Part shown: piece by piece, positions 1-64,000 of the stretch | Layout: every line of letters begins with the position of its first letter | How positions within the stretch are numbered: the first letter of the stretch is position 1 | Source of the DNA: Escherichia coli | GTDB taxonomy: Bacteria; Pseudomonadota; Gammaproteobacteria; Enterobacterales; Enterobacteriaceae | NCBI RefSeq assembly: GCF_003334405.1 | Contig: NZ_QOWM01000010.1 | Strand: one strand, 5' to 3' | DNA length: 64,000 nucleotides | Made by a program: the position numbers and the translations under genes | The notes under the pieces: generated by a model | What the model saw: the letters and a program-made list of their open reading frames with translations, nothing else | What the model was told of the DNA's origin: nothing | The model's database searches: none

Positions 1-78
1 TTGACCGCCTGCGCCTGTGCTCGAAAACGCCAGAATGTACTGGCTGTACGCAATAATTGCAACTGCGATTGTTGTGCT

Positions 79-456
79 TCAGTGCTTTTCTTGCTTTTCA
101 TCAATCACCGGAATTCGCCACATATAGAAAAGCAAACAGGCGAGAATTACCAGCAACATGATGCGCACCCATGGCATCTGGACGAACCACAGAGAAATGG
201 CAAACGTGAGCAAAATAAGCAAAATCGCCCGCGGTTTGACGCCGCGCGGCATCGCATGATGTTTCTGCCAGAAACGTAGATAGCTGCCAAACCATGAGCG
301 GTACAGCAACCAGGCGTGAAAGCGCGGGGAAGAACGGGCAAAGCACCAGGCCGCCAGCAGGATAAACGGCGTCGTCGGTAATACCGGTAATACCACGCCC
401 AGCGTACCCAGCACTACCGCCAGCCAGCCAATGATGATTAAAATGATTCGTTGCAT
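79..456 (-). CDS. ybaN: Inner membrane protein YbaN (DUF454 family)
   Basis: 125-aa ORF, hydrophobic with several predicted TM helices; length and sequence match YbaN as I remember it; sits next to priC as in E. coli. Confidence 0.9.
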   Translation of the reverse strand: MQRIILIIIGWLAVVLGTLGVVLPVLPTTPFILLAAWCFARSSPRFHAWLLYRSWFGSYLRFWQKHHAMPRGVKPRAILLILLTFAISLWFVQMPWVRIMLLVILACLLFYMWRIPVIDEKQEKH

Positions 457-525
457 ATTGAGTGTTGTCAGCTTACAGAGTGGCTACTTTAGCATAACAA
501 TTATCATTTTCATTGAGGTCTTATC

Positions 526-1053
526 GTGAAAACCGCCCTGCTGCTGGAAAAACTGGAAGGACAGCTCGCTACGCTGCGTCAGCGTTGTGCCCCGGTGTCA
601 CAGTTCGCCACGCTAAGTGCTCGTTTCGACAGGCATCTTTTTCAGACTCGTGCGACAACACTACAGGCTTGTCTCGACGAGGCGGGCGATAATCTGGCTG
701 CGCTTCGTCATGCAGTTGAGCAGCAACAGCTGCCGCAAGTGGCCTGGCTGGCGGAACATCTGGCGGCACAACTGGAAGCCATCGCGCGTGAAGCCTCCGC
801 CTGGTCATTGCGCGAGTGGGACAGTGCACCACCGAAAATTGCCCGCTGGCAGCGTAAACGTATTCAGCATCAGGATTTTGAGCGGCGGCTACGTGAGATG
901 GTTGCCGAACGCAGAGCCCGTCTGGCGCGGGTGACCGATCTCGTGGAACAGCAAACGCTGCATCGTGAAGTGGAAGCCTATGAAGCGCGCCTGGCACGCT
1001 GCCGCCATGCGCTGGAAAAAATCGAAAACAGGTTAGCGCGTTTAACCCGCTAG
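526..1053 (+). CDS. priC: Primosomal replication protein N-double-prime (PriC)
   Basis: 175-aa ORF, Arg/Leu-rich helical protein; matches PriC in length and sequence; conserved position. Confidence 0.9.
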
Positions 1054-1066
1054 CAATGGAGAGAAT

Positions 1067-1228
1067 ATGTCACTGGAAAATGCCCCTGACGATGTCAAAC
1101 TGGCTGTCGATTTGATTGTGCTGCTGGAGGAAAATCAGATCCCTGCCAGTACCGTGCTGCGCGCGCTGGATATTGTAAAGCGTGATTATGAAAAGAAATT
1201 AACGCGCGATGATGAGGCGGAAAAGTGA
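1067..1228 (+). CDS. ybaM: Small protein YbaM (DUF2496)
   Basis: 53-codon ORF ([26 protein letters not shown]...) starting 13 nt after the priC stop; read directly from the sequence, below the size cut-off of the ORF track. Confidence 0.8.
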
Positions 1229-1280
1229 GAAATAAATGGGGTCGCTAAATGTCCCCTAAGGTTGCGGGCAAACGCAAAAC

Positions 1281-1380
1281 TGCCTGATGCGCTACGCTTA
1301 TCAGGCCTACACCGCTCCTGCAATATATTGAATTCTTGCGGTTTCGTAGGCCGGATAAGGCGGTCACGCCGCATCCGGCA
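1281..1380. repeat. BIME: two REP palindromic units in inverted orientation
   Basis: tgcctgatgcgctacgcttatcaggcctac ... gtaggccggataaggcggtcacgccgcatccggca; canonical REP sequences between convergent ybaM and mscK. Confidence 0.85.
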
Positions 1381-1439
1381 TGAACAACGCGCACTTTGTT
1401 AGCAATCTCGGGGCAACTAAATGTTGCCCCCTTTCGTTT

Positions 1440-4400
1440 TTACCCTACCGCTGGCGTCGGGTCATCGCCTTTGTAGTCGCGTTTTACTTCCGTCACCTCA
1501 TCGCCCTTCTCGTTGTGCAGATGCACTTCAAGCTGGTTAAAGGCAATGTTGATGTCGTTTTCACGGCACAGCTGATCGATAGTACGGTTCAGCTCATCGA
1601 CAGTACGACTACGGTCACGCAGTTCACGCACATACAGACGCAGCTCATGATCCAACGTGCTGGCACCAAATGCCGTAAAGAAGACTTCCGGCATTGGTTC
1701 GTGCATCACCCTTGGGTGCTCAGTCGCCGCCTTCAGTAACACTTTACGCACTTTTTCCAGATCGGAGCCATAGGCCACGCCGAGACGGATCACCAGACGC
1801 GTAGTAGTGTCAGTCAACGACCAGTTGATCAGACGCTCGGTAACAAACGCTTTGTTCGGGATGATCACTTCTTTGCGATCGAAATCGGTAATCGTTGTCG
1901 CACGAATACGGATCTTACTTACCGTCCCCGAGAAGCTACCAATGGTTACCGTATCGCCAATACGCACCGGACGTTCGAATAGAATGATCAAACCGGAGAC
2001 GAAGTTACCGAAAATTTCTTGTAAACCAAAACCAAGACCTACGGATAATGCTGCGGCCAGCCACTGGAGTTTATCCCAAGAGACGCCCAGCGATCCGAAC
2101 ACCGTCATCGCACCAACAGCAATAATGATGTAGTTAAGGATGGTAGTAATGGCATACGACGCGCCCTGGCGCATATTCAGTCGCGAGAGCACCAGCACTT
2201 CCAGTAAACCAGGCAGGTTGCGAATCAACGCCCAGGCCACCATTGAGGCGATAATCGCAAACAACAGACTGCCCATGGTGACGTTTTTCACCACCGCAGC
2301 GCCAGCTTCAGTGCCGTTGTAATGCCAGAGCGTGATGCTGTCGAGATAGCTGAACACGGTGATCAAATCGGACCAAATTGCCCAGAACATGACACCGAAC
2401 AGCGCAAACATCAGCAACATGGTAATACGCAGCGTCTGCTGGTTAACTTGCTCCAGTGCAATGGTGGGTTCTTCCGGCGGTTCAGCACCTTCTGCGCCCT
2501 CTTTCACCAGATTCTGCCGACGCGCCAGCGCACGACGCCAGGCGATACGCCGCGCCGCTACGCTTAAGCCACGCAGTACCGTCTGGTACAGCAGGTTCCA
2601 GATGATCACCAGATAAACGGTTTCAATCCAGCGTCCTGCCAGACGCAGCGTAGTGTAGAAGTAGCCTGTAGCAGTCAGCACCATCAGCGCAATCGGGATT
2701 ATCGACAGCACGGTAATGGTGACCAGTCGCATGGTGTGCGACTCTTTATCACGCCAGCTTTCGCGGCACATCGGCCATACCAGGAAGGCAATCAGCAGCA
2801 GGTTGAAGAAAATCATCGCTTGCCCCAGCACATCATCCATCAGATGCAGCGGGGAAAGTTCTGCCACCACAGACCAGAAATGGATAGGCAGCAATGCGAG
2901 ACTGATGCGGACAATTTGCCGACGCCAGTGGCTGGTCTGCTGTTCCGGCATGCCGAAGTGACGTACGGCAACGCCGTTTTTCTCCAGTACCTTCCAGCAC
3001 AGGCCAAACACCAGCCAGAATATCGCCAGTTTTTTGCTGAACGACCATAGCAGTTCGCTGATGTTGAGCTGCATGGTCAACAGAATCAGGCCAACCGCGA
3101 GAATAATCAGGCACACCGGCAGCGCACGGATCAGGTCGATAAGGATCGCTTTTGGTGTGTTGAGCTGGCTGTCGTTACGCAGGGAACCCACAGCGGAAGC
3201 CAGTTTTTGTTGATACGCTTTCAGCCAGCCCAGACGCCAGTGGATCAGCCCGGCAATCAACAGCAGCGGCAAACCAGCGAGGAAAGCGATAAAAACGGCG
3301 GGCCAGGCTTTTTGCCAGTTCACCGTGATTTTCATCGACTTAAATTCATCTTTCAGGCTTTGCGGGAACGCTTTGATCCAGTCCCAGTCCATTGGACGGT
3401 TACTGTTCACCCAAAAGATTTGCTGAGTCAGGATGGATTTCAGGTTTTTCGACACACTCATTAACTGCTGCTGGTTGATTTGCAGGTTAATGGCCATCAT
3501 CAGCTGGTTACCCAACTGTTTGTTGAGTTGATCCAGCAATTCGCGACGCATATCAACCACTTGCAATAACGCATCGTGAACTTCGCTGTTGACTTCGTTG
3601 GTGTGACCTTCTTCCAGTTTGTTGACGAACGCATCGCTCTGGAAGAGTGCATCACGCTGCTGGTTAACTTCAAACTGTTCGAGACGCAAATCCGCGATGC
3701 GGTTGGTCATGTTTTCCAGTTCATCCGCCGAGGGCAGCGTTTGTTGTTGCTGGTAAAGGATACGAGACAACAGCAGGCTGCCCTTCAGGACGGCAATCTG
3801 CTCTTTAATATTGCGTTCCGATTGCAGCGCCCGCTCCAGCCAGTTTTTGACTTTAATGTTTTGCTGCATCAACTGATTACCGTTTTCAGTCGCGGTAATC
3901 AGACGCTGACTTAACTGCTGGTTAATTTCCAGTTCCTGCTTCACCAGCGGATTAGCCTGAATACGCGCGGCTTCATCCGGGGAGACGGCTTCCTGCGCCG
4001 TTTTTTCGGTTAAAGTCAGGCGCTTGCTGTTTACCGCTTCTTGCAACAGTTGTAACTGGTGCTCCAGACGAGCGCTGTTCGCCGTCACGTAATCACGTTG
4101 CTTTTGCAAGGTATCCTGCAAGACGGTGTTCCCTTCCAGGCTTTTACGCTGCTGGTCAATCTCCGCATTCAGCAACGCCTGCTGGGCCTGCATTAACACT
4201 TTCTGGCTGGGACGTAAGGCTGTCTCGCCGACATCAGTCCCATCCAGACGACTGCGAATTTGTTGCAGCTGCTGCGAAGCGTTATACATCGCATTTTGCA
4301 CGCGTTCGGGCTGCGTCTGTAACGAAACCAGCTGGCTGTTATAAGACGCCAGATCGTTTTGTGCGTTTTGCAAATCGTCCAGCGCCTGGGCAACGCGAGT

Positions 4401-4802
4401 TTCCAGCTGGCGCAACGACAGCGTGCTCAGAATTTTGCGCGTTTCTTCGTCGTTATCGACATCGCTAAGTGCTGTTAACGCCGCGGTCGCCTGGCGCATT
4501 TTTTCCGGCGCTTCAGCGACTTTTTGCCGTAGCTGAACTGTCTCTTCTTTTATGCGATCGATTTTATCGAGGGTGGCTAATGTATCTGTCAGATCCTGCT
4601 GCACCAGTTTGTCCTGAGCAGAAAGATCTTTTTGTTTATTTAGTGAGTCAAGTTGCGCCTGCAGGTCCGCTTTTGTCGGCAGATCACCATTCGATGACGC
4701 CCGCGCAAACGCCGTGTTCTGGCATAACAAGACAAAAACAAAAGCAATAAATGCTGAAAAAACAAAATGCCGTGATCGTTTGTAATACTGGAACATAGTC
4801 AT
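1440..4802 (-). CDS. mscK: Potassium-dependent mechanosensitive channel MscK (KefA)
   Basis: 1120-aa ORF with signal peptide, long coiled-coil periplasmic region, multiple TM helices and a C-terminal MscS-like domain. Confidence 0.95.
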   Translation of the reverse strand: MTMFQYYKRSRHFVFSAFIAFVFVLLCQNTAFARASSNGDLPTKADLQAQLDSLNKQKDLSAQDKLVQQDLTDTLATLDKIDRIKEETVQLRQKVAEAPEKMRQATAALTALSDVDNDEETRKILSTLSLRQLETRVAQALDDLQNAQNDLASYNSQLVSLQTQPERVQNAMYNASQQLQQIRSRLDGTDVGETALRPSQKVLMQAQQALLNAEIDQQRKSLEGNTVLQDTLQKQRDYVTANSARLEHQLQLLQEAVNSKRLTLTEKTAQEAVSPDEAARIQANPLVKQELEINQQLSQRLITATENGNQLMQQNIKVKNWLERALQSERNIKEQIAVLKGSLLLSRILYQQQQTLPSADELENMTNRIADLRLEQFEVNQQRDALFQSDAFVNKLEEGHTNEVNSEVHDALLQVVDMRRELLDQLNKQLGNQLMMAINLQINQQQLMSVSKNLKSILTQQIFWVNSNRPMDWDWIKAFPQSLKDEFKSMKITVNWQKAWPAVFIAFLAGLPLLLIAGLIHWRLGWLKAYQQKLASAVGSLRNDSQLNTPKAILIDLIRALPVCLIILAVGLILLTMQLNISELLWSFSKKLAIFWLVFGLCWKVLEKNGVAVRHFGMPEQQTSHWRRQIVRISLALLPIHFWSVVAELSPLHLMDDVLGQAMIFFNLLLIAFLVWPMCRESWRDKESHTMRLVTITVLSIIPIALMVLTATGYFYTTLRLAGRWIETVYLVIIWNLLYQTVLRGLSVAARRIAWRRALARRQNLVKEGAEGAEPPEEPTIALEQVNQQTLRITMLLMFALFGVMFWAIWSDLITVFSYLDSITLWHYNGTEAGAAVVKNVTMGSLLFAIIASMVAWALIRNLPGLLEVLVLSRLNMRQGASYAITTILNYIIIAVGAMTVFGSLGVSWDKLQWLAAALSVGLGFGLQEIFGNFVSGLIILFERPVRIGDTVTIGSFSGTVSKIRIRATTITDFDRKEVIIPNKAFVTERLINWSLTDTTTRLVIRLGVAYGSDLEKVRKVLLKAATEHPRVMHEPMPEVFFTAFGASTLDHELRLYVRELRDRSRTVDELNRTIDQLCRENDINIAFNQLEVHLHNEKGDEVTEVKRDYKGDDPTPAVG

Positions 4803-4929
4803 GATGAATGAAGGTTTCTGAACCTGAAGAACGACCTGAAAAAGTCAAACCGCAAGAATATCACGACGCAGTGAACCAGAATAGCAACGACGAAAATGTC
4901 CAGGAAAAATCCTGGAGTCAGATTCAGGG

Positions 4930-5577
4930 TTATTCGTTAGTGGCAGGATTACGAAGCGTGGGGCACAGGAGATACATCTCCAGTAAGATGGCAACGTAAT
5001 CGCGGGCTTCTTTTTTAAGATCAAAAGATTGCGGGGCAAAGAGCCAGTTTTCCATCAGGCCGGAAATATAGCCGCGCATAATAATTGCTGCGCGACGCGT
5101 CATTAAATCCGCAGGCAACATTTTCGCTTCAATACAATGTTTTAACGTTTGTTCTATACGGTCATAACTTTCCAGACAGAGATTACGTTGTGCCTGTTGC
5201 ACAACAGCCATTTCTCCGACAAATTCGCATTTGTGGAATATAATCTCCATCAATAATCGACGCCGTTCTTCTGTCACCGTGGATTCAAGAACATGAATTA
5301 ATATCTCTCTTAATACTGAGAGTGGATCGCCAGGGAATTTTGCCTGATACTCAAGCTCTAGTTCACCAATATTGGATTCTGACAGTTCCCAGATCTCACT
5401 GAACAAATCCGACTTGTCTTTAAAATGCCAGTAGATTGCACCGCGCGTAACGCCAGCTGCTTTTGCAATCTCGCCCAGCGAGGTGGATGATACCCCCTGC
5501 TGTGAGAAAAGACGTAGAGCCACATCGAGGATGTGTTGGCGCGTTTCTTGCGCTTCTTGTTTGGTTTTTCGTGCCAT
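4930..5577 (-). CDS. acrR: TetR-family repressor AcrR
   Basis: 215-aa ORF with N-terminal TetR helix-turn-helix; divergent from acrAB. Confidence 0.95.
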
Positions 5578-5605
5578 ATGTTCGTGAATTTACAGGCGTT
5601 AGATT

Positions 5606-5629
5606 TACATACATTTGTGAATGTATGTA
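5606..5629. promoter_or_regulatory. AcrR operator: 24-bp near-perfect inverted repeat in the acrR/acrA divergent promoter region
   Basis: tacatacatttgtgaatgtatgta seen directly; lies between the acrR start (5577) and the acrA start (5719). Confidence 0.8.
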
Positions 5630-5718
5630 CCATAGCACGACGATAATATAAACGCAGCAATGGGTTTATTAACTTTTGACCATTGACCAATTTGAAATCG
5701 GACACTCGAGGTTTACAT

Positions 5719-6912
5719 ATGAACAAAAACAGAGGGTTTACGCCTCTGGCGGTCGTTCTGATGCTCTCAGGCAGCTTAGCCCTAACAGGATGTGACGACA
5801 AACAGGCCCAACAAGGTGGCCAGCAGATGCCCGCCGTTGGCGTAGTAACAGTCAAAACTGAACCTCTGCAGATCACAACCGAGCTTCCGGGTCGCACCAG
5901 TGCCTACCGGATCGCAGAAGTTCGTCCTCAAGTTAGCGGGATTATCCTGAAGCGTAATTTCAAAGAAGGTAGCGACATCGAAGCAGGTGTCTCTCTCTAT
6001 CAGATTGATCCTGCGACCTATCAGGCGACATACGACAGTGCGAAAGGTGATCTGGCGAAAGCCCAGGCTGCAGCCAATATCGCGCAATTGACGGTGAATC
6101 GTTATCAGAAACTGCTCGGTACTCAGTACATCAGTAAGCAAGAGTACGATCAGGCTCTGGCTGATGCGCAACAGGCGAATGCTGCGGTAACTGCGGCGAA
6201 AGCTGCCGTTGAAACTGCGCGGATCAATCTGGCTTACACCAAAGTCACCTCTCCGATTAGCGGTCGCATTGGTAAGTCGAACGTGACGGAAGGCGCATTG
6301 GTACAGAACGGTCAGGCGACTGCGCTGGCAACCGTGCAGCAACTTGATCCGATCTACGTTGATGTGACCCAGTCCAGCAACGACTTCCTGCGCCTGAAAC
6401 AGGAACTGGCGAATGGCACGCTGAAACAAGAGAACGGCAAAGCCAAAGTGTCACTGATCACCAGTGACGGCATTAAGTTCCCGCAGGACGGTACGCTGGA
6501 ATTCTCTGACGTTACCGTTGATCAGACCACTGGGTCTATCACCCTACGCGCTATCTTCCCGAACCCGGATCACACTCTGCTGCCGGGTATGTTCGTGCGC
6601 GCACGTCTGGAAGAAGGGCTTAATCCAAACGCTATTTTAGTCCCGCAACAGGGCGTAACCCGTACGCCGCGTGGCGATGCCACCGTACTGGTAGTTGGCG
6701 CGGATGACAAAGTGGAAACCCGTCCGATCGTTGCAAGCCAGGCTATTGGCGATAAGTGGCTGGTGACAGAAGGTCTGAAAGCAGGCGATCGCGTAGTAAT
6801 AAGTGGGCTGCAGAAAGTGCGTCCTGGTGTCCAGGTAAAAGCACAAGAAGTTACCGCTGATAATAACCAGCAAGCCGCAAGCGGTGCTCAGCCTGAACAG
6901 TCCAAGTCTTAA
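5719..6912 (+). CDS. acrA: Multidrug efflux periplasmic adaptor AcrA
   Basis: ORF 5683..6912; start at internal ATG (MNKNRGFTPLAVVLMLSGSLALTGC lipoprotein signal with lipobox) giving 397 aa; membrane-fusion-protein family. Confidence 0.95.
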   Translation: MNKNRGFTPLAVVLMLSGSLALTGCDDKQAQQGGQQMPAVGVVTVKTEPLQITTELPGRTSAYRIAEVRPQVSGIILKRNFKEGSDIEAGVSLYQIDPATYQATYDSAKGDLAKAQAAANIAQLTVNRYQKLLGTQYISKQEYDQALADAQQANAAVTAAKAAVETARINLAYTKVTSPISGRIGKSNVTEGALVQNGQATALATVQQLDPIYVDVTQSSNDFLRLKQELANGTLKQENGKAKVSLITSDGIKFPQDGTLEFSDVTVDQTTGSITLRAIFPNPDHTLLPGMFVRARLEEGLNPNAILVPQQGVTRTPRGDATVLVVGADDKVETRPIVASQAIGDKWLVTEGLKAGDRVVISGLQKVRPGVQVKAQEVTADNNQQAASGAQPEQSKS

Positions 6913-6931
6913 CTTAAACAGGAGCCGTTAA

Positions 6932-10084
<3,153 letters not shown>

Positions 10085-10102
10085 TACAACGTGTAATCAC
10101 TA

Positions 10103-10127
10103 AGGCCGCGTAAGCGGCCTTTTTTAT
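10103..10127 (+). terminator. Rho-independent terminator downstream of acrB
   Basis: GC-rich hairpin aaggccgc-gtaa-gcggcctt followed by a T-tract (tttttat) immediately after the acrB stop. Confidence 0.75.
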
Positions 10128-10629
10128 GCATAACCTACGAACATTAAGGAGTAATTGAACCACCAACTCAGGATCTCATACGAAAACCAGTATTAACCAC
10201 GGATAAAATTCATAAAAAATACTGATTGTTAGTTAATTTATATTAAGTAGCGCTAATAGATTTAATAATCCATAATCATTTAGAGGCTATTCTTAATTAT
10301 TTGCGGTAATTCTTTATTCATTCCTCGGTTATTACGTCATATTCAGAGCAATCCTGGTATTAGTGTCACCAATTTCATCTGGCGATAATCCTGAAATGTT
10401 ATGAATAGTTCGAGCAAACTGCTTTTACCTGCTGCGGGTTAGTGCTAGTATGAAAAAGTGAGTCCTGTCCCGCTTCCTTCCTAATTGTAATTTTTCGTAA
10501 TAATGCGATGAAAACCTGCAAAGAGTGGCTTATAGTTAAGCTAACAAACGAGAGGGCAAGTCCAGGTCAGTAAGTTTTTTCCATCCCGAAAGGTGTCCGT
10601 TAGTTCAACCGCTAAGAAGGGGACGCGTT

Positions 10630-11004
10630 ATGGATGAATACTCACCCAAAAGACATGATATCGCACAGCTTAAGTTTCTCTGTGAAACCCTGTATCATGA
10701 CTGCCTTGCAAACCTTGAAGAAAGCAATCATGGCTGGGTAAACGACCCAACCTCGGCGATCAACCTCCAGTTGAATGAACTGATTGAGCATATTGCGACC
10801 TTCGCACTTAATTACAAAATTAAGTATAATGAAGACAATAAGCTCATTGAGCAGATCGACGAATATCTGGATGACACCTTTATGTTGTTCAGTAGTTATG
10901 GTATTAATATGCAGGATCTTCAGAAATGGCGGAAGTCAGGTAATCGACTATTCCGTTGTTTTGTCAATGCGACGAAAGAGAATCCTGCGAGTTTATCTTG
11001 TTAG
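10630..11004 (+). CDS. tomB: Hha toxicity modulator TomB (YbaJ)
   Basis: 124-aa ORF ([25 protein letters not shown]...) directly upstream of hha. Confidence 0.92.
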
Positions 11005-11029
11005 AATTATTACAACCATAGGTAGAAGT

Positions 11030-11248
11030 ATGTCCGAAAAACCTTTAACGAAAACCGATTATTTAATGCGTTTACGTCGTTGCCAGACAATTGACACGCT
11101 GGAGCGTGTTATCGAGAAAAATAAATACGAATTATCAGATAATGAACTGGCGGTATTTTACTCAGCCGCAGATCACCGCCTCGCCGAATTGACCATGAAT
11201 AAACTGTACGACAAGATCCCTTCCTCAGTATGGAAATTTATTCGCTAA
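11030..11248 (+). CDS. hha: Haemolysin expression modulator Hha (H-NS co-regulator)
   Basis: 72-aa protein [35 protein letters not shown]... starting at an internal ATG of ORF 10784..11248; 25 nt downstream of tomB. Confidence 0.93.
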
Positions 11249-11419
11249 TAAATAATTCGCTTTCGGAGCTATAACCGGCTGTTTATTAAGAATTTTATAC
11301 TTTTTCGCCATGAAGACATACCCTATGTGATCTTTATCACACAGATGTAATGGGAACGTTCTCTTCACTGACTTTTCGTCTTACTGTGTTGCCGCATTTT
11401 CAGCAACCGGAGGTCAGTA

Positions 11420-11971
11420 ATGAGCACAGAAAAAGAAAAGATGATTGCTGGTGAGTTGTATCGCTCGGCAGATGAGACGTTATCTCGCGATCGCCTGCGC
11501 GCTCGTCAGCTTATTCACCGATACAATCATTCCCTGGCGGAAGAGCACACATTACGCCAGCAAATTCTCGCTGATCTATTCGGTCAGGTGACAGAGGCTT
11601 ATATTGAGCCAACGTTTCGCTGTGACTATGGCTATAACATTTTTCTCGGTAATAATTTTTTCGCCAACTTCGATTGCGTGATGCTTGATGTCTGCCCTAT
11701 TCGCATCGGTGATAACTGTATGTTGGCACCAGGCGTTCATATCTACACGGCAACACATCCCATCGACCCTGTAGCACGTAATAGCGGTGCTGAACTGGGG
11801 AAACCCGTCACCATCGGTAATAACGTCTGGATTGGCGGACGCGCGGTCATTAACCCTGGTGTGACCATTGGTGATAACGTCGTGGTAGCCTCAGGTGCAG
11901 TTGTCACAAAAGATGTCCCGGACAACGTTGTCGTGGGCGGTAATCCAGCCAGAATAATTAAAAAATTGTAA
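11420..11971 (+). CDS. maa: Maltose O-acetyltransferase (hexapeptide-repeat acyltransferase)
   Basis: 183-aa ORF with left-handed beta-helix hexapeptide repeats ([40 protein letters not shown]). Confidence 0.93.
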
Positions 11972-12086
11972 TCGGTTTTTCGCAACTGTTATGCAAAATT
12001 GTGGTAGATCTGTTACTTCCCCTCTACTATTCCCACGTTAAAATAGGGTGTTCCCTGGAAAGTTGCAGATACCACGAAGGCAAACG

Positions 12087-12557
12087 ATGACCGAAATACA
12101 ACGCCTGCTGACCGAAACGATTGAGTCTCTGAATACCCGCGAAAAACGCGACAACAAACCCCGCTTTAGTATCAGTTTTATCCGTAAACATCCGGGGCTG
12201 TTTATCGGTATGTACGTTGCTTTTTTTGCCACCCTGGCGGTGATGTTGCAGTCCGAAACGCTGTCAGGCTCTGTCTGGCTACTGGTTGTATTATTTATCC
12301 TGCTTAATGGTTTCTTCTTTTTCGATGTCTACCCACGCTACCGCTATGAAGATATCGACGTGCTGGATTTCCGCGTTTGCTATAACGGCGAATGGTACAA
12401 CACGCGCTTTGTACCTGCCGCGCTGGTTGAAGCCATCTTGAACTCTCCGCGTGTCGCGGATGTTCATAAGGAACAACTGCAAAAAATGATCGTCCGTAAA
12501 GGTGAACTGTCTTTTTACGATATTTTTACCCTCGCTCGCGCCGAATCAACATCTTAA
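12087..12557 (+). CDS. ylaC: Inner membrane protein YlaC (DUF1449)
   Basis: ORF 12048..12557; internal start MTEIQRLL gives 156 aa; two hydrophobic helices. Confidence 0.85.
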
Positions 12558-12714
12558 GTTAGGGTTACATACCAGGCGTAAAGCTCTGCGCCTGGTCAAA
12601 TGACAATGATCGTTTCCACCCATCACTTCATGAAATACCAGCTCTACCTCCTTATCTCCAGCCAGCCTTTTTCCACAATCAGATATACTTTCCCTACACT
12701 GTGTTAATAAGGAT

Positions 12715-14271
12715 ATGCTGGTGAGAACACGACATCTGGTCGGCCTTATTTCGGGAGTACTGATTCTTTCAGTATTGCTGCCTGTCGGCTTAAGCATCTG
12801 GCTGGCCCATCAGCAGGTAGAAACATCGTTTATTGAAGAGCTGGATACCTATTCCTCCCGCGTCGCTATTCGAGCCAATAAGGTGGCGACACAAGGGAAA
12901 GATGCGCTGCAGGAGCTGGAAAGATGGCAAGGCGCTGCCTGTAGCGAAGCCCATCTCATGGAAATGCGTCGGGTATCTTACAGTTATCGCTATATTCAGG
13001 AAGTGGCTTATATCGATAACAACGTTCCCCAGTGTTCGTCTCTGGAGCATGAAAGTCCGCCCGATACCTTCCCCGAGCCAGGTAAAATTTCGAAAGATGG
13101 TTATCGTGTCTGGTTAACATCGCATAACGATTTAGGCATTATCCGTTACATGGTCGCCATGGGAACGGCACATTATGTCGTCATGATCGACCCCGCTTCC
13201 TTTATTGATGTCATTCCCTATAGCTCATGGCAAATTGATGCCGCCATTATTGGCAATGCCCATAACGTTGTCATAACCAGCAGCGATGAAATTGCTCAGG
13301 GAATTATTACCAGGCTACAAAAAACACCCGGTGAGCATATCGAAAATAATGGAATCATTTACGATATCCTGCCCTTACCGGAGATGAATATTTCGATCAT
13401 CACATGGGCTTCAACGAAAATGTTGCAGAAAGGCTGGCATCGGCAAGTCTTTATTTGGTTACCGCTCGGGTTGGTGATTGGCCTGCTGGCAGCGATGTTT
13501 GTGCTGCGTATTTTGCGCCGTATTCAGTCACCGCATCATCGGCTGCAGGATGCTATCGAAAATCGTGATATTTGCGTGCACTATCAGCCGATTGTCTCCT
13601 TAGCCAATGGCAAAATTGTCGGTGCTGAGGCACTGGCGCGCTGGCCGCAGACAGACGGTAGTTGGTTGTCACCAGATAGTTTTATTCCGCTGGCACAGCA
13701 AACGGGCCTTTCTGAGCCATTGACGCTACTGATTATAAGAAGCGTCTTTGAAGATATGGGCGACTGGCTGCGTCAGCATCCACAGCAGCATATTTCGATC
13801 AATCTTGAATCCCCCGTGCTCACCTCGGAAAAAATCCCGCAATTGCTGCGTGACATGATCAATCACTATCAGGTTAATCCCAGACAGATCGCGCTTGAAC
13901 TCACTGAACGCGAGTTTGCCGATCCGAAAACCAGCGCCCCGATAATTTCTCGCTACCGGGAGGCGGGCCATGAAATTTATCTTGATGATTTTGGTACGGG
14001 GTATTCAAGTTTAAGTTATTTACAGGATCTGGATGTCGACATTCTGAAGATCGATAAATCTTTCGTTGATGCGCTGGAATATAAAAATGTCACGCCGCAT
14101 ATCATCGAAATGGCAAAAACACTGAAACTGAAAATGGTAGCGGAGGGAATCGAAACCAGTAAACAAGAAGAGTGGTTACGCCAGCATGGCGTGCACTACG
14201 GTCAGGGCTGGCTCTACAGCAAGGCATTACCGAAAGAAGATTTCTTACGCTGGGCCGAGCAACATTTGTGA
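12715..14271 (+). CDS. pdeB: Cyclic-di-GMP phosphodiesterase PdeB (YlaB), CSS-motif sensor plus EAL domain
   Basis: 518-aa ORF with N-terminal TM, periplasmic domain, second TM and C-terminal EAL domain (EALxR ... DDFGTGYSS); the true start may be the GTG at 12721. Confidence 0.9.
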   Translation: MLVRTRHLVGLISGVLILSVLLPVGLSIWLAHQQVETSFIEELDTYSSRVAIRANKVATQGKDALQELERWQGAACSEAHLMEMRRVSYSYRYIQEVAYIDNNVPQCSSLEHESPPDTFPEPGKISKDGYRVWLTSHNDLGIIRYMVAMGTAHYVVMIDPASFIDVIPYSSWQIDAAIIGNAHNVVITSSDEIAQGIITRLQKTPGEHIENNGIIYDILPLPEMNISIITWASTKMLQKGWHRQVFIWLPLGLVIGLLAAMFVLRILRRIQSPHHRLQDAIENRDICVHYQPIVSLANGKIVGAEALARWPQTDGSWLSPDSFIPLAQQTGLSEPLTLLIIRSVFEDMGDWLRQHPQQHISINLESPVLTSEKIPQLLRDMINHYQVNPRQIALELTEREFADPKTSAPIISRYREAGHEIYLDDFGTGYSSLSYLQDLDVDILKIDKSFVDALEYKNVTPHIIEMAKTLKLKMVAEGIETSKQEEWLRQHGVHYGQGWLYSKALPKEDFLRWAEQHL

Positions 14272-14312
14272 ATTTTTGGGCTGACGGCACGCCGCACAGC
14301 CCGTCACGCTAC

Positions 14313-14666
14313 CTATTCGTCGATGATTGACTCGAATCCGCCATAGATCATTCGCTTGCCGTCAAACGGCATGGACTCGCCGAACTCTTTCATCCGTGGG
14401 TCCGACATCATCTTTTGATTAGCAGCGTCGCGGACCTCTTTTGAAGGGTATTCAATCCAGCTAAAGACAACCTCTTCATTCTCTTCCGCTTTCACCGCCA
14501 TACGAAAATCGGTCACTTTGCCATCCGGTACATCGCTGGCCCAGCATTCGACAATACGAAGCGCGCCAAACTCTTTAAACAATGGCGCAGCCTTAGCGGC
14601 CATTTCCCGATAGGCATCCTTTTTATCGGCAGGAACGGCAACCACAAAACCATCAACATACTTCAT
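14313..14666 (-). CDS. ybaA: DUF1428 family protein YbaA
   Basis: 117-aa ORF (MKYVDGFVVAVPADKKDAYREMAAKAAPLFKEFGA...). Confidence 0.88.
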   Translation of the reverse strand: MKYVDGFVVAVPADKKDAYREMAAKAAPLFKEFGALRIVECWASDVPDGKVTDFRMAVKAEENEEVVFSWIEYPSKEVRDAANQKMMSDPRMKEFGESMPFDGKRMIYGGFESIIDE

Positions 14667-14776
14667 CAGACATACCTCCGAAGCGTACTGCGCAGCCAGA
14701 CAATTCTTGCGACGTCAGTTGTGGTTAAAGTTTAGCCATGTTGGGATTTTTTGACGAAACGGTGGGAGGCAGAAAT

Positions 14777-14890
14777 GGGTGGGGGCCCTGCCAGCTACAT
14801 CCCGGCACACGCGTCATCTGCCTTGGCTGCTTCCTTCCGGACCTGACCTGGTAAACAGAGTAGCGTTGCGGGAGAACCAACAGAGCCCCC
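14777..14890 (-). ncRNA. ffs: 4.5S RNA (signal recognition particle RNA), ffs
   Basis: The reverse complement of 14777..14890 reads GGGGGCTCTGTTGGTTCTCCCGCAACGC...GGAAGGAAGCAGCCAAGGCAGATGACGCG...GGCAGGGCCCCCACCC, the 114-nt E. coli 4.5S RNA including the conserved SRP domain IV motif. Confidence 0.95.
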
Positions 14891-14966
14891 ATTGAGAGCG
14901 TTGAGAACCAACGCGCAGGCGCATTATCACTGCTGCCCCGGCTAATTGCAACCCATCGCGTGCCAG

Positions 14967-15356
14967 ATGCTGGTTTCTTGCGCAATGCGACTTCACTCGG
15001 GCGTTTTTCCAGATTATGCTGAAAAATTACCTCAGGAAGAAAAGATGGAAAAAGAAGATTCATTTCCCCAACGCGTCTGGCAAATCGTCGCCGCTATTCC
15101 CGAAGGCTATGTCACCACTTACGGTGATGTGGCGAAACTGGCGGGATCGCCCCGCGCCGCGCGCCAGGTGGGCGGTGTGTTAAAGCGTCTCCCTGAAGGC
15201 AGCACCTTACCCTGGCACCGGGTGGTTAATCGCCACGGCACAATTTCGCTAACCGGACCGGATTTACAGCGTCAGCGACAGGCATTACTGGCAGAAGGTG
15301 TGATGGTATCGGGAAGCGGGCAAATCGACTTGCAGCGTTATCGCTGGAACTACTAA
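14967..15356 (+). CDS. atl: DNA base-flipping protein Atl (YbaZ), alkyltransferase-like
   Basis: ORF 14946..15356; internal start MLVSCAMRLHSG gives 129 aa; MGMT-like helix-turn-helix region without the catalytic Cys. Confidence 0.85.
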   Translation: MLVSCAMRLHSGVFPDYAEKLPQEEKMEKEDSFPQRVWQIVAAIPEGYVTTYGDVAKLAGSPRAARQVGGVLKRLPEGSTLPWHRVVNRHGTISLTGPDLQRQRQALLAEGVMVSGSGQIDLQRYRWNY

Positions 15357-15377
15357 CCCTCTCCGGGCGGAGAGGGT
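15357..15377. terminator. Bidirectional hairpin between convergent atl and ybaY
   Basis: ccctctccg-ggc-ggagaggg perfect stem-loop directly after the atl stop and before the ybaY stop. Confidence 0.6.
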
Positions 15378-15386
15378 TAACGTCGC

Positions 15387-15959
15387 TTAATATTGCGTAG
15401 GAGCTGGAACTGCCGAAGACGGATTCACCTGAGTTGGTGAAGTCGAAGGTACGGTAGTCGTTGCGCCACCGCTGGCCTGAACCGGCACGGCGGTTTGCTG
15501 TACCGGCACCAATGTCAGGTCGGCTTTAGTTCCGCCCTGGTTGATCACCGGCTGAACGGTATCGGTGATAAATACCAGTTTGTCATTCACGGTAATCGCC
15601 GCACTCAACAGAATACGCGCGTTCGGCTGAACATCTGCCGGGTTAAATGGCAGAACAAAGCTGAATGGTGACTGTTTACCTTCAGTACGCACCGCTTTCT
15701 GCGCCAGCACTTTTGACGGTGCATCGGCTAACGACGCGTCAGAAAGTGTCACGGTCAGCACAGCATCAGGCGGCAGTGCGACTTTCTGACGGATCCAGAC
15801 GGTACCGGAGACATTCGGTTGCTGGATAGCTGGTTGTTGTGTTGCTGAAATAGACGTATTTGCAGCCGGTGCTGGCGTCTGAATATCCGCGCTTTTATCT
15901 GCGCAAGCCGCCAACGCAATCGCAACCGCTAAACCACTGGCCATGTGCACGAGTTTCAT
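15387..15959 (-). CDS. ybaY: Lipoprotein YbaY
   Basis: 190-aa ORF with lipoprotein signal (MKLVHMASGLAVAIALAAC) and Pro/Thr/Ala-rich low-complexity regions. Confidence 0.88.
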   Translation of the reverse strand: MKLVHMASGLAVAIALAACADKSADIQTPAPAANTSISATQQPAIQQPNVSGTVWIRQKVALPPDAVLTVTLSDASLADAPSKVLAQKAVRTEGKQSPFSFVLPFNPADVQPNARILLSAAITVNDKLVFITDTVQPVINQGGTKADLTLVPVQQTAVPVQASGGATTTVPSTSPTQVNPSSAVPAPTQY

Positions 15960-16176
15960 TCATTTCTCCTTATTATCAATGCACCAGCGGGCTAACTTTC
16001 CTCGCCGGAAGAGTGGTTAACAAAATAGTAACGTCAACAAGTGTGGCACACATCACGCATTTCTGCCTGTAATTAGCCCGTAATTCAGACCATTGCACCC
16101 ATCGGACCAGTAGCAAATTTGCGTTATACTCAACTCACTTTGGCTTGCTGCGGCAGCTTTGTTACTGGAGAGTTAT

Positions 16177-17037
16177 ATGAGTCAGGCGCTAAAAAATTTA
16201 CTGACATTGTTAAATCTGGAAAAAATTGAGGAAGGACTCTTTCGCGGCCAGAGTGAAGATTTAGGTTTACGCCAGGTGTTTGGCGGCCAGGTCGTGGGTC
16301 AGGCCTTGTATGCTGCAAAAGAGACCGTCCCTGAAGAGCGGCTGGTACATTCGTTTCACAGCTACTTTCTTCGCCCTGGCGATAGTAAGAAGCCGATTAT
16401 TTATGATGTCGAAACGCTGCGTGACGGTAACAGCTTCAGCGCCCGCCGGGTTGCTGCTATTCAAAACGGCAAACCGATTTTTTATATGACTGCCTCTTTC
16501 CAGGCACCAGAAGCGGGTTTCGAACATCAAAAAACAATGCCGTCCGCGCCAGCGCCTGATGGCCTACCTTCGGAAACGCAAATCGCCCAATCGCTGGCGC
16601 ACCTGCTGCCGCCAGTGCTGAAAGATAAATTCATCTGCGATCGTCCGCTGGAAGTCCGTCCGGTGGAGTTTCATAACCCACTGAAAGGTCACGTCGCAGA
16701 ACCACATCGTCAGGTGTGGATCCGCGCAAATGGTAGCGTGCCGGATGACCTGCGCGTTCATCAGTATCTGCTCGGTTACGCTTCTGATCTTAACTTCCTG
16801 CCGGTAGCTCTACAGCCGCACGGCATCGGTTTTCTCGAACCGGGGATTCAGATTGCCACCATTGACCATTCCATGTGGTTCCATCGCCCGTTTAATTTGA
16901 ATGAATGGCTGCTGTATAGCGTGGAGAGCACCTCGGCGTCCAGCGCACGTGGCTTTGTGCGCGGTGAGTTTTATACCCAAGACGGCGTACTGGTTGCCTC
17001 GACCGTTCAGGAAGGGGTGATGCGTAATCACAATTAA
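16177..17037 (+). CDS. tesB: Acyl-CoA thioesterase II
   Basis: ORF 16159..17037; start at [30 protein letters not shown] gives 286 aa; double hot-dog fold. Confidence 0.95.
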
Positions 17038-17040
17038 AAA

Positions 17041-17078
17041 AATAGCCGGAGGTGAAAACCGTCCGGCTGTTTTTTGCA
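17041..17078. terminator. Bidirectional terminator hairpin between convergent tesB and amtB
   Basis: agccggaggtgaaaaccgtccggct stem-loop flanked by A-run and T-run (aaaaaat...tgttttttg). Confidence 0.7.
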
Positions 17079-17085
17079 GTGCTTG

Positions 17086-18372
17086 TTACGCGTTATAGGC
17101 ATTCTCGCCGTGGCTGTTGACATCCAGCCCTTCTCGCTCCTGCTCTTCCGGTACACGCAGACCAACCGTCAGATCCGCCAATTTGTAGCCGATAAATGCC
17201 ACAACACCGGACCAGACGATCGTAATGGCGATGCTTTCCAGCTGTACCAGCAACTGATGGCCCATCGTCACACCTTCAGCGAAGCCCACGCCGCCCAGCG
17301 AGCTGGCGGCAAAAATCCCGGTCATGATACAGCCGACAATGCCACAAACGCCGTGCACACCGAAGACATCGCAGGGATCATCCACCCGCAGCAAGCGTTT
17401 GAGCATGGTAACGCCCCACAAGCCCGCCAGACCAGCTACCACGCCGATAATCAACGCGCCGCCAACCCCAATGTAGCCGCAGGCTGGCGTCACGCCGACC
17501 AGGCCGGCAATCGCGCCAGAACACGCCCCCAGCAGTGAAGGCTTACCACGCAGCGCCCATTCACCGAAGATCCAGCCAAGAATTGCCGCCGCCGTTGCGA
17601 CCACAGTATTCACAAATGCCAGTGCCGCGATTTCATTCGCCGTGCCCGCTGACCCGGCGTTAAAGCCAAACCAACCGATATAGAGAATGGCAGTCCCGGT
17701 GAAGACCATCGGCAGGTTGTGCGGTTTAAACGCCTCTTTACCGAAGCCCACGCGTTTTCCTATCAGATACGCGCCCACCAGACCGGCGATTGCGGCGTTA
17801 ATGTGCACCACGGTGCCACCCGCGAAATCCAGCGCACCGTGAGAAGCCAGCAAACCACCGCCCCACACCATATGCGCAATCGGAATGTAAGAGAGCGTCA
17901 GCCATACCACCACGAAAATCAACACAGCTGAGAAGCGGATTCGTTCCGCCAGCGCCCCAACTATCAAGCCGACGGTAATGCAGGCAAACGATCCCTGAAA
18001 CGCCACGTGGATATACTGATAAATGCTGCCCATCACCGCCGTCAGTTCGATGTTTTTCAGCATCAACCAGTTAATGTTGCCGAAGAAGTTGTTGCCCTCA
18101 CCAAACGCCAGCGAGTAACCGTAAACCACCCAGAGAATACAGACCAGTGCAAATGTCACCGTCACCTGCGTCAGCATCGACAGCACGTTTTTGCCGCGAA
18201 TCAACCCACCGTAAAACAGGGCAATCCCCGGAATAGTCATAAACAGCACCAGCGCAGTACAAATCATCATAAACGCATTGTCGGCTTTATCGGCCACCGC
18301 AGGTGCAGCCATTACCAGTCCCGGAAGCATCGCCAGTGAAGCAAGCCCAGTTTTTATCGTCGCTATCTTCAT
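17086..18372 (-). CDS. amtB: Ammonium transporter AmtB
   Basis: 428-aa ORF with signal peptide and 11 TM helices, Amt/MEP family; immediately downstream of glnK. Confidence 0.96.
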   Translation of the reverse strand: MKIATIKTGLASLAMLPGLVMAAPAVADKADNAFMMICTALVLFMTIPGIALFYGGLIRGKNVLSMLTQVTVTFALVCILWVVYGYSLAFGEGNNFFGNINWLMLKNIELTAVMGSIYQYIHVAFQGSFACITVGLIVGALAERIRFSAVLIFVVVWLTLSYIPIAHMVWGGGLLASHGALDFAGGTVVHINAAIAGLVGAYLIGKRVGFGKEAFKPHNLPMVFTGTAILYIGWFGFNAGSAGTANEIAALAFVNTVVATAAAILGWIFGEWALRGKPSLLGACSGAIAGLVGVTPACGYIGVGGALIIGVVAGLAGLWGVTMLKRLLRVDDPCDVFGVHGVCGIVGCIMTGIFAASSLGGVGFAEGVTMGHQLLVQLESIAITIVWSGVVAFIGYKLADLTVGLRVPEEQEREGLDVNSHGENAYNA

Positions 18373-18401
18373 TTTTCGTTCCTGTTGCTGTGTGCCAGAG
18401 A

Positions 18402-18740
18402 TTACAGCGCCGCTTCGTCGGCTTCGCCGGTACGAATACGAATGACGCGTTGCAATTCAGCGACGAAGATTTTGCCGTCGCCAATTTTTCCGGTGTAAGC
18501 CGCCTTACTGACGATATCGATCACTTCATCGAGTTGGTCATCAGCAATCGCCACATCAATTTTTACTTTTGGCAGGAAATTGACGCTGTATTCCGCCCCC
18601 CGGTACAGCTCGGCATGCCCTTTCTGACGCCCGAAACCTTTCACTTCGGTGACGGTCAGGCCCTGAATACCAATGGAAGATAACGCTTCACGAACGTCTT
18701 CCAGCTTGAATGGTTTGATTATCACGGTCACCAGCTTCAT
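18402..18740 (-). CDS. glnK: Nitrogen regulatory protein PII-2 (GlnK)
   Basis: 112-aa PII protein MKLVTVIIKPFKLEDVREAL... with T-loop containing GAEY; the track ORF 18402..18878 is an upstream extension, the real start is the ATG at 18740. Confidence 0.95.
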   Translation of the reverse strand: MKLVTVIIKPFKLEDVREALSSIGIQGLTVTEVKGFGRQKGHAELYRGAEYSVNFLPKVKIDVAIADDQLDEVIDIVSKAAYTGKIGDGKIFVAELQRVIRIRTGEADEAAL

Positions 18741-18791
18741 AGATCCCCTCCGGTCAGAATTCGGTAATGGTTCTGCTACACGAAGAAGGTA

Positions 18792-18809
18792 TTGCAAGCG
18801 GTGTGCCAG
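18792..18809 (-). promoter_or_regulatory. Sigma-54 (-24/-12) promoter of glnK-amtB
   Basis: Minus strand reads CTGGCAC-accgc-TTGCA (GG-N10-GC spacing) about 50 nt upstream of the glnK ATG; a TGCAC...GTGCA NtrC-like palindrome lies further upstream at 18862..18878. Confidence 0.75.
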
Positions 18810-18920
18810 AAATGAAAAACGAGAAAGAGAGCAGGAAGTTAAGAAGTTTGAAAATGAAAACGCACTATGACAGTGCACAGTGCGTTACATTTTTGCACCA
18901 ACGATGAAATATTGCGCTAT

Positions 18921-22467
<3,547 letters not shown>

Positions 22468-22496
22468 GCGTTGTGTCCTGACCTGATTCTGGATAT

Positions 22497-22955
22497 TTAT
22501 TCGATGGGTAAAGAAGTGGTGTATTTAATCTGTTCCATCGCGAAGCTGGAAGTGACGTCCGACAGCCCCGGCACGCTGTTTACCAGACGCTTATAAAACT
22601 CGTCGTAGCGTTTCATGTCGGCAACCTGGACGCGCATCAGATAATCGTATTCACCAGCCATGCGCCAGAACCCCAGCACTTCTGGCATTTCGGTAACCAC
22701 CGTGACAAAGCGGCAATACCATTCGCTGCTGTGATGTTGCGTTTTTATCAGCACAAAAGCGGTCAGGCCGAGGCCTATTTTTTCCGGATCCAGCAGGGCG
22801 ACTTTGCCGATAAGGATACCGTCGTCCTCCAGCCGTTTCAGGCGCTTCCAGCAAGGGGTGGTTGTCAGATTAACGGCTTCAGCCAGTGCCTGCAAAGAGA
22901 GGGTGCAATCCTGCTGCAGTAAGGCCAGCAGCTTACGGTCAATTTTATCTAACAT
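22497..22955 (-). CDS. decR: Lrp/AsnC-family transcriptional regulator DecR (YbaO)
   Basis: ORF 22497..23183; start at [31 protein letters not shown] gives 152 aa; N-terminal HTH and C-terminal RAM domain. Confidence 0.9.
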
Positions 22956-23107
22956 AGCCCTTCCACAGAGAATTTTTTTCTCTTTTAATTTTATTTTAAA
23001 GGTGAAATCACGACAATTTATTCTGTGCGGTTTAAACACCACGGCACAAAATGACAAATTCAACGCAAAAAAAACCGGGCAATTGCCCGGTGCTGGAAGG
23101 GATCTCG

Positions 23108-23926
23108 TTATTCGGGGGAATAAGGTAGATGTGGATAGTCCAGCCAGTGCGTCAAATAGTGAGAGACAGCCTGATTTCGGCAATGTCCAATCACCGGTAA
23201 ATGCGGGAGCTCCGCGCGCAGTTGCGGCATCGCATTGCCCATAATAAATCCGCTACCGACGCTGACTAACATTTCGCGATCGTTCATCGCATCACCAAAG
23301 GCCATGCAATCGCGCAACGATAAACCTAAATGTTGGGTCAGCACCGTCAATGCAGCGCCTTTATTGCAGCCCACCGGCAGCACTTCGAGGCAATCCGTGG
23401 CGGAAAAACACAAATGTGCACGCTCGCCTAATGCTTCGTATAGCTGGATCTGCAAGCGTGTAAGATCGTCGTGATCGCCACAGAAGCAGATCTTGGTGAC
23501 GCTGCCGAGTGGCATTTTTTTGACATCGATTATCTGATAACGAAAACCGCTATAGACAAATGCCTGCAACAACGCAGGGATCTCTTTCCCGGTAAACCAA
23601 CCGTCGTCATTGAAGATATGCATGCTGGCTCGGGTATCCCATTGCTGATACAGCACCAGCTCCGCGACATCCGCAGGTAAATCATCACGATGTAAAAGTT
23701 CACCTTCCAGAGAATGCACGCGCGTTCCGTTGCCGGTAATCAAATACGCATCCAGCGATAGCGCCCCGAGAATATGCTGCATCTCCAGCGCATGACGCCC
23801 CGTGGCAAAAGTGAGGGTAATGTCGCGTTCACGCAGTCGCGCCAAAGTAGAGAGGGTTTTCTCACCTAAATGATGGTCAGGCATCAATAAAGTGCCATCC
23901 ATATCAAATGCTGCCAGACGAGCCAT
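23108..23926 (-). CDS. cof: HMP-PP phosphatase Cof (HAD superfamily)
   Basis: 272 aa from [14 protein letters not shown] (HAD motif I DxDGT); C-terminal GDAMND motif. Confidence 0.92.
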
Positions 23927-24025
23927 TTCTTTCTCCACTCTGTGACACGGTTAATGGTGATTGAGTATCACCTGATATATACGGAAGTAATAGTGAATAG
24001 TTAAATAATATTGTTCCGGGTTTAT

Positions 24026-25726
24026 ATGCGATTGCTCAACCGTCTTAACCAGTATCAACGTCTGTGGCAACCTTCCGCCGGAAAGCCGCAAACCGTCACC
24101 GTCAGCGAACTGGCCGAACGCTGTTTTTGCAGCGAACGCCATGTTCGTACGCTGTTGCGTCAGGCACAGGAGGCGGGATGGCTGGAGTGGCAGGCGCAGT
24201 CAGGACGCGGAAAGCGCGGACAATTACGCTTTCTGGTCACGCCGGAATCGCTACGCAATGCGATGATGGAACAGGCACTGGAAACCGGAAAGCAGCAAGA
24301 TGTGCTGGAGCTGGCGCAACTGGCCCCAGGTGAGCTGCGCACTCTGTTACAGCCGTTTATGGGCGGACAATGGCAAAACGATACACCCACGTTGCGTATT
24401 CCCTACTATCGCCCGCTCGAACCGCTACAACCAGGCTTTTTGCCCGGCCGTGCCGAGCAGCATCTCGCCGGGCAGATATTTTCCGGCCTGACCCGCTTCG
24501 ATAATAATACTCAGCGCCCGATTGGCGATTTAGCGCATCACTGGGAAACCTCTACTGACGGGTTACGCTGGGACTTTTATCTTCGTTCAACCCTACACTG
24601 GCATAACGGCGATGCAGTAAAAGCCTCACACTTACACCAGCGATTATTGATGCTGTTACAACTGCCAGCACTGGATCAATTATTTATTAGCGTGAAGCGT
24701 ATTGAAGTCACCCATCCGCAGTGTCTGACCTTCTTTTTACATCGCCCTGATTACTGGCTTGCGCACCGGCTGGCGAGCTATTGCAGCCATCTGGCGCATC
24801 CGCAATTCCCACTGATCGGCACGGGTCCTTTTCGCTTAACACAATTCACAGCAGAGCTGGTGCGCCTGGAAAGCCATGATTATTACCATTTACGTCATCC
24901 GCTGCTTAAAGCGGTTGAGTACTGGATAACTCCGCCGCTTTTCGAAAAAGATTTGGGAACCAGTTGTCGGCATCCCGTGCAAATCACCATCGGCAAACCG
25001 GAGGAGCTGCAACGGGTCAGCCAGGTCAGTAGCGGCATCAGTTTAGGTTTTTGCTATTTGACGTTGCGCAAAAGTCCCCGACTCTCCCTCTGGCAGGCGC
25101 GAAAAGTGATCTCCATTATTCATCAATCCGGTTTATTACAAACGTTAGAAGTCGGAGAAAACCTGATCACCGCCAGTCATGCATTACTGCCAGGCTGGAC
25201 TATTCCGCATTGGCAGGTACCGGATGAAGTCAAACTACCGAAAACCTTGACGCTGGTTTATCACCTACCGATAGAACTTCATACCATGGCAGAACGCCTA
25301 CAGGCGACACTGGCAGCGGAAGGCTGTGAACTCACAATTATTTTTCATAACGCAAAAAACTGGGACGACACGACCCTACAGGCACACGCAGACCTCATGA
25401 TGGGCGACAGATTAATTGGCGAAGCACCGGAATATACTCTGGAGCAATGGCTGCGCTGCGATCCGCTGTGGCCACATGTTTTCGACGCTCCAGCATACGC
25501 ACATCTACAATCGACACTGGATGCCGTGCAAATAATGCCTGATGAAGAAAACCGATTTAATGCCCTGAAAGCGGTTTTTAGCCAGTTAATGACAGATGCG
25601 ACGCTGACGCCGCTGTTCAACTATCACTATCGCATTAGTGCCCCTCCCGGCGTGAACGGTGTGCGACTGACACCGCGCGGCTGGTTTGAATTTACCGAAG
25701 CCTGGCTTCCCGCGCCATCGCAATGA
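24026..25726 (+). CDS. ybaE: YbaE, SgrR-like protein with solute-binding-protein family 5 domain
   Basis: ORF 24011..25726 (TTG); probable start at the ATG at 24026 (MRLLNRLNQYQRLWQ), 566 aa; N-terminal HTH-like region fused to a periplasmic-binding-protein-like domain. Confidence 0.88.
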   Translation: MRLLNRLNQYQRLWQPSAGKPQTVTVSELAERCFCSERHVRTLLRQAQEAGWLEWQAQSGRGKRGQLRFLVTPESLRNAMMEQALETGKQQDVLELAQLAPGELRTLLQPFMGGQWQNDTPTLRIPYYRPLEPLQPGFLPGRAEQHLAGQIFSGLTRFDNNTQRPIGDLAHHWETSTDGLRWDFYLRSTLHWHNGDAVKASHLHQRLLMLLQLPALDQLFISVKRIEVTHPQCLTFFLHRPDYWLAHRLASYCSHLAHPQFPLIGTGPFRLTQFTAELVRLESHDYYHLRHPLLKAVEYWITPPLFEKDLGTSCRHPVQITIGKPEELQRVSQVSSGISLGFCYLTLRKSPRLSLWQARKVISIIHQSGLLQTLEVGENLITASHALLPGWTIPHWQVPDEVKLPKTLTLVYHLPIELHTMAERLQATLAAEGCELTIIFHNAKNWDDTTLQAHADLMMGDRLIGEAPEYTLEQWLRCDPLWPHVFDAPAYAHLQSTLDAVQIMPDEENRFNALKAVFSQLMTDATLTPLFNYHYRISAPPGVNGVRLTPRGWFEFTEAWLPAPSQ

Positions 25727-25790
25727 ATAGCTGGTCCGGGTTAATCGCAGGCGTTACCATAACGCTTTTATTGTTCAAGCAGGATTATCT

Positions 25791-26486
25791 ATGAAACGTG
25801 CTGTCGTTGTGTTCAGTGGAGGTCAGGATTCCACCACCTGTCTGGTGCAGGCATTACAACAATATGATGAAGTCCATTGCGTGACGTTCGATTACGGTCA
25901 GCGGCATCGCGCAGAAATCGACGTGGCACGCGAACTGGCGCTGAAACTGGGGGCACGCGCGCATAAGGTGCTGGATGTCACCCTGCTCAACAAGCTGGCG
26001 GTCAGTAGCCTGACGCGTGACAGCATTCCGGTGCCTGATTATGAACCTGAAGCCGATGGTATCCCGAATACGTTTGTCCCAGGGCGTAATATTTTGTTCC
26101 TGACGCTGGCGGCAATATATGCGTATCAGGTAAAAGCAGAAGCCGTAATTACTGGCGTCTGCGAAACGGATTTCTCCGGCTACCCGGATTGCCGCGATGA
26201 GTTTGTGAAAGCACTAAACCATGCCGTCAGTTTGGGCATGGCGAAAGATATTCGTTTTGAAACGCCGCTGATGTGGATTGATAAAGCGGAAACCTGGGCG
26301 CTGGCAGATTATTACGGCAAACTGGATTTAGTCCGTAACGAAACGTTGACCTGCTATAACGGCTTTAAAGGCGACGGTTGCGGTCATTGTGCGGCATGTA
26401 ATTTACGCGCCAACGGTTTGAATCATTATCTGGCCGATAAACCGACGGTGATGGCAGCGATGAAGCAGAAAACCGGGTTGAGGTAA
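25791..26486 (+). CDS. queC: 7-cyano-7-deazaguanine synthase QueC
   Basis: 231-aa ORF with PP-loop SGGQDS near the N-terminus and C-terminal Zn-binding Cys cluster (CGHCAAC). Confidence 0.95.
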
Positions 26487-26499
26487 TTATTCCGGGTGT

Positions 26500-26524
26500 C
26501 GCCGGATGCGGCTTGAGCATCCGG
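26500..26524. repeat. REP-like palindromic hairpin between convergent queC and fadM
   Basis: gccggatgc-ggcttga-gcatccggc seen directly. Confidence 0.6.
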
Positions 26525-26537
26525 CACCACAAAACGT

Positions 26538-26936
26538 TTACTTAACCATCTGCTCCAGCTTTTCGCGCAATTCCCCTTCCAGAGCTAATGCTTTCTGCGT
26601 TTTAAGATCAATACAAACAAACGTAATAAGCGCATCCGCTACCACCTGCCCTTCCGGCTCCAGTGTAATGACCTGGCTTAAGATGCCGCTTTTACCGTTT
26701 AATTGCTGCAACTGACTGGTAATAGTTAACAGGTCACTTAATACCGCTGGGCGACGATAGTTAATATTGATATTGACCACGACGAAGGCGATGTTATGGG
26801 CCGTCATCCACTGAAAACTGTCGCTATTTTCCAACCCATCCCAGCGGGCTTCTTCGAGAAATTCAAGGTAGCGGGCGTTGTTGACGTGCTGGTAAACGTC
26901 GAGATGATATCCACGAACTTTGATTTGTGTTTGCAT
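26538..26936 (-). CDS. fadM: Long-chain acyl-CoA thioesterase III FadM (YbaW)
   Basis: 132-aa ORF, 4HBT/hot-dog thioesterase (MQTQIKVRGYHLDVYQHVNNARYLEFLEEARW). Confidence 0.93.
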   Translation of the reverse strand: MQTQIKVRGYHLDVYQHVNNARYLEFLEEARWDGLENSDSFQWMTAHNIAFVVVNININYRRPAVLSDLLTITSQLQQLNGKSGILSQVITLEPEGQVVADALITFVCIDLKTQKALALEGELREKLEQMVK

Positions 26937-26977
26937 AGCGCAATAACCTTACGTTGTTGTTATAAGTACAGAGGTCA

Positions 26978-29423
<2,446 letters not shown>

Positions 29424-29556
29424 GGTGTAACAACACTCCGCTGTAGATGACTGTGTACCTCACGCAACGTATCGATGCGCGCAAAGGCCTATTGTGACAA
29501 GAAACGGGGGCAATTGTCAGCCCACAAGACGCAGAAAGTCACCGAATACAAATAAA

Positions 29557-29583
29557 AAAGGCACATCAGTAGATGCGCCCTTG
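29557..29583 (-). terminator. Rho-independent terminator downstream of hupB
   Basis: Minus strand reads ggcgcatctactgatgtgcc hairpin followed by ttttttatttg. Confidence 0.65.
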
Positions 29584-29614
29584 AACTTCGTCACATCCCC
29601 ACTGGGGACAACGC

Positions 29615-29887
29615 TTAGTTTACCGCGTCTTTCAGTGCTTTACCTGCACGGAAGCTCGGTACTTTAGCAGCAGCGATGGTGATCTCTTTACCGGTCTGCG
29701 GGTTGCGGCCAGTACGGGCAGCACGCTCTTTAACGGCAAAAGTACCAAAACCTACCAGTGCTACATCATCCCCTTCTTTCAGAGATTCAGTTACGGAAGC
29801 AATAATAGCATCTAACGCACGGCCAGCCGCAGCTTTAGAGATATCAGCCCCTGCAGCAATCTTGTCGATCAATTGAGATTTATTCAC
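29615..29887 (-). CDS. hupB: DNA-binding protein HU-beta
   Basis: 90-aa [53 protein letters not shown]... Confidence 0.97.
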
Positions 29888-30036
29888 TCTTCTCTTCCTC
29901 TTTATAATTTATATCGCACTTGAATCCTTCAAGGTACGAACGCGCAGCAGTTATATCAGGCCAGCCATCCCCTTACAACACCCCTTAATAAGGGCAAGCC
30001 CGATCCGCCATCTAACTTAGCGAGACAAAAAAAGGC

Positions 30037-30080
30037 TGGCAAGCCCGAATTAGCCTGCCAGCCCTGTTTTTATTAGTGCA
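30037..30080 (-). terminator. Rho-independent terminator downstream of lon
   Basis: aaaaaaaggctggcaagcccgaattagcctgccagccctgttttt: GC stem gggctggcaggc/gcttgccagcc flanked by A- and T-runs. Confidence 0.7.
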
Positions 30081-30095
30081 TTTTGCGCGAGGTCA

Positions 30096-32450
30096 CTATT
30101 TTGCAGTCACAACCTGCATACCAGACGGTTCATTTTGCAGCGCCAGAGTCAGAACTTCCTCAATGCGCTTCACAGGATGAATGTCCAGATCGGCAATTAC
30201 GTTGTCAGGAATCTCTTCCAGATCGCGTTTATTTTCGAACGGAATTAGCACTGTTTTAATCCCGCCGCGATGCGCTGCCAGGAGTTTTTCTTTCAAACCA
30301 CCGATCGGCAGTACCTGACCACGCAGAGTGATCTCACCGGTCATTGCCACATCGGCACGAACCGGGTTACCGGTCAGGCAAGAAACCAGCGCGGTGCACA
30401 TAGCAATACCGGCACTCGGACCATCTTTCGGCGTCGCACCTTCCGGTACGTGGACGTGGATGTCACGTTTTTCGTAAAAATCAGGGTTGATCCCCAGTTT
30501 TTCCGCACGCGCACGAACCACCGTTAACGCCGCCTGAATGGACTCCTGCATCACTTCGCCGAGCGAACCGGTATAGGTCAGTTTGCCTTTACCCGGAACA
30601 CATGCGGTTTCAATGGTCAGCAAGTCACCGCCCACTTCCGTCCACGCCAGACCGGTTACCTGACCGACACGGTTTTCGTTATCCGCGCGACCATAGTCGA
30701 AACGCTGAACACCGAGATAGTCATGCAGGTTATCGCCGTTAATTTCGATATGTTTTAATGACTTATCGAGCAGTAACTGCTTAACCGCTTTGCGACACAG
30801 TTTGGAGATTTCACGCTCCAGACCACGCACGCCCGCCTCACGGGTGTAGTAACGAATAATGCCGATAATGGCGCTATCGTCGACGGTCAGCTCACCTTTT
30901 TTCAGTGCATTACGTTCAATCTGCTTCGGCAGCAGGTGACGTTTGGCGATGTTCAGTTTTTCATCTTCGGTATAACCGGAGAGGCGAATCACTTCCATAC
31001 GATCCAGCAGCGGTGCCGGAATGTTCATGGAGTTCGACGTCGCGACAAACATCACGTCGCTGAGATCGTAATCCACTTCCAGGTAGTGGTCGCTGAACGC
31101 TACGTTCTGCTCTGGATCCAGCACTTCAAGCAGTGCAGAGGCCGGATCGCCACGCATGTCAGAAGACATTTTGTCGATCTCATCGAGCAGGAACAGCGGG
31201 TTTTTCACGCCCACTTTCGCCATTTTCTGGATCAGTTTACCCGGCATAGAACCGATGTAAGTACGGCGGTGACCACGGATTTCCGCTTCATCACGCACGC
31301 CGCCCAGCGCCATACGGACATATTTACGCCCGGTGGCTTTGGCAATGGACTGACCAAGAGAGGTTTTACCTACCCCCGGCGGCCCTACCAGGCAGAGGAT
31401 CGGTCCCTTGATTTTGTTGACACGGCTTTGAACCGCAAGATACTCAAGGATTCGATCTTTCACGCGCTCCAGACCATAATGGTCGGTATCAAGGATTTCC
31501 TGCGCCTGACGCAGGTCTTTTTTGACCTTGCTACGCGCATTCCACGGCACCTGTACCATCCAGTCGATATAACCACGCACTACGGTCGCTTCTGCCGACA
31601 TCGGAGACATCATTTTCAGCTTCTGCAACTCTGCTTCCGCTTTCTCTTTTGCCTCTTTCGGCATCTTCGCCGCGTCGATTTTGCGCTTCAGGGCTTCGTT
31701 TTCGTCCGGCGCGTCGTCCATTTCACCGAGTTCTTTCTGAATAGCTTTCATTTGCTCGTTCAGATAGTACTCACGCTGGGATTTCTCCATCTGCTTTTTA
31801 ACGCGGTTGCGAATGCGTTTCTCAACCTGCAGCAGATCGATTTCCGATTCCATCATTGCCATCAGATATTCCAGACGTTCGTTAACGTCGGACATCTCCA
31901 GAACAGACTGTTTGTCAGCCAGTTTCAGCGGCATATGTGCAGCAATGGTATCCGCCAGACGCGCCGGATCGTCGATGCTATTCAGCGACGTCAGCACTTC
32001 TGGTGGGATTTTTTTGTTCAGCTTGATGTAGCCTTCGAACTGGCTGATTGCAGTACGCACCAGCACTTCCTGTTCCCGCTCATCAATGGTCGGCGACTCC
32101 AGATACTCCGCCTTCGCAGAAAAGTGTTCGCCATTGTCAGAGAGCGCAGAAATACGCGCGCGCTGTAACCCCTCGACCAGCACTTTGACGGTGCCGTCAG
32201 GCAGTTTCAGCATCTGCAATATAGAGGCCACGGTCCCGACGGTGAAAAGATCGTTTACACCCGGCTCATCCGTTGAAGCTTCTTTCTGCGCGACCAGCAT
32301 AATTTTTTTATCATGGTCCATCGCCGCTTCCAGACAACGGATAGATTTTTCCCGCCCGACAAATAAGGGGATGACCATGTGCGGATAAACCACCACATCG
32401 CGCAGCGGCAATACGGGGATTTCAATGCGTTCAGAACGCTCAGGATTCAT
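30096..32450 (-). CDS. lon: ATP-dependent Lon protease
   Basis: ORF 30096..32495; start at [33 protein letters not shown] gives 784 aa; Walker [10 protein letters not shown] and the catalytic Ser motif PKDGPSAG. Confidence 0.97.
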
Positions 32451-32637
32451 AGAGCTCTCTCTTAGTTTAATTTCCGCCAGGTAATCAGATGACACGACTG
32501 TGCTTCACGCCATCTATTAACATGTACGTCAGTATATGGGGATGTTTCCCCCACATTCAACGCCGAGAATAGAGGAAAAATTAAAGGGGAGATAAAATCC
32601 CCCCTTTTTGGTTAACTAATTGTATGGGAATGGTTAA

Positions 32638-33912
32638 TTATTCACCAGATGCCTGTTGCGCTTCCGGCTTGCCATAAATCAGCAACGGTTTGCTTTGACC
32701 ATCAATTACCGACTCGTCGATAACCACTTTTTCGACGTCTTCCATGGACGGCAGATCGTACATGGTATCGAGCAGTGCGGCTTCTACGATGGAACGCAGG
32801 CCACGGGCACCGGTTTTACGCGCCATCGCTTTCTTAGCGATAGCATCCAGCGCCTCGTCACGGAATTCCAGATCCACGCCTTCCAGATTAAACAGCGCCT
32901 GATACTGCTTGGTCAGGGCGTTTTTCGGCTCTTTGAGGATCTGAATCAGAGCTTCTTCGCTCAGTTCATTCAACGTTGCGACAACCGGCAGACGACCAAT
33001 AAACTCAGGGATAAGACCAAACTTGATCAGATCTTCCGGTTCAACCTGCGCCAGCAGCTCGCCTTCGCTTGCTTTGTCGGACTTCGCTTTTACCGTCGCG
33101 CCAAAACCAATGCCGGAGCCGGTTTCTACACGGTGGGAAATCACTTTATCCAGACCGGCAAACGCACCGCCACAAATAAACAGGATCTTAGAGGTATCAA
33201 CCTGCAAGAATTCCTGCTGCGGATGTTTACGCCCACCTTGCGGTGGAACAGCAGCTACCGTACCTTCGATCAGTTTCAACAGTGCCTGCTGTACGCCTTC
33301 ACCGGAAACGTCTCGGGTAATGGACGGGTTGTCTGACTTACGAGAAATCTTGTCGATTTCATCGATGTAGACAATACCACGCTGTGCTTTCTGGACATCG
33401 TAGTCGCATTTCTGCAACAGCTTCTGAATGATGTTTTCAACGTCTTCACCCACATAACCGGCTTCGGTCAGTGTAGTCGCGTCGGCCATGGTGAACGGAA
33501 CATCCAGCAGGCGCGCCAGCGTTTCAGCCAGCAGCGTTTTACCGGAACCGGTCGGACCGATCAGCAGAATGTTACTTTTGCCCAACTCGACGCCATTGCT
33601 GGTATCGCCGTTGCGCAGACGTTTGTAATGGTTGTATACCGCGACCGCCAGCACTTTTTTCGCCTGTTCCTGGCCGATAACGTAATCGTCCAGGTGGTTG
33701 CGAATTTCATGCGGCGTCGGTAGCGCACTGCGTTCACGATGCGGTGCAACTTCTTTAATCTCTTCGCGAATGATGTCGTTACATAAATCAACACATTCGT
33801 CGCAGATATACACGGATGGACCGGCAATCAGCTTGCGCACTTCATGCTGGCTTTTGCCGCAAAAAGAGCAATACAGCAATTTGCCTGAGCCATCTTTGCG
33901 TTTATCTGTCAT
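32638..33912 (-). CDS. clpX: ATP-dependent Clp protease ATP-binding subunit ClpX
   Basis: 424-aa ORF; N-terminal C4 zinc finger (CSFCGK...CDEC) and Walker A GPTGSGKT. Confidence 0.97.
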
Positions 33913-34037
33913 GGGTCAAAACCTCTTCTTTGTTCTTTGTGCCGCACACGACGACGCAAATGCCATTCTCAGGCGCAAGCCGCTTACAGCGTTGTGCCGC
34001 CCTGGATAAGTATAGCGGCACAGTTGCGCCTCTGGCA

Positions 34038-34661
34038 TCAATTACGATGGGTCAGAATCGAATCGACCAGACCGTATTCCACCGCTTCAGGGGCGGAAAG
34101 GAAGCGATCGCGCTCGGTATCACGTTCAATCTGTTCTAATGATTGACCCGTATGAAGCGCCATAAGTTCATTCATGCGCCCTTTAACTTTCAGAATTTCA
34201 CGGGCATGAATTTCGATATCGGTCGCCTGGCCCTGGTAGCCGCCCAACGGTTGGTGAATCATCACGCGCGAATTCGGCAGGCAAAAACGTTTACCTTTTG
34301 CCCCTGCGGTCAGCAAGAAAGCGCCCATCGAGGCCGCCTGGCCCATACAGATGGTGCTGACATCAGGCTTGATAAACTGCATGGTGTCATAGATAGACAT
34401 CCCGGCAGTGATCACCCCGCCTGGGGAGTTAATGTACAGATAGATATCTTTTTCTGGGTTTTCCGCTTCCAGGAACAGCATCTGCGCCACAATCAGGTTA
34501 GCCATGTGGTCTTCAACCTGGCCAGTCAGAAAAATGACGCGTTCCTTAAGTAGACGAGAATAGATATCAAAAGAGCGCTCACCGCGTGAGGTCTGTTCAA
34601 TGACCATCGGCACCAGCGCCATATGGGGTGCAAAGTTATCTCGTTCGCCGCTGTATGACAT
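34038..34661 (-). CDS. clpP: ATP-dependent Clp protease proteolytic subunit ClpP
   Basis: 207-aa ORF; Ser-His-Asp protease with GQAASMGA around the active-site Ser. Confidence 0.97.
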
Positions 34662-34906
34662 TTCCGTCTCCTGGATAAAATTGAAAAAACCTGCTGTACC
34701 GATTGTAACCTTATGGACGGATTATCAGCTAGTCCCTGTGTTATGGGTACGGCATCACCATATTTCAAGCATAACAATCTTTTGTTGTTACGCTAACACC
34801 GAAAGAGGCTTTTCGCACGGTTCCATGCAAAATTCATGACAAAAAAAAGCCCACCACCTGGCGGTGACGGGCCTTTGTGCGAATTTAGCGCGTTATGCTG
34901 CGTAAA

Positions 34907-36214
<1,308 letters not shown>

Positions 36215-36548
36215 TCAAAAAATCACAGTGCTCGGTCAACTCTTACCCCGCAAGCACAGGTTGTTGGCTTCGCGGAACCGGGATGTTCTTATAATCAATC
36301 ACATTCCCTGTTACCAGAATCATCCCGAAAGCATTCAAATAGGACGCGGCATTATAGCGGCATCACTTTTATGAGTCGAGAACGGTTATTGCGCGCTGTC
36401 GCGTATTTTTTCACAATTCCCGGGCAATTTTCGTCTGAATGCTGGGCAAAAAGCGCAAAATCCAGACAAAACAAAACGGCCCGCAGGCCGTTTTTCATAA
36501 AATCTTTAGCAACATACTGGAAAAGCGCCGACAGTTGCAAATGCGTTT

Positions 36549-36866
36549 TTACGCGATGCTTCCTGCTCCACGACAGGGAGGAGAGGCAAAGACGGTGTCC
36601 TGCAACCCTTCCCACTCCTTAATAGTGTAAGTATGCAGAGCCAGCGCATGAACGGTAGTAGAGAGTTCCTCCGCTAAAGTACTGTAAATCATTCGATGAC
36701 GATTCAGAAAACGTTCACCCGTAAAACGATCGCTGACCAGCACAACTTTAAAATGGCTTTCAGAGCCGGCTGGGACATTGTGACGATAGCTTTCATCCAC
36801 TACTTCGAGGAATACGGGTTGGAACGCCGCCCTTAATTTTTCTTCTATCCGCTCACGTATCATCAT
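36549..36866 (-). CDS. bolA: Morphogene / stress-induced transcriptional regulator BolA
   Basis: ORF 36549..36899; start at [17 protein letters not shown] gives 105 aa. Confidence 0.92.
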
Positions 36867-37170
36867 GAAATATCTCCTCCGACAACGCTGAGATGTCATC
36901 CATCCCTTTAAATACTAGCCGCTTTTACCGTTTCCATTGCAGCTTAACAACAAATATTTAGGTTTCGTCCTGGTTTTTCCGTCAAGCGTATGAAGTTTAC
37001 TGATTTAAAGATTGAAACACAGGCCTCGCATCAGTGTTTCTTTTACCAGGGGCGATTATTTCGTCAACATGATGAATTTACATGCCTTACCCACTTCCCC
37101 TCGCCGTTGGCAATGTTATGATGGCGGGAATTTTTACCAAACACGCTTAAGAGTCTCTGAGAGCCCGAAC

Positions 37171-37749
37171 ATGTTCAAAAAAATCCTCTTCCCGTTAGTT
37201 GCTCTGTTTATGCTTGCAGGATGCGCAAAACCGCCAACAACTATTGAAGTTTCCCCGACGATTACACTGCCACAGCAGGATCCAAGCCTGATGGGCGTCA
37301 CCGTAAGCATTAATGGTGCCGATCAGCGTACCGATCAGGCGCTGGCAAAAGTCACCCGCGATAATCAAATCGTTACCCTGACCGCCTCCCGCGATCTGCG
37401 TTTCCTGCTGCAAGAAGTGCTGGAAAAACAGATGACCGCGCGTGGTTACATGGTTGGTCCGAATGGCCCGGTTAATCTGCAAATCATCGTTAGCCAACTG
37501 TATGCTGACGTGTCCCAGGGCAACGTGCGCTACAACATCGCGACCAAAGCGGATATCGCCATCATCGCTACCGCGCAGAATGGCAACAAAATGACCAAAA
37601 ACTATCGTGCCAGCTACAACGTTGAAGGTGCGTTCCAGGCCTCCAACAAAAATATCGCCGATGCGGTTAACAGTGTGCTGACCGATACCATCGCTGATAT
37701 GTCTCAGGACACCAGCATCCACGAATTCATCAAGCAGAACGCGCGTTAA
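37171..37749 (+). CDS. yajG: Lipoprotein YajG
   Basis: ORF 37012..37749; start at MFKKILFPLVALFMLAGC (lipobox LAGC) gives 192 aa. Confidence 0.9.
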   Translation: MFKKILFPLVALFMLAGCAKPPTTIEVSPTITLPQQDPSLMGVTVSINGADQRTDQALAKVTRDNQIVTLTASRDLRFLLQEVLEKQMTARGYMVGPNGPVNLQIIVSQLYADVSQGNVRYNIATKADIAIIATAQNGNKMTKNYRASYNVEGAFQASNKNIADAVNSVLTDTIADMSQDTSIHEFIKQNAR

Positions 37750-37792
37750 TTTCTGCCCTCTGGCCCGGTGCAAGCCGGGCCTGTAGACGCCC

Positions 37793-39268
37793 ATGTCCAG
37801 TCAATATTTACGTATTTTTCAACAGCCGCGTTCAGCCATATTGCTGATCCTGGGTTTTGCTTCCGGGCTACCGCTCGCCCTGACATCCGGTACCTTACAG
37901 GCCTGGATGACGGTCGAGAATATTGATCTCAAAACCATTGGTTTCTTCTCTCTGGTAGGCCAGGCTTACGTTTTTAAATTCCTCTGGTCACCGCTGATGG
38001 ACCGCTACACGCCTCCATTTTTTGGGCGGCGACGCGGTTGGCTGCTCGCCACGCAAATCCTGTTATTAGTCGCCATTGCGGCGATGGGTTTTCTCGAACC
38101 AGGCACCCAACTCCGCTGGATGGCGGCGCTGGCGGTGGTGATCGCTTTTTGCTCTGCCTCCCAGGATATTGTCTTCGATGCGTGGAAAACCGATGTGCTC
38201 CCGGCAGAAGAACGTGGTGCGGGCGCGGCAATCAGCGTTCTGGGTTACCGTTTAGGGATGCTGGTTTCCGGCGGCCTAGCCCTGTGGCTGGCAGATAAAT
38301 GGCTGGGCTGGCAGGGCATGTACTGGTTGATGGCGGCGCTGTTGATCCCCTGTATTATCGCGACGTTGCTTGCACCAGAACCGACCGACACCATTCCTGT
38401 GCCAAAAACGCTGGAACAAGCGGTTGTTGCACCTCTGCGAGATTTCTTTGGTCGCAATAATGCCTGGCTTATTTTGCTTCTTATCGTGCTGTATAAGCTG
38501 GGCGACGCATTCGCCATGAGCCTGACAACCACGTTTTTGATTCGCGGCGTCGGGTTTGATGCGGGTGAAGTAGGCGTGGTTAACAAAACGCTTGGCTTAC
38601 TAGCGACCATTGTTGGCGCATTGTACGGTGGGATTTTGATGCAGCGCCTGTCACTGTTCCGGGCACTGCTGATTTTCGGCATTTTACAAGGTGCGTCTAA
38701 CGCCGGTTACTGGCTGCTGTCGATTACTGATAAGCATCTCTACAGCATGGGCGCAGCCGTCTTTTTCGAAAACCTCTGTGGCGGGATGGGCACATCAGCC
38801 TTTGTCGCGCTGTTAATGACGCTATGTAATAAGTCATTTTCCGCTACTCAATTTGCCCTGCTCTCAGCGCTTTCTGCTGTAGGGCGAGTTTATGTCGGCC
38901 CCGTGGCGGGTTGGTTTGTTGAAGCACACGGCTGGTCGACATTCTATCTATTCTCCGTCGCCGCTGCCGTACCAGGGCTTATTTTGCTGCTGGTTTGCCG
39001 CCAGACGCTTGAATATACACGAGTAAATGACAACTTTATCTCCCGTACCGCATATCCGGCAGGTTATGCCTTTGCCATGTGGACACTGGCGGCGGGCGTC
39101 AGCCTGTTGGCCGTGTGGTTACTGCTATTGACGATGGACGCGCTGGATTTGACGCACTTCTCTTTCCTGCCTGCTCTGCTGGAAGTCGGGGTTTTAGTCG
39201 CCCTTTCTGGCGTCGTGCTTGGTGGTTTGCTGGATTATCTGGCGCTACGAAAAACGCATCTGACGTAA
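37793..39268 (+). CDS. ampG: Anhydromuropeptide permease AmpG (MFS)
   Basis: 491-aa ORF with multiple TM helices, MFS family. Confidence 0.95.
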   Translation: MSSQYLRIFQQPRSAILLILGFASGLPLALTSGTLQAWMTVENIDLKTIGFFSLVGQAYVFKFLWSPLMDRYTPPFFGRRRGWLLATQILLLVAIAAMGFLEPGTQLRWMAALAVVIAFCSASQDIVFDAWKTDVLPAEERGAGAAISVLGYRLGMLVSGGLALWLADKWLGWQGMYWLMAALLIPCIIATLLAPEPTDTIPVPKTLEQAVVAPLRDFFGRNNAWLILLLIVLYKLGDAFAMSLTTTFLIRGVGFDAGEVGVVNKTLGLLATIVGALYGGILMQRLSLFRALLIFGILQGASNAGYWLLSITDKHLYSMGAAVFFENLCGGMGTSAFVALLMTLCNKSFSATQFALLSALSAVGRVYVGPVAGWFVEAHGWSTFYLFSVAAAVPGLILLLVCRQTLEYTRVNDNFISRTAYPAGYAFAMWTLAAGVSLLAVWLLLLTMDALDLTHFSFLPALLEVGVLVALSGVVLGGLLDYLALRKTHLT

Positions 39269-39724
39269 TCTGTAAATATTATTTAGCTGTAGTAATCACT
39301 CGCCGTAATTATTACGGCTAAATAAACATCAGTATCGCTTATTAATATTTGTTCTTTTGTGCGGCTTAGCGTTTGGAAATTATTGGCGCCATTTATAAAT
39401 TCTATTTTTCTTACACGATTCAGCTAATGAGTCTTTATTTTCTCATCACCCAGTTGTCACTCTAATGATAATTATTTGTTAAATAATTGTTTTATTTCAC
39501 ATTGGTTATACCAATTGCCCGCCCAGACTCCTTCAGCACTCCCCTTTTGTTATAACGCCCTTTTGCAACAGCTTCTTAAAATCAACCTGATATGTTTTGC
39601 AACATATGTGACCTGGCAGCCAAATCCAAGTAACAGGAATTTAATCATGTTTACAGTAATGTAACCTTCCCGTAAAATGCCCACACACTTTAAACGCCAC
39701 CAGATCCCGTGGAATTGAGGTCGT

Positions 39725-40675
<951 letters not shown>

Positions 40676-40684
40676 AGGGGTTGA

Positions 40685-43621
<2,937 letters not shown>

Positions 43622-43632
43622 GAGCGGCGGTT

Positions 43633-44523
43633 ATGATGTTTAAGCAATACCTGCAAGTAACGAAACCAGGCATCATCTTTGGCAACCTGATCTCGGTGAT
43701 TGGGGGATTCCTGCTGGCCTCAAAGGGCAGCATTGATTATCCCCTGTTTATCTACACGCTGGTTGGGGTGTCACTGGTTGTGGCGTCGGGTTGTGTGTTT
43801 AACAACTACATCGACAGGGATATCGACAGAAAGATGGAAAGGACGAAGAATCGGGTGCTGGTGAAAGGCCTGATCTCTCCTGCTGTCTCGCTGGTGTACG
43901 CCACGTTGCTGGGTATTGCTGGCTTTATGCTGCTGTGGTTTGGCGCGAATCCGCTGGCCTGCTGGCTGGGGGTGATGGGCTTTGTGGTTTATGTCGGCGT
44001 TTATAGCCTGTACATGAAACGCCACTCTGTCTACGGCACGTTGATTGGTTCGCTCTCCGGCGCTGCGCCGCCGGTGATCGGCTACTGTGCGGTAACCGGT
44101 GAGTTCGATAGCGGCGCAGCGATCCTGCTGGCTATCTTCAGCCTGTGGCAGATGCCTCACTCCTATGCCATCGCCATTTTCCGCTTTAAGGATTACCAGG
44201 CGGCAAACATTCCGGTATTGCCAGTGGTAAAAGGCATTTCGGTGGCGAAGAATCACATCACGCTGTATATCATCGCCTTTGCCGTTGCCACGCTGATGCT
44301 CTCTCTTGGCGGTTACGCTGGGTATAAATATCTGGTGGTCGCCGCGGCGGTTAGCGTCTGGTGGTTAGGTATGGCTCTGCGCGGTTATAAAGTTGCTGAT
44401 GACAGAATCTGGGCGCGCAAGCTGTTCGGCTTCTCTATCATCGCCATCACTGCCCTCTCGGTGATGATGTCCGTTGATTTTATGGTACCGGACTCGCATA
44501 CGCTGCTGGCTGCTGTGTGGTAA
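43633..44523 (+). CDS. cyoE: Protohaem IX farnesyltransferase (haem O synthase)
   Basis: ORF 43588..44523; start at [19 protein letters not shown] gives 296 aa; UbiA prenyltransferase family. Confidence 0.95.
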
Positions 44524-44538
44524 CAAAACCTCTCTATT

Positions 44539-44565
44539 AAAAAGGTGCTACGGCACCTTTTTTCT
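44539..44565 (+). terminator. Rho-independent terminator of the cyo operon
   Basis: aaaaggtgc-tacg-gcaccttttttt hairpin plus T-tract 16 nt after the cyoE stop. Confidence 0.8.
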
Positions 44566-44671
44566 TAGCATTAGAAACATATCCCTCTCGAAATATTTAC
44601 TAAAAAATCCGCATGTTTACCCCATTCGTTTGCCGCTTTACACTAGTCGCGAATTTAAAACAGAGGTGGTA

Positions 44672-46036
44672 ATGAACGATTATAAAATGACGCCAGGTGA
44701 GAGGCGCGCGACCTGGGGTTTAGGGACCGTATTCTCGTTGCGCATGCTGGGCATGTTTATGGTTCTGCCGGTTCTGACCACGTACGGCATGGCTCTGCAA
44801 GGTGCCAGCGAAGCATTAATCGGTATTGCCATTGGTATTTATGGTCTGACTCAGGCCGTTTTTCAGATTCCGTTTGGCCTGCTTTCCGACCGCATTGGTC
44901 GCAAACCATTAATTGTCGGTGGGCTGGCGGTGTTTGCCGCCGGTAGCGTTATCGCTGCGCTTTCCGACTCCATCTGGGGAATTATTCTGGGCCGGGCGCT
45001 ACAAGGCTCTGGAGCAATTGCCGCCGCCGTTATGGCGCTGCTTTCCGATCTCACGCGCGAACAAAACCGCACCAAAGCGATGGCGTTTATCGGCGTGAGC
45101 TTTGGCATTACCTTTGCCATTGCGATGGTGCTTGGCCCGATCATCACTCACAAACTTGGGCTGCACGCGCTGTTCTGGATGATCGCTATTCTGGCAACGA
45201 CCGGCATTGCGTTGACCATTTGGGTTGTGCCCAACAGTAGCACTCACGTACTTAATCGTGAGTCCGGAATGGTGAAAGGCAGTTTCAGTAAAGTGCTGGC
45301 GGAACCGCGGCTGCTGAAACTCAACTTTGGCATTATGTGTCTGCATATTTTGCTGATGTCGACGTTTGTTGCCCTGCCCGGACAACTGGCTGATGCAGGG
45401 TTCCCGGCGGCTGAACACTGGAAGGTCTATCTGGCGACAATGCTAATCGCCTTTGGCTCGGTCGTGCCTTTCATTATCTACGCTGAAGTTAAGCGCAAAA
45501 TGAAGCAAGTCTTTGTCTTCTGCGTCGGGTTGATCGTGGTTGCGGAAATTGTGTTGTGGAACGCGCAAACGCAGTTCTGGCAACTGGTGGTCGGCGTGCA
45601 GCTTTTCTTTGTGGCGTTTAATTTGATGGAAGCCCTCCTGCCCTCACTTATCAGTAAAGAGTCGCCAGCAGGTTACAAAGGTACGGCGATGGGTGTTTAC
45701 TCCACCAGCCAGTTTCTTGGCGTGGCGATTGGCGGTTCGCTGGGCGGCTGGATTAACGGCATGTTTGACGGTCAGGGGGTATTTCTCGCTGGCGCAATGC
45801 TGGCCGCAGTGTGGCTGACAGTCGCCAGTACCATGAAAGAACCGCCGTATGTCAGCAGTTTGCGCATTGAAATCCCGGCGAACATTGCCGCAAACGAGGC
45901 GTTAAAAGTGCGTTTGCTAGAAACTGAAGGCATCAAAGAAGTGTTGATTGCAGAAGAAGAACATTCAGCTTATGTGAAAATCGACAGCAAAGTGACGAAT
46001 CGCTTTGAGATAGAACAGGCAATTCGTCAGGCATAA
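44672..46036 (+). CDS. yajR: MFS transporter YajR
   Basis: ORF 44474..46036; start at MNDYKMTPGERRATWGLGTVFSLRMLG gives 454 aa; 12 TM helices plus a C-terminal soluble domain. Confidence 0.92.
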   Translation: MNDYKMTPGERRATWGLGTVFSLRMLGMFMVLPVLTTYGMALQGASEALIGIAIGIYGLTQAVFQIPFGLLSDRIGRKPLIVGGLAVFAAGSVIAALSDSIWGIILGRALQGSGAIAAAVMALLSDLTREQNRTKAMAFIGVSFGITFAIAMVLGPIITHKLGLHALFWMIAILATTGIALTIWVVPNSSTHVLNRESGMVKGSFSKVLAEPRLLKLNFGIMCLHILLMSTFVALPGQLADAGFPAAEHWKVYLATMLIAFGSVVPFIIYAEVKRKMKQVFVFCVGLIVVAEIVLWNAQTQFWQLVVGVQLFFVAFNLMEALLPSLISKESPAGYKGTAMGVYSTSQFLGVAIGGSLGGWINGMFDGQGVFLAGAMLAAVWLTVASTMKEPPYVSSLRIEIPANIAANEALKVRLLETEGIKEVLIAEEEHSAYVKIDSKVTNRFEIEQAIRQA

Positions 46037-46050
46037 AAAACGCGGCGAAT

Positions 46051-64000: not shown

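What the first reader, a model, noticed from the sequence alone, without database searches (positions are those of the whole stretch)
1281..1380. BIME (paired REP units) between ybaM and mscK
Two REP palindromes in inverted orientation, typical of BIME elements that bind gyrase/IHF and stabilise upstream mRNA. Structurally near-identical pairs recur at 46051..46139 and 60266..60375, always between convergent or tandem gene ends.
Basis: seen in the sequence. Interest (0 to 1): 0.2.

Follow-up and report, generated by a model that had tools for sequence, protein, structure and literature searches.

The report
Known E. coli BIME-1 repeat element
This is an ordinary, already catalogued copy of the E. 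coli BIME-1 repeat (two inverted REP hairpins around an IHF-type linker) between the rsmS/ybaM and mscK genes; while checking it I saw that this family is often flanked by a duplicated terminator hairpin, the footprint of transposition.

Summary
Window 1282-1310 matches the short Z-type REP exactly. Window 1346-1379 matches the Y-type REP with one mismatch, in inverted orientation. Chance expectation is 0.00. The window is the E. coli K-12 chromosome, and the element lies between the convergent genes rsmS (ybaM) and mscK.

It is a BIME-1 (also called RIB/RIP): z1 REP, 35-nt L linker with an IHF-like site, then y REP. Conserved terminal regions extend it to about 1257-1409. A published table already lists it as BIME-1, with no gyrase cleavage sites. 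Published Term-seq puts the rsmS-direction RNA 3' end at window 1436, so that transcript carries the whole element.

The gyrase part is not supported, because gyrase cleavage is a BIME-2 property. Only two other copies exist in the window, not three, and one has lost the IHF core.

About 28% of complete E. coli genomes lack the element.

Beyond the finding: 23 of 58 independent BIME-1 loci are flanked by direct repeats of 12-29 nt, nearly all of them hairpins. At two loci, strains without the element carry a single copy of the hairpin. This looks like a target-site duplication of a terminator. I could not find it in the literature I could read.

The parts
1067..1228 (+). rsmS (ybaM) coding sequence, 53 aa; upstream convergent gene (context)
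   Evidence: ORF; annotated as rsmS/ybaM.
1238..1256 (.). Left, decayed copy of the terminator hairpin (GGGGTCGCTAAATGTCCCC). It abuts the left end of the element and has no T-run after it.
   Evidence: About 16 of 21 positions match the right copy at 1410-1430 by my hand alignment of the sequence. The E. whittamii orthologue has the same arrangement (L057). Strains without the element have one hairpin.
1257..1281 (.). Left terminal region of BIME-1 (TAAGGTTGCGGGCAAACGCAAAACT; family consensus TGAGACTGATGACAAACGCAAAAYT). It is an imperfect inverted repeat of the right terminal region.
   Evidence: Column conservation over 119 copies; alignment A2; predicted to pair with 1380-1409 in the RNA fold.
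1282..1310 (+). z1-type REP / palindromic unit (short Z form), ending in CTAC
   Evidence: 0 mismatches, chance expectation 0.00. Named z1 because a sucB-sucC BIME-2 carries the long Z form, taken as z2.
1311..1345 (.). L linker, 35 nt. The conserved core TGCAATATATTGAATT is at 1319-1334. On the - strand ATTCAATATATTG (1321-1333) matches the IHF consensus WATCAANNNNTTR (recalled from memory) with one mismatch.
   Evidence: Sequence. The same core is present in copy 60301-60335. [quoted passage not shown]
1346..1379 (-). y-type REP / palindromic unit; GTAG foot at 1346-1349 on the + strand
   Evidence: 1 mismatch to the Y consensus, chance expectation 0.00.
1380..1409 (.). Right terminal region of BIME-1 (ATGAACAACGCGCACTTTGTTAGCAATCTC; family consensus ATGAACAAAGCGCACTTTGTCAACAATCTG)
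1410..1441 (+). Right, intact copy of the hairpin (GGGGCAACTAAATGTTGCCCC, 1410-1430) followed by CTTTCGTTTTT. This is the intrinsic terminator of the rsmS-direction transcript.
   Evidence: Terminator scan. Published Term-seq 3' end at MG1655 489902/489903 (-) equals window 1436/1435.
1440..4802 (-). mscK coding sequence, 1120 aa; downstream convergent gene (context)
   Evidence: ORF; annotation.
46026..46170 (+). Second BIME-1 copy, degenerate: z1 46052-46080, 24-nt linker lacking CAATATATTG, y 46105-46138. It lies between yajR and yajQ, whose stop codons fall in its terminal regions.
   Evidence: Listed with 0 gyrase cleavage sites.
60239..60391 (-). Third BIME-1 copy, inverted relative to the first: y 60267-60300, L with intact core, z1 60336-60364. 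It lies between tsx and yajD. The yajD stop codon (60380-60382) lies inside its terminal region.
   Evidence: The tsx-direction Term-seq 3' end is at window 60369.

Best explanation
Window 1257-1409 is one copy of BIME-1, a dispersed E. coli repeat about 150 nt long that is also called RIB or RIP. It consists of a left terminal region, a z1 REP hairpin, the conserved L linker with an IHF-type site, a y REP hairpin in inverted orientation, and a right terminal region.

It sits between the convergent genes rsmS (ybaM) and mscK. It is bracketed by two copies of what was once a single bidirectional terminator hairpin.

Shown:
- Its identity and anatomy.
- Its family: 117 same-architecture copies in Escherichia and Pseudocitrobacter.
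- Its presence or absence among E. coli strains.
- The rsmS-direction RNA runs through the whole element and ends at the far hairpin (window 1436).
- No gyrase cleavage was detected at it.

Inferred:
- As DNA, the L linker binds IHF.
- As RNA, the two G+C-rich REP hairpins in the rsmS 3' UTR, and in any mscK read-through RNA, act as barriers to 3' exonucleases and as partial terminators.
- The element arrived by transposition-like insertion at the terminator hairpin and duplicated it. As a result each gene's full hairpin-plus-U-tract now lies on the far side of the element.
For: REP matches are far beyond chance.

The locus is 100% identical to E. coli K-12 rsmS-mscK.

The short Z form is z1, because a BIME-2 named in the literature (sucB-sucC) carries the long Z form. 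BIME-1 is defined as z1 + y with a long L linker that often carries an IHF site (PMC3333891; PMC1187871, which gives a size of '140 bp').

Copy 60239-60376 is 83% identical over 138 nt. 117 copies from other genomes share the same flank-z1-L-y-flank architecture.

A published table lists 'BIMEs1 489184-489281, 97 bp' with 0 gyrase cleavage sites. This equals window 1282-1379 after a constant -775 offset, which also maps the two other window copies exactly.

Term-seq gives a 3' end at 489902/489903 (-), which is window 1436/1435. A terminator-like site is predicted at 1410-1430.

The RNA fold has z = -4.7 on the + strand and -4.3 on the - strand, with both REP hairpins, terminal-region pairing and the terminator hairpin.

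For mobility:
- The element is absent from about 28% of complete E. coli genomes (3881 of 5426 carry it). Those without it have one hairpin in a 38-nt intergenic region.
- Flanking direct hairpin repeats occur at 23 of 58 independent loci, against 0.06% of mismatched control pairs.
- There are two clean empty/filled allele pairs.
Against: IHF binding at this copy was not tested. No locus-level IHF ChIP table was available, and the IHF match has one mismatch to the consensus.

No mRNA half-life data exist here for rsmS or mscK. A 2026 preprint reports that REP effects are context dependent and that terminal REPs are not generally associated with longer half-lives.

At this particular locus the flanking hairpin copies are only about 16/21 identical. 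The element-less allele also differs in the hairpin loop and in the rsmS 3' end. So insertion at this locus is inferred by analogy with cleaner loci.

The REP consensus sequences and the IHF consensus were recalled from memory. Only the z1/z2 naming was checked against a reference locus.
Confidence: 0.93

Rival explanations
1. It is a BIME-2-type element, meaning a strong gyrase binding and cleavage site that relieves transcription-induced supercoiling between convergent genes. This is part of the first reader's reading.
For: REP sequences in general were reported to bind gyrase (Yang and Ames 1988, cited). The element lies between convergent genes, where positive supercoils accumulate.
Against: It has z1, not z2, and a long L linker rather than a short S linker, and it is a single unit rather than a tandem array. 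Published Topo-seq shows 0 cleavage sites at this element in four conditions. BIME-1 as a class is depleted (3 observed against 9 expected), whereas BIME-2 is enriched.
Confidence: 0.04
2. It is a purely selfish, non-autonomous mobile element with no host function at this locus. On this view IHF binding and RNA hairpins serve only the element's own transposition, or are neutral.
For: Presence/absence polymorphism: about 28% of complete E. coli genomes lack it, with intact flanking genes. There is a transposition-like footprint. The copy at 46052-46138 has lost the IHF core without being removed. PMC1187871 reports that 71% of BIME-1 length lies in strain-specific loops.
Against: The orthologous insertion, with the same locus-specific linker bases, is kept in E. 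albertii, E. whittamii and two unnamed Escherichia species (L036, L057, L075, L107). That means retention over a long time. The rsmS transcript demonstrably includes it. A preprint finds higher expression of convergent gene pairs that have a REP between them.
Confidence: 0.35
3. It encodes a small RNA of the naRNA4 type, that is, a REP-derived nucleoid-associated RNA, rather than being a 3' UTR or DNA element.
For: Rfam naRNA4 (RF02564) matches 1349-1385 with 35.4 bits, E = 1.9e-4.
Against: The score is far below the family's gathering threshold of 59.5 bits and the match covers only one REP hairpin. naRNA4 derives from REP325, so any REP resembles it. No promoter-like site was found in 900-1800. 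The only mapped 3' end fits read-through from rsmS. A 2026 preprint disputes the nucleoid role of naRNA4 itself.
Confidence: 0.03
4. The flanking hairpin repeats are not target-site duplications. Instead they arise by intrastrand template switching that extends the long BIME-1 quasi-palindrome into neighbouring sequence.
For: Hairpin + BIME-1 + hairpin is itself a longer quasi-palindrome. Template switching at quasi-palindromes is an established mutational process (my own knowledge).
Against: Template switching would make the two copies reverse complements of each other, so the loops would be inverted. The copies are instead direct repeats with identical loops. The direct score exceeds the inverted score in 18 of 21 loci. 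An example is AAGCACCTTTTACAAGGTGCTT on both sides at yhaJ-yhaH. Empty alleles carry exactly one copy.
Confidence: 0.05

Closest known systems
BIME-1 (also called RIB, 'reiterative ihf BIME', or RIP, 'repetitive IHF-binding palindromic' element) of E. coli
   Same: One z1 and one y REP in inverted orientation. A long conserved L linker with an IHF-type site. A single unit of about 140-150 bp with conserved outer motifs. Located at the 3' ends of transcription units. Present or absent among strains. This very copy is listed as BIME-1 in a published table.
   Different: Nothing essential differs. The y unit has one mismatch to the consensus, and the left terminal region is more diverged than in most copies.
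BIME-2 (y + z2 REPs, short linkers, tandem arrays; the gyrase-cleaved class)
   Same: Built from REP units in alternating orientation. Extragenic. Shares the same y unit.
   Different: BIME-2 uses the long z2 unit and short S/s/l/r linkers, occurs in tandem, and is enriched in gyrase cleavage sites. The element here has none of these properties.
REPIN / RAYT system (REP doublets thought to be mobilised by REP-associated tyrosine transposases, TnpA-REP)
   Same: Two inverted REP hairpins with GTAG feet separated by a spacer. Non-autonomous. Dispersed in intergenic regions.
   Different: Y1/HUH transposases of the IS200/IS605 type act on single strands and do not make larger target duplications. 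BIME-1 copies are often flanked by 12-29-nt direct repeats. No RAYT gene lies in this window, and none was tested.
Bacterial MITEs that carry an IHF site, such as the Neisseria Correia element
   Same: About 100-160 bp, with terminal inverted repeats, a central IHF site, location at gene ends, co-transcription and strong RNA folding (for the MITE definition and the Correia IHF site).
   Different: Correia elements duplicate a TA dinucleotide (my own knowledge). BIME-1 duplicates a whole locus-specific hairpin of variable length. [quoted passage not shown]
Duplication of the palindromic CRISPR repeat by Cas1-Cas2 (and the 14-15-bp duplications of casposons)
   Same: This is a mechanistic analogy only, from my own knowledge and not tested here. 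Two staggered strand transfers at the two borders of a roughly 28-bp palindromic repeat duplicate the whole repeat, and in E. coli this step depends on IHF.
   Different: There is no evidence that Cas1-Cas2 acts on BIME-1. BIME-1 has fixed ends and targets many different hairpins.

Membership tests
REP / palindromic unit (PU) | Imperfect G+C-rich palindrome of about 29-35 nt matching the Y or Z consensus | tested here: met
   0 and 1 mismatches; chance expectation 0.00. The consensus sequences were recalled from memory, but they are independently borne out by 117 copies from other genomes.
REP / palindromic unit (PU) | Conserved GTAG/CTAC tetranucleotide at the foot of the hairpin | tested here: met
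   CTAC at 1307-1310 and GTAG at 1346-1349. The feature is described.
REP / palindromic unit (PU) | Extragenic, and present in many copies per genome | tested here: met
   It lies in the 211-nt rsmS-mscK intergenic region. There is a median of 19 megablast places per E. coli genome for a query containing it.
BIME-1 (RIB/RIP) | One z1 and one y unit in inverse orientation | tested here: met
   z1 is assigned because the sucB-sucC BIME-2 has the longer Z form, taken as z2.
BIME-1 (RIB/RIP) | Long, conserved L linker carrying an IHF consensus | tested here: met
   35-nt linker with the core TGCAATATATTGAATT. The core is shared with the copy at 60301-60335 and was the search bait for the 117 other copies. 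It has one mismatch to WATCAANNNNTTR (consensus from memory).
BIME-1 (RIB/RIP) | IHF protein actually binds the linker | not testable with these tools
   No locus-level IHF ChIP table was held. The original binding papers (PMC413762) are not held.
BIME-1 (RIB/RIP) | Single unit of about 140 bp with conserved outer motifs, not a tandem array | tested here: met
   Single unit. Conserved terminal regions at 1257-1281 and 1380-1409. The 140-bp size is given.
BIME-1 (RIB/RIP) | Listed as BIME-1 by others | tested here: met
   'BIMEs1 489184-489281' in PMC6379681 table DS3. The coordinate offset of -775 is verified by all three window copies. The RefSeq record shows no repeat feature at this position.
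BIME-2 (gyrase class) | z2 units, short linkers, tandem repetition | tested here: not met
BIME-2 (gyrase class) | Gyrase cleavage in vivo | tested here: not met
   Published Topo-seq shows 0 sites in the Cfx, RifCfx, microcin B17 and oxolinic acid conditions.
MITE-like non-autonomous transposon | Terminal inverted repeats | tested here: inconclusive
   There is an imperfect 15-nt match between the ends: GAGACTGATGACAAA against CAGATTGTTGACAAA in the family consensus. In this copy it is weaker, but the ends are predicted to pair in RNA.
MITE-like non-autonomous transposon | Target-site duplication, with one copy at empty sites | tested here: met
   For the family: 23/58 loci against 0.06% of controls, direct rather than inverted repeats, and two empty/filled allele pairs. 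At this locus the two copies are decayed to about 16/21 identity.
MITE-like non-autonomous transposon | A cognate transposase that recognises the ends | not tested
   No candidate was identified. RAYT (TnpA-REP) is the published suspect, but it is not expected to make duplications.
Intrinsic terminator (the hairpin at 1410-1441) | G+C-rich stem-loop followed by a T-run, with an RNA 3' end mapped there | tested here: met
   8-bp stem, 6 G-C pairs, followed by CTTTCGTTTT. The Term-seq 3' end is at window 1436/1435.

The most novel reading that the evidence does not exclude
BIME-1 elements may move, or once moved, by a structure-directed double-strand integration at intrinsic-terminator hairpins.

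On this reading the two strands are joined at the two feet of the hairpin, perhaps extruded as a cruciform. The whole hairpin, 12-29 bp plus 2-3 flanking A/T, is then duplicated on both sides of the element.

This would split a bidirectional terminator into two halves, each keeping only its far-side U-tract. Both convergent mRNAs would then acquire the element as 3' UTR.

Such a footprint is not predicted by the current single-strand RAYT (Y1/HUH) model of REP/BIME mobility. I did not find it described in the literature I could read. The element in this window would be an old, partly decayed example.
Probability: 0.3. Interest if true: 0.65.

Novelty: already known. Interest (0 to 1): 0.22.

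Why it matters
The element itself is textbook. REP/BIME repeats make up about 1% of the E. coli chromosome, and this copy is already catalogued. The useful result for the scan is a correct label: BIME-1, the IHF class, not the gyrase class. It also gives corrected extents and the count of three copies in the window.

What could matter more widely is the by-product. How REP/BIME elements spread has been open for about 40 years. Recent papers still call the insertion mechanism 'not fully established' and 'currently unknown'. A reproducible duplication of the target hairpin, with single-copy empty sites, would give that question a concrete footprint that can be tested. It would also explain why these elements sit between convergent genes without abolishing termination.

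Tried and rejected
- I looked for a repeat_region annotation in the RefSeq K-12 record. None is shown there.
- The Rfam search gave only sub-threshold naRNA4/ES036 hits, which reflect generic REP similarity.
- I sought locus-level IHF ChIP evidence. The supplement of PMC3333857 is not held and the text does not mention REP.
- I tried to read the primary BIME papers: Boccard and Prentki 1993 (PMC413762), Gilson 1991 (PMC333889) and Bachellier 1997 (PMC1207841). None is held. So I cannot exclude that flanking duplications of BIME-1 were already described there.
- Three further literature searches for BIME/REP target duplication found nothing relevant.
- The supplement of PMC6061677 is not held.
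- My first recollection of the names was wrong: I took the short Z unit for z2. I corrected this by reading a literature-named BIME-2.
- The automatic MAFFT alignment of filled against empty alleles at this locus was misleading, so I redid it pairwise.
- I rejected BIME-2/gyrase site, naRNA-type sRNA and template-switch origin of the flanking repeats; the reasons are given under rival explanations.
- I did not pursue chance resemblances of the element ends to IS10, IS30 or IS903 ends. These came from memory only and were weak.

Full report
OBSERVATION

The sequence at 1281-1380 holds two REP units.
- GCCTGATGCGCTACGCTTATCAGGCCTAC is at 1282-1310 on the + strand.
- The reverse complement of GCCGGATGCGGCGTGACCGCCTTATCCGGCCTAC is at 1346-1379.
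- They are separated by 35 nt.

Searching the whole window with the two consensus sequences gave three Z-type matches (0, 1 and 0 mismatches) and one Y-type match within 3 mismatches. The expected number in shuffled sequence was 0.00. A Hamming scan allowing up to 9 mismatches found exactly six REP units arranged as three pairs:
- 1282-1310 / 1346-1379
- 46052-80 / 46105-38
- 60267-300 / 60336-64

WHERE IT IS

The region 1000-1700 is 100% identical to E. coli K-12 and many other strains. It is annotated priC, rsmS (formerly ybaM) and mscK.
- rsmS is at 1067-1228 (+).
- mscK is at 1440-4802 (-).
- The element therefore lies in the 211-nt gap between convergent stop codons.

The other two pairs also lie between convergent genes: yajR/yajQ and tsx/yajD.

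WHICH KIND OF BIME

The literature I could read defines two classes (PMC3333891; PMC1187871; PMC2817692).
- BIME-1: one z1 and one y unit, with a long conserved L linker that often carries an IHF site. Single copy, about 140 bp.
- BIME-2: y and z2 units with short linkers, in tandem arrays. This is the class bound and cleaved by gyrase.

I first remembered the z1/z2 names the wrong way round, so I checked. PMC6379681 names the sucB-sucC repeat as a gyrase-cleaved BIME-2. That repeat carries the long Z form GCCTGATGCGACGCTGACGCGTCTTATCAGGCCTAC. The short 29-nt Z form here is therefore z1.

The linker contains TGCAATATATTGAATT (1319-1334). On the minus strand this reads ATTCAATATATTG, one mismatch from the IHF consensus WATCAANNNNTTR (consensus from memory). 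The element is thus z1-L-y, a BIME-1.

FULL EXTENT

The repeat finder paired 1270-1407 with 60239-60376 at 83% identity over 138 nt in inverted orientation. So conservation reaches beyond the REP units.

One scan of 100,044 species genomes for the Z tail plus the L core returned 102 loci with 117 copies. All share one architecture:
- left terminal region, consensus TGAGACTGATGACAAACGCAAAAYT
- z1
- L
- y
- right terminal region, consensus ATGAACAAAGCGCACTTTGTCAACAATCTG

The two ends are imperfect inverted repeats of each other. In the window the full element is about 1257-1409.

The copy at 46052-46138 has the same ends but lacks 11 nt (CAATATATTG plus one base) of L. It has therefore lost the IHF-like core.

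The scan hits come from several Escherichia species and from Pseudocitrobacter. A few come from tiny contigs in unrelated assemblies and are probably contamination. Because L was part of the bait, this set cannot be used to measure conservation of L.

PUBLISHED EXPERIMENTAL DATA FOR THIS COPY

Gyrase. Table DS3 of PMC6379681 lists 'BIMEs1 489184-489281, 97 bp' with 0 gyrase cleavage sites in all four drug conditions.
- With a constant offset of -775 from MG1655 coordinates, this is window 1282-1379.
- The same offset maps the other two window copies exactly onto entries 444425-444511 and 430193-430290. Both have 0 sites, and both are filed there under 'BIMEs2'.
- The 78 BIME-1 elements as a class are depleted in cleavage sites (3 observed against 9.0 expected with ciprofloxacin).

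RNA 3' ends. The curated Term-seq table of PMC7815308 has a strong 3' end at 489902/489903 on the minus strand, with the flanking sequence printed.
- This is window 1436/1435, a few bases after the hairpin GGGGCAACTAAATGTTGCCCC (1410-1430) and inside its T-run. The terminator scan found the same site.
- So the rsmS-direction transcript crosses the entire element and ends at the hairpin on its far side.
- The same paper lists a Rho-dependent region at 490200 (+), antisense to ybaM. This indicates mscK-direction read-through across the element.
- For the third copy, the tsx-direction 3' end is at window 60369, just after the z1 hairpin and its U-rich flank.
- For the second copy, the yajQ-direction RNA also crosses the element.

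RNA folds of 1229-1442 are much more stable than shuffles (z = -4.7 and -4.3). They show both REP hairpins, pairing of the terminal regions and the terminator hairpin.

POLYMORPHISM

Of 5,426 complete E. coli genomes, 3,881 have the element.

The rest include O157:H7 and ST131 strains. In these the two stop codons are 38 nt apart, with a single hairpin GGGCGGCATCACTGTCGCCC between an A-tract and a T-tract. They also have a slightly different rsmS C-terminus (54 aa instead of 53).

The same insertion, recognisable by the same locus-specific linker bases, is present in E. albertii, E. whittamii and two unnamed Escherichia species (L036, L057, L075, L107). The insertion is therefore old.

In strain UTAK-14, an IS621 is inserted at the CT of GGCCTAC at the foot of the z1 unit of this very element. 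This fits the reported REP specificity of IS621.

FLANKING DUPLICATION (BEYOND THE FINDING)

In K-12 the element is bracketed by two related hairpins:
- GGGGTCGCTAAATGTCCCC at 1238-1256
- GGGGCAACTAAATGTTGCCCC at 1410-1430

I tested whether this is general.
- I removed copies with neighbouring REPs and collapsed orthologous loci. That left 58 independent loci.
- I compared the 45 nt outside the left end with the 45 nt outside the right end.
- 23 loci scored 12 or more, against 0.06% of 3,306 mismatched control pairs. 17 scored 15 or more, against none of the controls. Mann-Whitney p = 2e-11.

Properties of the repeats:
- They abut the element ends at fixed offsets.
- They are 12-29 nt long, median 21.
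- Nearly all fold as perfect G+C-rich hairpins, typically with AA on the 5' side and TT(T) on the 3' side.
- They are direct rather than inverted. The direct score exceeds the inverted score in 18 of 21 loci, and the loops are identical.

Two polymorphic E. coli loci give clean pairs.
- yhaJ-yhaH: the empty allele has one AAGCACCTTTTACAAGGTGCTT. The filled allele has two perfect copies flanking a BIME-1 of about 150 nt.
- uvrB-yvcK: the empty allele has one GAAGCCGGAATATTCTTCCGGCTTC. One filled allele has two copies. K-12 keeps the right copy and only GAAG of the left.

This is the classical footprint of insertion with target-site duplication. Read in the other direction, it is the footprint of precise excision between the repeats.

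HOW IT MOST LIKELY WORKS

Shown:
- The anatomy of the element.
- The family it belongs to.
- The polymorphism among strains.
- The rsmS-direction 3' end at the far hairpin.
- The absence of gyrase cleavage.

Inferred:

1. The ancestral locus had one bidirectional terminator (A-tract, hairpin, T-tract) between rsmS and mscK. BIME-1 inserted there and duplicated the hairpin.
   - The copy next to each gene lost the U-tract that gene needs. The far copy kept it.
   - Transcripts therefore read through the element. This is seen for rsmS.

2. In RNA, the two REP hairpins then sit in the 3' UTR. There REP hairpins are known to block 3' exonucleases and to attenuate transcription. For RNA entering from the y side, z1 plus its U-rich flank resembles a terminator, as seen at tsx.

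3. In DNA, the L linker binds and is bent by IHF. The cellular purpose of that binding is not established in the literature I read.

4. The enzyme that makes the insertion is unknown.
   - The published candidate is the RAYT transposase. It acts on single strands and should not produce such duplications.
   - A staggered attack at the two feet of an extruded hairpin would produce them. The known analogue is duplication of the CRISPR repeat by Cas1-Cas2. That comparison is from memory and is an analogy only.

COMPARISON AND NOVELTY

The element meets every sequence-level defining feature of BIME-1 and is already listed as one. It fails the defining features of BIME-2.

I did not find the terminator-hairpin duplication in the reviews and papers available to me.
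- Recent papers call the insertion mechanism unknown.
- The key 1990s BIME papers could not be read, so priority is uncertain.

CAVEATS

- The REP and IHF consensus sequences came from memory.
- The family set was baited with an exact L core and Z tail.
- E. coli sensu stricto appears to be missing from the species collection.
- The orthology collapse was heuristic.
- At the locus of the finding itself the duplicated hairpins are decayed, and the element-less allele is not a perfect 'empty site'.

Noticed in passing
Loci L009-L115; in the window 1238-1256 and 1410-1430: BIME-1 copies are often flanked by direct repeats of a locus-specific terminator-like hairpin, 12-29 nt long (median 21). This holds at 23 of 58 independent loci against 0.06% of controls. 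At yhaJ-yhaH and uvrB-yvcK, empty alleles carry exactly one copy. It looks like a long, structure-defined target-site duplication. I did not find it in the literature I could read.
   Followed up: partly
L006 (E. coli UTAK-14), junction corresponding to window 1307-1308: An IS621 (IS110 family) is inserted at the CT of GGCCTAC at the foot of the z1 REP of this same BIME-1. The IS end reads ...AACAGTATCT and is followed by ACACCGCTCC. This is consistent with the published REP specificity of IS621.
   Followed up: partly
window 1205-1228 compared with L004/L005/L007: The two intergenic haplotypes (with and without BIME-1) also differ in the last codons of rsmS. K-12 ends ...[11 protein letters not shown] (53 aa); O157:H7 and ST131 end ...KKLQSDEASQSE* (54 aa). 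The divergent segment therefore starts inside the gene.
   Followed up: no
window 60380-60382 (- strand): The TGA stop codon of yajD lies inside the terminal region of the third BIME-1 copy (yajD ends ...MMNKKK*). The element therefore supplies the end of the reading frame. No left hairpin copy is visible on that side.
   Followed up: partly
window 46034-46036 and 46164-46166: The degenerate BIME-1 at 46026-46170 fills the whole 127-nt gap between yajR and yajQ. Both stop codons fall within its terminal regions. Its linker has an 11-nt deletion that removes the IHF-like core.
   Followed up: partly
L096, L097, L078, L079, L099, L110 (Escherichia sp. MOD1-EC7003 and E1V33): In these genomes BIME-1 units occur in tandem arrays of 2-5 copies. 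In some arrays (e.g. L096, L078, L079) the units are separated by a copy of the same flanking hairpin, as expected from unequal exchange between the flanking repeats. The literature describes BIME-1 as single-copy.
   Followed up: no
window, somewhere between 46138 and 60267: The window-to-MG1655 coordinate offset changes from 491338 to 491332. The window therefore differs from MG1655 by a net 6 nt somewhere in this stretch. I did not locate the difference.
   Followed up: no
loci L009, L015, L022, L083: Perfect E. coli-type BIME-1 sequences occur on very short contigs of assemblies labelled Bacteroides, Collinsella, Desulfosporosinus and Methylobacterium. This is most likely Escherichia contamination of those assemblies.
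   Followed up: no

Follow-up and report, generated by a model that had tools for sequence, protein, structure and literature searches.

The acrR-acrAB control region and its match to K-12

The DNA analyzed here (hereafter "the window") is a 64-kb stretch, and positions 5578..5718 are exactly the 141-bp gap between the ATG of acrR (5577, minus strand) and the ATG of acrA (5719). The genes and features found in and around this gap are as follows:

4930..5577, minus strand: acrR, from its open reading frame and translation; identical to MG1655 b0464 and PDB 2QOP; AcrR equivalog with Pfam domains
5558..5577, minus strand: mar/sox/rob box, a perfect consensus match, in backward orientation relative to acrAB
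5578..5603, no strand: spacer between the box and the -35, poorly conserved (columns mostly 4-90% in 82 distinct Enterobacterales sequences)
5604..5609, plus strand: predicted acrAB -35 hexamer TTTACA (consensus scan); conservation is 89-100% at 5604-5606, which the search pattern does not cover
5606..5629, no strand: AcrR (and EnvR) operator, the exact published 24-bp site, with 10-nt arms and a TGTG center
5628..5633, plus strand: predicted acrAB -10 hexamer TACCAT (consensus scan); 5629-5633 are 80-100% conserved
5639..5640, plus strand: inferred acrAB transcription start, 6-7 nt past the -10, which fits a RamA site at about -71.5 and GpA priming
5643..5672, minus strand: weak candidate acrR promoters TTAATA-16-TATATT and TTAATA-18-TATTAT (consensus scan)
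5651..5667, no strand: conserved block AACGCAGCAATGGGTTT, with 82-99% column conservation in 82 distinct Enterobacterales sequences
5680..5718, plus strand: conserved acrA leader with a GGA (5700-5702) and the Shine-Dalgarno GAGG (5708-5711), mostly 83-100% conserved
5719..6912, plus strand: acrA, periplasmic adaptor (NCBIfam AcrA equivalog, 885 bits against a 765-bit cut-off)
6935..10084, plus strand: acrB, RND permease (NCBIfam AcrB equivalog, 2422 bits against a 2150-bit cut-off)

Window positions 1..11338 align as the reverse complement of MG1655 NC_000913.3 491337..480000 with 0 mismatches. The operator, acrR, the promoter, the leader, acrA and acrB are all base-identical to E. coli K-12 MG1655, as is the whole mscK-acrR-acrAB-tomB-hha segment, and no difference of any kind is found in 1..15649. 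Over the full 64 kb, identity is 99.958%, with 21 substitutions and one 6-nt gap that all fall from 15650 on. These differences led us to reject the possibility that the window is MG1655 itself; its source is a close K-12 relative. A query of 861 nt made of acrR plus the gap has matches in 5424 of the 5426 complete E. coli genomes, with 100% identity in several K-12 strains.

That the region is the canonical, unmutated divergent control region of acrR and the acrAB efflux operon seems to us close to certain. A control region of this kind is already known and well studied.

The AcrR operator

The 24-mer tacatacatttgtgaatgtatgta is found at 5606..5629, between the divergent acrR and acrA genes. 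The arms of the operator TACATACATTTGTGAATGTATGTA (5606-5615 and 5620-5629) form a perfect 10-nt inverted repeat around a 4-nt center, with the layout TACATACATT-TGTG-AATGTATGTA. Identification of this repeat as the known AcrR operator, proposed in the initial annotation, is confirmed by an exact match to the published sequence, and the operator is indeed intact, being base-identical to that of MG1655. The original source of the AcrR 24-bp site is reportedly the work of Su et al. in 2007. The 24-mer of the window agrees letter for letter with the AcrR-binding site that PMC9769551 and PMC10597343 give for the acrAB promoter; two 10-bp inverted repeats with a 4-bp spacer are described in the latter study, where a dimer-of-dimers binding mode is proposed. 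Salmonella EnvR binds the same palindrome, and mutation of the palindrome abolishes binding (PMC9780535).

When the half-site pattern was searched with up to 3 mismatches, a single occurrence was found in 64 kb, and the number expected from 100 dinucleotide-preserving shuffles was 0.00. Perfect inverted repeats with 10-nt arms and a spacer of 0-10 nt occur at only 7 distinct places in the window. A 40-nt query centered on the operator finds a match of at least 99% in 5382 of 5426 E. coli genomes.

Conservation beyond E. coli was examined by scanning one genome per bacterial species with the pattern ACATACATTNNNNAATGTATGT. At least 120 loci were found, and 120 were listed; by our own calculation, chance would produce about 4 matches to the 18-base palindromic pattern in the 298 Gb searched. 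In 107 of the 120 listed loci, the start of an AcrR homologue is found no more than 130 nt away from the palindrome, and 104 also have a divergent AcrA homologue; the other 13 lack a nearby full-length AcrR start. As the loci were chosen by the operator pattern, conservation of the 18 pattern positions is circular, and only that of the flanks, the box and the leader is unbiased. The flanking T (5606) and A (5629), which lie outside the pattern, are 100% conserved in the 82 distinct Enterobacterales sequences among the listed loci. Nearly all listed Enterobacterales loci have the operator 29-31 nt from the acrR ATG, and the operator of Yersinia enterocolitica is likewise located at -52 to -29 (PMC4403819). 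The center of the operator varies by species (TGTG, TATG and CACA are examples).

Exact half-sites between divergent AcrR-like and AcrA-like genes are also detected in Aeromonas, in many Burkholderiales (for example Acidovorax, Comamonas, Polaromonas and Ottowia) and in Silvimonas. The repressor at these loci is only 33-45% identical overall to AcrR; identity is 63% in the N-terminal DNA-binding domain (71% in the helix-turn-helix) and 26% in the ligand-binding domain.

One might argue, given the AT-richness of the palindrome and the presence of other short inverted repeats in the window, that it arose by chance or is a purely structural repeat (a hairpin or a terminator) without operator function. 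We consider this exceedingly improbable in view of the null shuffling expectation, the fixed spacing to the acrR ATG across Enterobacterales, the linkage to acrR and acrA homologues in 104-107 of the 120 listed loci (those of Aeromonas and Burkholderiales included) and the published binding data (PMC10597343, PMC9780535). In addition, the palindrome is absent among the terminator-like sites returned by a consensus scan. The reading as an AcrR operator is the one retained below.

The acrAB promoter

A consensus scan of 5400-5850 detected a single sigma-70-like promoter on the plus strand, TTTACA-18-TACCAT, with 9 of 12 matches to the consensus. Positions 5634-5637, past the -10, are conserved in the 82 distinct Enterobacterales sequences, as are the hexamers. 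From the predicted -10 and the dinucleotide GA at 5639-5640, we infer that acrAB transcription starts at 5639/5640. Such a start would put the center of the mar/sox/rob box at about -72 and that of the operator at about -22.

The operator overlaps this predicted core promoter, with one end within the -35 hexamer and the other within the -10 hexamer. Judging from its position, bound AcrR should thus block RNA polymerase.

A mar/sox/rob box inside acrR

A mar/sox/rob box, ATGGCACGAAAAACCAAACA, is located at 5558..5577 on the minus strand and coincides with acrR codons 1-7. It has 0 mismatches to the 20-bp asymmetric consensus AYNGCACNNWNNRYYAAAYN and is the sole perfect match in 64 kb, where 0.028 would be expected. 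No other site with up to 3 mismatches was found in 5480-5760, and none on either strand within the gap itself (5578-5718). ATAGCAC, at 5632-5638, was discarded as a candidate upon reading of the sequence: it fits the first half of the consensus only and fails in the second half.

The initial annotation had left the mar/sox/rob box unplaced by eye. The consensus search places it just outside the interval then considered, and it escaped notice because it occupies the start of the acrR coding sequence (its first 20 bases) and not the gap. As a consequence, scans confined to the gap miss the box. The location agrees with previous work: the acrAB marbox has been placed in the first 20 nt of acrR, and keeping only the first 21 nt of the gene restores activator-dependent resistance (PMC11642870). 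Binding of MarA, SoxS and Rob to the box, and the need of the box for activation, have also been described (PMC11642870, PMC11633057).

On the acrAB-sense strand, the box reads TTT-GGTTTTT-CGTG and conforms to the TTT-7N-CGTG motif. The cryo-EM structure of a class I complex on the Klebsiella pneumoniae acrA promoter relied on this motif to position RamA, at about -71.5 (PMC8811837). In that study, GpA served as the initiating primer, and positions were numbered from the start that EcoCyc annotates for E. coli. If the predicted start is correct, a box about 72 bp upstream and in backward orientation would be consistent with class I activator geometry.

A 44-nt box query finds a match of at least 99% in 5377 of 5426 E. 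coli genomes. The operator and box sequences are each present in about 99% of the 5426 complete E. coli genomes.

Codon usage over the box

Codons over the box were compared in the 83 Enterobacterales species among the listed loci, whose AcrR proteins are 55-98% identical to that of E. coli. The comparison is unbiased since loci were picked on the operator and not on the box. Codons 2-6 of acrR are GCA, CGA, AAA, ACC (96%) and AAA, and each is effectively the only codon used in the 83 species; the residues encoded are 4-, 6-, 2-, 4- and 2-fold degenerate, respectively. Equally invariant residues located later in the protein (A9, T12, R13, A20, G28, V29, L34, A38, A41, V43, R45, G46 and A47) use all 4-6 synonymous codons, and the frequency of the commonest codon is just 0.29-0.57. 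The freeze stops at the box boundary, and codons 7-10 vary freely. Codons 2-6 also vary in 22 distant taxa that harbor the operator and encode a similar MAR(K/R)TK peptide. Altogether, the comparison indicates that selection acts on the nucleotide sequence itself over acrR codons 2-6, beyond coding need. The operator loci of Aeromonas, Burkholderiales and Silvimonas lack the frozen marbox codons.

Frozen codons admit an alternative explanation, namely that translation initiation of acrR demands an A-rich, unstructured start and that no activator box is involved. N-terminal codon bias is common, and box position 12 (the wobble position of Lys4) is invariant in spite of being free under both the coding constraint and the degenerate consensus. 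A pure translation-initiation explanation fits poorly, however, with an invariance that ends precisely at the box boundary and with distant taxa that encode the MAR(K/R)TK peptide with varied codons; it accounts neither for the perfect match to the consensus nor for the sufficiency of the first 21 nt of acrR to restore activator-dependent resistance (PMC11642870). We consider it very unlikely, and favor an activator box as the cause of the freeze.

The acrA leader and a conserved block

Between the putative start and the acrA ATG, conservation is uneven: the leader proper (5680..5718) is conserved, and the stretch 5668-5679 is variable, like the spacer at 5578-5603. When 70 distinct sequences are folded to a consensus, the GGA region (5700-5702) and the Shine-Dalgarno region are base-paired. 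In Salmonella, CsrA binds GGA motifs in the acrAB leader and opens a structure that occludes the Shine-Dalgarno sequence (PMC5727465). The predicted GGA/Shine-Dalgarno pairing would be compatible with the Salmonella CsrA leader model. No Rfam family was found in 5400-5900 at E<=1. A leader hairpin at 5648-5669 was discarded: it is present in the single-sequence fold and lost in the consensus fold.

Another hairpin, CAGAGG-GTTTACG-CCTCTG (5730-5748), lies within acrA codons 4-10 and persists when 70 Enterobacterales sequences are folded to a consensus. It was flagged by the terminator scan on the minus strand, and may be a by-product of the conserved signal-peptide coding sequence.

The conserved block AACGCAGCAATGGGTTT would correspond to about +12 to +28 in the acrA leader, to a portion of the acrR promoter, or to both. 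An imperfect inverted repeat (5648-5656 / 5661-5669) overlaps the block, and by eye its minus strand contains TTGCTG (5660-5655), a possible acrR -35. The block could conceivably be a further regulatory element in addition to the operator, the box and the hexamers, an idea that we regard as unlikely. It may represent the -35/UP region of acrR in a face-to-face promoter pair, or else a factor binding site or a leader RNA element.

With regard to the acrR promoter, the TTAATA-16/18 candidates were discarded because their -35 is not conserved (columns 5668-5672 reach only 4-71%). A weaker minus-strand pair, TTGCTG-17-TGCTAT, was noticed by eye and lies on conserved columns.

The AcrR protein and acrR loss-of-function alleles

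The acrR open reading frame is full length (215 codons) and has no premature stop, as previously noted, and is identical to those of MG1655 and 2QOP; the protein agrees at 215 of 215 residues with the crystallized wild-type AcrR (PDB 2QOP/3BCG). It scores 419.3 bits on the NCBIfam AcrR equivalog NF007949, whose cut-off is 271 bits. Pfam domains TetR_N (residues 16-62) and TetR_C_2 (residues 84-202) are detected; an N-terminal TetR helix-turn-helix combined with a MAATS-type C-terminal domain assigns the protein to the TetR family.

Alignment of acrR and the control region with the reference, suggested by the initial annotation as a check, yielded zero differences in the operator, the box and acrR. 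The translation contains neither truncation nor insertion, and residues L34 and R45 are both unchanged. R45C is known from the literature as an inactivating change. Inactivation of AcrR by L34Q has been reported (PMC11642870).

A comparison with acrR loss-of-function alleles, also suggested at that stage, showed that IS1 and deletion alleles differ from the acrR gene of the window. In the complete E. coli genome NZ_AP022105.1, a natural loss-of-function allele has the gene split by an IS1 insertion. In NZ_CP173466.1, from an E. coli urine isolate, an internal deletion has left an N-terminal stub; made up of the initial 153 nt of acrR, it still includes the box codons and lies beside an intact acrA. 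In practice, deleting acrR together with codons 1-7 and deleting it with those codons left in place are not equivalent knock-outs (PMC11642870).

Regulation at the strain level

Among the multidrug efflux pumps intrinsic to E. coli, AcrAB-TolC is the main one, and mutations in acrR or its operator are a route to clinical resistance. A wild-type call for the locus is useful in genotype-to-phenotype work and adds no new biology. The additions made here are the placement of the box, the comparative demonstration of nucleotide-level selection within coding sequence, and one conserved block.

The initial annotation had gone further, suggesting wild-type efflux regulation rather than a derepressed allele. 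For the local elements and for lon (30096-32450), the only global factor visible in the window, this stands: all are identical to MG1655. As a claim on the whole strain it goes too far, since marR, soxR and rob lie outside the window. A strain with a wild-type local region might have its efflux derepressed through marR, soxR, rob or other regulators elsewhere, in which case "wild-type efflux regulation" would overreach; the window does differ from MG1655 beyond 15650 (21 SNPs and a 6-nt deletion). We regard such derepression as quite unlikely: acrR, the operator, the box, the leader, acrAB and lon are all reference-identical, and nothing points to a resistant background. Our reading is a wild-type acrR-acrAB locus, with the claim confined to the elements that the window contains.

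Other observations in the window

Differences from MG1655 span 15650-60730. Eleven of the 21 substitutions cluster in ampG (37924-38404), in what looks like a small recombination patch. An in-frame 6-nt difference is found at 60146, near the 3' end of tsx, where GGCAACGGCAAC of MG1655 is reduced in the window to a single GGCAAC, with loss of one Gly-Asn. In natural phylogroup-A-like isolates, 37500-61500 finds a match displayed as 100.0%, over a span that exceeds the query by 6 nt; for this reason, the best-matching genomes appear to keep both copies of the tsx repeat.

Two other marbox matches, each with one mismatch, were detected. The first, ACGGCACAAAATGACAAAT, lies at 23041-23059 (plus strand) in the cof-decR gap, 86-104 nt upstream of the decR (ybaO) ATG (22955, minus strand) and in backward orientation. 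From its sequence and position, a Rob/MarA box for decR-mdlAB seems plausible; Rob binding to an mdlA marbox is mentioned in PMC2453137. The second, at 35443-35461 (minus strand), lies inside tig and is probably due to chance.

The only matches above the Rfam gathering threshold in the window are sraA (32522-32617, plus strand), beside lon, and the 4.5S SRP RNA gene ffs (14786-14882, minus strand).

A model for the region and comparison with known systems

A model for the region can be proposed in which identities, positions, chance expectations and conservation come from this analysis, and binding and regulatory effects from the literature. Its elements can be summarized as follows:

(i). AcrR, a TetR-family repressor, would bind the palindrome at 5606..5629, as a dimer of dimers if the mode proposed in the literature applies. 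Covering the acrAB promoter from the -35 to the -10, the bound repressor should exclude RNA polymerase.

(ii). The palindrome is located 29-52 nt ahead of the acrR ATG, and any plausible acrR start either coincides with it or precedes it. AcrR should thus repress acrR too, a geometry suggestive of autorepression. According to the literature, ligands in the C-terminal domain would release AcrR.

(iii). Independently, a monomer of MarA, SoxS or Rob would occupy the 20-bp box at 5558..5577, in acrR codons 1-7. Centered some 72 bp upstream of the putative acrAB start, the bound protein would act as a class I activator and recruit RNA polymerase.

(iv). The conserved leader (5680..5718) may then modulate translation; in Salmonella, it is a target of CsrA.

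The E. coli K-12 acrR-acrAB region is the closest known system: it has the same 24-bp site and the same box position, and acrR, the gap, acrA and acrB are base-identical. MG1655 and the window show no differences in the control region and diverge only further along, by the 21 SNPs and the 6-nt deletion.

With the acrA promoters of K. pneumoniae and Salmonella, the region shares the TTT-7N-CGTG box (at about -72 from the predicted start), the arms of the palindrome and a conserved leader, and the acrR-acrA gap of Salmonella is also 141 bp. E. coli is not known to have a ramA gene, so that MarA, SoxS and Rob would act instead. The CsrA-bound acrAB leader is a Salmonella feature (PMC5727465), to which the E. 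coli leader may be likened by its conserved GGA and its fold.

More distant parallels are provided by TtgR/ttgABC of Pseudomonas putida and MtrR/mtrCDE of Neisseria, in which TetR-family repressors control RND pumps, as AcrR does. Both systems share with acrR-acrAB a divergent repressor-pump layout and an operator over the pump promoter. TtgR and MtrR are the closest solved relatives of AcrR after Salmonella AcrR (E values of 1e-44 to 1e-32). They are, however, different proteins that fall well below the AcrR equivalog cut-off, and the MtrR model yields 167 bits against a cut-off of 280 bits.

Follow-up and report, generated by a model that had tools for sequence, protein, structure and literature searches.

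The spacer between acrB and tomB in Escherichia coli is very probably the cis-regulatory region of the tomB-hha operon, with inputs from CpxR, RcsB and H-NS as parts of a joint model. One main sigma-70 promoter (-35 at 10508, -10 at 10531, start site at 10543) gives rise to a leader of 87 nt in which the Shine-Dalgarno sequence is both strong and conserved, and phosphorylated CpxR at a site centered at -49 most likely recruits RNA polymerase under envelope stress. The distal 350 bp would form an AT-rich, H-NS-binding tract with further protein-binding islands, of which an RcsAB/RcsB-type box is the clearest, and this distal part may tune or counter-silence the promoter. The spacer is an ordinary and largely documented regulatory region, with its promoter, transcription start site (TSS), Cpx-regulon membership and H-NS binding already on record, and no new type of element emerges from the analysis. 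What is gained from the comparison of 76 species is that the CpxR site is pinned to 10487-10501, that AT-richness and length of the spacer emerge as a family trait, and that an apparently unreported RcsAB-box-like site, cheap to test, comes into view. As a co-repressor, Hha reinforces the silencing of virulence genes and horizontally acquired genes by H-NS, so that the control of its own operon matters for regulation in pathogens.

The window, that is, the whole 64-kb stretch of DNA that was analyzed, corresponds to the reverse complement of MG1655 427339-491337, such that the MG1655 coordinate equals 491338 minus the window position. The genes that flank the spacer and the terminator that opens it are as follows.

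6935-10084, + strand: acrB (open reading frame list, MG1655 annotation)
10102-10127, + strand: intrinsic terminator of acrB (terminator scan), with a stem-loop at 10102-10121 formed by the stem AAGGCCGC / GCGGCCTT and the loop GTAA, then a T-run
10630-11248, + strand: tomB-hha operon, comprising tomB (10630-11004) and hha (11030-11248) (open reading frame list, MG1655 annotation)
11420-11971, + strand: maa

The spacer spans 10085-10629 (545 bp); without the acrB terminator and its T-run it becomes 10128-10629, the interval to which the preliminary description had drawn attention and which we refer to below as the region. The long, AT-rich and ORF-free gap described there is confirmed, since the 545 bp rank first in length among the 55 intergenic gaps in the window (MG1655 gene table) and no ORF of at least 60 codons lies within the gap on either strand, the largest being two of 44 and 40 aa for the - strand and one of 21 aa for the + strand. 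It is equally correct that most gaps in the window are below 200 bp (45 of 55, with a median of 115 bp). The stem of the acrB terminator is the sole perfect inverted repeat in the spacer and is kept across the 76 species. A PdhR site reported for tomB was considered as a spacer element and set aside, as its position (9614-9630) is inside acrB. We found no paper that deals with the acrB-tomB spacer under that name.

A TomB-based scan, with one genome per species, returned 80 Enterobacteriaceae loci. Wherever both gene ends are present (75 of 75 loci), acrB is followed by tomB, and the spacer between them measures 435-559 bp (median 509) with a GC content of 0.35-0.40. Thus, both the length and the AT-richness of the spacer are conserved in the family. 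The 4-fold degenerate sites of tomB, taken as a neutral reference, have a mean identity to E. coli of 0.51, and 6% of them reach an identity of at least 0.9; islands within the spacer are conserved far above this baseline across 76 species. Runs of at least five columns at 0.85 or higher comprise the terminator stem, two parts of a distal block (10224-10228 and 10237-10241), the sequence TTGTAATTTTTCGT at 10485-10498, the -35 (10509-10515) and -10 (10530-10538) elements, the motif CCATCCC at 10581-10587 and the Shine-Dalgarno region at 10617-10627. The distal 350 bp consist of short conserved islands set apart by variable DNA. The proximal part, about 150 bp in length, contains the following elements.

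10487-10501, + strand: predicted CpxR box, the tandem repeat GTAAT-TTTTC-GTAAT (conservation, position, consensus match)
10508-10536, + strand: core sigma-70 promoter P1, with the -35 ATGAAA at 10508-10513, a 17-nt spacer and the -10 TATAGT at 10531-10536 (consensus scan)
10543, + strand: mapped TSS of tomB-hha (Kim et al., PMC3415461 supplement)
10543-10629, + strand: 5' UTR of tomB, 87 nt, with CCATCCC at 10581-10587 and the Shine-Dalgarno sequence AAGGGGA at 10617-10623 (invariant runs)

The arrangement ATGAAA-17-TATAGT matches the sigma-70 hexamers at 9 of 12 positions, and both hexamers are kept across the 76 species. Identical hexamers constitute the constitutive RpoD promoter of tomB-hha in genomic SELEX with RpoD holoenzyme (Shimada et al., PMC3946193). 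For tomB, the published table has a start at 480019 in the old MG1655 numbering, together with an 87-nt 5' UTR (PMC3415461 supplement); the upstream sequence given there closes with ...TATAGTTAAGCTA, and this puts the TSS at window position 10543, 7 nt past the -10. With the start at 10543 the leader is 87 nt, and the long 5' UTR that had been considered for this gap is therefore not supported. The homologous promoter of K. pneumoniae ybaJ has a 97-nt UTR (PMC3415461 supplement), and the same TSS table, which includes UTRs of up to 438 nt, holds no further spacer start in E. coli or K. pneumoniae; a single start in each species likewise speaks against the multiple promoters that had been envisaged. 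RNA polymerase is also bound here in vivo, as a ChIP-seq peak of the sigmaS form at 479920-480115 (old MG1655 numbering) is centered on the tomB TSS (PMC4447067). Classical toxin-antitoxin loci carry an operator-like palindrome at this place; one was looked for at the core promoter of tomB-hha and not found. The proposal that the gap is a regulatory region is supported.

Conservation of the 5' UTR across the 76 species lies at 0.66-0.78. Within it, CCAUCCC can pair with GGGGAUG of the Shine-Dalgarno region in most genera, or can take part in a local CAUC/GRUG hairpin. The helix CAUCCC:GGGAUG pairs in 95% of alignment cells with zero covariation, the local hairpin pairs in 91.5% of cells with 2 compensated cells, and RNAalifold on the leader alignment retains 4 pairs and finds no covariation. 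The E. coli leader has an MFE z-score of -0.29 against shuffles, its predicted pairing of the Shine-Dalgarno sequence is identical at 25, 37 and 42 C, and the anti-Shine-Dalgarno helix is missing from the E. coli ensemble. Neither helix is supported by covariation, and a structured leader, such as an element that sequesters the Shine-Dalgarno sequence or an RNA thermometer, is possible on these data.

The CpxR box begins at -56 and is centered at -49 from the TSS, where it abuts the -35, and it sits within an invariant block (10482-10503) that reads TAATTGTAATTTTTCGTAATAA. Indeed, GTAAT-N5-GTAAT is invariant in 76 Enterobacteriaceae species, and the 14-column run that overlaps it is conserved at 85% or more. 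CpxR-activated sigma-70 promoters, for example those of cpxP and degP, have the consensus GTAAA-N5-GTAAA. Compared with this consensus the tomB box has 2 mismatches, and matches at that level are common in the window (60 vs 46 expected), so that the consensus match alone is not significant and the case for CpxR is based on conservation and position. The tomB promoter resembles CpxR-activated promoters in its tandem pentamers with 5-nt spacing, located just upstream of a weak -35, and in its regulon, as the RegulonDB CpxR regulon lists both tomB and hha and the CpxR iModulon contains tomB (PMC7657598). It differs in that both pentamers read GTAAT instead of GTAAA, that RpoD holoenzyme by itself is also sufficient for promoter activity, and that tomB is not among the genes with binding peaks in CpxR ChIP-exo under ethanol stress (PMC7657598).

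Another known counterpart is the orthologous ymoB-ymoA operon of Yersinia pseudotuberculosis, where the distance of 56 bp between a CpxR motif and ymoB TSS2 downstream of it is the same as in E. coli, where this motif binds CpxR~P in EMSA and where ymoB promoter activity rises on Cpx activation in a reporter assay (PMC13353760). Two TSSs are mapped there, whose positions relative to the start codon are -188 and -106 (PMC13353760); the latter gives a leader of 106 nt compared with 87 nt in E. coli, whereas the start at -188 is without a mapped equivalent in E. coli or Klebsiella. The invariance of the box in 76 species, the RegulonDB and iModulon membership and the Yersinia EMSA together make the assignment to CpxR strong, and we infer that CpxR binds the E. 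coli box at 10487-10501.

Among the distal islands, the clearest is a short pseudo-palindrome.

10343-10356, strand not assigned: candidate RcsAB/RcsB-box-like element, TCAGAGCAATCCTG in E. coli (found at the homologous place in 76 of 76 species)

Each of the 76 species has the pattern NN(A/G)GA-N4-TC(C/T)NN at this homologous place, and the distance from there to the CpxR box downstream is usually 165-181 bp. Boxes of the RcsAB/RcsB type occur in the wza/cps, rcsA and flhDC promoters. The family consensus of the tomB element, TAAGAATATTCCT(A/G), in which G4, A5, A8, T10 and C11 are invariant in the 76 species, matches the published RcsAB box TaAGaatatTCcta (PMC4325325) at 13-14 of 14 positions, and all the capital-letter positions of the published box are invariant in the element. 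At least 12 of the 14 published-consensus positions are present in 51 of 76 species, and 40 of 76 fit TNRGAN4TCYNA. Of all copies, that of E. coli, TCAGAGCAATCCTG, has degenerated most (9 of 14) and misses the strict form TN(G/A)GAN4TC(T/C)NA at the last base. In this strain the element lies 144 bp upstream of the CpxR site and about 190 bp upstream of the TSS.

We also considered that the palindrome might instead be read as an RNA hairpin. Its outer pairs are not kept symmetric, however, and A3 stands opposite C12 in 35 of 76 species; since this asymmetry is also that of the published box, a protein site is favored over a hairpin. The element is thus like an RcsAB box in being a 14-bp pseudo-palindrome with the published conserved positions invariant and the A3/C12 asymmetry reproduced, and unlike one in its distance of about 190 bp from the sole mapped TSS and in the 9 of 14 match of the E. 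coli copy. For a class II promoter beside the box, -10-like hexamers downstream are scattered and none stands at a fixed distance, so that RcsB, if bound, would act at a distance. A search of the literature for RcsB control of tomB/ybaJ returned no report, and the RcsAB-box-like site at tomB is apparently unreported. Binding of RcsB at this distal box is a prediction from comparative sequence data.

LolCDE inhibition activates both Rcs and Cpx, and induction of tomB by it therefore does not discriminate between the two pathways. A LolCDE inhibitor induces tomB 5.9-fold and 11.2-fold (PMC5105897), an indirect indication of Rcs-dependent expression. Taken together with the CpxR site, the distal element raises the idea of a two-input envelope-stress module, in which an RcsB/RcsAB site within the H-NS-bound tract, typically about 170 bp upstream of the CpxR site, would counter H-NS or cooperate with CpxR, and Rcs and Cpx would jointly set the levels of Hha/TomB. 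We put this forward tentatively and regard it as rather doubtful. Were it true, Rcs and Cpx would, via Hha, set the strength of H-NS silencing genome-wide, and the promoter-like block and the CTAAC...ATGAAT island of the distal part (see below) would be further inputs.

The base composition of the spacer stands out within the window. The lowest-GC 200-bp stretch in the 64 kb begins at 10123 (GC 0.28 vs 0.515 for the window), and the spacer as a whole has a GC of 0.378. As tomB and hha are themselves AT-rich (GC 0.37-0.45), the spacer is a trough within a 1.3-kb AT-rich block. The A/T-tract string quoted in the preliminary description is found at 10234-10272, and its statement that the gap is markedly AT-rich with many A/T tracts is true relative to the window: the region holds 18 tracts of at least 4 bases, or 3.6 per 100 bp vs 1.7 for the window, which places it in the top 1.7% of 502-bp windows. 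The count is not above what its own composition gives, as mononucleotide shuffles have a mean of 15.1 (P=0.22). AA/TT dinucleotides exhibit a modest 10.5-bp periodicity in the region (P about 0.01). The high-affinity H-NS motif TCGATAAATT is not enriched, with 1 match at up to 2 mismatches, which is located within the CpxR box. In vitro, genomic SELEX flags the tomB/acrB spacer as having an H-NS site (Shimada et al., PMC3946193).

These data bear on the suggestion that the gap is the kind of curved DNA on which H-NS and Hha nucleate, which is supported by the low GC, the weak AA/TT phasing and the SELEX flag, and which draws no support from motif enrichment or an A-tract excess over composition. 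In its stronger form, this suggestion would make the spacer mainly curved AT-rich DNA for H-NS/Hha nucleation, with autoregulatory silencing of tomB-hha as its principal function. The presence of the lowest-GC stretch of the window, the periodicity, H-NS binding in vitro and an AT-rich spacer of similar length in 75 other species are all consistent with such a function. On the other hand, tracts are as frequent as composition predicts, there is no enrichment of the high-affinity motif, RNA polymerase occupies the promoter in vivo and RpoD holoenzyme recognizes it as a constitutive one, and the best-conserved elements are specific sites (the CpxR box, the core promoter and the RcsB-like box) rather than general AT-richness. 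We therefore judge silencing as the principal function to be possible but somewhat improbable. It is compatible with the spacer being a cis-regulatory region of which it forms one layer, and we regard the binding of H-NS as a single layer among the several inputs to this control region and not as its defining feature.

The spacer can also be compared with the H-NS-bound AT-rich promoter regions of horizontally acquired genes. It shares with them a low GC (0.28-0.38 vs 0.51-0.52 for the genome), H-NS binding in vitro and flanking genes, tomB and hha, that are AT-rich too; in contrast to them, the tomB locus is not strain-specific but belongs to the core genome, with synteny kept across Enterobacteriaceae, and its promoter is occupied by RNA polymerase in vivo. 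The preliminary description had stated that its view would fail if the region had no transcription start site, no conserved structure and no H-NS occupancy; this is not what is seen, as both a TSS and the binding of H-NS in vitro have been documented. Its interpretation is partly right, but the best-conserved features, the CpxR box directly upstream of the -35 and the family-wide RcsAB-box-like element, were missed. An interplay of the CpxR and RcsB sites with H-NS would be a further, predicted part of the joint model.

Further islands and one variable segment make up the rest of the distal part.

10128-10200, strand not assigned: variable segment found in Escherichia only, with no detectable constraint (conservation 0.03-0.08; no alignable counterpart in most other genera)
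10222-10269, + strand: distal conserved block, promoter-like, with a -10-like hexamer at 10264-10269 (column conservation, rigid spacing)
10385-10412, + strand: island CTAAC-N3-ATGAAT-N3-TAAGG, with an ATG at 10401 that opens a 13-codon ORF in E. coli (ATG kept in 62 of 76 species)
10443-10451, + strand: extended -10-like TGcTAGTAT, a candidate secondary promoter of one clade with a predicted TSS near 10458

The family consensus of the distal block is CTTATTGT-N7-TTTATTTT-N19-TATAAT, and the E. coli copy reads CTGATTGT ... TTTATATT ... AATAAT. Columns of its CTTATTG (10222-10228) are conserved in 59-75 of 76 species and those of the hexamer in 52-70 of 76. The spacing within the block is rigid, since 62 of 76 species keep 15 nt and 54 of 76 keep 27 nt, and the Klebsiella clade lacks 8 bp between the motifs. 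No acceptable -35 is placed 16-18 bp upstream of the distal hexamer, and comparison by eye with the PhoP, Fur, IHF and alternative-sigma consensuses gave no convincing family-wide match. Of 74 species, 19 have TGnTAnnnT in the 75 nt that precede the CpxR box. In about 17 of them, which belong to E. coli, Citrobacter and S. diarizonae, the motif stands at the homologous offset (-44 to -54); the extended -10 is missing in the other Escherichia species, Enterobacter and Klebsiella.

It could be argued from these two elements that one or two extra promoters generate long-leader isoforms of tomB-hha, the distal one with a TSS near 10276 and a leader of about 350 nt, the extended -10 with a TSS near 10458 and a leader of about 172 nt. 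The retention of a TATAAT-like hexamer in most of the 76 species at a rigid spacing to two upstream motifs would fit such promoters, as would the homologous offset of TGnTAnnnT in E. coli, Citrobacter and S. diarizonae and the two mapped starts of Yersinia ymoBA, at -188 and -106. Yet the published TSS table (PMC3415461) shows no start at either the distal block or the extended -10, giving 10543 alone in E. coli and the homologous start alone in Klebsiella despite its inclusion of UTRs of up to 438 nt. In addition, the distal hexamer is without an acceptable -35 and the motifs of its block stand 8 bp closer together in the Klebsiella clade, whereas the extended -10 is restricted in its distribution as described above. 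Extra promoters are thus unlikely in our estimation, and the single promoter at 10508-10536 is retained as the main one.

The ATG at 10401 bears on another reading, namely that a gene for a small RNA or a small protein has escaped annotation in the spacer. Among ORFs on both strands it provides the only conserved start, kept in 62 of 76 species, and the ORFs that it opens recurrently begin with M-(N/K)-x-K; moreover, several conserved islands carry no assigned function. However, this ATG is without a Shine-Dalgarno sequence, and the encoded peptides range from 5 to 40 aa and are dissimilar in sequence. An ATG on the - strand at 10584 was also considered and is a by-product of the CCATCCC motif. 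For small RNAs, Rfam 15 run on the E. coli spacer at E values of up to 10 gave no match inside it apart from terminator look-alikes, the best scores being 14-18 bits, on the acrB terminator, compared with thresholds of 41-50, and no match reached the gathering score in the spacers of eight other genera. A scan found no terminator-like site within the spacer past the acrB terminator, no TSS is mapped there for such a gene, and no annotation falls in the spacer, either in MG1655 or in a sample of the 5424 E. coli genomes with a match. With no Rfam family in E. coli or the eight other genera and no ORF conserved as a peptide, neither the small RNA nor the small peptide that had been raised as options gains support, and we consider a hidden gene of either kind extremely improbable.

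Finally, the distal 350 bp might be a functionless AT-rich remnant of a horizontally acquired tomB-hha cassette. The segment 10128-10200, confined to Escherichia and unconstrained, would be expected of a remnant, and natural strains tolerate an IS1 insertion in the spacer and also a 380-bp spacer deletion; a transposon insertion in the spacer was neutral or selected in one long-term culture (PMC5010248). Set against this, a spacer length of 435-559 bp and several islands are conserved above the synonymous-site baseline in 76 species, which renders a functionless remnant very unlikely and leaves the distal part as a component of the regulatory region. An origin of 10122-10210 from a repeat or mobile element was discarded, as this stretch is single-copy in E. 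coli, with 10128-10200 being single-copy in 5424 genomes.

The spacer between acrB and tomB (10085-10629, plus-strand numbering) is essentially intact in 5409 of the 5424 E. coli genomes with a match to it, and two natural insertions of IS1 elements fall directly within the control region of the tomB-hha operon. In strain FAM21845 (L084, NZ_CP017220.1), a natural E. coli isolate, an IS1B element is inserted at window position 10522-10530, where a 9-bp target, AGAGTGGCT, has been duplicated on either side of it. This element interrupts the 17-nt stretch that separates the -35 and -10 elements of the mapped tomB promoter, and the -10 element is thereby split from both the -35 element and the CpxR box. 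In strain TUM13773 (L085, NZ_CP128912.1), an IS1 element in the same orientation as tomB takes the place of 380 bp of the spacer (10193-10572), such that the strain lacks both the predicted RcsB-like box and the CpxR box as well as the core promoter with its transcription start site, and 57 bp remain 5' of the tomB ATG. In this strain, tomB-hha must be either transcribed from IS1 or else silent.

Within the tomB leader, the sequence CCAUCCC is invariant and can pair with GGGGAUG of the Shine-Dalgarno (SD) region in most genera. The partners are:

10581-10587, plus strand, CCAUCCC segment of the tomB leader
10617-10635, plus strand, SD and start-codon region of tomB

Escherichia has GGGGACG in the SD region and GAU as the second codon of tomB, and therefore AUGGAUG at the start codon takes over as the complement of CCAUCCC. 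Codon 2 is also GAU in several Citrobacter species. Covariation statistics give no support for a helix.

Besides the main RcsB-like box, seven loci from Enterobacter and Lelliottia (L017, L020, L022-L025 and L034) have a second site ~29-30 bp downstream of it that fits the RcsB core pattern less well (AAAGAAAAGTCCGA is one such sequence), which suggests that this clade has tandem RcsB-like sites. For tomB, genomic SELEX has also reported a PdhR site, which lies outside the spacer:

9614-9630, PdhR site inside the acrB coding sequence, towards its 3' end, ~470 bp 5' of the acrB stop codon

Its sequence, AAcgGaatcgACCAgcT, is a weak match (8/14) to the consensus.

An island of the form CTAAC-N3-ATGAAT-N3-TAAGG at 10385-10412 is kept in most of the 76 Enterobacteriaceae species compared. 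Its ATG (10401) has no SD sequence and starts ORFs of 5-40 codons across species, all of which begin with M-(N/K/I)-x-K and are dissimilar thereafter. Further upstream, at 10280-10318, the 19-nt sequences TTAGAGGCTATTCTTAATT and TTTGCGGTAATTCTTTATT form an imperfect direct repeat (74% identity, 20-bp spacing), a similarity that may have arisen by chance, given the AT-rich DNA.

The spacer between cyoA and ampG (39269-39727; 459 bp, GC 0.359) ranks second in gap length within the window and holds the maximum of A/T tracts among all 502-bp stretches of the window, with 29 versus 18 for the acrB-tomB spacer; its GC minimum, 0.29 at 39317, is the second-lowest of the window.

Follow-up and report, generated by a model that had tools for sequence, protein, structure and literature searches.

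Two in-frame codons lying 6 nt apart, ATG 12715 and GTG 12721, could each start the translation of pdeB (ylaB), and the question raised by this locus is which of them the ribosome uses. We addressed it in a 64,000-nt stretch of an Escherichia coli contig (hereafter the window, to which all positions refer), whose pdeB open reading frame spans 12715..14271 on the forward strand and comprises 518 codons, translated MLVRTRHLVGLISGV... There is an in-frame stop 30 codons 5' of ATG 12715, and this codon is the first ATG, GTG or TTG after the stop. An earlier note on this DNA had read the opening of the frame as ATG-CTG-GTG (MLVRTRHLV), exactly as found at 12715-12723, and had considered the start codon ambiguous. 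ATG, the strongest start codon and intrinsically a better one than GTG, also opens the longest ORF here, which favours the alternative of an incorrect reference annotation and a 518-aa PdeB (MLVRTRHLV...) translated from ATG 12715. The features that bear on the choice are collected in Table 1.

Table 1. Features of the pdeB start region and coding sequence in the window
Feature	Coordinates	Strand	Evidence or description
Putative -10 element of the pdeB promoter (GATATACT block)	12682..12689	+	Conservation; TATACT at 12684-12689
Shine-Dalgarno (SD) sequence UAAGGA	12708..12713	+	6-bp duplex with the 16S 3' end ACCUCCUUA, dG -6.0 kcal/mol
In-frame ATG in the SD-to-start spacer, non-initiating	12715..12717	+	1 nt from the SD; absent in relatives
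GTG initiation codon	12721..12723	+	RefSeq starts; DtoStart 13; start codon in 19/19 orthologue sequences
pdeB (ylaB, b0457) coding sequence	12721..14271	+	516 aa plus stop; CSS-domain/EAL c-di-GMP phosphodiesterase

Identity of pdeB and its annotated start

The segment 12560-12900 (341 bp) shows 100% DNA identity to E. coli K-12 and was found in 5425 of 5426 complete E. coli genomes; in the matching genomes it is annotated as pdeB, flanked by ylaC upstream and ybaA downstream, and the order hha-maa-ylaC-pdeB-ybaA is that around K-12 b0457. Proteins of the PdeB group contain an N-terminal TM1, a periplasmic CSS-motif domain, TM2 and a C-terminal EAL domain (PMC5897775), and architecture, identity and synteny together place the window gene in this orthologue group. 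Pfam PF12792 (CSS-motif) and PF00563 (EAL) are recorded for near-identical proteins (99% identity, e.g. P0007), and the EAL region matches NCBIfam c-di-GMP phosphodiesterase models, below cutoff. These below-cutoff EAL-region matches were the only ones in NCBIfam, where we found no PdeB-specific model whose profile start could place the N-terminus. Compared with K-12 pdeB (NP_414990.2), gene, neighbours, GTG start and 516-aa product are the same, with no difference.

The earlier note gave the reference protein as two residues shorter, which would imply a start at GTG 12721, and the RefSeq CDS of 1551 nt and 516 aa agrees with this. In K-12 MG1655 (NC_000913.3) b0457 is located at 477067..478617 of the complement and starts at the equivalent of window 12721, as does the CDS in every RefSeq record that we inspected (the K-12 MG1655 assembly, NC_000913.3, an O157:H7 strain, the divergent strain FDAARGOS_1281, MEW and 3359). 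In strain 3359, pdeB is a frameshifted pseudogene, yet its annotated start is also at the GTG. The 516-aa translation from this codon is an exact match to a deposited PdeB sequence. In an exact-sequence look-up, at least 1000 contigs carried the 516-aa protein, whereas 109 carried the 518-aa form, which persists in a minority of GenBank submissions (e.g. BAJ42297.1 and AFG39352.1). These 109 contigs are a further point for a start at the ATG, and they are also the part of the earlier note's ambiguity that stands: two forms do circulate in the annotations. That the start itself is ambiguous is not sustained by the SD spacing or by the orthologues described below.

A similar start discrepancy affects ylaC, for which the mechanical ORF runs from a GTG at 12048 to 12557 (169 aa) and the RefSeq gene occupies 12087-12557 (156 aa). 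Strain 3359 (L004), with the pseudogene annotation, is a bloodstream isolate, and a cluster of 429-aa partial PdeB from Shigella flexneri (P0016) also exists.

Pairing and spacing of the Shine-Dalgarno sequence

When the 16S 3' end (ACCUCCUUA) was slid along 12685-12721 to score duplexes, UAAGGA was the only site below -3.5 kcal/mol; positions 5' of it gave a dG of -0.3 or higher, and the remaining values below zero, none lower than -3.5 kcal/mol, occurred only inside or 3' of the candidate start codons. No strong SD sequence had seemed obvious for either codon in the earlier note, an impression that is contradicted by this -6.0 kcal/mol duplex at 12708-12713, separated from the GTG by a gap of 7 nt. 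The gap to the ATG is 1 nt.

We expressed these spacings as DtoStart (PMC9841429), the distance from the mRNA base opposite the 16S 3'-terminal nucleotide to the start codon, having checked the definition against the reporters of that paper (UAAGGAGG plus a 2-nt spacer, equal to 10) and against hdhA (AGGAGGU plus 2 nt, equal to 11). DtoStart is 13 for the GTG, which is optimal for E. coli, and 7 for the ATG, with a genome-wide mode of 13-14 (PMC9841429). Considering as canonical an SD-led site with at least 4-6 nt of complementarity to the 16S 3' end and a DtoStart of about 12-15, GTG 12721 is such a site through UAAGGA, and ATG 12715 is not, its DtoStart being 7 and no other site with a dG below -1 lying upstream.

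Experiments with closely spaced start codons bear directly on this arrangement. In the reporters of PMC9841429, at DtoStart 11/13 the 3' GUG was exclusively used, and native hdhA and secF initiate at a GUG and 'hardly' at the nearby AUG; the conclusion of that paper is that a strong SD with a short aligned spacing physically bars the 5' codon from the P site. By analogy, the 1-nt spacing would sterically exclude SD-guided initiation at ATG 12715. An A at +4 also favours GUG recognition (PMC9841429), and the base that follows the pdeB GTG is an A (GUGA).

The gene pdeB was outside the set tested in PMC9841429, but it can be compared with hdhA and secF. As in those genes, the SD puts the annotated GUG at DtoStart 13 and leaves an upstream AUG too near the SD. 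Unlike in pdeB, the two codons of hdhA and secF overlap (AUGUG), are out of frame and stand at DtoStart 11/13, whereas the pdeB AUG is in frame, 6 nt upstream, and at DtoStart 7/13 is worse placed. A mis-start in pdeB would likewise differ in its consequences, adding two residues only and opening no other frame.

Conservation of the start region among orthologues

We compared 19 sequences, consisting of the window, six other Escherichia loci (E. albertii, E. whittamii and cryptic-clade strains) and twelve more distant orthologues (Citrobacter-like, Enterobacter, Leclercia, Lelliottia, Phytobacter and Trabulsiella). The distant ones were obtained by protein search and contig look-up; a contig scan with the PdeB protein alone reached Escherichia only. 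The codon aligned with 12721 is GTG in 14 sequences, ATG in four and TTG in one. Conversely, an ATG at codon -2, the position of ATG 12715, is present only in the window, in five of the six other Escherichia loci and in one close relative (L020), and is missing in 12 of the 19 sequences, among them all 11 orthologue loci counted as outside the genus (L020 being taken as a close relative with the ATG). At codon -2, Escherichia sp. MOD1-EC7003 has ATA, five Citrobacter-like loci have ATC and a sixth has AGC; the region is of unrelated sequence in Enterobacter, Leclercia, Lelliottia, Trabulsiella and Phytobacter.

Codon -1 varies non-synonymously (CTG, TTG, TTC, AAC, TGC, ACT and ATC, for L, F, N, C, T and I), and codons -2 and -1 are free of protein-level constraint. 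Directly after the start, the peptide R/T-T-R-H-L-V is conserved and most of the variation falls on third positions: within codons +2 to +15, the first, second and third codon positions account for 7, 4 and 12 variable columns, respectively. Conservation of the coding type begins right after the GTG. Both marks of a true start in a comparison of this kind, a conserved codon and the onset of constraint, are found at GTG 12721 and not at ATG 12715. Alignment with orthologues was one of the checks named in the earlier note, and it reveals a conserved start codon at the GTG position only. The SD is also maintained, with AAGGA and the 7-nt gap to the start kept in 13 of 14 Escherichia and Citrobacter-like sequences (L013 has TAGAGG). 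Likewise, the gene calls of nearly all of the 120 best database homologues begin at the aligned M-[RTKN]-T-R position; the few that deviate from it are extended or truncated and obviously aberrant.

Several homologues showed peculiarities of their own. Two proteins of 543 aa (P0005 and P0006) carry a foreign N-terminal extension of 26 residues, with the junction ...GAS-LVRTRHLV. The replacement of the ATG codon itself in these calls points to an insertion or rearrangement whose end lies right at the SD/ATG. In three others (P0001-P0003), a small upstream ORF (MTMIVSTHHF..., from window 12601) is fused to pdeB through indels. Additionally, a 510-bp low-coverage contig (L011) from a Firmicute assembly labelled Terrisporobacter petrolearius encodes a fragment 98% identical to E. 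coli PdeB, and almost certainly comes from E. coli DNA contaminating the assembly.

Variation within E. coli

Of the 5426 complete E. coli genomes, 5281 (about 97%) contain an exact match to a 35-mer that includes the ATG. Near fixation is the third point in favour of a start at the ATG, and it is compatible with neutrality in a young species, without being proof of it. One genome, that of E. coli strain MEW, has ATA in place of the ATG, and its pdeB is intact, with an annotated start at the GTG and a product of 516 aa. We found no ACG variant of codon -2 among the complete E. coli genomes, nor the haplotype contexts GGACATG and GGACATA.

Taken together, one Escherichia lineage, strain MEW and the orthologues compared from other genera lack the ATG and yet have a start codon at the GTG position; the SD lies 1 nt from it with no alternative upstream, a short aligned spacing of the kind that excludes the 5' codon in reporter experiments (PMC9841429); and codons -2 and -1 lack protein-level conservation. 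Initiation at ATG 12715 as the sole start, with an erroneous reference annotation, is thus extremely improbable despite the strength of the codon, the length of the ORF, the 109 contigs and its frequency in the species.

The homology of one E. coli strain, FCI56 (L025), to the window ends at 12701/12702, just 5' of the pdeB SD. Beyond the junction, the sequence continues with genes for an IS1A transposase and a site-specific integrase and, after these, with ffs; this locus is thus without pdeB and ybaA and has an IS1A element and an integrase gene in their place.

The leader of pdeB and its surroundings

The GATATACT block is nearly invariant across the Escherichia and Citrobacter-like loci, in a ylaC-pdeB spacer that otherwise drifts, and it looks like a putative -10 element of pdeB. 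A scan of 12300-12900 for sigma-70 promoter and terminator consensus gave no match, so that it is conservation alone that points to a promoter here. Such an element would imply a transcription start site (TSS) near 12696, and hence an mRNA containing both candidate codons, with a leader of 25 nt to the GTG. The gene has been reported as sigma-S dependent and, among the five CSS-domain phosphodiesterases of K-12, as the one with the highest expression (PMC5897775).

In a predicted fold of 12696-12775, the SD region (12706-12712) pairs with CCUUAUU at 12745-12751. We rejected a regulatory hairpin at the SD region, because the fold energy is no better than that of shuffled sequences (z -0.45) and because the downstream arm is unconserved (CTT/CTG/CTA variation).

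Two other observations concern the flanks of the leader. The Cappable-seq data of PMC4782308 include a TSS (score 3.8) at U00096.2 477860, + strand, which corresponds to window 12702, minus strand, assuming an offset of +776 between U00096.2 and NC_000913.3. So placed, it lies 19 nt upstream of the pdeB GTG on the opposite strand and is directed back into ylaC, and it would be the start of a divergent or antisense transcript within the pdeB leader. At 12572-12597, just after the ylaC stop, there is an 8-bp G+C-rich inverted repeat (ACCAGGCG ... CGCCTGGT) without a T-run, which may form a hairpin at the end of the ylaC transcript; the terminator scan reported nothing there.

Initiation at pdeB

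Our results make it very probable that pdeB is translated from GTG 12721-12723 by ordinary SD-guided initiation, and that the ATG is present in the spacer by chance. The 30S subunit would dock on UAAGGA; once the duplex has formed, the P site would come to lie ca. 13 nt 3' of the base pairing with the 16S 3'-terminal nucleotide, that is, on the GTG, and ATG 12715, 1 nt past the SD, would be out of reach of the P site of a ribosome anchored in this way. The product would be a protein of 516 aa beginning fMet-Arg-Thr-Arg-His-Leu-Val... The ATG itself probably arose by chance in the Escherichia lineage from the ATC of its relatives. From base composition, an in-frame ATG within two codons 5' of the true start is expected in about 3% of genes (2 x 1/64), or in about 9% for any of ATG, GTG or TTG, and the coincidence at 12715 is therefore unremarkable. 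Gene callers that favour the longest ORF or an ATG would sometimes choose this codon, and this would be the whole source of the ambiguity. The 518-aa reading reflects no more than the mechanically defined longest ORF, the 518-aa calls are over-extensions and the ambiguity is an annotation artefact only; the GTG start of pdeB was already known and is correctly annotated.

According to PMC7043885, initiation in E. coli can locate start sites without SD pairing, and it is on that account conceivable that the ATG is used at a low level independently of the SD. Most ribosomes would then start at the GTG and a minor fraction at the ATG, giving two forms of PdeB, one of them longer by an N-terminal Met-Leu (with Val where the other has fMet) on the cytoplasmic side of TM1. 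Both codons should be part of the mRNA provided that transcription starts near 12696, the weak predicted local structure does not obviously occlude the ATG, and ambiguous starts at close codons are documented in E. coli, as in pqiA at DtoStart 12/14 (PMC9841429). That ambiguity, however, occurs at 12/14 and not at 7/13, the 5' codon being already silent at 10-11, and neither the ATG nor the two extra residues are conserved, for which reason any isoform from the ATG would be without selected function. We thus consider dual initiation very unlikely. The related proposal that the spacer AUG has an effect, by giving a low-level SD-independent minor isoform with two more residues or by acting as a decoy that lowers initiation at the GUG, is highly unlikely; were the decoy real, the AUG would tune down the initiation of PdeB, a low-abundance signalling enzyme.

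The gene has no entry, as pdeB, ylaB or b0457, in the supplements of the TRAINSPOTTER N-terminomics, TetRP and ribosome-signature TIS studies. Tryptic N-terminomics is ill suited to PdeB, because the N-terminal tryptic peptide would be as short as MR or MLVR and the next fragment would span TM1.

Implications for PdeB

The significance of these results is limited to annotation hygiene, the correct N-terminus of PdeB being fMet-Arg-Thr-Arg in a protein of 516 aa. Expression constructs and N-terminal tags for pdeB should be designed from the GTG, keeping UAAGGA and the 7-nt spacer. The pdeB case also illustrates that SD spacing and orthologue DNA settle the choice between close start codons without experiments. 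For the enzyme itself, the two extra residues would lie on the short cytoplasmic tail before TM1, and no functional change would be expected from them.

What the first reader, a model, noticed from the sequence alone, without database searches (positions are those of the whole stretch)
14777..14890. 4.5S SRP RNA (ffs) lies under two spurious ORFs
The only RNA gene in the window sits in the ybaA-atl gap on the minus strand. The ORF track places a 112-aa ORF (14725..15063) and a 60-aa ORF (14814..14996) across it; both are artefacts. The sequence has the GGGGGC 5' end, the matching GCCCCCACCC 3' end and the conserved domain IV loop region.
Basis: partly seen in the sequence, partly recalled or inferred. 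Interest (0 to 1): 0.3.

Follow-up and report, generated by a model that had tools for sequence, protein, structure and literature searches.

The report
E. coli 4.5S SRP RNA gene
This is the ordinary, long-known E. coli gene for the 4.5S RNA of the signal recognition particle, base-for-base identical to strain K-12, and the two reading frames drawn across it are not genes.

Summary
The finding is correct and ordinary. Window 14777..14890 (minus strand) is ffs, the 114-nt 4.5S RNA of the bacterial signal recognition particle.

- **Rfam match:** RF00169 hits 14786..14882(-) at 68.1 bits against a gathering score of 40, E 5.5e-13.
- **Fold:** the 114 nt form one hairpin with a 4-nt ACCC 3' overhang. 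G1-G10 pair with C101-C110.
- **Identity:** the intergenic region is 100% identical to E. coli K-12 MG1655 and occurs in 5425 of 5426 complete E. coli genomes.
- **Covariation:** in 13 gammaproteobacterial homologues, 93% of pair cells are paired, against 38-51% in slid controls. 17 pairs show compensatory changes, including the terminal helix outside the Rfam/RefSeq span.
- **Gene model:** a conserved TTGCAA-17-GATAAT promoter and a 22-26 nt leader with a hairpin fit published RNase P and RNase T processing.
- **ORFs:** both exist as mechanical ORFs. They have in-frame stops in E. albertii, Superficieibacter, Enterobacter or Citrobacter, while the RNA stays at least 97% identical. Neither has a meaningful family match.

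One claim is wrong. ffs is not the only RNA gene in the window, because sraA sits at 32522..32617(+) with 106.7 bits.

Novelty: already known. Interest: very low.

The parts
14777..14890 (-). Mature 4.5S RNA (ffs), 114 nt: a single long hairpin plus a 4-nt ACCC 3' overhang
   Evidence: Sequence and fold. 100% identical to K-12. The literature gives 114 nt and an ACCC overhang.
14786..14882 (-). Part covered by Rfam RF00169 and by the RefSeq 'ffs' feature (nt 9-105 of the mature RNA)
   Evidence: 68.1 bits against a gathering score of 40, E 5.5e-13. The RefSeq SRP_RNA feature maps to these coordinates.
14825..14848 (-). Domain IV / helix 8 core GGUCAGGUCCGGAAGGAAGCAGCC (nt 43-66). It is the Ffh M-domain binding site, with the GGAA tetraloop at 14835..14838.
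   Evidence: Matches the conserved model core. The exact 24-mer was found in at least 120 genomes of several phyla. The binding role comes from the literature.
14881..14890 (-). 5' arm of the terminal (distal) helix, nt 1-10, GGGGGCUCUG
   Evidence: Pairs with nt 101-110 in the MFE and centroid folds. Compensatory changes occur in columns 5-7 and 11-12 of alignment A1.
14777..14790 (-). 3' arm of the terminal helix (nt 101-110, CAGGGCCCCC) plus the unpaired ACCC tail (14777..14780)
   Evidence: RNase T leaves a 4-nt ACCC overhang on 4.5S RNA.
14891..14916 (-). 5' leader of the primary transcript, removed by RNase P. It contains the hairpin GCGUUG(14914..14909)/CAACGC(14903..14898).
   Evidence: Fold of 14760..14914(-). 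In five enteric genomes the stem is invariant and the loop varies. The literature reports leader lengths of 22-26 nt and RNase P cleavage. The exact start site is inferred.
14923..14951 (-). Sigma-70 promoter: -35 TTGCAA (14951..14946), 17-nt spacer, -10 GATAAT (14928..14923)
   Evidence: Consensus scan, 9 of 12 matches. The -10 hexamer is conserved in all four enteric relatives and the visible part of the -35 in three of four, with variable spacers. Spacing fits the published -26 start.
14725..15063 (-). Mechanical 112-aa ORF across the promoter, leader and RNA: not a gene
   Evidence: Listed. In-frame stops in E. albertii and Superficieibacter, and no start at the homologous position in Enterobacter or Citrobacter. 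No NCBIfam hit. No RefSeq CDS.
14814..14996 (-). Mechanical 60-aa ORF (GTG start) across the promoter, leader and RNA: not a gene
   Evidence: Listed. In-frame stops in Enterobacter, Citrobacter and Superficieibacter. The only family hit is noise: E 0.14, 11 bits. The exact sequence is not in the 15-billion-protein collection.
14313..14666 (-). Downstream neighbour ybaA (DUF1428 protein, 117 aa)
   Evidence: ORF. RefSeq annotation.
15045..15356 (+). Divergent upstream neighbour: MGMT-family alkyltransferase-like protein (atl/ybaZ), with PWHRV in place of PCHR
   Evidence: RefSeq annotation. TIGR00589 at 54 bits against a cut-off of 46.4. Translation.

Best explanation
Window 14777..14890 (minus strand) is ffs, the single-copy gene for the 4.5S RNA of E. 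coli, which is the RNA subunit of the bacterial signal recognition particle.

Shown here:
- The sequence is identical to the K-12 gene.
- It matches the small SRP RNA covariance model over its full length.
- It folds into one roughly 50-bp hairpin. That pairing, including the terminal GGGGGCUCUG/CAGGGCCCCC helix, is kept by compensatory changes in other gammaproteobacteria.

Inferred from sequence plus published work:
- Transcription starts at a sigma-70 promoter (TTGCAA-17-GATAAT, 14951..14923), 22-26 nt upstream of G1.
- RNase P removes the leader, which carries a small conserved hairpin.
- Transcription ends shortly after the hairpin, around the conserved ACCCAUUU.
- RNase T trims the 3' end back to the ACCC overhang.

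From the literature, not tested here:
- The tetraloop-proximal domain IV (14825..14848) binds the M domain of Ffh.
- The GGAA tetraloop recruits the receptor FtsY.
- The Ffh-FtsY GTPase dimer then moves to the distal part of the hairpin, where GTP hydrolysis is triggered and the ribosome-nascent chain is handed to SecYEG.

The two ORFs are by-products of a G+C-rich, stop-poor RNA gene and are not translated genes.
For: - Rfam RF00169: 68.1 bits against a gathering score of 40, full-length model match, E 5.5e-13.
- MFE and centroid folds agree: -57 kcal/mol, z -3.15, all of nt 1-28 paired with the 3' arm, ACCC unpaired.
- 379 bp including the gene are 100% identical to K-12 MG1655 and other strains. 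The region occurs in 5425 of 5426 complete E. coli genomes, with a median of one copy. RefSeq labels it 'ffs: signal recognition particle sRNA small type'.
- The 24-nt domain IV core is exactly conserved in at least 120 genomes from Proteobacteria, Actinomycetota, Firmicutes and others.
- Covariation in 13 gammaproteobacterial sequences: 93.1% of cells paired against 38-51% when the partners are slid. 17 pairs have double changes. 0 of 500 shuffles reach any observed measure. RNAalifold independently recovers most of the hairpin (34 pairs, dropping several terminal and inner pairs where gaps intervene), with 15 compensatory pairs.
- Promoter hexamers and the leader hairpin stem are conserved in enteric relatives while the spacer and loop vary.
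- Literature: 114-nt 4.5S RNA and hairpin function; RNase P substrate with leader ends at about -22 to -26; RNase T leaves the ACCC overhang.
- ORFs are not conserved and have no family.
Against: Nothing found argues against the identification. Some smaller points remain uncertain:
- The exact transcription start is not determined here. The literature gives 22, 24 or 26 nt and possible minor upstream starts.
- No canonical intrinsic terminator was detected downstream by the simple scan. Its one hit, at 14899..14885, overlaps the leader/5' end junction and is spurious. 3'-end formation is therefore the least documented step, and some read-through towards ybaA cannot be excluded.
- The covariation set is small (13 sequences, four of them near-identical enterics). 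MAFFT also misplaced gaps in the Vibrio rows.
- Binding to Ffh and FtsY was not testable.
Confidence: 0.99

Rival explanations
1. The 112-aa ORF (14725..15063, minus), or the nested 60-aa ORF, is a real protein-coding gene that overlaps or replaces the RNA gene.
For: Both are open frames with ATG or GTG starts. The 112-aa product has been deposited as 'hypothetical protein' in a few E. coli and Shigella genome records.
Against: - The 112-aa frame has an in-frame stop in the sister species E. albertii and several in Superficieibacter. The start codon is absent in Enterobacter and Citrobacter.
- The 60-aa frame has stops in Enterobacter, Citrobacter and Superficieibacter.
- Amino-acid identity is confined to the part forced by the conserved RNA.
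- No NCBIfam family.
- The cluster has only 9 members, against about 5400 genomes that carry the locus.
- RefSeq/PGAP annotates no CDS.
- Each ORF would have to start upstream of the ffs promoter.
Confidence: 0.005
2. The hairpin is a decayed or partial ffs copy, for example an attachment-site remnant left by a mobile element, and not the working gene.
For: ffs is used as an integration site. A 2025 paper whose title reports a phage attachment site in ffs was listed but not read. Stutzerimonas urumqiensis carries a second, 5'-truncated copy 10.1 kb from the first, next to a tyrosine recombinase gene.
Against: - The copy here is full length, with intact 5' and 3' ends, promoter and leader.
- It is identical to the K-12 gene at the K-12 position between ybaA and atl.
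- Only one SRP RNA hit exists in the window, and E. coli genomes carry a median of one copy.
- No integrase or repeat flanks it.
Confidence: 0.003
3. The structure acts mainly as a cis element, such as a terminator or attenuator controlling the downstream ybaA, and the SRP RNA resemblance is incidental.
For: ybaA lies 110 nt downstream on the same strand. The G+C-rich hairpin base is followed by ACCCAUUU, conserved in four enteric relatives.
Against: - A full-length covariance-model match is not incidental, nor is exact conservation of the Ffh-binding core across phyla.
- The locus has its own conserved promoter 26 nt upstream.
- The RNA is a stable, processed, essential product according to the literature.
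- Termination at its own hairpin would be an additional property, not an alternative identity.
Confidence: 0.002

Closest known systems
E. coli K-12 ffs / 4.5S RNA (Rfam RF00169, Bacteria_small_SRP)
   Same: Identical sequence over the gene and the whole ybaA-atl spacer. Same neighbours, strand relations, promoter and leader.
   Different: Nothing in the sequence differs. Only the annotation differs: RefSeq and Rfam mark 97 nt (14786..14882), while the mature RNA is 114 nt (14777..14890).
4.5S RNAs of Pseudomonas, Stutzerimonas, Vibrio, Haemophilus and Rheinheimera
   Same: Same single-hairpin architecture. Identical 24-nt domain IV core. A 4-nt 3' tail that contains CC.
   Different: The terminal and middle helices differ in sequence but keep pairing through compensatory changes, for example G3-C108 becoming U-G or U-A, and U9-A102 becoming C-G. 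The Vibrio hairpin is 6 nt shorter. Tails are UCCA or GCCC instead of ACCC.
Bacillus subtilis scRNA (large bacterial SRP RNA, 271 nt)
   Same: Same SRP role and the same domain IV core. The exact 24-mer also occurs in Bacillus and Paenibacillus genomes.
   Different: The Bacillus RNA is 271 nt, cut from a 354-nt precursor by RNase III-type cleavage (abstract of PMC1935012). It has an Alu domain (own knowledge). The E. coli RNA is the minimal hairpin, processed by RNase P and RNase T.
Other non-tRNA hairpin substrates of E. coli RNase P (phage P1/P7 C4 RNA, P4 CI RNA, phi80 M3 RNA)
   Same: Hairpin with a G+C-rich stem and a 3' overhang that contains CC, mimicking a tRNA acceptor stem. RNase P removes the 5' leader.
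   Different: Those are phage regulatory RNAs. This one is a housekeeping ribonucleoprotein subunit.

Membership tests
Bacterial small SRP RNA (Rfam RF00169; 4.5S RNA, ffs) | Covariance-model score at or above the curated gathering score, over the full model | tested here: met
   68.1 bits against 40, model positions 1-97 of 97, E 5.5e-13 for the window.
Bacterial small SRP RNA (Rfam RF00169; 4.5S RNA, ffs) | Domain IV / helix 8 core: a GNRA tetraloop (GGAA) on a short stem, flanked by the conserved internal-loop sequences GGUCAGG ... AGCAGCC | tested here: met
   Present at 14825..14848(-). It aligns to the invariant model core. The exact 24-mer is shared with at least 120 genomes across phyla.
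Bacterial small SRP RNA (Rfam RF00169; 4.5S RNA, ffs) | One extended hairpin that pairs the 5' and 3' ends, supported by covariation | tested here: met
   MFE equals centroid, with 42 pairs. 93.1% of cells paired against 38-51% in slid controls, 17 pairs with double changes, 0 of 500 shuffles as high. RNAalifold gives 15 compensatory pairs.
Bacterial small SRP RNA (Rfam RF00169; 4.5S RNA, ffs) | Small type: no Alu domain, about 100-115 nt | tested here: met
   The RNA is 114 nt. The best hit within SRP clan CL00003 is the small bacterial type, and lower-scoring clan hits were suppressed. RefSeq labels it 'small type'.
Bacterial small SRP RNA (Rfam RF00169; 4.5S RNA, ffs) | Orthology with the experimentally characterised K-12 gene: sequence and genomic position | tested here: met
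   100% identity over 379 bp, and the same ybaA / ffs / MGMT-family (atl) / ybaY / tesB order.
Bacterial small SRP RNA (Rfam RF00169; 4.5S RNA, ffs) | Processing signals: a 5' leader cleaved by RNase P, and a 3' ACCC overhang left by RNase T | not testable with these tools
   The sequence is consistent. The promoter sits 22-26 nt upstream, the leader hairpin is conserved, and ACCC is unpaired. The cleavage itself is known only from the literature.
Bacterial small SRP RNA (Rfam RF00169; 4.5S RNA, ffs) | Binds Ffh and stimulates the Ffh-FtsY GTPase cycle | not testable with these tools
   Literature only. The ffh and ftsY genes were not looked for in the window.
Protein-coding gene (the 112-aa and 60-aa ORFs) | Reading frame kept open, with a start codon, in related species | tested here: not met
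   In-frame stops or lost starts in E. albertii, Superficieibacter, Enterobacter and Citrobacter, while the RNA is 97-100% identical.
Protein-coding gene (the 112-aa and 60-aa ORFs) | Membership of a protein family, or consistent annotation as a CDS | tested here: not met
   No NCBIfam family for the 112-aa ORF, and only an 11-bit noise hit for the 60-aa ORF. No RefSeq CDS. Only a 9-member cluster of 'hypothetical protein' entries exists.

The most novel reading that the evidence does not exclude
The 5' leader may be more than a disposable extension. Its hairpin (GCGUUG/CAACGC) is conserved in enteric bacteria. In E. coli the leader also repeats exactly 10 nt of the mature 5' arm (GUUGGUUCUC, leader 14912..14903 and mature nt 10-19). 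That segment probably corresponds to the transient non-native 5' hairpin reported during co-transcriptional folding, though this mapping is my inference. The leader could act as a decoy or folding guide that steers co-transcriptional folding or RNase P recognition of 4.5S RNA. The evidence does not exclude this, but the 10-nt repeat itself is not conserved even in E. albertii, which argues that it is coincidental.
Probability: 0.04. Interest if true: 0.3.

Novelty: already known. Interest (0 to 1): 0.04.

Why it matters
It matters only as quality control.

- It confirms that a raw-sequence reader can place a known non-coding RNA to the base.
- It shows that mechanical ORFs over G+C-rich structured RNA genes are artefacts. 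One of them has leaked into public protein databases as a 'hypothetical protein'.
- It shows that the RefSeq/Rfam feature for ffs is 8-9 nt short at each end relative to the mature 114-nt RNA.

Nothing new about SRP biology follows from it.

Tried and rejected
- **Terminator scan.** The only terminator-like hit, at 14899..14885, straddles the leader and the 5' end of the RNA and is spurious. No canonical terminator was found downstream. 3'-end formation is therefore inferred from the hairpin plus the conserved ACCCAUUU and from the RNase T literature.
It was repeated on the plus strand.
- **MAFFT alignment A1** put the Vibrio and Haemophilus indels at the extreme 5' end instead of opposite the 3' gaps. 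Some terminal-helix cells are therefore scored as unpaired or gapped (columns 8-10 with 106-108), and RNAalifold dropped several terminal pairs. The counts are thus conservative. I did not build a custom covariance model to realign, because the conclusion was already clear.
- **Automatic trimming of all 114 homologues by MFE** gave ragged ends for alpha-proteobacterial and Gram-positive sequences. Only the 13 gammaproteobacterial 4.5S-type sequences were used for pair counting.
- **The 1998 PNAS paper on 3' trimming of small stable RNAs** (looked up under PMC19659, an id recalled from memory) is not held. PMC3439924 was used instead. One paper search failed on a disallowed term.
- **Protein-coding reading of the ORFs** was considered and rejected.
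- **Pseudogene or att-remnant reading** was considered and rejected.

Full report
**1. The observation**

- The minus strand of window 14777..14890 reads 5'-GGGGGCUCUGUUGGUUCUCCCGCAACGCUACUCUGUUUACCAGGUCAGGUCCGGAAGGAAGCAGCCAAGGCAGAUGACGCGUGUGCCGGGAUGUAGCUGGCAGGGCCCCCACCC-3', which is 114 nt.
- The mechanical ORF list contains a 112-aa ORF at 14725..15063(-) and a 60-aa ORF at 14814..14996(-), as stated.
- The flanking ORFs are ybaA at 14313..14666(-), a DUF1428 protein, and an MGMT-family gene whose RefSeq start is 15045(+).
- The MGMT-family product carries PWHRV where methyltransferases have PCHR. That is the hallmark of alkyltransferase-like (Atl) proteins (translation; the hallmark is established knowledge).

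**2.

- cmscan of the whole window against Rfam 15 gives Bacteria_small_SRP (RF00169) at 14786..14882(-).
- The score is 68.1 bits against a gathering score of 40, with model positions 1-97 of 97 matched and E 5.5e-13. The result was reproduced on the local region.
- The model covers nt 9-105 of the RNA.

**3. Fold and terminal helix**

- The 114 nt fold into one hairpin. MFE and centroid structures agree at -57 kcal/mol, with z -3.15 against dinucleotide shuffles.
- G1-C110 to G10-C101 and beyond are paired. The last four bases, ACCC, are free.
- To test the helix independently, I scanned one genome per species for the exact 24-nt domain IV core. It was found in at least 120 genomes, including Proteobacteria, Actinomycetota, Firmicutes, Planctomycetota and Dehalococcoidia.
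- I aligned thirteen gammaproteobacterial 4.5S-type homologues: four enterics, four pseudomonads, Rheinheimera, Haemophilus, two Vibrio and one MAG.
- Results with the E. coli fold projected onto that alignment:

| Measure | Observed | Control |
|---|---|---|
| Pair cells that are standard pairs | 93.1% | 38-51% when 3' partners are slid by 1-3 columns |
| Pairs showing changes on both sides | 17 of 42 | shuffled mean 9.6 |
| Shuffles reaching any observed measure | 0 of 500 | n/a |

- Within the terminal helix, columns 5/112, 6/111, 7/110, 11/105 and 12/104 show 5, 2, 1, 3 and 4 double changes.
- RNAalifold on the same alignment recovers most of the hairpin (34 pairs), with 15 compensatory pairs. 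It drops several terminal and inner pairs where gaps intervene.
- The set is small and partly redundant, and MAFFT misplaced some gaps, so these counts are conservative.

**4. Identity**

- The spacer 14667..15045 is 100% identical to E. coli K-12 MG1655 and many other strains.
- It occurs in 5425 of 5426 complete E. coli genomes, with a median of one copy.
- In the K-12 RefSeq record the order is amtB, tesB, ybaY, MGMT-family protein, ffs ('signal recognition particle sRNA small type'), ybaA, pdeB, ylaC.
- The RefSeq ffs feature maps to window 14786..14882. This is the Rfam extent, 8-9 nt short of the mature RNA at each end.
- The literature gives 114 nt for the mature RNA (bioRxiv 10.1101/378745). 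It describes nt 1-9 and 102/103-114 as a distal extension that stabilises the native fold but is dispensable for GTPase activation.

**5. Gene model**

- *Promoter.* A sigma-70 match, TTGCAA-17-GATAAT, lies at 14951..14923(-). In E. albertii, Enterobacter, Superficieibacter and Citrobacter the -10 hexamer is kept in all four and the visible part of the -35 in three (Citrobacter has one change), while the spacer varies.
- *Leader length.* Published values are 22, 23-24 and, from RNA-seq, mainly 26 nt, with possible minor starts near -127 and -153 (PMC5499578). A start at -26 is window 14916, which is 7 nt after the -10 box.
- *Leader structure.* The leader folds into a 6-bp hairpin, GCGUUG/CAACGC, followed by UCUCAAU. 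The stem and tail are invariant and the loop varies among the five enteric genomes.
- *5' processing.* RNase P removes the leader (PMC7049720; PMC5499578).
- *3' processing.* RNase T is reported to stop at CC and leave the 4-nt ACCC overhang of 4.5S RNA (PMC3439924). This matches the unpaired tail at 14780..14777.
- *Termination.* The site is inferred. ACCCAUUU is conserved in the enterics, but the simple scan finds no canonical terminator.

**6. Mechanism (literature, not tested here)**

- The Ffh M domain binds the tetraloop-proximal domain IV.
- The FtsY NG domain first contacts the GGAA tetraloop.
- The Ffh-FtsY NG dimer then relocates to the distal part of the hairpin. There GTP hydrolysis is activated and the ribosome-nascent chain is passed to SecYEG (PMC4737761).

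**7. The ORFs**

I translated the homologous frames in four relatives whose RNA is 97-100% identical.

- *112-aa frame:* it has an in-frame stop in E. albertii, located in the leader. It has several stops in Superficieibacter and no start codon at the homologous position in Enterobacter or Citrobacter.
- *60-aa frame:* it has stops in Enterobacter, Citrobacter and Superficieibacter.
- Amino-acid identity is confined to the stretch dictated by the RNA.
- Neither ORF has a meaningful NCBIfam match.
- RefSeq annotates no CDS there.
- The 112-aa product exists in public databases only as a 9-member cluster of 'hypothetical protein' entries from older annotations: E. coli P12b, S88 and O25b:H4, and Shigella dysenteriae. 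The cluster also includes a 51-aa truncated E. albertii version.

**8.

- ffs is not the only RNA gene in the window. Rfam sraA (RF02029) matches 32522..32617(+) at 106.7 bits against a gathering score of 56.
- The match lies in the clpX-lon spacer, where RefSeq annotates no feature.
- There are no tRNA or tmRNA genes.

**9. Verdict**

This is a textbook gene, correctly identified to the base. Novelty is 'already known' and interest is minimal. The only residual curiosity is the conserved leader hairpin and the 10-nt exact repeat between leader and mature RNA. The repeat is not conserved in E. albertii and is probably coincidental.

Noticed in passing
window 32522..32617 (+): A second RNA gene. 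Rfam sraA (RF02029) matches at 106.7 bits against a gathering score of 56, over the full model, in the clpX-lon spacer. It lies on the strand opposite ffs, so presumably opposite clpX and lon too (inferred from K-12 gene order, not read from an annotation). The RefSeq records checked list no feature there.
   Followed up: partly
window 53061..53184 (+): Sub-threshold but full-length match to Rfam V_AS5 (RF02818): 52.5 bits against a gathering score of 96, E 1.3e-8 for the window. It lies in the spacer between dxs (51161..53023) and an aldo-keto reductase ORF that is probably yajO (53131..54177), on their strand. It may be a conserved structured 5'-UTR or 3'-UTR element. I do not know of a described E. 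coli RNA at this position.
   Followed up: partly
window 14903..14912 and 14872..14881: An exact 10-nt direct repeat, GUUGGUUCUC on the RNA strand. One copy is in the ffs leader and one is at nt 10-19 of the mature RNA. AACGCU follows directly in the leader and after a CCGC insert in the mature RNA. The leader loop differs in E. albertii, so the repeat is not conserved.
   Followed up: partly
window 14786..14882 versus 14777..14890: The RefSeq/PGAP ffs feature copies the Rfam model extent (97 nt). It omits 8 nt at the 5' end and 9 nt at the 3' end of the mature 114-nt RNA.
   Followed up: yes
window 14946..15356 (+): The start of the atl (MGMT-family) gene is ambiguous. RefSeq uses ATG 15045 (103 aa), but the frame is open from TTG 14946 and ATG 14967. 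A 129-aa version from 14967 would begin 16 nt upstream of the ffs -35 box (14951..14946). The protein has PWHRV instead of the catalytic PCHR.
   Followed up: partly
window 15354..15391 (-): A perfect G+C-rich hairpin, AACCCUCUCCGCCCGGAGAGGGUU, picked up as a weak rnk_leader-like hit (E 0.36). It lies between the convergent ends of atl (15356) and ybaY (15387), so it is probably a bidirectional terminator.
   Followed up: no
window 1349..1385 (+): Sub-threshold naRNA4 (RF02564) match: 35.4 bits against a gathering score of 59.5. It is most likely a REP-type palindromic element.
   Followed up: no
L108:2829-2943 and L109:832-945 (Stutzerimonas urumqiensis NZ_RBZQ01000004.1): Two ffs copies lie 10,148 bp apart and are identical over 99 nt. 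The second lacks the native 5' end. A 304-aa tyrosine recombinase ORF (L108:3544-4458) sits about 650 nt downstream of the first copy. This looks like a genomic island integrated into ffs, in line with the title of a 2025 paper (listed, not read) that reports ffs as a phage attachment site.
   Followed up: partly
public protein databases (cluster of P0001-P0009): The spurious 112-aa ORF over ffs is deposited as 'hypothetical protein' in several GenBank/UniRef entries. One related E. albertii fragment is even named 'Transposase' in UniRef. Two E. coli plasmid records also carry a copy of the ffs spacer.
   Followed up: no

Follow-up and report, generated by a model that had tools for sequence, protein, structure and literature searches.

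Genomic context of the mdlB–glnK intergenic region

The window, that is, the whole stretch of 64,000 nucleotides analysed here, derives from the E. coli chromosome and contains a 180-bp gap between mdlB and glnK (18741..18920). All genes and regulatory features assigned below lie on the minus strand. Downstream of the gap are glnK (18402..18740), which encodes the 112-aa protein PII-2 from an ATG at 18740, and amtB (17086..18372), which encodes an ammonium transporter of 428 aa; they are the first and second genes of the operon driven by glnKp. The glnK start codon is preceded by a Shine–Dalgarno (SD) sequence, GGAGGGG (18745..18751), which was conserved in the alignment described below. On the other side, the stop codon of the co-directional ABC transporter gene mdlB (18921..20702) forms the upstream boundary of the regulatory gap. 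This arrangement was not confined to E. coli: in a set of related glnK loci taken from a scan of one genome per species, each of the 15 Enterobacterales loci examined had mdlB as its upstream neighbour.

The window was base-for-base identical to K-12 MG1655 over 18721..18940, and a 901-bp query spanning the gap showed 100% identity to many complete E. coli genomes in which mdlB, glnK and amtB are annotated. The K-12 reference record has no feature annotated inside the mdlB–glnK gap. A comparison with glnKp of E. coli K-12, represented by the sigma-54 ChIP site OS03, revealed the same sequence, the same 17-mer core and the same flanking genes, with zero differences. The gap is therefore almost certainly glnKp, the E. 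coli glnK–amtB promoter, which is served by sigma-54 and NtrC under nitrogen starvation. glnKp serves as a textbook reporter for the activity of NtrC and controls the GlnK–AmtB pair for ammonium sensing and uptake. The promoter and its enhancer are already known, and the identification itself is correct but ordinary.

Sigma-54 core promoter

The gap contains a sigma-54 (RpoN) −24/−12 core, CTGGCACACCGCTTGCA, at 18793..18809, an assignment based on the motif, a position-weight matrix (PWM), identity to the 17-mers from ChIP-seq (OS03) and genomic SELEX (gSELEX), and conservation. The preliminary description, made from the sequence alone, had proposed a −24/−12 element with GG-N10-GC spacing on this strand, and this was borne out. 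The core reads CTGGCAC, ACCGC and TTGCA in turn, with GG at 18807/18806 (−25/−24) and GC at 18795/18794 (−13/−12) and exactly 10 bases between them. It matches the pattern TGGCAC-N5-TTGCW with GG and GC 10 bases apart. The exact form TGGCAC-N5-TTGCA occurred only once in the 64-kb window, at the glnK site; two further matches each carried one mismatch.

For quantitative scoring, a sigma-54 PWM was built from the 41 other intergenic-sense ChIP-seq motifs listed in Table 1 of Bonocora et al. (2015), with the glnK site left out, and both strands of the window were scanned. The glnK site scored 16.2 bits and ranked third in the window, so that the RpoN scan already suggested as a check gave it a higher value than the training-set median (15.8 bits; range 8.4–21.5 among these bound sites). 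The highest score in the window belonged to a site upstream of clpP that is itself a member of the training set. Scores of 16.2 bits or more arose somewhere in 17.5% of shuffled 64-kb windows. Therefore, the sigma-54 motif alone is not decisive, and its significance is carried by its place, orientation and conservation. The element lies in sense orientation inside the 180-bp gap, 61 nt upstream of glnK. Motif orientation and distance to glnK were likewise correct in all 16 Enterobacterales/Orbaceae loci compared, and TGGCA..TTGC was invariant in the alignment of 13 Enterobacterales.

Published binding data on the same sequence agree with this assignment. Peak OS03 of the sigma-54 ChIP-seq data, upstream of glnK, carries exactly CTGGCACACCGCTTGCA (PMC4591121). 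Genomic SELEX yielded an RpoN-holoenzyme peak in the mdlB>glnK gap (PMC8743547), and the supplement to that study gives the same 17-mer as the glnK RpoN motif. Counting from the C at −12, the transcription start (+1) is predicted at 18782, which would leave a leader of 42 nt upstream of the glnK ATG. The ‘distance 42’ entered for glnK in Table 1 of Bonocora et al. is in agreement with this position, as is the published location of a CT-rich region ‘centred at −4’, which is discussed below.

NtrC-type enhancer

Two NtrC-type elements were found upstream of the core by scoring 17-mers against the consensus TGCACCAnnnTGGTGCA, which has 14 specified positions. The proximal dyad, TGCACTGTCATAGTGCG (18861..18877), is centred at about −87, matches the consensus at 10 of 14 positions, and is both conserved and helically phased. 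The distal block, TGGTGCAAAAATGTAACGCA (18881..18900), is also conserved; it scored 9/14 in the register 18897..18881, which is centred at −107, 20 bp from the proximal centre. In an alternative register (18910..18894, centre −120), the block scored 8/14 and displayed a perfect TGGTGCA right half, leaving the register ambiguous. The distal GTGCA half-site itself occupies 18898..18894.

The preliminary description had placed NtrC-like half-sites at 18862..18878 and 18891..18897, some 55–90 nt upstream of the −24 element. The distance was correct, and the half-sites are present to within about one base (18877..18861 and 18898..18894), but their match to the motif did not rise above chance. In the window, 32 17-mers scored at least 10/14 against TGCACCAnnnTGGTGCA, and the NtrC boxes thus do not stand out by motif match alone. 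Similarly, TGCAC-N7-GTGCA with up to two mismatches showed no enrichment in the window and was, if anything, under-represented. The exact boxes are therefore putative, assigned from motif, geometry and conservation together. They are made credible by their spacing, conservation and helical phase and by published binding peaks.

Two further candidates were rejected. A third NtrC-like 17-mer at 18929..18913 (9/14), overlapping the mdlB stop codon, was not kept in E. albertii and was out of line with the conserved third box of other genera; it was treated as a chance match. Within mdlB, a 17-mer that fits the consensus at 11/14 positions (19063..19079) is found again in other genera and encodes the conserved ABC-ATPase segment D-T-I-L-V-L, and it was treated as a coincidence arising from coding constraint.

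NtrC ChIP-seq in nitrogen-starved cells placed peak 1 at glnK–amtB (PMC4066584). The peak window, K-12 471741-471821, corresponds to 18741..18821 and thus covers the core promoter and leader, 40–80 bp from the proposed boxes; accordingly, it confirms the locus and not the individual boxes. Genomic SELEX also detected an NtrC peak, and a joint RpoN-holoenzyme/NtrC peak, in the mdlB>glnK gap (PMC8743547). A further report, with reference to Atkinson 2002, ranks the glnK enhancer below that of glnAp2 in strength (PMC10657418). The poor consensus match of both boxes (10/14 and 9/14) suggests a weak glnK enhancer, which fits this description. According to published work, the weak enhancer makes glnK fire later than glnA, at higher levels of phosphorylated NtrC (NtrC-P).

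Conservation and helical phasing of the enhancer

In an alignment of 13 Enterobacterales species, mean column identity was 42%. Against this background, the GTGCG half of the proximal dyad was invariant and GCAC nearly so; upstream of the SD and ATG, the invariant islands comprised TGGCA..TTGC of the core and the right half of the proximal dyad. Within the distal block, TGGTGCAA was invariant in eight Enterobacteriaceae, and the alternative register reached 11/14 in Citrobacter and Enterobacter Ag1. The proximal box was retained in 15 Enterobacterales loci. In Yersinia, Rahnella, Acerihabitans and Photorhabdus, the dyad was kept and was usually nearer to the consensus than in E. coli (10–12/14), and the box of a Klebsiella-type lineage, TGCACCGTTGTGGTGCA, constituted a near-perfect NtrC site (13/14). 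Scores of 11–13/14 were thus among those of the orthologous boxes in other genera. Among the sampled divergent E. coli strains, substitutions were found in the spacer, with none in the box block or the −24/−12 element. This spacer between enhancer and core (18810..18850), presumed to be the looping segment, is pyrimidine-rich and poorly conserved, and its length varies between genera; the C+T fraction over −50..−1 is 0.76.

With the −12 element as reference, the proximal box is positioned at −87 in Escherichia, −97 in Citrobacter, −118 in Superficieibacter, −129 in the Klebsiella-type lineage, −130 in Klebsiella sp. BIGb0407, −131 in Photorhabdus, −140/−141 in Enterobacter, Yersinia and Acerihabitans, and −142 in Rahnella. 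In helical turns, the differences between these box–promoter distances were close to whole numbers (Rayleigh p ~0.008, taking 10.5 bp per turn), as judged from only seven lineage values and from a predicted, not mapped, reference point. An eighth distance, the 129 bp of the Klebsiella-type lineage, amounts to 12.29 turns, within the phase range of the others. The pairing of the proximal box with a second one 20 bp upstream was also seen in Enterobacter BIGb0383, Citrobacter, Yersinia and Rahnella. A third box, situated about 62 bp upstream of the proximal one, occurred in Enterobacter BIGb0383 and Bisph1, Yersinia, Rahnella and Acerihabitans; E. coli offered no convincing counterpart.

Terminator-like hairpin overlapping the enhancer

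The DNA of the NtrC boxes also encodes a predicted terminator-like RNA hairpin, AACGCACUGUG/CAUAGUGCGUU followed by UUUUCAUUUU (18851..18886), with an 11-bp stem and a 6-nt loop. This structure, flagged by a promoter/terminator scan, begins 35 nt past the mdlB stop codon and is made of the right-hand halves of both NtrC boxes, the inter-box spacer and the T-run that follows. Its predicted free energy was −14.6 kcal/mol, the 81-nt fold had a z-score of −2.95, and the tail forms the U-tract UUUUCAUUU. In E. coli, no other hairpin resembling a terminator lies between mdlB and glnKp. An Rfam scan of 18300..19300 at E ≤ 1 identified no known RNA family, the sole match being a spurious one to a eukaryotic snoRNA. 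Term-seq supplements, which are possibly incomplete, yielded no mapped 3′ end for mdlB, and no discussion of an mdlB terminator was found in the literature searched.

Escherichia, Citrobacter, Enterobacter, Superficieibacter and a Klebsiella sp. shared the long hairpin and T-run; Yersinia, Rahnella, Acerihabitans and Photorhabdus lacked them and retained just the short dyad. The Klebsiella-type lineage has lost the long stem, and a separate GC-rich hairpin, GGCCGCTTTGCGGCC, followed by T6, lies directly upstream of the −24 element, at −38. Such complementarity between lineages hints that the presence of a terminator at some place in the gap has been under selection. Across eight Enterobacteriaceae, 93% of cells were paired and one base pair alternated between CG and UA (four versus four species), a result equalled by 5 of 500 shuffles. 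In the switching pair, one base lies in the inter-site spacer and the other at position 12 of the proximal box. The switch probably reflects a single evolutionary event, and the support from covariation is therefore modest. Taken as a model built on predicted folds, the glnK NtrC enhancer might double as the intrinsic terminator of the mdlAB transcript in Escherichia, Citrobacter, Enterobacter and their relatives; we regard this tentatively, at somewhat less than an even chance.

The palindrome and T-run at 18851..18886 could instead be the mdlAB terminator and nothing else, their likeness to NtrC boxes being incidental and NtrC acting from elsewhere or from solution. Such an explanation would accommodate the 11-bp stem with its U-run 35 nt after the mdlB stop codon, the uniqueness of this structure between mdlB and glnKp in E. 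coli, the CG/UA pair that differs between clades and links the inter-site spacer to a box, and the finding that the NtrC consensus match is not significant by itself. Nevertheless, it is very unlikely, because the boxes are conserved and phased. The dyad is kept in Yersinia, Rahnella, Acerihabitans and Photorhabdus without the extended stem or T-run, and the Klebsiella-type box reaches 13/14 even though the long hairpin has been lost. Moreover, the box holds its helical phase with the sigma-54 promoter, for which a terminator provides no reason; conservation of the face of the helix is a need of a short-loop enhancer and is not expected of a mere terminator. The NtrC ChIP-seq and gSELEX peaks at the locus also speak against a terminator without an enhancer. 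Of the two readings, a dual role as enhancer and terminator is the more likely.

Possible insulation from upstream transcription

A second element that may bear on upstream transcription is the CT-rich anti-Shine–Dalgarno sequence CCTTCTTC (18782..18789; −7..+1), which belongs to the published glnKp ‘insulator’ (10.1101/086108). Levy et al. (Amit laboratory; 10.1101/086108) reported that a 50-bp stretch of glnKp, if transcription reaches it from upstream, silences the gene that follows, in an rpoN-independent and orientation-dependent manner, and attributed this silencing to CT-rich anti-Shine–Dalgarno motifs, above all one centred at −4. glnKp is the founding example of these insulators, and CCTTCTT (18789..18783) is the counterpart of the 7-nt region centred at −4. 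Their experiments relied on synthetic constructs in which the ribosome-binding site was that of mCherry or GST, whereas the pairing with the native glnK SD considered here is a folding prediction.

The sigma-54 transcript carries only the last base of this element (the C at +1, 18782), whereas read-through transcripts carry all of it. In the predicted fold of the read-through RNA, CCUUCUUC (18789..18782) pairs with GGAGGGG (18751..18745) with a probability of 0.8–0.99. The predicted mean probability that the SD is unpaired was 0.01 in the read-through RNA versus 0.38 in an RNA starting at 18782. Accessibility as low as this was obtained with none of 100 random 50-mers from the locus and with 9 of 100 shuffles of the same 50 nt; thus, composition (76% C+T) explains much of the SD sequestration. 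With composition taken into account, sequestration was only weakly conserved between species: it was strong only in E. coli, E. albertii and Enterobacter sp. Ag1 and mostly weaker in other genera.

Nitrogen control of glnK–amtB

Published expression data link the promoter to nitrogen supply. glnK mRNA was not readily detected in a glnG deletion strain (PMC4066584). NtrC-specific activation at this promoter, expressed as glnK transcripts for each molecule of NtrC, was about 400-fold higher in ammonium starvation than in medium rich in ammonium, and the glnK promoter has been described as exclusively dependent on NtrC phosphorylation (PMC3870243). In Salmonella Typhimurium, the glnK–amtB promoter (STM0462) occupies the orthologous position with the motif TGGCACATCCTTTGCAAT, which differs from that of E. 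coli by a few substitutions in the N5 spacer. The STM0462 promoter was enriched in sigma-54 ChIP-chip, and its reporter was rpoN-dependent and induced by nitrogen limitation (PMC3844500). On the sequence identical to the one studied here, sigma-54 binding, NtrC binding to the region, and dependence of expression on NtrC and nitrogen starvation have thus all been shown. The earlier suggestion of nitrogen-limitation control of glnK–amtB is accordingly supported by ChIP-seq, gSELEX and the NtrC- and starvation-dependent glnK mRNA. Recognition of glnKp from raw sequence validates that earlier reading and adds no new biology.

Bonocora et al. stressed that many sigma-54 binding sites may never yield transcription (PMC4591121), and mdlB is co-directional and only 180 bp away. 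The −24/−12 element might accordingly be a non-productive sigma-54 site, with glnK–amtB transcripts stemming from mdlAB read-through or from a sigma-70 promoter that has escaped recognition. The probability of this is slight in the extreme, given that glnK mRNA needs both NtrC and nitrogen starvation and that the Salmonella orthologue, chosen for its lack of a predicted sigma-70 promoter, is rpoN-dependent in reporters. A promoter scan of 18300..19300 detected no sigma-70-like promoter. Expression by read-through is further opposed by the predicted sequestration of the SD in the read-through RNA and by the silencing of read-through expression by glnKp in constructs. That the sigma-54 and NtrC motifs are chance matches with no regulatory role, as the PWM scores of shuffled windows and the commonness of NtrC-like 17-mers in the window might suggest, is next to impossible in view of their invariance across genera amid drifting intergenic sequence, their correct orientation and distance to glnK in 16 of 16 Enterobacterales/Orbaceae loci, and the direct binding data on the identical sequence, with which published ChIP-seq and gSELEX have already refuted it.

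With glnKp read as an NtrC-activated sigma-54 promoter, regulation would proceed as follows. Sigma-54 RNA polymerase binds at 18809..18793 in a closed complex that is unable to open alone. When nitrogen is scarce, NtrB phosphorylates NtrC, and NtrC-P would oligomerise on the pair of imperfect dyads, which adjoin each other and are centred at about −87 (18877..18861) and −107 (the 18900..18881 block). From there, it would contact the polymerase by looping out the pyrimidine-rich spacer of about 50 bp, a looping geometry that we infer from the arrangement of the sites. ATP hydrolysis by NtrC-P would then open the promoter, and transcription starting near 18782 would give GlnK and AmtB.

Comparison with glnAp2 and implications

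The closest parallel is glnAp2, the E. coli paradigm of NtrC/sigma-54 control, which like glnKp combines a −24/−12 core with NtrC-P bound to paired upstream dyads and activates transcription through looping and ATP hydrolysis. In glnAp2, the high-affinity sites number two, with centres at −140 and −108, and they are joined by governor sites of low affinity and by glnAp1, an overlapping sigma-70 promoter. In contrast, the boxes of glnKp are weaker and closer (10/14 and 9/14; about −87 and −107), and neither governor sites nor a sigma-70 promoter accompany them. This is in line with the description of glnKp in the literature as a ‘simpler’ promoter with a weaker enhancer than glnAp2. Unlike in E. 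coli, where it lies at −87, the proximal glnK box of Enterobacter, Yersinia and relatives is found at −140/−141.

The sole angle that may be new is the overlap between the NtrC enhancer and a terminator of mdlB. If this overlap is real, the hairpin and the anti-Shine–Dalgarno element (−7..−1) would form a two-layer insulator that keeps glnK–amtB silent unless NtrC-P fires the sigma-54 promoter. If confirmed, one 40-bp stretch would carry two overlapping codes, one read as DNA by NtrC and the other as RNA for termination of upstream transcription, and it would provide a compact example of insulation between tightly packed co-directional operons.

Predicted RNA elements overlapping the glnK promoter region

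An 11-bp hairpin followed by a U-run was located on the minus strand at 18851..18886, built on the NtrC boxes themselves, with the mdlB stop codon 35 nt before it. This structure may be the intrinsic terminator of mdlB, overlapping the glnK enhancer. Hairpins of this type were found in Escherichia, Citrobacter, Enterobacter and Superficieibacter and were missing from the Yersiniaceae-type genera compared; a Klebsiella-type lineage carried a separate GC hairpin in its place.

The published anti-SD insulator of the sigma-54/NtrC promoter of glnK-amtB (glnKp) occupies 18782..18789 (minus strand), its partner being the glnK Shine-Dalgarno at 18745..18751 on the same strand. In the read-through RNA, the native Shine-Dalgarno was predicted to be sequestered by the insulator (p 0.8-0.99); no such sequestration was predicted for the sigma-54 transcript. 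Much of the predicted sequestration is accounted for by pyrimidine-rich composition.

Other sigma-54 and NtrC-like matches

The highest score in the window on the sigma-54 position-weight matrix belonged to TTGTCATGAATTTTGCA upstream of clpP, which is itself a member of the training set. This sequence (34826..34842, minus strand) is the sigma-54 ChIP-seq site OS02 (Bonocora et al. 2015). Another published ChIP-seq site, the intragenic IA05, corresponds to TTGGCGCGTTTCTTGCG at 5536..5552 (plus strand), antisense within acrR; it scored 14.6 bits and has acrA 156 bp downstream. A further match, CTGGCATTATTAATGCT at 27199..27215 (plus strand), scored 16.6 bits, just over the glnK site. The searched Bonocora ChIP-seq tables do not list this match, which probably arose by chance or goes unbound. 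It lies antisense within a 123-aa ORF (27030..27401, minus strand).

Within mdlB, GACACCATTCTGGTGCT (19063..19079, minus strand) matched the NtrC consensus at 11/14 positions. This match, which precedes the proximal NtrC box by approximately 200 bp, was found again in other genera. The stretch codes for a conserved part of the ABC-ATPase (DTILVL), so protein coding probably explains its conservation.

Apparent loss of a third NtrC-like box in E. coli

Most differences between L088 and L087, a long-read metagenome contig of the same lineage, are single bases missing from homopolymer runs in L087, where the amtB gene calls were also fragmented. Since these differences look like assembly error rather than biology, L087 was excluded from the distance analysis. 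In many Enterobacterales a third NtrC-like box, of which TGCACCAAAATCAGGCG and CGCACCATAATCAGGCA are examples, occurs upstream at a fixed distance. In six glnK loci of related genomes (L003, L004 and L008-L011) it precedes the proximal NtrC box by approximately 62 bp; in L088 its position is -191, where it overlaps the stop codon of mdlB. This third box, together with approximately 54 bp of the enhancer-promoter spacer, appears to have been lost in E. coli.

Follow-up and report, generated by a model that had tools for sequence, protein, structure and literature searches.

A conserved two-part DNA element between cof and ybaE suggests that the SgrR-type protein YbaE controls cof in Escherichia coli

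Which gene does YbaE of Escherichia coli control, and from which site on the DNA? Its regulon is not taken up in any of 18 papers in which ybaE is mentioned. We examined the gene within a window of 64,000 nucleotides (the whole stretch of DNA that was analysed). The ybaE DNA is 100% identical to ybaE of E. coli K-12 MG1655, which RefSeq names 'SgrR family transcriptional regulator', and it has a match in 5425 of 5426 complete E. coli genomes. A 2009 paper placed YbaE in clade 2 of the SgrR homologues (PMC2760817), so that, together with the RefSeq name, the architecture of the protein is not new. ybaE is an ordinary, already annotated gene, and what our analysis adds is a regulatory hypothesis of modest novelty that can be tested. 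Beside ybaE lies a DNA site in two parts, strongly conserved, which suggests that YbaE may control the divergent gene cof. Table 1 lists the features discussed here.

Table 1. Features of the cof-ybaE-queC region, with positions in the window and the basis of each call
Feature	Position	Strand	Basis or remark
cof (HMP-PP phosphatase, Cof-type HAD-IIB), divergent gene, proposed direct target	23108..23926	-	NCBIfam NF011705
cof TSS (approximate)	23956..23957	-	SMRT-Cappable-seq table; 5' UTR of about 30 nt, Shine-Dalgarno GGAG
Probable cof -10 hexamer GATACT	23964..23969	-	AGTAT kept in loci aligning there; 7-8 nt upstream of cof TSS
Left operator-like element ATATACGGAAGTAATAGTGAATAG	23977..24000	.	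Contains CGGAAG at 23982-23987; overlaps cof -35 region
Spacer, variable in sequence, fixed in length	24001..24010	.	Between left and right elements
Right operator-like element TTGTTCCGGGTTT	24011..24023	.	GTTCCG (24013-24018) is in inverted orientation to CGGAA
ybaE coding sequence, 566 aa + stop	24026..25726	+	ORF list; RefSeq annotation of identical K-12 sequence
SgrR_N winged-helix DNA-binding domain + helical linker, residues 7-119	24044..24382	+	Pfam PF12793, E 5.3e-39; AF2 model
Family-5 (cluster C) solute-binding-protein fold, presumed ligand-sensing, residues ~120-566	24383..25723	+	Pfam, SgrR profile, Foldseek
queC own TSS (approximate), context only	25766..25767	+	ybaE-queC spacer; 25 nt upstream of queC ATG 25791; TACCAT possible -10

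The first-pass annotation had read YbaE as a protein like SgrR, in which a DNA-binding N-terminal part is fused to a family-5 solute-binding protein, and Pfam, the RefSeq annotation and the 2009 clade placement (PMC2760817) bear this out. Both profiles are found, SgrR_N at the N-terminus (Table 1) and SBP_bac_5 (PF00496) at residues 165-303 (E 1.3e-16), the latter sequence match covering the N-terminal lobe. The AlphaFold2 model (pLDDT 89.8, pTM 0.86) agrees with PF12793 in its topology: residues 3-69 form an H-beta-H-H-beta-beta winged helix (H3-14, E22-24, H26-33, H37-49, E53-56, E65-69), followed by the full two-lobe binding-protein fold. Foldseek matches this model to NikA, DppA, OppA, CntA and MppA (E ~1e-28 to 1e-24), with about 510 aligned columns and TM scores of 0.66-0.70 relative to the target. 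YbaE has no hydrophobic N-terminal segment (the top Kyte-Doolittle 9-residue mean over the first 60 windows is 0.53, compared with 2.5 for its secreted neighbour YbaV), and the winged helix is present, so the protein is not the ordinary periplasmic one, with a signal peptide and no helix-turn-helix, that had been named as the outcome that would overturn the early reading. Pfam, Foldseek and hydropathy thus give a family-5 fold with no export signal, and no permease or ATPase genes lie within 6 kb on either side of ybaE or in 67 related loci. As far as sequence can tell, YbaE is cytoplasmic. It is most likely a one-component transcription factor, in which the winged helix is predicted to bind DNA and the non-exported family-5 fold to sense a small molecule; we know of no solved structure and no confirmed ligand for the sensors of the SgrR family.

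YbaE aligns with E. coli SgrR at 27% identity over 579 columns (E 9e-55), and the SgrR profile covers residues 8-564, i.e., the full length. Its score against the SgrR equivalog NF010149 is 231.9 bits, below the cut-off of 476 for SgrR proper, and the neighbourhood of SgrR proper (divergent sgrS/sgrT, setA/thiBPQ) is absent at ybaE, whose neighbours are cof and queC. Judged from these comparisons, YbaE is a paralogue, not an orthologue, of SgrR. Three further YbaE relatives (P0123, P0124 and P0127; 34-38% identity by BLASTP) were tried as a check on the linkage with cof. Their contexts (GFO/IDH oxidoreductases, a PTS EIIBC gene, a TetR/fimbrial region) are unrelated, and these proteins therefore belong to other clades and are uninformative on cof.

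Cof itself scores 551.5 bits against NCBIfam NF011705 (cut-off 336); its second-best NCBIfam hit, at 221 bits, is YigL, which makes the phosphatase of the SgrR-SgrS circuit the closest named relative of Cof. cof and ybaE are divergent in 67 of 67 orthologous loci and at a 46%-identical orthologue. Because these genera keep the order of genes throughout the region from mdlA to ppiD, lying next to cof counts for little when taken alone. A divergent 272-aa ORF in another locus (L075), considered as a possible Cof, turned out to be a shikimate dehydrogenase homologue. The divergence from cof had been recognized in the first-pass annotation, which gave the gap both as 87 bp and as 23927..24025. RefSeq lets cof begin with the ATG at 23926. 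Among 31 aligned rows, two have spacer insertions and do not align at this point; wherever the alignment extends to the start of cof this ATG is kept, unlike the in-frame GTG at 23938, and the gap is therefore 99 bp. At the other end, third-codon-position variation in the aligned loci sets in at the ybaE ATG, and insertions upstream of it are not multiples of three.

According to the SMRT-Cappable-seq supplementary table (PMC6131387), the cof (b0446) TSS is at 467382 forward and is detectable under standard conditions. The TSSs of neighbouring genes in the same table are by themselves sufficient to place it within 23930-23980. For the position in Table 1 we used a single offset that fits hupB, ppiD, glnK, decR, cof and queC together; the exact position (+/-1) depends on U00096.3 coordinates of hupB, ppiD and glnK, which we take to be correct. 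Another conversion, by way of the K-12 record and the position of sgrR, was rejected: it puts the TSSs of cof and decR within the respective coding sequences, and Cof would lose its catalytic Asp. Scanning 23850-24100 revealed neither a full sigma-70 consensus promoter nor a terminator; the cof -35 is therefore weak, which fits dependence on an activator. For ybaE, no TSS is given in the SMRT-Cappable-seq supplement, which does list cof, queC and decR (PMC6131387), and the accessible part of the Cappable-seq supplement (PMC4782308) has no entries for the cof-ybaE region. A palindrome at 23956-23972 (GGTGAT-TGAG-TATCACC) was considered as a CRP-like site and set aside: the spacing differs by one from what such a site needs, and only Escherichia and Citrobacter keep the palindrome.

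Upstream of the cof -10 lies the bipartite element. Both halves are found in 67 of 67 orthologous loci, from Escherichia to Erwinia and Winslowiella, and the left-to-right offset is 30 bp in every one. Mean pairwise identity is 0.91 for the left half, 0.93 for the right half and 0.52 for the spacer (23 diverse loci for element and spacer), compared with 0.44 for third codon positions of ybaE. The distance from the element to the cof ATG is 53-59 bp in 64 of the 67 loci; on the other side, over all 67, the ybaE ATG can be as close as 0 bp or as far off as 277 bp (in E. coli the right half ends 2 bp before the ATG). A search of the 64-kb window for the half-site pattern CGGAAS-N24-28-STTCCG gives a single match, against 0.08 expected by chance. 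Of the two targets proposed at first, the evidence favours cof, to whose promoter the conserved element is tied in position, and speaks against queC, which is transcribed from a separate TSS and is split from ybaE in Erwinia persicina.

The sgrS-sgrR spacer offers a direct comparison. The SgrR operator was taken here from the sequence footprint of that spacer, and Vanderpool & Gottesman (2007) reportedly described the SgrR binding site. With SgrS starting at 6160 of the sgrR locus (L076) by Rfam, the conserved blocks of this spacer, TAATATAGGGAA in the sgrS promoter and GGAGTTCCCCTTTTATG before sgrR, sit equivalently to the left and right halves of the cof-ybaE element, which they also resemble in sequence. 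The arrangement is GGAA-N28-TTCC at sgrS-sgrR and GGAA-N27-TTCC at cof-ybaE. At both loci the centre of the left half falls at about -28 relative to the TSS of the divergent gene, and a few bases separate the right half from the regulator ATG. The right half also resembles AGAGTTCCTCATTTAA upstream of alaC, a documented SgrR target (PMC4021124), where there is one half-site-like match only and not an inverted pair. A GGAA-N26-TTCC inverted repeat is found upstream of a third clade of the SgrR family; the background of such repeats is 2 in 492 window tiles.

SgrR activates sgrS and represses its own transcription. By analogy, and from the sequence evidence above, we lean slightly towards the reading that YbaE is a cytoplasmic SgrR-type regulator that binds the element, most likely activating cof and repressing itself. 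The primary operator would be 23977-24000 plus 24011-24023, with the inverted half-sites CGGAA(G/C) and GTTCCG, about three helical turns apart, bound by a YbaE dimer. The left half would act from its overlap with the weak cof -35, centred near -28 as in the SgrR-activated sgrS promoter, and the right half adjoins the 5' end of ybaE. Ligand-bound YbaE would then activate cof and repress ybaE, as SgrR does at sgrS and sgrR, and the output would be an HAD phosphatase made directly and not via an sRNA. The ligand might, as a guess, be a phosphorylated metabolite open to hydrolysis by Cof. We infer all three of these points, namely YbaE as the binder of the element, the sign of the regulation and the ligand. 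Since the element overlaps the cof -35, the bound protein could also repress cof instead of activating it, and autoregulation of ybaE is suggested purely by analogy because ybaE has no TSS on record. If operator and target hold, YbaE gains a regulon and cof gains a regulator, and paralogous circuits with and without an sRNA become comparable for the rewiring of a stress response after duplication. The first-pass reading repeats the existing annotation; what is gained beyond it is the proposal of a specific operator and a specific target, each easily tested.

A bolder extension, possible but rather doubtful, is that YbaE and cof form a protein-only sister of the SgrR-SgrS-YigL circuit, in which a duplicated regulator with a kept operator design would directly switch on a duplicated Cof-type HAD phosphatase when a phosphorylated metabolite accumulates. 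If true, this would be a second 'phospho-metabolite stress' response of E. coli, one with no sRNA, and neither YbaE, a y-gene regulator, nor the control of cof would remain an orphan. Candidate ligands in this sister circuit are HMP-P/HMP-PP, pyridoxal phosphate or a sugar phosphate.

The alternative that survives best, though we regard it as unlikely, is that the conserved element is only the ybaE promoter or autoregulatory site, or the site of some other regulator of cof, and that the targets of YbaE lie elsewhere on the chromosome. Vibrio cholerae DsvR (VCA0578), an SgrR-like activator of zapC, sets such a precedent: zapC, sugar uptake and pili, which it controls, are unlinked to it, and its putative 11-bp box is directly upstream of its own start codon (preprint 10.64898/2026.04.01.715812). 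An unlinked target, alaC, is likewise known for SgrR (PMC4021124). The linkage of ybaE and cof may moreover be passive, given the gene order conserved over the whole region, and an insertion between element and cof would destroy the cof promoter too, so the fixed distance between them could be explained by that alone. Against this alternative, the element overlaps the cof -35, so that whatever binds it must affect cof; its geometry is, nearly to the base pair, that of the promoter from which SgrR activates sgrS; and the pairing of cof with ybaE outlasts that of ybaE with queC.

This last point bears also on queC. Regulation of queC (queuosine/preQ0 synthesis) by YbaE, or a co-transcribed functional unit of the two, would suit a gene 64 bp downstream on the same strand, in an order kept in most loci. 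We nevertheless consider it quite improbable: queC is listed as a single-gene unit and has a separate TSS, some 25 nt ahead of the queC ATG (465572 reverse for b0444 according to the SMRT-Cappable-seq table, PMC6131387, converted with the cof TSS offset), the half-site pattern is found nowhere else in the window, and in Erwinia persicina ybaE and queC are split by 3.5 kb of unrelated genes whereas cof still adjoins ybaE.

Still less probable is that the conserved block acts as RNA, either as a structured or riboswitch-like 5' leader of ybaE or as a short divergent sRNA, with CGGAAG pairing with GTTCCG. The arms are indeed complementary over 5-6 bases, and the block abuts the ybaE start codon, where E. 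coli has no Shine-Dalgarno. However, the sole variable arm position changes with no covariation (G/G in E. coli, C/G in Buttiauxella, C/C in Winslowiella), and even in the several genera that carry an insertion of 20-277 bp on the ybaE side of the block, ahead of the ATG, its distance to cof stays fixed. The sgrS-like small RNA or ORF that had been looked for in the gap is absent: Rfam gives no match in 23000-26600 even at E<=1, the same search detecting SgrS beside sgrR as a positive control, and no conserved small ORF lies in the gap, the sole ORF inside it being a 20-codon GTG frame (23942-24004) that overlies the promoter and the operator-like element. With the 5' UTR and promoter of cof already in it, the 99-bp gap is too short to fit an sRNA gene as well. 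Finally, it is scarcely credible that YbaE serves an ABC transporter as an ordinary binding protein exported to the periplasm, which is what some orthologue names in databases ('peptide ABC transporter substrate-binding protein'), two papers that call it periplasmic and its NikA/DppA fold would suggest, since a 113-residue winged-helix domain takes the place of a signal peptide, permease and ATPase genes do not adjoin it, and it aligns at full length with the DNA-binding regulator SgrR. Recognizing YbaE as a regulator would correct the 'periplasmic' label still used in recent papers.

Among known systems, SgrR (b0069), which activates the sRNA SgrS under glucose-phosphate stress, is closest to YbaE. 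The two proteins have the same two-domain build (551 aa and 566 aa, respectively), with the motif CSxRHxRTLL in the recognition helix and GRGKR in the wing of both. SgrR is divergent from its known target and YbaE from its proposed one, with a bipartite conserved element at matching positions in both. The half-site flanks differ (CGGAAG/GTTCCGG at ybaE, GGGAAA/GTTCCCC at sgrR), as does the spacing (27 nt vs 28 nt), and YbaE has no sgrS/sgrT partner, its divergent gene being a protein-coding HAD phosphatase. DsvR, by its description, resembles YbaE in having an SgrR-like winged helix and SBP_bac_5, no SgrS partner and a putative box just ahead of the start codon of its gene; it differs in its genomic context and in having an unlinked gene, zapC, as its key target. 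NikA, DppA, OppA, MppA and CntA share the fold of the C-terminal ~450 residues of YbaE at only ~15% identity; unlike these family-5 periplasmic proteins, YbaE has no signal peptide, lipobox or transporter partner and carries a fused N-terminal DNA-binding domain. The SgrR-SgrS-YigL circuit leads to induction of the Cof-type HAD phosphatase YigL, a close paralogue of Cof, so that Cof and YigL would each be linked to one of two paralogous regulators, YbaE (a putative link) and SgrR. yigL is unlinked to sgrR and controlled post-transcriptionally via SgrS, whereas the presumed link between YbaE and cof would be direct and transcriptional.

The window keeps the gene order of the K-12 region, mdlA-decR-cof (minus strand), ybaE-queC (plus) and fadM-ybaV-ppiD (minus), and its ybaE is 100% identical to MG1655 ybaE and named "SgrR family transcriptional regulator" in RefSeq. 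Since matches are found in 5425 out of 5426 complete E. coli genomes, ybaE is a core gene. Using Pfam HMMs, we were able to identify an SgrR_N domain (residues 7-119, E-value 5.3e-39) and an SBP_bac_5 domain (residues 165-303, E-value 1.3e-16), and the N-terminus has no hydrophobic core (maximum 9-residue hydropathy 0.53, versus 2.5 for the YbaV signal peptide). From 107 family sequences, AlphaFold2 predicts with confidence (pLDDT 89.8, pTM 0.86) a winged helix (H3-14, E22-24, H26-33, H37-49, E53-56, E65-69), then three linker helices and a two-lobe alpha/beta domain. Foldseek matches in PDB are family-5 binding proteins only (NikA, DppA, OppA, MppA, CntA and SapA; E-values 1e-28 to 1e-24, about 510 columns), and neither Foldseek nor a PDB sequence search found a solved structure that combines the two domains. 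The NCBIfam SgrR model covers residues 8-564 with a score of 231.9 bits, below its cut-off of 476, and direct comparison with E. coli SgrR covers 579 columns at 27% identity (E-value 9e-55); YbaE is therefore a full-length paralogue of SgrR, not an orthologue.

The first-pass annotation, which described an HTH-like N-terminus joined to a family-5 binding-protein domain with no signal peptide, is correct but repeats existing annotation, as this architecture is not new: in 2009, Horler & Vanderpool (PMC2760817) split the SgrR homologues into clades and made E. coli YbaE, "a protein of unknown function", the defining member of clade 2. The labels "periplasmic" or "ABC transporter periplasmic binding protein", still attached to YbaE in some papers and database entries, have no support in its sequence. 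We found no study of ybaE function in the full-text literature mentioning the gene, where it appears in lists only (a Keio-collection hit for lacritin peptide resistance, and genes up-regulated under carbon limitation or in one biofilm regime).

We note several variants in public sequences (protein clusters P0023 and P0002, and NZ_OW968288.1), including an N-terminally truncated YbaE of 444 aa that lacks the winged helix (305 sequences), a QueC-YbaE fusion in one gene call (818 aa), and an ISVsa5 element inserted in ybaE of one E. coli strain. A 245-bp 'Methylobacterium organophilum' contig (L074) with 99% identity to E. coli ybaE and a 'Chryseobacterium sp.' contig (L066) with complete enterobacterial mdlA-to-ppiD synteny look like contamination or mislabelling of public assemblies.

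We collected 74 loci from species-representative genomes, 67 of which contain both cof and a YbaE orthologue (52-100% identity), and the two genes are divergent in all 67, as first annotated. The gap between them had been given as 87 bp; because cof starts in RefSeq at the ATG at 23926, which is conserved in the aligned loci together with its preceding GGAG (save two rows with spacer insertions, unaligned there), while an in-frame GTG at 23938 is not, the spacer is 99 bp (23927..24025). A search of the gap for an sRNA or ORF comparable to sgrS had also been suggested. The sRNA is absent: Rfam (4227 families, E-value up to 1) gives no match in 23000-26600, whereas the same search finds SgrS adjoining sgrR (228.8 bits) and the TPP riboswitch downstream of sgrR; among ORFs, just one 20-codon GTG frame lies wholly within the gap.

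What the spacer does contain is a bipartite block (see the table), found in all 67 loci with a left-to-right offset of 30 bp in every one. For comparison, the mean pairwise identity of ybaE third codon positions in the 23 diverse loci is 0.44. The half-sites are inverted, CGGAA(G/C) and GTTCCG, with centres 31 bp apart (about three helical turns), and a single match to the pattern is found in the 64-kb window, versus 0.08 expected by chance. The only variable arm position shows no covariation (G/G in E. coli, C/G in Buttiauxella, C/C in Winslowiella), which fits binding by a protein better than an RNA hairpin.

Features of the cof-ybaE-queC region (window coordinates)
Feature	Coordinates	Strand	Description
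ybaE	24026..25726	+	ORF, 566 aa
Left element ATATACGGAAGTAATAGTGAATAG	23977-24000		spacer alignment; mean pairwise identity 0.91 (23 diverse loci)
Inter-element spacer	between elements		10 nt, A/T-rich, variable sequence; mean pairwise identity 0.52 (23 loci)
Right element TTGTTCCGGGTTT	24011-24023		spacer alignment; mean pairwise identity 0.93 (23 diverse loci)
cof -10-type hexamer GATACT (conserved AGTAT)	23969-23964	-	TAnnnT-type, 7-8 nt upstream of cof TSS
queC possible -10 TACCAT	25755-25760	+	TAnnnT-type, 7-8 nt upstream of queC TSS

The block is tied to cof rather than to ybaE. In 64 of the 67 loci it lies 53-59 bp from the cof ATG; two Kosakonia genomes have 68 bp here, and a decaying symbiont genome has 47 bp. 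Between the right element and the ybaE ATG there are 0 to 277 bp, as several genomes of Citrobacter, Yokenella, Trabulsiella and Intestinirhabdus carry insertions at this place. No Shine-Dalgarno sequence can be recognised in front of ybaE in E. coli (24011-24028), since the conserved right element leaves only 2 nt up to the ATG; where genera have insertions there (e.g. loci L051, L022 and L049), they have acquired GAGG/AGAGG motifs. In Candidatus Pantoea persica (L068, 4399-6330), where ybaE is fragmentary (40-53% identity) and the cof match truncated, the two genes appear to be decaying together in the symbiont genome, and the block is still recognisable.

The SMRT-Cappable-seq supplementary table (PMC6131387) lists transcription start sites (TSSs) for b0446 (cof; 467382, forward), b0444 (queC; 465572, reverse, single-gene unit), b0447|b0448 (decR-mdlA; 468356, forward) and b0441 (ppiD; 461852, forward), and none for b0445 (ybaE), so a very short or absent ybaE leader is possible. 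Taking the U00096.3 coordinate as a constant K minus the window coordinate, and requiring each TSS to lie upstream of its own start codon, confines K to 491312-491362 and hence the cof TSS to 23930-23980, between the cof ATG and the block. The U00096.3 positions that we assume for hupB, ppiD and glnK give K = 491338, which puts the cof TSS at about 23956, the centre of the left half-site at about -28 of the cof promoter, and the queC TSS at about 25766, in the ybaE-queC spacer some 25 nt upstream of the queC ATG. The cof promoter has a poor match at its -35 hexamer (ATTACT), and neither strand shows a consensus sigma-70 promoter. The cof -10 hexamer and TSS are overlapped by a palindrome, GGTGAT-TGAG-TATCACC (23956-23972), that is found in Escherichia and Citrobacter and is absent from more distant genera; it looks CRP-like, though its spacing is off by one.

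Regulation of cof or queC by YbaE had been thought conceivable. The anchored block favours cof; queC, which has a TSS of its own, is independent and is disfavoured. In Erwinia persicina (L046 and L069, 6700-10150) cof and ybaE remain adjacent, and ybaE and queC are 3.5 kb apart, with genes for an RhtC-like exporter, a glutamine amidotransferase and an AraC-type regulator between them. The best-supported model is that YbaE, as a cytoplasmic ligand-sensing regulator, would bind the bipartite element, control the cof promoter and autoregulate; the weak -35 and the sgrS parallel make activation of cof more likely than repression. Its main rival is that YbaE is a regulator as assigned, but with its real regulon elsewhere. 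YbaE homologues below about 40% identity, which are other clades, lie in unrelated contexts; a 3.5-Mb genome whose YbaE orthologue is 46% identical (L077) keeps the cof-ybaE pair, with a recognisable block. We did not find the operator or the cof link in the literature searched; if true, control of cof would give a function to a still-uncharacterised K-12 regulator, and it is easily tested. In most other genera a Cds1/CdsH-like cysteine desulfhydrase gene (about 1.05 kb, 569 bits; e.g. L020 2993-4039) lies between decR and cof, which the Escherichia locus lacks, as its decR-cof interval is only 152 bp (22955-23108).

Cof passes the NCBIfam HMP-PP phosphatase equivalog model (551.5 bits), and the named relative that scores next is YigL (221 bits), a sugar/pyridoxal-phosphate phosphatase induced by the SgrR-SgrS circuit; the two regulators, themselves paralogues, would thus each have a link to one of a pair of paralogous Cof-type phosphatases. 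We compared the sgrR locus of K-12 with seven others; for three of these, from Erwiniaceae (L070-72), a setA-like gene and neighbouring thiB/thiP confirmed that they are sgrR loci. Conserved in the sgrS-sgrR spacer are TAATATA(G/C/A)GG... and GGAGTTCC(C/T)CTTTTATG. With the SgrS +1 at 6160 of the K-12 locus (L076), GGGAA has its centre at -28, the spacing to TTCCC is 28 nt, and the right block stops 4 nt short of the sgrR ATG. The CGGAA of cof-ybaE likewise has its centre at about -28, the spacing to TTCCG is 27 nt, and this right core stops 7 nt short of the ybaE ATG. The two spacers are thus of one design (ATATA-S-GGAA, about 27 nt, GTTCC-SS-TTT, ATG), and YbaE orthologues and SgrR have in common the recognition-helix motif CS(E/R)RH(V/M)RTLL and the wing GRGKR. 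SgrR reportedly requires sgrS sequence as far as about -70 and acts as an autorepressor, which we take as a lead only. A third SgrR-family clade (L079) has a perfect CAGGAACA-N-TGTTCCTG repeat upstream with 26-nt spacing; GGAA-N26-28-TTCC occurs in only 2 of 492 130-bp window tiles. Upstream of alaC, a documented SgrR target (PMC4021124), AGAGTTCCTCATTTAA (E. coli alaC locus L086, 14938-14955) lies about 135 bp before the start and is identical to the sgrR-proximal block at 12 of 15 positions, with no inverted partner half-site evident at the expected spacing. In Vibrio cholerae, the SgrR-like DsvR is reported to act through an 11-bp box, which is likewise directly in front of the regulator's start codon (preprint 10.64898/2026.04.01.715812).
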